A DNA stretch of 14,057 bases from an uncultured Deinococcales bacterium. GTDB lineage: Bacteria > Deinococcota > Deinococci > Deinococcales > JAAFIG01. The stretch spans positions 1 through 14,057 of the forward strand of contig CAXTTL010000126.1 of NCBI GenBank assembly GCA_964247135.1. Direction: 5' to 3'. Under the pieces are notes generated by a model. It did not search any database, was not told the origin of the DNA, and saw nothing but the letters and a program-made list of their open reading frames with translations. Shown here in pieces: positions 1 through 14,057 of the stretch. Position numbers and translations under genes: made by a program. How positions within the stretch are numbered: the first letter of the stretch is position 1; every line of letters starts with the position of its first letter.

Positions 1-1
1 C

Positions 2-103
2 CTGGAAGCTCGAGATTGGTTGGATGTTGTTCAAGCCGAAGGGCGCGAGTTTTTGCGTGAAGCCTCTCAGGTCAAAAACATTTGGATTCCATACGGAGAA
101 TAA
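2..103 (+). CDS. 3' end of an aldehyde dehydrogenase family protein (partial, enters from left edge)
   Basis: Frame from nt 2 reads LEARDWLDVVQAEGREFLREASQVKNIWIPYGE* (TAA 101-103). The ...FLRxxxQVKNIWxPYGE end resembles the C-terminus of long aldehyde dehydrogenases often found near deoC. The GGAG at 95-98 can serve as RBS for the next gene. Confidence 0.7.
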   Translation: MEARDWLDVVQAEGREFLREASQVKNIWIPYGE

Positions 104-106
104 ATC

Positions 107-529
107 ATGATTACAGACCTGGCACACACGGCGTTTCGCGTTCATGACCTCGAAAAATCCTTGGCATTTTACGAACTTTTGGGTTTAAAGGAATCCTTTC
201 GCCTCAACCACGACGACGGTTCGGTGATGCTGGTGTACTTGCACATCGGCGCAGATCGGTTTCTCGAGTTGTTCCCAGGTGGTGCGCTCGAGAATCCGCA
301 GAATAGTTTTATGCACATCTGTTTGGCTTCGGACAATTTGGTTGAGGATGTTGAAATGTTGCGCTCCAAAGGCGTGAAAATTGAGATTGAACCGAAAATG
401 GGTTTGGATTTGAACATGCAGGCTTGGATATCAGACCCTGACGGAAATGCGATAGAACTGATGCAACTTTCAGAAGCCTCACCGCAACGTCAGGTCGCTC
501 GAGGTGAGGCGATTTCGTTCAAGCAGTAA
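107..529 (+). CDS. VOC/glyoxalase (lactoylglutathione lyase-like) family protein
   Basis: HTAFRVHDLEKSLAFY, FLELF, HICL and WISDPDGNAIELMQ give the His/Glu/His/Glu metal-ligand pattern of VOC proteins. GGAG lies upstream of the ATG. Confidence 0.9.
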   Translation: MITDLAHTAFRVHDLEKSLAFYELLGLKESFRLNHDDGSVMLVYLHIGADRFLELFPGGALENPQNSFMHICLASDNLVEDVEMLRSKGVKIEIEPKMGLDLNMQAWISDPDGNAIELMQLSEASPQRQVARGEAISFKQ

Positions 530-557
530 CGCAATCTCGAGTGTCACAGGAGGTTTT

Positions 558-1526
558 ATGCAATTTACTCAACTTGGTCGCAGTGGTCTAAAAGTCAGCC
601 GTCTTTGCCTTGGTACCATGAATTTTGGTCCTGAAACGTCTGAACCTGACAGTTTTAAAATCATGGACGCGGCGCTCGAGCGTGGCATCAATTTTTTTGA
701 CACCGCCAACGTCTACGGACGCAAAATTCACCTTGGTTTCACCGAGGAAATCATTGGGCGTTGGCTCGAGCAAGGTGGACGGCGCGAGAAAATTGTGCTG
801 GCAACCAAGGTGTATGGCGGCATGGGCGAGGGACAGAACGATGCACGCCTTAGTGCCTATCACATCCGCAACGCCTGCGAAGCCAGTTTAAAACGCCTCA
901 AAACCGATCACATTGATTTGTATCAAATGCACCACGTGGACCGCAACACGCCCTGGGAAGAAATTTGGCAGGCGATGGAATGGTTGGTCGCGCAAGGCAT
1001 GGTGTTGTATGTCGGCTCGAGCAATTTTGCGGGTTGGCACATCGCGCAGGCGAACGAGGCGGCAAAATCGCGGCATTTTATGGGTTTGATTTCCGAGCAA
1101 AGCATTTACCACCTCAACAACCGTCAGATCGAACTCGAGGTGATTCCAGCCTGTCGAGGCTATGGTTTGGGTGTGATCCCCTGGAGTCCGTTGGCGGGTG
1201 GTTTGCTGGGCGGCGTGCTGCAAAAAATCGCGGAAGGTCGGCGCTCGAGTGAGGCGATTCAAGCGCGGGTTGAGAAACACCGTCCGCAACTCGAGGCGTA
1301 TGAAGCCTTGTGCAAAGAATTGAACGAAACGCCAGCCGATGTGGCGTTGGCGTGGTTGTTGCACAATCCTGTGGTCACTGCGCCGATCATTGGTCCGCGC
1401 ACGCTCGAGCAATTGGATGGGAATCTCAAGTCACTCGAGGTCAAGCTGGATGCGGCGACCTTAAAGAAATTGGACGAGATTTTCCCTGGACCTGGCGGCG
1501 AAGCGCCAGAAGCTTACGCTTGGTGA
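558..1526 (+). CDS. Aldo/keto reductase
   Basis: Motifs LGRSGLKVSRLCLGTMNFG, GINFFDTANVYG, LATK, DHIDLYQMH, PWSPLAGGLL and PIIGPRT. RBS AGGAGG (548-553) precedes ATG 558, so the start is 558 rather than the ORF-track 504. Confidence 0.95.
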   Translation: MQFTQLGRSGLKVSRLCLGTMNFGPETSEPDSFKIMDAALERGINFFDTANVYGRKIHLGFTEEIIGRWLEQGGRREKIVLATKVYGGMGEGQNDARLSAYHIRNACEASLKRLKTDHIDLYQMHHVDRNTPWEEIWQAMEWLVAQGMVLYVGSSNFAGWHIAQANEAAKSRHFMGLISEQSIYHLNNRQIELEVIPACRGYGLGVIPWSPLAGGLLGGVLQKIAEGRRSSEAIQARVEKHRPQLEAYEALCKELNETPADVALAWLLHNPVVTAPIIGPRTLEQLDGNLKSLEVKLDAATLKKLDEIFPGPGGEAPEAYAW

Positions 1527-1590
1527 GTCAAGTTTGCGTTTTGGGGACTCGAGCATTTCAGGTGCATTTTTTTGCGAAAACCAAAACCCC

Positions 1591-1974
1591 TCACGATGTC
1601 TGAAGATGAAGACCCAATACTTTGCAGCAACGGCGAATTTGTTCAATTGCGGTAATGGGCGGTAGGCTCAATTCTGGAAACTCTGGTGGGTTGAGCCAGG
1701 TGATGTATTCGCCTTTCAAAAGTTCAGAAAGCGCTCCCTCGAGTTCCTTGAGGCTGTGAAGCAGCCCTTCTGAAGCTTTAATCTCCTCAAGTTTCTTGTT
1801 GCGGTTTGTGCCAATCAAGATCGAAAATTTCCAAGCATTTTGTTCTTGCCAACTGTAAAGTTCCCAGCCTTTTATGGAACGCTTTTTGGGTTTATTTTGA
1901 GCAATGGTTTGGGTCACGAAAAACCTCGAGATCACCAGTGCAGTTGCAAATTGCAAAAAGTTTCGCCTGTTCAT
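1591..1974 (-). CDS. Hypothetical exported protein with twin-arginine (Tat) signal
   Basis: N-terminus MNRRNFLQFATALVISRFFVTQTIAQ contains the RRxFL Tat motif. It starts 8 nt after the nrdR stop on the same strand. Confidence 0.65.
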   Translation of the reverse strand: MNRRNFLQFATALVISRFFVTQTIAQNKPKKRSIKGWELYSWQEQNAWKFSILIGTNRNKKLEEIKASEGLLHSLKELEGALSELLKGEYITWLNPPEFPELSLPPITAIEQIRRCCKVLGLHLQTS

Positions 1975-1982
1975 CAGTTCTT

Positions 1983-2492
1983 CTAACCTCGGGTTTTGGT
2001 TTTTGTCACTGCTTCCATCACGCCTGCAACCTCGAGGATTTCTGGGGTTTCACGCTCGAGCGTTTGAATTTCTTGGATGAAATCATTCACGTTGGCAAAA
2101 TCGCGGTAGACGCTGGCAAAACGAATGTAAGCCACTTCGTCCAGTGGGCGTAAGAATTGCATGGCGCGGCGTCCAACCTCTTCGGAAAGAATATCGGAAC
2201 CGCCCTCAAAACGGTCTTCAAACGAAAAGGCGAAAGCTCGCAAGCGTTCGACGTTAACGGGGCGTTTTTCACAGGCGATCATCAAACCGCGCAGCAGTTT
2301 ATCGGGGTCAAAAGCCTCTTTGCGTCCGTTGCGTTTGACGACCATGAGCGGTTCAAATTGGGCGCGTTCGTAACTGGTAAACCGGTACGAGCACTTTGGG
2401 CATTCACGGCGGCGGCGAATCGCGGCGTTTTCGTCGCTGGGGCGTGAATCGACCACTCGGGTATCAGGGTGTGAGCAGCGTGGGCATTTCAT
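1983..2492 (-). CDS. nrdR: Transcriptional repressor NrdR (zinc ribbon + ATP cone)
   Basis: MKCPRC...VVDSR...IRRRRECPKCSYRFTSYE, VVKRNGRKEAFD and LDEVAYIRFASVYRDF are hallmark NrdR motifs. Confidence 0.97.
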   Translation of the reverse strand: MKCPRCSHPDTRVVDSRPSDENAAIRRRRECPKCSYRFTSYERAQFEPLMVVKRNGRKEAFDPDKLLRGLMIACEKRPVNVERLRAFAFSFEDRFEGGSDILSEEVGRRAMQFLRPLDEVAYIRFASVYRDFANVNDFIQEIQTLERETPEILEVAGVMEAVTKTKTRG

Positions 2493-3196
2493 AGGTAAAA
2501 CTCCCGTGGAATGTTGGACCGGACATCTTTGAGCGCCGAAAGCGTCACGCCGATGGTTTGCCCCGTGATGCCCCTCGAGGCGGTCAAGGCGAGCGAGACG
2601 GCGCTCTCACCGAGTCTCGAGTCAAACTCGAGTCCGCCAGCCGCCCGAGACGGCACGAGGGCGTTGACGCGCATTCCGGTCTCGGACAGCCCGCCGACCA
2701 GACCGGACAGGTAAGAACGCAAGGCTCGGGTTTGCGGTTCATTGCTGGCTTGAGGTGGTAGCACCAACGTCGCCCAGGCGTTCGGGCAGCGCTTTAAGAG
2801 CATTTGCAGCATCAAATAACTCGAGCGGGCGGTGGTTTCGAGCATTTCGGTGAATTCGCCCTCGAGTAATTTTTTGAACGGCGTGCTCGAGGCTTCATCG
2901 GCGATGTGAACCAAGCCATTGATCGACCCGTAAATCTCGAGCATTTTGTTAAAGGTTTGCGCCACCTCGAGTTGCACGCTGCTATCACCCTTGATCGGAA
3001 TGCTCTGCGCCCCGCCGCGCTCGAGTTCGGCGGCGGTCAGGCTCGCCGCCTCGGGGTTGGCATCGACGCAGATCACGGTTGCCCCAGCCACCGACATTGC
3101 CCTGGCGATGCTGTGACCGAAGCCACGACCGGCACTGGTCACGGCAATCACGGTGTTCTCGAGGGGTCTGGGCGCGGTGATTGAGGGTGGCATCAT
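2489..3196 (-). CDS. SDR-family Rossmann-fold oxidoreductase-like protein (atypical)
   Basis: Motifs VIAVTSAGRGFGHSIARAM, VICVD, GSINGLVHIA and GMRVNALVP, plus C-terminal SRGITGQTI. Its TGA overlaps the nrdR ATG (ATGA). Start is ATG 3196 or 3193; the ORF-track extension to 3358 covers the divergent intergenic region. Confidence 0.85.
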   Translation of the reverse strand: MMPPSITAPRPLENTVIAVTSAGRGFGHSIARAMSVAGATVICVDANPEAASLTAAELERGGAQSIPIKGDSSVQLEVAQTFNKMLEIYGSINGLVHIADEASSTPFKKLLEGEFTEMLETTARSSYLMLQMLLKRCPNAWATLVLPPQASNEPQTRALRSYLSGLVGGLSETGMRVNALVPSRAAGGLEFDSRLGESAVSLALTASRGITGQTIGVTLSALKDVRSNIPREFYL

Positions 3197-3332
3197 GAGA
3201 ATCTTTGCCCATTGTACACCGCCACCGATGGCAACAAAGGCTTGAGAATCTCCTTTTTGATCGGGCGTCCAATTTGGCTCATTCTTGAGGCTCGAGCCTG
3301 GGATTTTGACCGCGAATTCTGAACCGAGGCTG

Positions 3333-3348
3333 TAAACTAAACGACGTG
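3333..3348 (+). promoter_or_regulatory. Probable -10 element (TAAACT) of a leaderless transcript
   Basis: TAAACT at 3333-3338 sits 7 nt before GTG 3346, with no Shine-Dalgarno in between. Confidence 0.5.
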
Positions 3349-4158
3349 CGTGGTTCATTGGGTATTTTCAGTTTGCTCGACTTGTTGCAGCTTCTTGGGT
3401 CCAATCAATCCAAGGGCTGCCTGACCATTCATCACCCCAGCGAACGCGAGGGTCGGGTGTTTTTTGATGTTGGGCGCGTGGTGTTTGCCCAGTTCGGCAC
3501 GCTCGAGGACGCGCCTGCGGTGCGGGCGATGTTGCGCGACGAGCGCGGCAATTTTGAATTTATTCCTGGGCGAATGCCCTTAAAAAAAACCATTGACGTC
3601 AGCCTGGATAATTTCTTGTTTGAAGTCATCCGCGAGCTTGACGAGAACACCAAAGTCACGGTCGAAAAGAAAGTCTTGCCGCCCAACGAACTCGACGCGC
3701 CGCGCATTTTGGACCATGCCCGCATCAGCAGTTTGACGCTGTCCGCCGACGAATTCTCGGTGATTGAACTGATCGACGGCGAGCGCAGCGTCTCAGCGAT
3801 TGCGCAAACCGCCAAACAGCCACTCGATTTGGTGCAGACCGTTTTGATTCGCTTCTCGAGTTTGGGTTTGGTGGACGTGAAAAAACGCTCTCCTCGCATT
3901 GCGCGACTGGTGATTGGGTTAAGCCGCGAACTGACCGACATGCGGGTCTGCGTCGATGAGGTGATCTTGCGCTCCTGGGATCGTCAGCACGGTCGCCCAG
4001 TCTCCAAAATTCGGATGCGCGACACGGCGGGCAAGGAATTTGTCTTTGAAGCCTTCGGCACGCCAAACTTGGGCGCTTACCTGCTGTTCTCGAGCAATGC
4101 CATCATGCGTTACGACTTGCACGCGGGCGCTCAGGTGCTGGTCAAGCCCGAAGCGTAA
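3346..4158 (+). CDS. DUF4388 (PATAN-like) domain protein with winged-helix-like segment
   Basis: MRGSLGIFSLLDLLQLL...KGCLTI...GRVFFDVGRVVFAQ...GNFEF is the DUF4388 signature. LSADEFSVIELIDGERSVSAIA...LGLV is HTH-like. Confidence 0.85.
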   Translation: MRGSLGIFSLLDLLQLLGSNQSKGCLTIHHPSEREGRVFFDVGRVVFAQFGTLEDAPAVRAMLRDERGNFEFIPGRMPLKKTIDVSLDNFLFEVIRELDENTKVTVEKKVLPPNELDAPRILDHARISSLTLSADEFSVIELIDGERSVSAIAQTAKQPLDLVQTVLIRFSSLGLVDVKKRSPRIARLVIGLSRELTDMRVCVDEVILRSWDRQHGRPVSKIRMRDTAGKEFVFEAFGTPNLGAYLLFSSNAIMRYDLHAGAQVLVKPEA

Positions 4159-4165
4159 ATCAAGT

Positions 4166-4182
4166 TAGACTGATCTGGAATG
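4166..4182 (+). promoter_or_regulatory. Probable -10 element (TAGACT) of a leaderless transcript
   Basis: TAGACT at 4166-4171 lies 8 nt before ATG 4180, with no clear RBS. Confidence 0.4.
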
Positions 4183-4650
4183 AGCCTGCCCGACCTGGAC
4201 CCAAACTCGAGCCTGAATTTACGCAAAGCCGCGATGCGTGACGTGAATGCGATGCTCGAGCTGATTGCGTTCTGGGCGAAAAAGGGTGTCATGCTGCCCA
4301 AAACCCGTGATGTGATGTTCAGCCAAATCCGCGATTTTTACCTGCTCGAGACCCAGGATGGCGGCATTGCCGGCACGGTCGGTTTGCATGTCTTGTGGCA
4401 CGATCTGGGCGAGGTGCGCAGTCTGGCGATTCATCCGAATTTTCGAGGGCAAGGTCTGGGCAGACAGCTCGTGCTGGGTGTCGAAGCCGAAGCCAGGGGT
4501 TTGGGAATTCCGAGGTTGTTCGCCTGGACGCTCGAGCCAGATTTTTTTGTGCGTTGCGGTTACGCGTTAATATCAACCGATGAATTGCCGCCCAAGGTCT
4601 ACAAGGAATACAACAAAAGCGCCATGATGAAAGCGATTGGTGTCGCGTAA
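4180..4650 (+). CDS. GNAT N-acetyltransferase, short amino-acid N-acetyltransferase (ArgA-like) type
   Basis: LRKAAMRDV...GVMLPK...IRDF...LHVLWHDLGEVRSLAIHPNFRGQGLGRQLV...FF..CGY...LPPKV match the short N-acetylglutamate synthase-like GNAT family. RGQGLG is the acetyl-CoA motif. Confidence 0.8.
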   Translation: MSLPDLDPNSSLNLRKAAMRDVNAMLELIAFWAKKGVMLPKTRDVMFSQIRDFYLLETQDGGIAGTVGLHVLWHDLGEVRSLAIHPNFRGQGLGRQLVLGVEAEARGLGIPRLFAWTLEPDFFVRCGYALISTDELPPKVYKEYNKSAMMKAIGVA

Positions 4651-4693
4651 ACCCAACCATTCTCGAGTTAAAGTTTGAAGTTAAAGGAGTTTT

Positions 4694-5221
4694 GTGAGCG
4701 AAGAATTCAGTTATCCAATTGGGAAACTTGCCCTTCGAGCCGAGTATTCAACAGAGGATCGAACAGGGTTTCTGGTTCAACTCGAGGAGCTTCCAAGCCA
4801 TTTGCGTGCGGCGGTGGCGGGCTTATCGGAATCTCAACTCGAGACGCCGTACCGCGACGGCGGCTGGAGTTTGCGTCAAGTGGTGCATCATGTGCCTGAC
4901 AGCCATTTGCAAGGATACATGCGCTTTAAGCTCGCGCTGACTGAGGTCAATCCAACGGTGACCGCCTACTCTCAACCCGCCTGGGGCGAACTGGCGGATG
5001 TTCAAACCGCGCCGCTCGAGGTGTCCATCAAACTGCTCGAGGCGCTGCATGTTCGTTGGGTGACGTTGATTCGAGGCATGAAATTAGATGATTTTGCACG
5101 GACGTTTGTGATCAAAAATGAAACCCGCACGCTCGACATGACGTTGCACTTGTACGCTTGGCACAGTTTGCATCATGTCGCGCAAATCAATGGTTTAAGA
5201 TCACGAAAGGGTTGGTTATGA
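4694..5221 (+). CDS. YfiT/BstA family bacillithiol S-transferase (DinB superfamily), copy 1
   Basis: Motifs YPIG, LETPYRDGGWSLRQVVHHVPDSH, RFKLALTE, LLEALHVRW and LYAWHSLHHVAQI. RBS AAGGAG precedes the GTG. Confidence 0.92.
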   Translation: MSEEFSYPIGKLALRAEYSTEDRTGFLVQLEELPSHLRAAVAGLSESQLETPYRDGGWSLRQVVHHVPDSHLQGYMRFKLALTEVNPTVTAYSQPAWGELADVQTAPLEVSIKLLEALHVRWVTLIRGMKLDDFARTFVIKNETRTLDMTLHLYAWHSLHHVAQINGLRSRKGWL

Positions 5222-5739
5222 GCGAGTTACAATATCCTGTCGGGAAATTCGAGCGTCAAAGCGAATATCACCCGTCCGAGATTGCAGCATTCATTGGGAT
5301 TCTCGAGCAACTGCCAAGCCAGATGCGTGCGGCAGTGCAAGGTTTATCTGATTCGCAACTCGAGACAACGTACCGTGAAGGCGGTTGGAGCTTAAGGCAA
5401 GTGGTGCATCACGTGCCAGACAGTCACATGAACTCTTTTGTGCGGTTTAAGCTCGCGCTGACCGAAGAAAACCCGACCATCAAACCTTACGACGAGGCGG
5501 CTTGGGCGCTGCTCTCAGACTCGAGTTTGCCTGTTCAGGTCAGCCTCGATTTGCTCGAGGCGCTGCACATGCGTTGGGTGATTTTGCTGAACTCATTGAA
5601 CCCCGAAGATTGGAACCGCACCTTCAGCCACCCAGAAAATGGCTAGATGACCCTCGAGTACGCGCTGGCGTTGTACGCCTGGCACTCGAGGCACCACTTG
5701 GCGCACATCACCCAAACCCGTGAAAGACTGGCGTGGTGA
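5218..5739 (+). pseudogene. YfiT/BstA family bacillithiol S-transferase, copy 2, interrupted by in-frame TAG at 5644-5646
   Basis: ATG 5218 overlaps the copy-1 TGA. It reads MSELQYPVG...RQVVHHVPDSHMNSFVRFKLALTEENPTIKPYDE...[39 protein letters not shown] with no frameshift. The terminal TGA (5737-5739) overlaps the next GTG. Confidence 0.85.
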
Positions 5740-6461
5740 AATACTTTTTATTGTTGATTGTCTTAGCCTGCTCGAGCGTCTTGGCAATCGCGCCTGGAAT
5801 TGTTACCAACGGTACTCGGGACAAACCGCGCATCGCCCTGACCTTCGATGCCGACATGACCCCAGGTATGAAAGGACTGCTGGACAGCGGAAAAGTCAAA
5901 TCGTACAACAACACCAAAATTTACGCGCTGCTCGAGCAATATAAGCTTAAAGCCACGTTTTTTTTGACGGGCATGTGGATGGAACGCTACCCAGATCAGG
6001 TTAAAGCCTTCATTAAAAACCCGCGTTACGAACTCGAGAATCACAGCTATGCGCACCCTGGGTTTTTGCAACCGTGTTACGGACTGCCTGGCATTGCCGA
6101 AAAGTTCAAGGTCGCGCAGGTATTGAAAACCAAAACGCTGCTCGAGCAATACGGCATCAAAAACAAGTTTTTTCGCTTTCCAGGTGGTTGCGCCAGCAAA
6201 GCCGATGTTGCCCTGGTCAACAGCCTAGGACTCGAGGTGGTGCATTGGGACGTGATCGGCGGGGACGGTGGTGCGACGGGTGCCAACGTGATCGTCAAAA
6301 ATGTTTTGAGCCAAGTGAAAAATGGCAGTATTATTGTGCTGCACTCGCACGGAGGACCAAAGGTGCGATTTACAGATCAGGCGCTGAAAACAATCATCCC
6401 AGCCCTCTTAAAGCGCGGTTTTCAATTTGTGAAGCTCGAGGAATTGCTGCAAAACCATTAA
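5736..6461 (+). CDS. Secreted polysaccharide deacetylase (NodB/CE4 domain)
   Basis: Signal peptide (KYFLLLIVLACSSVLA), then IALTFDAD, KATFFLTG, ENHSYAH, FRFPGG, VHWDV and GSIIVLH (CE4 motifs). Start is GTG 5736 or 5733. Confidence 0.92.
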   Translation: MKYFLLLIVLACSSVLAIAPGIVTNGTRDKPRIALTFDADMTPGMKGLLDSGKVKSYNNTKIYALLEQYKLKATFFLTGMWMERYPDQVKAFIKNPRYELENHSYAHPGFLQPCYGLPGIAEKFKVAQVLKTKTLLEQYGIKNKFFRFPGGCASKADVALVNSLGLEVVHWDVIGGDGGATGANVIVKNVLSQVKNGSIIVLHSHGGPKVRFTDQALKTIIPALLKRGFQFVKLEELLQNH

Positions 6462-6579
6462 TTGCAGCTTGAAAATCAAGCTCGAGTATACCCATACGAC
6501 TTGATGATTGTTGACCACCATTCTTTCCGGAAAATACAGCCCCTCTCTGTTTTACGCTCAGCCAACAAAAAGGAATCGC

Positions 6580-6723
6580 ATGAAAGACAATCTTGAAAGC
6601 CAGAAAATTCCGTACCAAACTCCAAAACTCGAGGTGGTCGGCGTGTTTGTGGCGTTGATTGCCGCTTCGGTGATTACGGTGCCAATTCAATTCAATCAGC
6701 CAAGTGACGGAGAAAAACAATGA
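6580..6723 (+). CDS. 47-aa small peptide with lasso/RRE-type RiPP leader motif (YxxPxLxxxG)
   Basis: RBS AAAGGA precedes ATG 6580. Sequence MKDNLESQKIPYQTPKLEVVGVFVALIAASVITVPIQFNQPSDGEKQ*. Its TGA overlaps the downstream ATG (ATGA 6720-6723). Confidence 0.65.
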   Translation: MKDNLESQKIPYQTPKLEVVGVFVALIAASVITVPIQFNQPSDGEKQ

Positions 6724-8618
6724 AGAACCTTGTGAATTGCGTTGCGACTGCCCTTATTGCAGCCTTGTCCTTGGCATCGTGTACGCAAAGCAGTCCTGAA
6801 CCACAACCCAACCACGTTCTAGGGCTGATGCGGGTCAATTTTCAAGTTGAGGGCATCGCCAGTTCAAATGCCAAACCCCAACCAAAAATCCTGACAGGCA
6901 CAGCCAGTGGCATCCAAATGAAGCTGGTCAACTCCAGCACCTTCACCACTGGCACTCGAGGCGCAGGCGGTGAGCGCTGGGTCAGTGCGACTTACGATAT
7001 TCGCAACGCAACCACCCTCGGCACAGCGTATACCACTGCCAACAGCAACATCAGTTTCTTGGCGGTCAGTACCCCAACGGGTCTTGGCGAAAGTGCCATT
7101 GCCGATATGAGAAGTTACGGCGGCACCCTGTTGACGACACCAACTCTGGCGCAATCGTTCAAGCCAACGCACGGAATGCGCTACAACCCTTTAACCAACA
7201 CCACCGAAACCAGTCCGGGCGCAGAAGATTTTCAAGTCTTTGACGAATCTGAAGTCTCGAGCTTTGCGACGGCTGGTGTTGTCCCAATCAATTATGGTTT
7301 TGTGGTGCGGCGCACCAGTCTAAACCCGATCAATCGCAGCTTGGCGGCGAACCCAGGCGTTAATCAATTCGATGGGCGTGTGACTTTCGCCGTGCGTTTC
7401 CCACTGCAAACCACAATAACTGACGACCCATTTACGTTTTCGATGGACTTTCTGGTGGTCACCGACGATCAAACCAGGGTCACCCAAAGCCTCGAGCAAC
7501 AAGCCCTCAACAGTGTTCCAAGTCAAACATCGCAATTGACGGGTGCTGTGGTCAATATTATGCCTGGCTCGGCTTATCTTGCCACGCCCAACCGTTTTAT
7601 TCCGAGTGTACGCTTGGCACGGGCTGCGGCGGCGGTCAACGCCATTTATTTGGTTCAAGCACCAACCACATTGACGGTCACAAGCAACGCCGACAGTGGA
7701 GCGGGTACATTACGCAATGCCATTCAAGCCATTGCCTCAGGTGGCACAATAGATCTAAAAGGCATCAACAATCAGAACATCACACTGTTAAGCACCCTGG
7801 ACATCAGTAAAAGCCTGACCATCACCAATTCCAATGCTGCGCCCAATGTGGCGGTGTTGGGTGGGGCAACCGCCTTTAATGCCAGCAATGTGCGCGTTTT
7901 GAACCTTCAGAGCGGCAATTCTGCCACGTTGAGCAACTTCACCATAGGCAATGGTTATGCCTCTGGCAGTTCTGCCCAAGGTGCCGCGATTCTGAATGCC
8001 GGCACACTGACCTTAAGCAACATGAAAGTCCAAAACAATCAAGCCCAAGGTGATGCTGGTGGTAATGGCACCCCTGGTTTTAGCGGGTCTCAAGATGGTG
8101 GCGGCGGTGGTACGGCTCAGGGCGGCGCAATCTACAATGCTGGCGCACTCACCATCAACTCGAGCAGCGTCTTTAGTGGCAACAAGGCAAGCGGTGGTGT
8201 CGGTGGTTCGGGCGCTGCCGGGTCTTTGACAAATGGTTTTCCCAATGGTTTTGGTGGACTGGGCGGAACTGCACAAGGCGGTGCGATTTTTAACGCGAAC
8301 TCAGCGACATTGAGCATCAACACTGTCACGTTCACCACCAACAATGCCACGGGTGGACAAGGCGGAGTACCAGGTACGGCAATAGGTGGTTCAGGTCAAA
8401 CTACTTTTGGCAAAGGTGGTTCTGGTGGCAGCGCAAACGGAGGCGCGGCATTCAACGCCAACGCGACCCTCGGTGCCGCCACAGCCTTAGCGGTCACGTA
8501 TGGAACGGCTGCCAATGCCAACAGCGTTACCTTTGGAAATGGGGTACAAGGTGGTACTCCTCTTGGCACAAACAATGGGTCAAATGGCACTGCCAGCAAT
8601 CCAAATGCCAATTTCTAA
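6720..8618 (+). CDS. Surface lipoprotein: N-terminal beta-rich domain plus C-terminal Gly/Asn-rich beta-helix (Pmp/CSLREA-like) repeats
   Basis: Lipobox LAS-C21. VTSNADSGAGTLRNAI resembles a beta-helix N-cap. Repeats GAAILN, GGAIYN, GGAIFN and GGAAFN are interspersed with GGxGG runs. Confidence 0.8.
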   Translation: MKNLVNCVATALIAALSLASCTQSSPEPQPNHVLGLMRVNFQVEGIASSNAKPQPKILTGTASGIQMKLVNSSTFTTGTRGAGGERWVSATYDIRNATTLGTAYTTANSNISFLAVSTPTGLGESAIADMRSYGGTLLTTPTLAQSFKPTHGMRYNPLTNTTETSPGAEDFQVFDESEVSSFATAGVVPINYGFVVRRTSLNPINRSLAANPGVNQFDGRVTFAVRFPLQTTITDDPFTFSMDFLVVTDDQTRVTQSLEQQALNSVPSQTSQLTGAVVNIMPGSAYLATPNRFIPSVRLARAAAAVNAIYLVQAPTTLTVTSNADSGAGTLRNAIQAIASGGTIDLKGINNQNITLLSTLDISKSLTITNSNAAPNVAVLGGATAFNASNVRVLNLQSGNSATLSNFTIGNGYASGSSAQGAAILNAGTLTLSNMKVQNNQAQGDAGGNGTPGFSGSQDGGGGGTAQGGAIYNAGALTINSSSVFSGNKASGGVGGSGAAGSLTNGFPNGFGGLGGTAQGGAIFNANSATLSINTVTFTTNNATGGQGGVPGTAIGGSGQTTFGKGGSGGSANGGAAFNANATLGAATALAVTYGTAANANSVTFGNGVQGGTPLGTNNGSNGTASNPNANF

Positions 8619-8623
8619 GTTGA

Positions 8624-8646
8624 AGTGTATGACACAGTGTATGACA
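8624..8646. repeat. Perfect 11-bp direct repeat AGTGTATGACA x2 (period 12)
   Basis: AGTGTATGACA at 8624-8634 and 8636-8646, in the intergenic region just after the lipoprotein stop. Confidence 0.75.
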
Positions 8647-8768
8647 TAAGGTGCCTTGGTTTTATTGACGCAGACTCGAGCGAGCAATTGAAGGTCAGGT
8701 TCAATTCTTGCCGGTTTGTTGGCGCTTAAAATAGTGACCGTCAACAAATTCAACAAACGAGGTACATC

Positions 8769-9281
8769 ATGAAAATCTCGAGCGTCCTGTTAAGCATTGT
8801 CATGATCCTGGGTTTTTCTGCCCGAGCCGCAGTCCCAAAAGCCTTTGATGCGTTCGCTGGAAAATGGACTGGCAAACTCGAGTATCAAGACTATCAAGGC
8901 ACTGGACGGGTCAGCATTCCTGTGAAGCTCGAGGTTAAACCCAGCAACGAGACGACGGCGATCTGGGATTTTGTCTACGACGATTTTGGTAAGCCCGTGC
9001 CGAGTTTTGAAACGCACGCTTGGAATGGCAGCACATACACGGTCACGACCAAAGGAAAACCCGAGGTGTTGACGTACAGCAGCCAAGACTTTGCGAAACT
9101 TTTGACCGCAAAAATTGGAAAAGCAGTCTTGACTGGCTTCGAGATCGAATTGGGTGCAAAGGTTGAGGTGCGCCGTACCATCACGCTCGAGCCTCAGAAA
9201 ATGGTGACGTTGAAAGAAACCCGTCTGAAAGGTGAAAAATTTCAATTCCGCAACCAAAGTACCTACAGCCGTCAACCCTGA
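8769..9281 (+). CDS. Secreted hypothetical protein (predicted beta-rich fold)
   Basis: RBS GAGG and Sec signal MKISSVLLSIVMILGFSARA. FAGKWTGKLEYQDY and alternating beta-strand patterns suggest a calycin-like barrel (inference). Confidence 0.75.
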   Translation: MKISSVLLSIVMILGFSARAAVPKAFDAFAGKWTGKLEYQDYQGTGRVSIPVKLEVKPSNETTAIWDFVYDDFGKPVPSFETHAWNGSTYTVTTKGKPEVLTYSSQDFAKLLTAKIGKAVLTGFEIELGAKVEVRRTITLEPQKMVTLKETRLKGEKFQFRNQSTYSRQP

Positions 9282-9289
9282 GCGGTTTT

Positions 9290-9328
9290 TGTGACCGTGC
9301 TGTGACCGAGTACCCTCGAGAATAAGCT
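9290..9328 (+). promoter_or_regulatory. Direct-repeat activator site (TGTGACCG x2, period 11) overlapping the -35 position of a TAAGCT -10
   Basis: TGTGACCG at 9290-9297 and 9301-9308, TAAGCT at 9323-9328, and RBS GGGGAGG at 9338-9344. Confidence 0.5.
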
Positions 9329-9350
9329 ATTACGCTCGGGGAGGAAAGTG

Positions 9351-11201
9351 ATGCCCAAAGACCGAATGCGACAATGGCAAAAACCAGAGAATTTTGAGAC
9401 TCAAGCTTTTGAATTTATCAGCCAACAACCCGAACGCCAAGGTCAAGCCCTGGCACCCGAAACAAGATCGCAACTCGAGCCTGGATTTGGGCATTCGTTT
9501 GCCGATGTGCGGGTGTTCAGCGATTTGGAATCAAACCGTCAAGCCCAAGGTCTTGAGGCTCGAGCGTTCACGGTGGGGCAGGGCATTCACTTTGCCGCAA
9601 ATGAGTACGCGCCTCAAACTCGAGATGGGCAAGCACTGTTGGCGCATGAGCTTTCGCACGTGGTACAGAACAAGAACGATTCTGGTGCCCAAGCCAAAAC
9701 TGGGGTCAGCCAAGGGCATGATGCTTCAGAACTTGAGGCTTCTCGAGCCTCCGAGCAGGTGTTGGCTGGGCAGACCGCGCAGATTCAAAGCGTTCCTGGC
9801 GCGGCAATTCAACGCTTTGGCAGTCTCGAGCATATGCTGCTCGGCGAGATGGGTTCAGGCGGCAAACAATCGGATATCAATTACGGTACAGATGACCATC
9901 CCGAATTTTTGTCGTATGGGGAGATGGTGGCACTGGCAGGCGATCATTTCAAATCAATCGAGCAAATGCGAGGCTTGACCACAACCCAGGCAGGTCGAGA
10001 TGAAATTCGTTACGCCCGTTGGAAATCGATGGGCAAAGACATGGGTTTGCCAAAACCCAAAGTTGACCCAGAGATCGAAAAAAAAGTGGAAAACGATTAC
10101 TTAACCCTTGCTGCCGATAACTTTAGCCATTTTAGCGCGGGTGGAACCGCCCGAAATGACTATCAGACCTACCACTTGCAAGCCCTTGGCGAAGCTTTTG
10201 AGGCAGGGAAGCACAATGACCCCAAAAAATTTATGCAAGCCACCACCACCGAAGCTTTCGGAAATCATTACCTGACCGACATGTTTTCGGCGGGGCATGT
10301 CCGAACCGAACGAATCACGATCAAAGGTTGGTACAGGCAGCATTACCCAGATGATATTGCCAAGTTTAAGACCTACTTGGCAGCAACATTGCGGCATTTT
10401 TTAGAAGACGATGTGCGATCCGAAGATTGGGGACGCACCAAGCTGGCAATAGGCAAATCCATGCGTTGGTTGGATGGTGACATCAGAACAGGTGAGGAAA
10501 CCAACACCATGCCCTTTTCAGGTGGAAATAAATTCCCAACCCAAGCCGACCTCGAGCAAAAAATTGAAGAACTTGCAGGTCCGGCTTTAAAAGCATTCTC
10601 GTTGGGAGACATCGTGGCACTTGCCATTCATGACACTGACAATCAAGGCTTAAACGTCACTTCCGAAGCCGACACGAATGGGTCAGATGTCATTGGTGGT
10701 CACTCCTACCGAGCCGTTGGTGATGGGCAACTTTTGCCAGCTTTGACCACCAGTGGTGCGGATGCCGATAAAGGCGCACAAACTCGAGACATGGCACTCG
10801 CAGCGATTCGACAATCTCTTGCCGAACTCGAGCAAGTAAGGGCGGCAGGGGCAAAAGCGGCAGGTTTGAGTATGCCAGACCGGGTGGTTGAATTGCGCGA
10901 AATGGCAATTTCGCAACAACGCGATGGACAAAATCAATTTGGTGCGGAGCGTTTTATTCCCAAAGATGACATCAGCGCGGGCAACACCAAATTTGATTGG
11001 CAATGGGGTTCGTTTAACGATCCAATGTACAACGCGGTCGATATTGCCGTAAAAGGCGAAATCGCCAACCAAATTCTTGATAAAGCCAAAGATCAAAGCG
11101 ATGAGCGTATCAAACGAGCCGTTGAATATCTTGGTTCGCAACTCAACATTTGGGGCATTGCCAATCTTGAATGGGCGCTGAACGAACCTGCCAAGAAGTA
11201 A
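9351..11201 (+). CDS. DUF4157 (eCIS-associated, HExxH) domain protein fused to a zinc phospholipase C-like C-terminal domain
   Basis: LAPETRSQLEPGFGHSFADVRVF..ARAFTVGQGIHF..LLAHELSHVVQ..ELEA is DUF4157. After AAIQR come FGSLEH, SYGEMVALAGDHF, LAADNFSHF, EAFGNHYLTDMFSAGHVR, HDTDNQGL and GDG, resembling the Legionella PlcA/B/C and Pseudomonas PC-PLC metallophospholipase family. Start is ATG 9351 or GTG 9348. Confidence 0.82.
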   Translation: MPKDRMRQWQKPENFETQAFEFISQQPERQGQALAPETRSQLEPGFGHSFADVRVFSDLESNRQAQGLEARAFTVGQGIHFAANEYAPQTRDGQALLAHELSHVVQNKNDSGAQAKTGVSQGHDASELEASRASEQVLAGQTAQIQSVPGAAIQRFGSLEHMLLGEMGSGGKQSDINYGTDDHPEFLSYGEMVALAGDHFKSIEQMRGLTTTQAGRDEIRYARWKSMGKDMGLPKPKVDPEIEKKVENDYLTLAADNFSHFSAGGTARNDYQTYHLQALGEAFEAGKHNDPKKFMQATTTEAFGNHYLTDMFSAGHVRTERITIKGWYRQHYPDDIAKFKTYLAATLRHFLEDDVRSEDWGRTKLAIGKSMRWLDGDIRTGEETNTMPFSGGNKFPTQADLEQKIEELAGPALKAFSLGDIVALAIHDTDNQGLNVTSEADTNGSDVIGGHSYRAVGDGQLLPALTTSGADADKGAQTRDMALAAIRQSLAELEQVRAAGAKAAGLSMPDRVVELREMAISQQRDGQNQFGAERFIPKDDISAGNTKFDWQWGSFNDPMYNAVDIAVKGEIANQILDKAKDQSDERIKRAVEYLGSQLNIWGIANLEWALNEPAKK

Positions 11202-11224
11202 TACGTTTACTTGAAAACCAGACA

Positions 11225-11268
11225 AGCATTTCAGATGGCTTGATTTTCTGGCGCTTCCCTGAAATGCT
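11225..11268. repeat. Perfect 10-bp inverted repeat AGCATTTCAG...CTGAAATGCT with 24-nt spacer
   Basis: Arms at 11225-11234 and 11259-11268. The left-arm sequence recurs intergenically at 1552-1561. Confidence 0.6.
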
Positions 11269-11298
11269 AAGACCCGAGGCGAAAGCTTCGGGTCTTTT
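11269..11298 (+). terminator. Probable intrinsic terminator after the DUF4157-PLC gene
   Basis: AAGACCCGAGGC-GAAA-GCTTCGGGTCTT forms a 12-bp stem (one G-U) with a GNRA loop, ending in a short T run. Confidence 0.7.
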
Positions 11299-11333
11299 GC
11301 ATAAATTAACCTAAACCTGTATAAATATAAACG
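11296..11333 (+). promoter_or_regulatory. Tandem ARG-box-like (ArgR) operator upstream of carA
   Basis: 18-mers tttgcataaattaaccta (11296-11313) and cctgtataaatataaacg (11316-11333) are 2 bp apart and resemble TGnATnnnnATnCA boxes. The second matches better than the first. Confidence 0.55.
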
Positions 11334-11372
11334 CTCGAGCGCAACTCGAGTTCTTTTGATGGAGGAACACCC

Positions 11373-12557
11373 GTGTTGAAACGAGAACGTGCTGTGCTGG
11401 CGCTGGAAGATGGAACAGTTTACCGTGGTTATGCCTTCGGTCATCGCGGCGAAACCGTTGGCGAGGTGGTGTTCAACACATCCATGACCGGTTATCAAGA
11501 AATCATGACCGACCCGAGTTACAACGGTCAGATCGTTTGCATGACCTACCCGCACATTGGCAATTACGGCATTACTGTTTACGACATGGAATCCAACAAA
11601 CCGTATGTGCGCGGTTTTATTGCCAGGGAATTCTCGAGCCATTACAGCAATTACCGTGCCACCGACGGCATGGATTCGTTCACCGAAGACCACGGCGTGG
11701 TCAGCATTGCGGGCATCGACACGCGGTCCTTGGTGCGGCGCTTGCGGGTGGGCGGCGTGGTCAAGGGCGTGATCGCGCACCGCAGTTTCACGCACCCTGA
11801 AGACCCGTTTGGTGAGTTTACCCCAGATGAGGAGGCAGGGCTGGTCTCTCGAGCCAAAAACCATGACGACATCGACGGGCGCGACATGACGCCCGAAGTC
11901 ACCACCGAATTGCCGTATGCCTATCCAGTGCTGGTCGAGGGCAAACGCATTGTGCTGCTGGATTTCGGCATCAAGCACACGATCATCAAAAAACTGGCTG
12001 GCGTCGGTGCAGAACCGATTGTCGTGCCTGCCAGCACCACGCCCGCCCAGATTATGGCGCTCCAACCGCATGGACTTTTTCTCTCCAACGGTCCTGGCGA
12101 CCCGAGTGCGCCCGTATACGCGCACGACACCGCCTGGAAATTGCTGGGCTTGATGCCAACCTTTGGGATTTGCCTCGGGCATCAAATTCTGGGGCTGGCG
12201 GTCGGCGGCAAGACCTTCAAAATGAAATTTGGGCATCGTGGCGGCAACCAACCCGTCAAAAACCTTTTGACGGGCAAGGTCGAAATCACGGCGCAAAACC
12301 ACGGCTATGCGGTGGACATCGACAGCATCCCGAATGGGCAATTCAAGGTCACGCACGTCAACCTCAACGATGGCACGCTCGAGGGGATGGCGCACGTGAG
12401 ATACCCAGTCTTTAGCGTTCAGTACCACCCAGAAGCCAGCCCAGGACCGCACGACAGCAATTATCTGTTCACGCGGTTTATCGACGAAGTCAACGCCTTC
12501 GCGGGTGCGAACGGCGTGCCGACCGAGAAAAGCTCGAGCGGTTTGCTGGGCGTTTAA
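11373..12557 (+). CDS. carA: Carbamoyl-phosphate synthase small (glutaminase) subunit
   Basis: Motifs [48 protein letters not shown] (catalytic Cys), QNHGYAVD and [23 protein letters not shown] at 11361-11366. Confidence 0.98.
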
Positions 12558-12610
12558 AGTTCCTTTGTTTCTCGAGTGGTAGAGCGCGTCAAGCTTATTA
12601 TGGTAAACTG

Positions 12611-12673
12611 GTAGGGTGCGCCCCGCGCACCAAAGCTACGTGAAAGACGGTGGGTGCGCAAGGTACACCCTAC
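12611..12673. repeat. GTAG-family REP doublet (REPIN): two inverted 21-bp REP units
   Basis: GTAGGGTGCGCCCCGCGCACC (+, 12611-12631) and GTAGGGTGTACCTTGCGCACC (-, 12653-12673) are separated by a 21-nt spacer. Each is GTAG followed by an internal palindrome. Confidence 0.8.
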
Positions 12674-12697
12674 CAAAACTACCAAAATGAGTCATTC

Positions 12698-12741
12698 AAT
12701 CTTGTCAGACTTCGTTTGACAAGATTTGGAATTGATAGACT
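12698..12741 (+). promoter_or_regulatory. Inverted repeat AATCTTGTCA-N9-TGACAAGATT followed by extended -10 (TGaTAGACT) of the regulator gene
   Basis: Perfect 10-bp arms at 12698-12707 and 12717-12726. TG at 12733-12734 and TAGACT at 12736-12741 lie 8 nt before ATG 12750, with no RBS. The repeat could be an operator or the carA terminator. Confidence 0.5.
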
Positions 12742-12749
12742 CTTTAAGA

Positions 12750-14057: not shown

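Follow-up and report, generated by a model that had tools for sequence, protein, structure and literature searches.

A conserved small peptide gene preceding lipoprotein genes in Deinococcota as a candidate precursor of a linear, RRE-recognised peptide

The 14,057-nucleotide stretch of DNA analysed here (the window) carries a 47-residue open reading frame (ORF) directly upstream of the gene for a large lipoprotein. Based on comparison with homologous loci, we consider it likely that this ORF encodes the precursor of a linear, leader-cleaved and probably serine-phosphorylated peptide that would be recognised by a RiPP recognition element (RRE) and matured by shared enzymes acting in trans, with the lipoprotein as an integral fifth component. 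The pair in the window is a single dispersed copy of a system with five components, namely the peptide, the lipoprotein, a PqqD-type B1 protein, an HprK-like kinase (K) and a nucleotidyltransferase fused to a B2 leader peptidase (N-B2). An earlier sequence-only reading had described the pair as an orphan two-gene system. The peptide is no orphan, as there are at least five pairs in its own genome and 53 of 364 Deinococcota genomes match the peptide profile, and "two-gene" is too narrow, as the genes for all five components are contiguous in Deinococcus-like genomes and high-GC metagenome contigs.

The peptide gene and its lipoprotein neighbour

Positions 6580-6723 comprise 47 codons and a stop, and direct translation gives the 47-residue peptide MKDNLESQKIPYQTPKLEVVGVFVALIAASVITVPIQFNQPSDGEKQ (Table 1). 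The sequence-only reading had given this ORF its own ribosome binding site (RBS), had placed the lipoprotein RBS in its tail and had noted the overlap of its stop with the lipoprotein start. Direct reading confirmed all three, the lipoprotein ATG at 6720 sharing bases with the peptide TGA at 6721-6723. AAGGA, GGAG or GGGA boxes are likewise located 5' of the ATG in orthologues and paralogues. When 63 distinct peptides were examined, a heuristic assigned a lipobox ORF start to 46, and in 26 of these 46 pairs the stop and start overlap or abut. In high-GC loci the lipoprotein usually starts 25-80 nt 3' of the peptide, hence overlap coupling is not universal, though the peptide is. Consensus scans for promoters and terminators around the pair gave nothing better than shuffled sequences.

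Table 1. Positions of the peptide and lipoprotein features within the window.
Feature	Coordinates	Strand	Basis
Shine-Dalgarno-like AAGGA, peptide gene RBS	6570..6574	+	Read directly; five bases 5' of ATG 6580
Putative precursor peptide gene "A" of a cyclase-less lasso-type (LPP-like) system	6580..6723	+	Translation, orthologue retention, family profile
Predicted RRE-binding leader motif Y12-Q-T-P15-K-L17-E-V-V-G21	6613..6642	+	Y, P and L invariant in alignment
Predicted leader/core junction I27-A28 / A29-S30; S30 candidate phosphorylation site	6658..6669	+	Inferred from family positions and BsfA/LppA
GGAG, lipoprotein RBS, within the peptide's coding tail	6709..6712	+	Read directly
Lipoprotein gene, 632 aa, start overlapping peptide stop (ATGA)	6720..8618	+	Lipobox LASC, Cys21 at 6780-6782
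N-terminal domain, about residues 30-330, mostly beta-stranded	6807..7709	+	Paralogues, AlphaFold2; no clear solved-structure match, no Pfam
Variable C-terminal region, Gly/Asn-rich repeats (GGAI...FxxN-like)	7710..8615	+	Repeats visible in translation

Orthologues in seven related genomes have kept the peptide. The ORF is open in 8/8 orthologous loci, which represent three genera, with synonymous changes at conserved residues and dN/dS values of 0.17-0.80 across all 28 pairwise comparisons of the eight loci. Purifying selection and homologous small ORFs upstream of lipoproteins, which the sequence-only reading had named as checks, were thus both found (dN/dS <1, ORF kept at every locus). Since the ORF is open in all eight loci and belongs to a family of 61 peptides with a common signature, it is, judged by comparative sequence analysis, more than a chance reading frame and represents a real conserved gene.

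The family signature, YxxPxLxxLGxWxxLT-L / xxS(V/I)P(I/V), where the slash marks the predicted leader/core junction, is that of a lasso-type leader and is kept with different codons in loci spanning 50% to 74% GC. CTC GAG at 6628-6633 encodes the Leu-Glu of the motif, and both residues are conserved in high-GC relatives. Among the 61 distinct family members, Tyr (position 0) occurs in 56 and Gly (+9) in 51, residue +15 is Thr in 50 and Ile in seven, the latter being the window's orthologue group, and 36 members have their first Ser at +19, compared with 11 at +18. The leader together with the T-L/x-x-S-V-P-I junction is the most conserved part of the peptide; cores vary among paralogues and are conserved among orthologues. 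The middle of the window peptide is hydrophobic and strand-like, its core reads A29-S-V-I-T-V-P-I-Q-F, and the first acidic residue past the predicted junction is D43, while many relatives have an eight-residue core, QQSVPIFP, with zero acidic residues.

Compared with lasso precursors, the window peptide carries the YxxPxL(xxxG) leader motif (Y12 to G21), and by spacing Ile27 occupies the penultimate leader position, where Thr (rarely Ile or Val) is expected; the ring-forming Asp/Glu at core positions 7-9 is found neither in the window core nor in the QQSVPIFP cores. The sequence-only reading had been accurate in remarking on both Ile in place of the usual Thr, six residues past the Gly, and the absence of Asp/Glu from core positions 7-9. 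Relative to the consensus, Trp at +11 and Thr at +15 are replaced in the window peptide by Phe and Ile, its Ser stands at +18 instead of +19, and it has no NCBIfam match at E<=1; because of these three hallmark departures and the lack of a match, its processing could be different or poor. Of eleven more peptides of the family none exceeded an NCBIfam cut-off, and paralogue C141 passes NF033521, lasso_leader_L3, with 20.1 bits (cut-off 19).

The lipoprotein has a predicted signal peptide (...IAALSLAS-C21) whose lipobox, L-A-S-C, is consistent with a bacterial lipoprotein, and across an alignment of 122 sequences the lipobox Cys is nearly invariant, at 90% or more. Homologues at 78-91% identity have the same length, and homologues are listed at JGI as "trimeric autotransporter adhesin". 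Neither gene product, peptide or lipoprotein, has a match in NCBIfam or Pfam; within the lipoprotein, Pfam has none for the N-terminal domain (N-domain) and none at E<=0.01 for the C-terminal region. The C-terminal region is probably a beta-helix, and its repeats may resemble the Pmp type. About 16 N-domain paralogues (as ORFs) were found in the window genome. The paralogous lipoproteins have the N-terminal domain in common and diverge at the C-terminus, in line with the sequence-only reading. A search of 1.84 billion proteins for the domain gave 414 cluster representatives at E<=0.001. AlphaFold2 folds the N-domain confidently alone (pLDDT 90.7, pTM 0.89). Foldseek found no match to this model in the PDB at E<=0.001, a protein atlas returned unnamed clusters only, at 0.79 or below, and the best VIA-align match among 48,161 chains was WSSV VP37 (Z 5.7, 114 residues aligned, rmsd 3.2), from which we assign no fold, as this Z is under the level that exceeds a common beta arrangement. 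About 10 of the roughly 16 N-domain lipoproteins in the window genome are without an upstream peptide, and some genomes, e.g., G008 and G024, have the N-domain without peptide or enzymes, leading us to conclude that the N-domain does not need the peptide.

Distribution and linkage to processing enzymes

Each of the five strong peptide paralogues of the window genome (C126, C141, C147, C154 and C26) is located directly 5' of a lipoprotein that shares the N-domain, and weak or startless copies occur at C89, C40, C3 and C58. Beyond this genome, an N-domain ORF is directly downstream in 23 of the 29 loci fetched by the peptide profile and another lipobox protein in four more; in the one-contig genome G011, six of seven peptide matches precede N-domain lipoproteins. 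The peptide is also upstream of lipoproteins with the same N-terminal domain on high-GC metagenome contigs. A related-locus search of genome contigs with a narrower alignment returned 10 loci, all from Deinococcales or Deinococcus.

The 18 window ORFs include no Pfam match to a PqqD/RRE, a transglutaminase-like peptidase or an Asn-synthase-like cyclase, just as the sequence-only reading had reported. Elsewhere in the genome, contig C14 carries a stand-alone PqqD and a kinase, and C33 a nucleotidyltransferase-B2 peptidase. The earlier proposals of a non-lasso use of an RRE-type leader and of processing in trans are both supported, the latter by these genes. Because the enzymes lie on other contigs in the window genome, their linkage to the peptide rests on relatives, in which compact versions place the pair beside the PqqD-type B1, the HprK-like kinase and N-B2. 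In G043 and G129 the contiguous order is lipoprotein(s), peptide, PqqD, kinase and NTP_transf_5::Transglut_core3, and in G011 B1, K and N-B2 are contiguous. The high-GC locus L127 has the peptide, an N-domain lipoprotein with FG-GAP repeats and N-B2, whose start overlaps the lipoprotein stop, followed by convergent kinase and PqqD genes. Of 71 metagenome loci with 2.5-kb flanks, 13 carry N-B2, 11 the kinase and eight PqqD. The kinase was found in 47 of 53 peptide-positive versus 42 of 311 peptide-negative genomes, counts in which related genomes are not independent. The three peptide-negative genomes of the window's own family (G007, G008 and G010) are also without PqqD and kinase matches, and of the six peptide-positive genomes with no kinase match one, G040, is 100% complete.

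The kinase, B2 and PqqD look intact from their sequences: the kinase has GPSGRGKT and the preceding His, B2 has its Cys...GHAW motif, and PqqD matches the lasso B1 models NF033530 and NF033536, under their cut-offs, as well as the solved TbiB1 and TfuB1. All cassettes examined have Transglut_core3 (lasso B2) as their peptidase domain, joined to NTP_transf_5, and a search of solved structures gave no sequence relative for this fusion at E<=0.1. The compact clusters of G043, G129, G011 and L127 are without a cyclase, and the first three, as genomes, gave only partial Asn_synthase (PF00733) matches of ~60-70 residues and no full-length cyclase, G043 and G129 having been searched less some bases. 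Within short flanks, no conserved exporter was seen in the cassette either: an ABC exporter lies beside the G129 cluster, and none was seen at G043, G011 or L127. This counts against the preferred reading, in which a peptide made in the cytoplasm would have to reach a lipoprotein that is exported.

Alternative readings of the peptide gene

The genome's contig C32 has a paeninodin-like lasso cluster with sulfotransferase, B2, B1, cyclase and HprK-like kinase genes, the window leader fits the lasso YxxPxLxxxG pattern and some lasso systems tolerate Ile(-2), as the Bsf account (PMC10368454) describes, all of which would suit a true lasso precursor cyclised in trans by the C32 cyclase. We reject this reading as extremely improbable, because there is no ring-forming acidic residue (none at core 7-9 of the window peptide before D43, and none at all in the QQSVPIFP cores), relatives G043, G129 and G011 have peptides with B1, K and N-B2 and no full-length cyclase match, and the C32 cluster includes a candidate precursor of its own, which has a leader of the WxxP type (W-I-A-P) and is flanked by the cyclase gene and the kinase gene. 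In addition, the cyclase on C32 is broken into two ORFs, and the LPP paper (PMC13381572) gives Tyr versus Trp as the feature that separates co-resident LPP and lasso pathways. We regard it as highly improbable that the ORF is a translational device only, setting lipoprotein translation through a product without function. The ATGA overlap, the lipoprotein RBS inside the ORF and the overlap or abutment in 26/46 pairs with an assigned start are consistent with such a device, but the amino-acid signature is kept from 50% to 74% GC with different codons, dN/dS is <1 and the high-GC lipoprotein start is usually 25-80 nt away. Conservation of the peptide sequence across what appear to be different phyla speaks against a leader acting purely in cis.

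A structural role for the unmodified peptide, serving the lipoprotein as donor strand, chaperone or membrane tether and resembling RRE leaders only incidentally, is in our assessment decidedly unlikely. Its position before the lipoprotein gene, often translationally coupled, its hydrophobic, strand-like middle, and a core that is variable among paralogues and conserved among orthologues, as in cognate pairs, would be expected of such a partner. However, conservation is highest in the leader and the T-L/x-x-S-V-P-I junction and not in a lipoprotein-specific segment, and the peptide shows both genomic linkage to and co-occurrence with B1, K and N-B2. It is without a signal peptide, the lipoprotein being exported. 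A complete and confident model of the N-domain was obtained in its absence, and most paralogous N-domains have no peptide. The remaining reading, that the family is processed and the window copy is a drifting, no longer processed member that persists through coupling to a useful lipoprotein gene, is unlikely. The copy is off-consensus at +11, +15 and +19, has no lasso-leader HMM match, and shares its genome with the weak or startless copies C89, C40, C3 and C58; yet F23, I27, S30 and V-P-I are kept in eight genomes of three genera under purifying selection, and Ile(-2) is a known functional variant in the Bsf system (PMC10368454).

Proposed pathway and relation to known systems

Returning to the preferred reading of a linear, leader-cleaved peptide, we infer a pathway from characterised homologues, and this is the source of its RRE binding, phosphorylation site, cleavage site and lipoprotein role alike. 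The N-terminal half of the peptide, to about I27-A28, would serve as a lasso-type leader. B1 (C14) would bind YQTPKL and present the peptide to the neighbouring HprK-like kinase, which would phosphorylate the Ser just past the leader (S30 here), and also to the nucleotidyltransferase::B2 cysteine-peptidase fusion (C33), which would cut off the leader and perhaps also decorate the phosphate, without formation of a macrolactam ring. A single enzyme set would be shared in trans by at least five dispersed peptide-lipoprotein modules, and through the ATGA overlap the lipoprotein would be made in step with the peptide. Most likely, and this is the weakest inference of the scheme, the N-terminal beta domain of the lipoprotein binds, carries or is controlled by the mature peptide.

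A wider proposal, which we hold tentatively and think rather doubtful, is that of a "key" peptide: surface lipoproteins of several bacterial phyla would each have a linear, RRE-recognised, phosphorylated (perhaps phosphoglycosylated) and leader-cleaved peptide that binds the N-terminal beta domain and controls export, anchoring or activity, with a dozen or more cognate pairs and one enzyme set in the Deinococcales lineage. If true, RiPPs would gain a new functional class, in which the peptide is dedicated to a protein as its cofactor or ligand and is not a secreted antibiotic or signal, and LPP-type chemistry would gain its first biological role; the LPP paper (PMC13381572) states that the role of LPPs and of kinase- or nucleotidyltransferase-tailored lasso peptides is unknown. 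Apart from this proposal, the system would extend LPP-related chemistry beyond Bacillota, with a different leader peptidase, and its lipoprotein, with a dedicated domain that has no Pfam and no clear solved-structure match, offers a concrete partner for functional testing. It suggests that a single enzyme set can serve many dispersed precursor genes, and for this reason cluster-based genome mining would miss such precursors. The published discrimination of leaders by Tyr or Trp also finds a natural test case in a further phylum, since this genome has linear-system YxxP peptides alongside the WxxP candidate precursor of a lasso cluster.

The sequence-only reading had called the system undescribed. 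This stands for the pairing of a lasso- or LPP-type precursor with a lipoprotein, of which no description was found in the open-access literature searched, including RRE-Finder and the main text of the LPP paper; it does not stand for the enzymology, which has close published relatives in LPP (PMC13381572) and Bsf (PMC10368454), as those accounts present them. Kinase and nucleotidyltransferase tailoring is also outlined in PMC8498205 for the paeninodin/pseudomycoidin lasso clusters of Firmicutes, where an HPr-kinase homologue is found with a nucleotidyltransferase that is sometimes B2-fused. The system described here shares the kinase, the nucleotidyltransferase and the N-B2 fusion with them, but their kinases are described as acting on the C-terminal Ser of the lasso precursor, whereas the peptides here have no terminal Ser and would be uncyclised.

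In the phosphorylated lasso cluster of Bradymonas sediminis (BsfA/B1/B2/C/D/K/N; Duan et al. 2023, PMC10368454), YxxPxL is reported at -17 to -12, and an HprK-like kinase phosphorylates core Ser3 with the help of B1; Ile(-2) and the phosphorylation of Ser3 in BsfA were shown experimentally. YxxPxL, a B2 peptidase and a nucleotidyltransferase are common to both systems, and in BsfA numbering the consensus here has Thr/Ile(-2) and Ser at core 3. Bsf, as described there, differs in having a cyclase and a Gly1...Asp8 ring, where the present system has neither cyclase nor ring-forming acidic residue, and here N and B2 are fused and a lipoprotein partner appears to be obligatory. As a lead only, we note that an FG-GAP repeat protein flanks the bsf cluster and was judged uninvolved (PMC10368454), and that high-GC partner lipoproteins carry FG-GAP repeats.

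The linear polyphosphorylated peptides (LPP) of Bacillota (LppA/K/B/S/D/N; Popov et al., Nat Commun 2026, PMC13381572) also have a YxxP RRE-binding leader followed by Thr and, within three residues, Ser. The LppA motif is given there as YxxPxVLxHQxIxFETxxS, with a Y-to-S spacing of 18, which equals the Y12-S30 spacing of the window peptide, Ile standing for Thr in the window. Both systems have a separate RRE together with an HprK-like kinase and an NTP transferase and no cyclase (in trans here, contiguous in relatives), and both coexist with a paeninodin-like lasso cluster using WxxP, W-I-A-P in the C32 candidate precursor. In the published account, by contrast, the LPP leader peptidase is a signal peptidase I of the archaeal type (LppS), the clusters have an MsbA-like exporter (LppD) and lie within capsule loci, and LPPs are called restricted to Bacillota; here the peptidase is a lasso B2 fused to an NTP transferase in all cassettes examined, no conserved exporter was seen within short flanks, and the system is found in Deinococcota and on high-GC metagenome contigs. 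The precursor genes occur here in multiple, dispersed copies and are consistently adjoined by a lipoprotein gene with a dedicated N-domain, whereas the word "lipoprotein" occurs zero times in the main text of PMC13381572. The best reading is thus of a variant of LPP and of Bsf-type phosphorylated lasso peptides, in which the lipoprotein partner and the B2-type peptidase are new.

The peptide gene and its conservation

The pair of open reading frames, a small peptide followed by a lipoprotein, is confirmed, and the sequence-only reading was right in all checkable details of the ORF, its ribosome-binding boxes, the ATGA overlap, the lipobox and the missing enzymes. The GGAG box and the overlap are predicted to couple the peptide ORF to the lipoprotein gene. 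A Pfam scan of the 18 window ORFs found no RRE, B2-type leader peptidase or cyclase, and the surrounding genes encode proteins with housekeeping or unrelated functions (polysaccharide deacetylase, DinB, GNAT, NrdR, CarA and an eCIS_core protein). No Pfam family matched the remainder of the eCIS_core protein, which is preceded by the gene for a secreted protein.

Coordinates of features in the window and in related loci
Sequence	Feature	Position	Strand	Basis
Window	Peptide ORF, 47 residues, MKDNLESQKIPYQTPKLEVVGVFVALIAASVITVPIQFNQPSDGEKQ	6580-6723	+	translation
Window	AAGGA box	five bases 5' of peptide ATG	+	read from sequence
Window	GGAG box	6709-6712	+	read from sequence
Window	ATGA overlap, peptide stop/lipoprotein start	6720-6723	+	read from sequence
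Window	Lipoprotein gene, 632 aa, signal peptide ending in lipobox LAS-C21	6720-8618	+	translation
Window	Secreted protein of no family, 170 aa	8769-9281
Window	617-aa protein, N-terminal eCIS_core/DUF4157 (PF13699, E 3e-26) containing H-E-L-S-H	9348-11201	+	Pfam
Window	BTAD plus AAA/NB-ARC-type regulator, ORF leaving the window end	12726-14057	+
C58	Weak peptide-profile match	2517-2684	-	profile
C40	Weak peptide-profile match	1-282	+	profile
C3	Weak peptide-profile match	40792-41094	+	profile
L038 (C32)	Lasso cluster	7778-12994
L038 (C32)	Cyclase, two ORFs	9787-10842, 10882-11643
L038 (C32)	Candidate lasso precursor	within 11429-11848
L038 (C32)	Large BTAD/AAA/TPR protein	13008-15815
L091 (G011:C1:2493000-2498000)	Family-like peptide, ...E-Y-Q-P-P-R-L-A-Q-H...	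~1031-1198	+
L091	ORF after the peptide, 460 aa	1282-2664
L120 (metagenome)	Peptide gene between lipoprotein and N-B2 genes	4919-5251	+

Homologous lipoproteins might have lacked a homologous small ORF, an outcome that the sequence-only reading had held to speak against it; the ORF is retained in all seven related genomes (three genera) whose lipoprotein orthologs have 80-91% identity. Pairwise dN/dS (Nei-Gojobori, 46 codons) was 0.17-0.80 across all 28 pairs, and V22, L26, I27, S30 and V34 are conserved yet their synonymous codons differ among orthologs. No nucleotide varies in the P-K-L-E codons (CCA AAA CTC GAG). As the Leu-Glu codons form the palindrome CTCGAG, their conservation may in part concern the DNA itself, but relatives of 61-74% GC keep Leu and Glu as well. 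Copies of CTCGAG, among them the one in the peptide K-L-E codons, are spaced ~250-300 bases apart in this part of the window (e.g., 6438, 6481, 6628, 6957, 7258, 7493, 8160, 8677, and 8780).

An alignment of 61 distinct peptides on the leader Tyr (three being out of register) placed Tyr at position 0 in 56 of them; 51 share Gly at +9, 45 share Trp at +11 and 50 share Thr at +15, where the seven of the window's ortholog group have Ile. The first Ser falls at +19 in 36 peptides, and at +18 in another 11. The consensus reads Y-x-x-P-x-L-E-x-L-G-x-W-x-x-L-T-L and continues with x-x-S-(V/I)-P-(I/V); many high-GC peptides end directly after it (...TL QQSVPIFP). NCBIfam has no model for the family, and matched it solely through lasso_leader_L3, to the C141 paralog above the cut-off and to one metagenome peptide below it.

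Recurrence of the peptide-lipoprotein pair

The sequence-only reading had proposed scanning this genome and other Deinococcota for motif ORFs before lipobox genes, and both scans returned them. A six-frame motif scan of the genome from which the window comes (5.09 Mb in 386 contigs, 84% complete) found P-Y-Q-T-P-K-L-E in two more peptides, on contigs C141 and C147, each of whose ORFs overlaps a lipoprotein gene start. An HMM built iteratively from the first ~330 residues of the lipoprotein (the N-domain) identified ~16 ORFs. Examination of their upstream regions, together with a scan of every small ORF with the peptide profile, gave five strong pairs (C126, which is the window, C141, C147, C154, and C26); candidates that are weak or lack a start were seen on C89, C58, C40 and C3. 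The matches on the last three contigs (E 0.001-0.04, Y-x-T/K-P-x-L-E) may be decayed or divergent copies; none is directly upstream of an N-domain gene, although that on C58 is just downstream of one. The predicted divergence of C-termini behind a common N-domain was also seen: that of the window's lipoprotein carries Gly/Asn-rich repeats, the lipoprotein of C147 is 1293 aa long, and its Deinococcus counterparts have Exo_endo_phos and LTD domains.

Across the phylum, a profile of 14 peptides matched 53 of 364 genomes, including 15/18 of the family to which the window belongs (MAGs titled "Deinococcales bacterium") and 32/125 of a Deinococcus-like family, with up to 13 matches per genome. An N-domain ORF lies directly 3' of the peptide in 23 of the 29 loci returned by this search, and four of the remaining six have another lipobox protein in that position. 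In the single-contig genome G011, six of seven peptide matches are followed by an N-domain lipoprotein; no lipoprotein follows the seventh (L091), and the ORF after it resembles, by eye, a metallo-beta-lactamase/beta-CASP-type hydrolase. Among 1.84 billion proteins, the N-domain had 414 cluster representatives (E<=0.001), and nearly all of those inspected were lipoproteins with the domain N-terminal. From 71 metagenome loci (50-74% GC), fetched using an alignment of high-GC representatives, 38 had a peptide-profile match (E<=0.01), 27 of them directly 5' of an N-domain ORF by a distance criterion.

Candidate processing enzymes

A search for stand-alone PqqD/RRE and B2 genes, also suggested from the sequence, was productive as well. 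The genome encodes two PqqD proteins. One belongs to a classical paeninodin-like lasso cluster on C32 (sulfotransferase, B2, B1, cyclase, HprK-like kinase), in which the cyclase is divided by a frameshift or an assembly error and a candidate precursor with W-I-A-P-V-V and ...D-T-S-F-G-A-N-S-T-F-V-D lies between the cyclase and kinase genes. The large protein adjoining this cluster resembles the regulator at the window's end. The second PqqD gene, on C14, overlaps the start of a gene for a 291-aa HprK-related kinase, and C33 encodes a second B2 domain, which follows an NTP_transf_5 nucleotidyltransferase in one fusion protein of 449 aa (N-B2).

In relatives, these three genes occur together and beside the peptide. 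G011 has PqqD and kinase, then N-B2 convergent; G043 has two LTD lipoproteins and the peptide, then PqqD and kinase divergent, then N-B2 convergent; and G129 mirrors the G043 order and continues with genes for an Exo_endo_phos-LTD protein and an ABC exporter. In metagenome locus L127, the peptide precedes an N-domain FG-GAP lipoprotein of 856 aa, N-B2 begins at the lipoprotein stop, and kinase and PqqD are convergent. The order is not fixed, since the peptide gene of L120 follows its lipoprotein gene. Of the 71 metagenome loci, taken with 2.5-kb flanks, 13 contain N-B2, 11 the kinase and 8 PqqD. The kinase matched 47/53 peptide-positive and 42/311 peptide-negative genomes of the phylum, counts for which we give no test statistic because related genomes are not independent; the peptide-positive genomes without a match were G002, G013, G018, G040, G266, and G299. 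By match coordinates, peptide and kinase are ~<1 kb apart in many Deinococcus-like genomes. The search, which did not reach some bases of G043 and G129, found no full-length cyclase in G043, G129 or G011, only partial Asn_synthase matches of ~60-70 residues.

This B1, kinase and N-B2 set probably accepts the window peptide as a substrate in trans. The sequence-only reading held in part: the peptide is non-lasso and its candidate enzymes are on other contigs, but with at least five pairs in the genome it is not an orphan.

Proposed processing, the lipoprotein partner and known systems

From homology and spacing we infer four steps. B1 would bind Y12-Q-T-P-K-L; the kinase would phosphorylate S30, T33 being a less likely site because it is Arg in 4/8 orthologs; the B2 domain would cleave near I27-A28|A29; and, by analogy with PsmN in pseudomycoidin (review PMC8498205), the phosphate may be extended by the nucleotidyltransferase domain.

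The lipoprotein is part of the system, because it lies between the peptide and N-B2 in high-GC operons and after the peptide in nearly every locus. The AlphaFold2 model of its N-domain is confident and mostly beta strand (pLDDT 90.7, pTM 0.89), with no convincing relative among solved structures. Peptide cores are conserved among orthologs and different between paralogs, a pattern that fits cognate peptide-lipoprotein pairs and is also expected if the module duplicates as a unit. That a peptide is missing from ~10 of this genome's ~16 N-domain genes, that some genomes have the N-domain without peptide or enzymes, and that the peptide has no export signal and the cassette no conserved exporter, argue against a necessary structural role of the peptide. 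For the mature peptide we favor, weakly, a role toward the N-domain, as its ligand, its carrier or an element that controls it.

A lasso peptide was rejected, there being no ring residue in the peptide and no cyclase in the cassettes; the components are those of a phosphorylated lasso peptide set minus the cyclase. In the Bsf system, YxxPxL of BsfA spans -17 to -12 with Ile at -2, and BsfK phosphorylates core Ser3 assisted by B1, which also aids leader removal by B2 (PMC10368454); in BsfA numbering, our family consensus has Thr(-2), Leu(-1) and Ser3. The precursor motif of the linear polyphosphorylated peptides (LPPs) is YxxPxVLxHQxIxFETxxS in Paenibacillus alginolyticus, and LppK adds several phosphates to its Ser3 (PMC13381572); Ser30 of the window peptide is exactly 18 residues past Tyr12, equal to the spacing in that motif. 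Where LPP and paeninodin pathways occur together, their RREs discriminate between substrates by leader Tyr versus Trp (PMC13381572), a rule mirrored by the Tyr leader of the window peptide and the Trp leader of the C32 candidate precursor. The system probably works like the LPP and Bsf-type phosphorylated peptides. It differs from LPPs as published in that a signal-peptidase-like (SpI-type) enzyme, LppS, which cuts after Thr(-1) of a leader presented by the RRE, is a defining feature there and absent from the cassettes examined here; the LPP NTP transferase gave no detectable product in a heterologous host (PMC13381572). In the open-access literature searched, we found no description of a lasso- or LPP-type peptide paired with a lipoprotein, and the main text of the LPP paper, which states that LPPs are restricted to Bacillota, does not use the word "lipoprotein" (PMC13381572). 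The interest of the present system lies in its lipoprotein partner, its spread across phyla and its many dispersed precursors served in trans.
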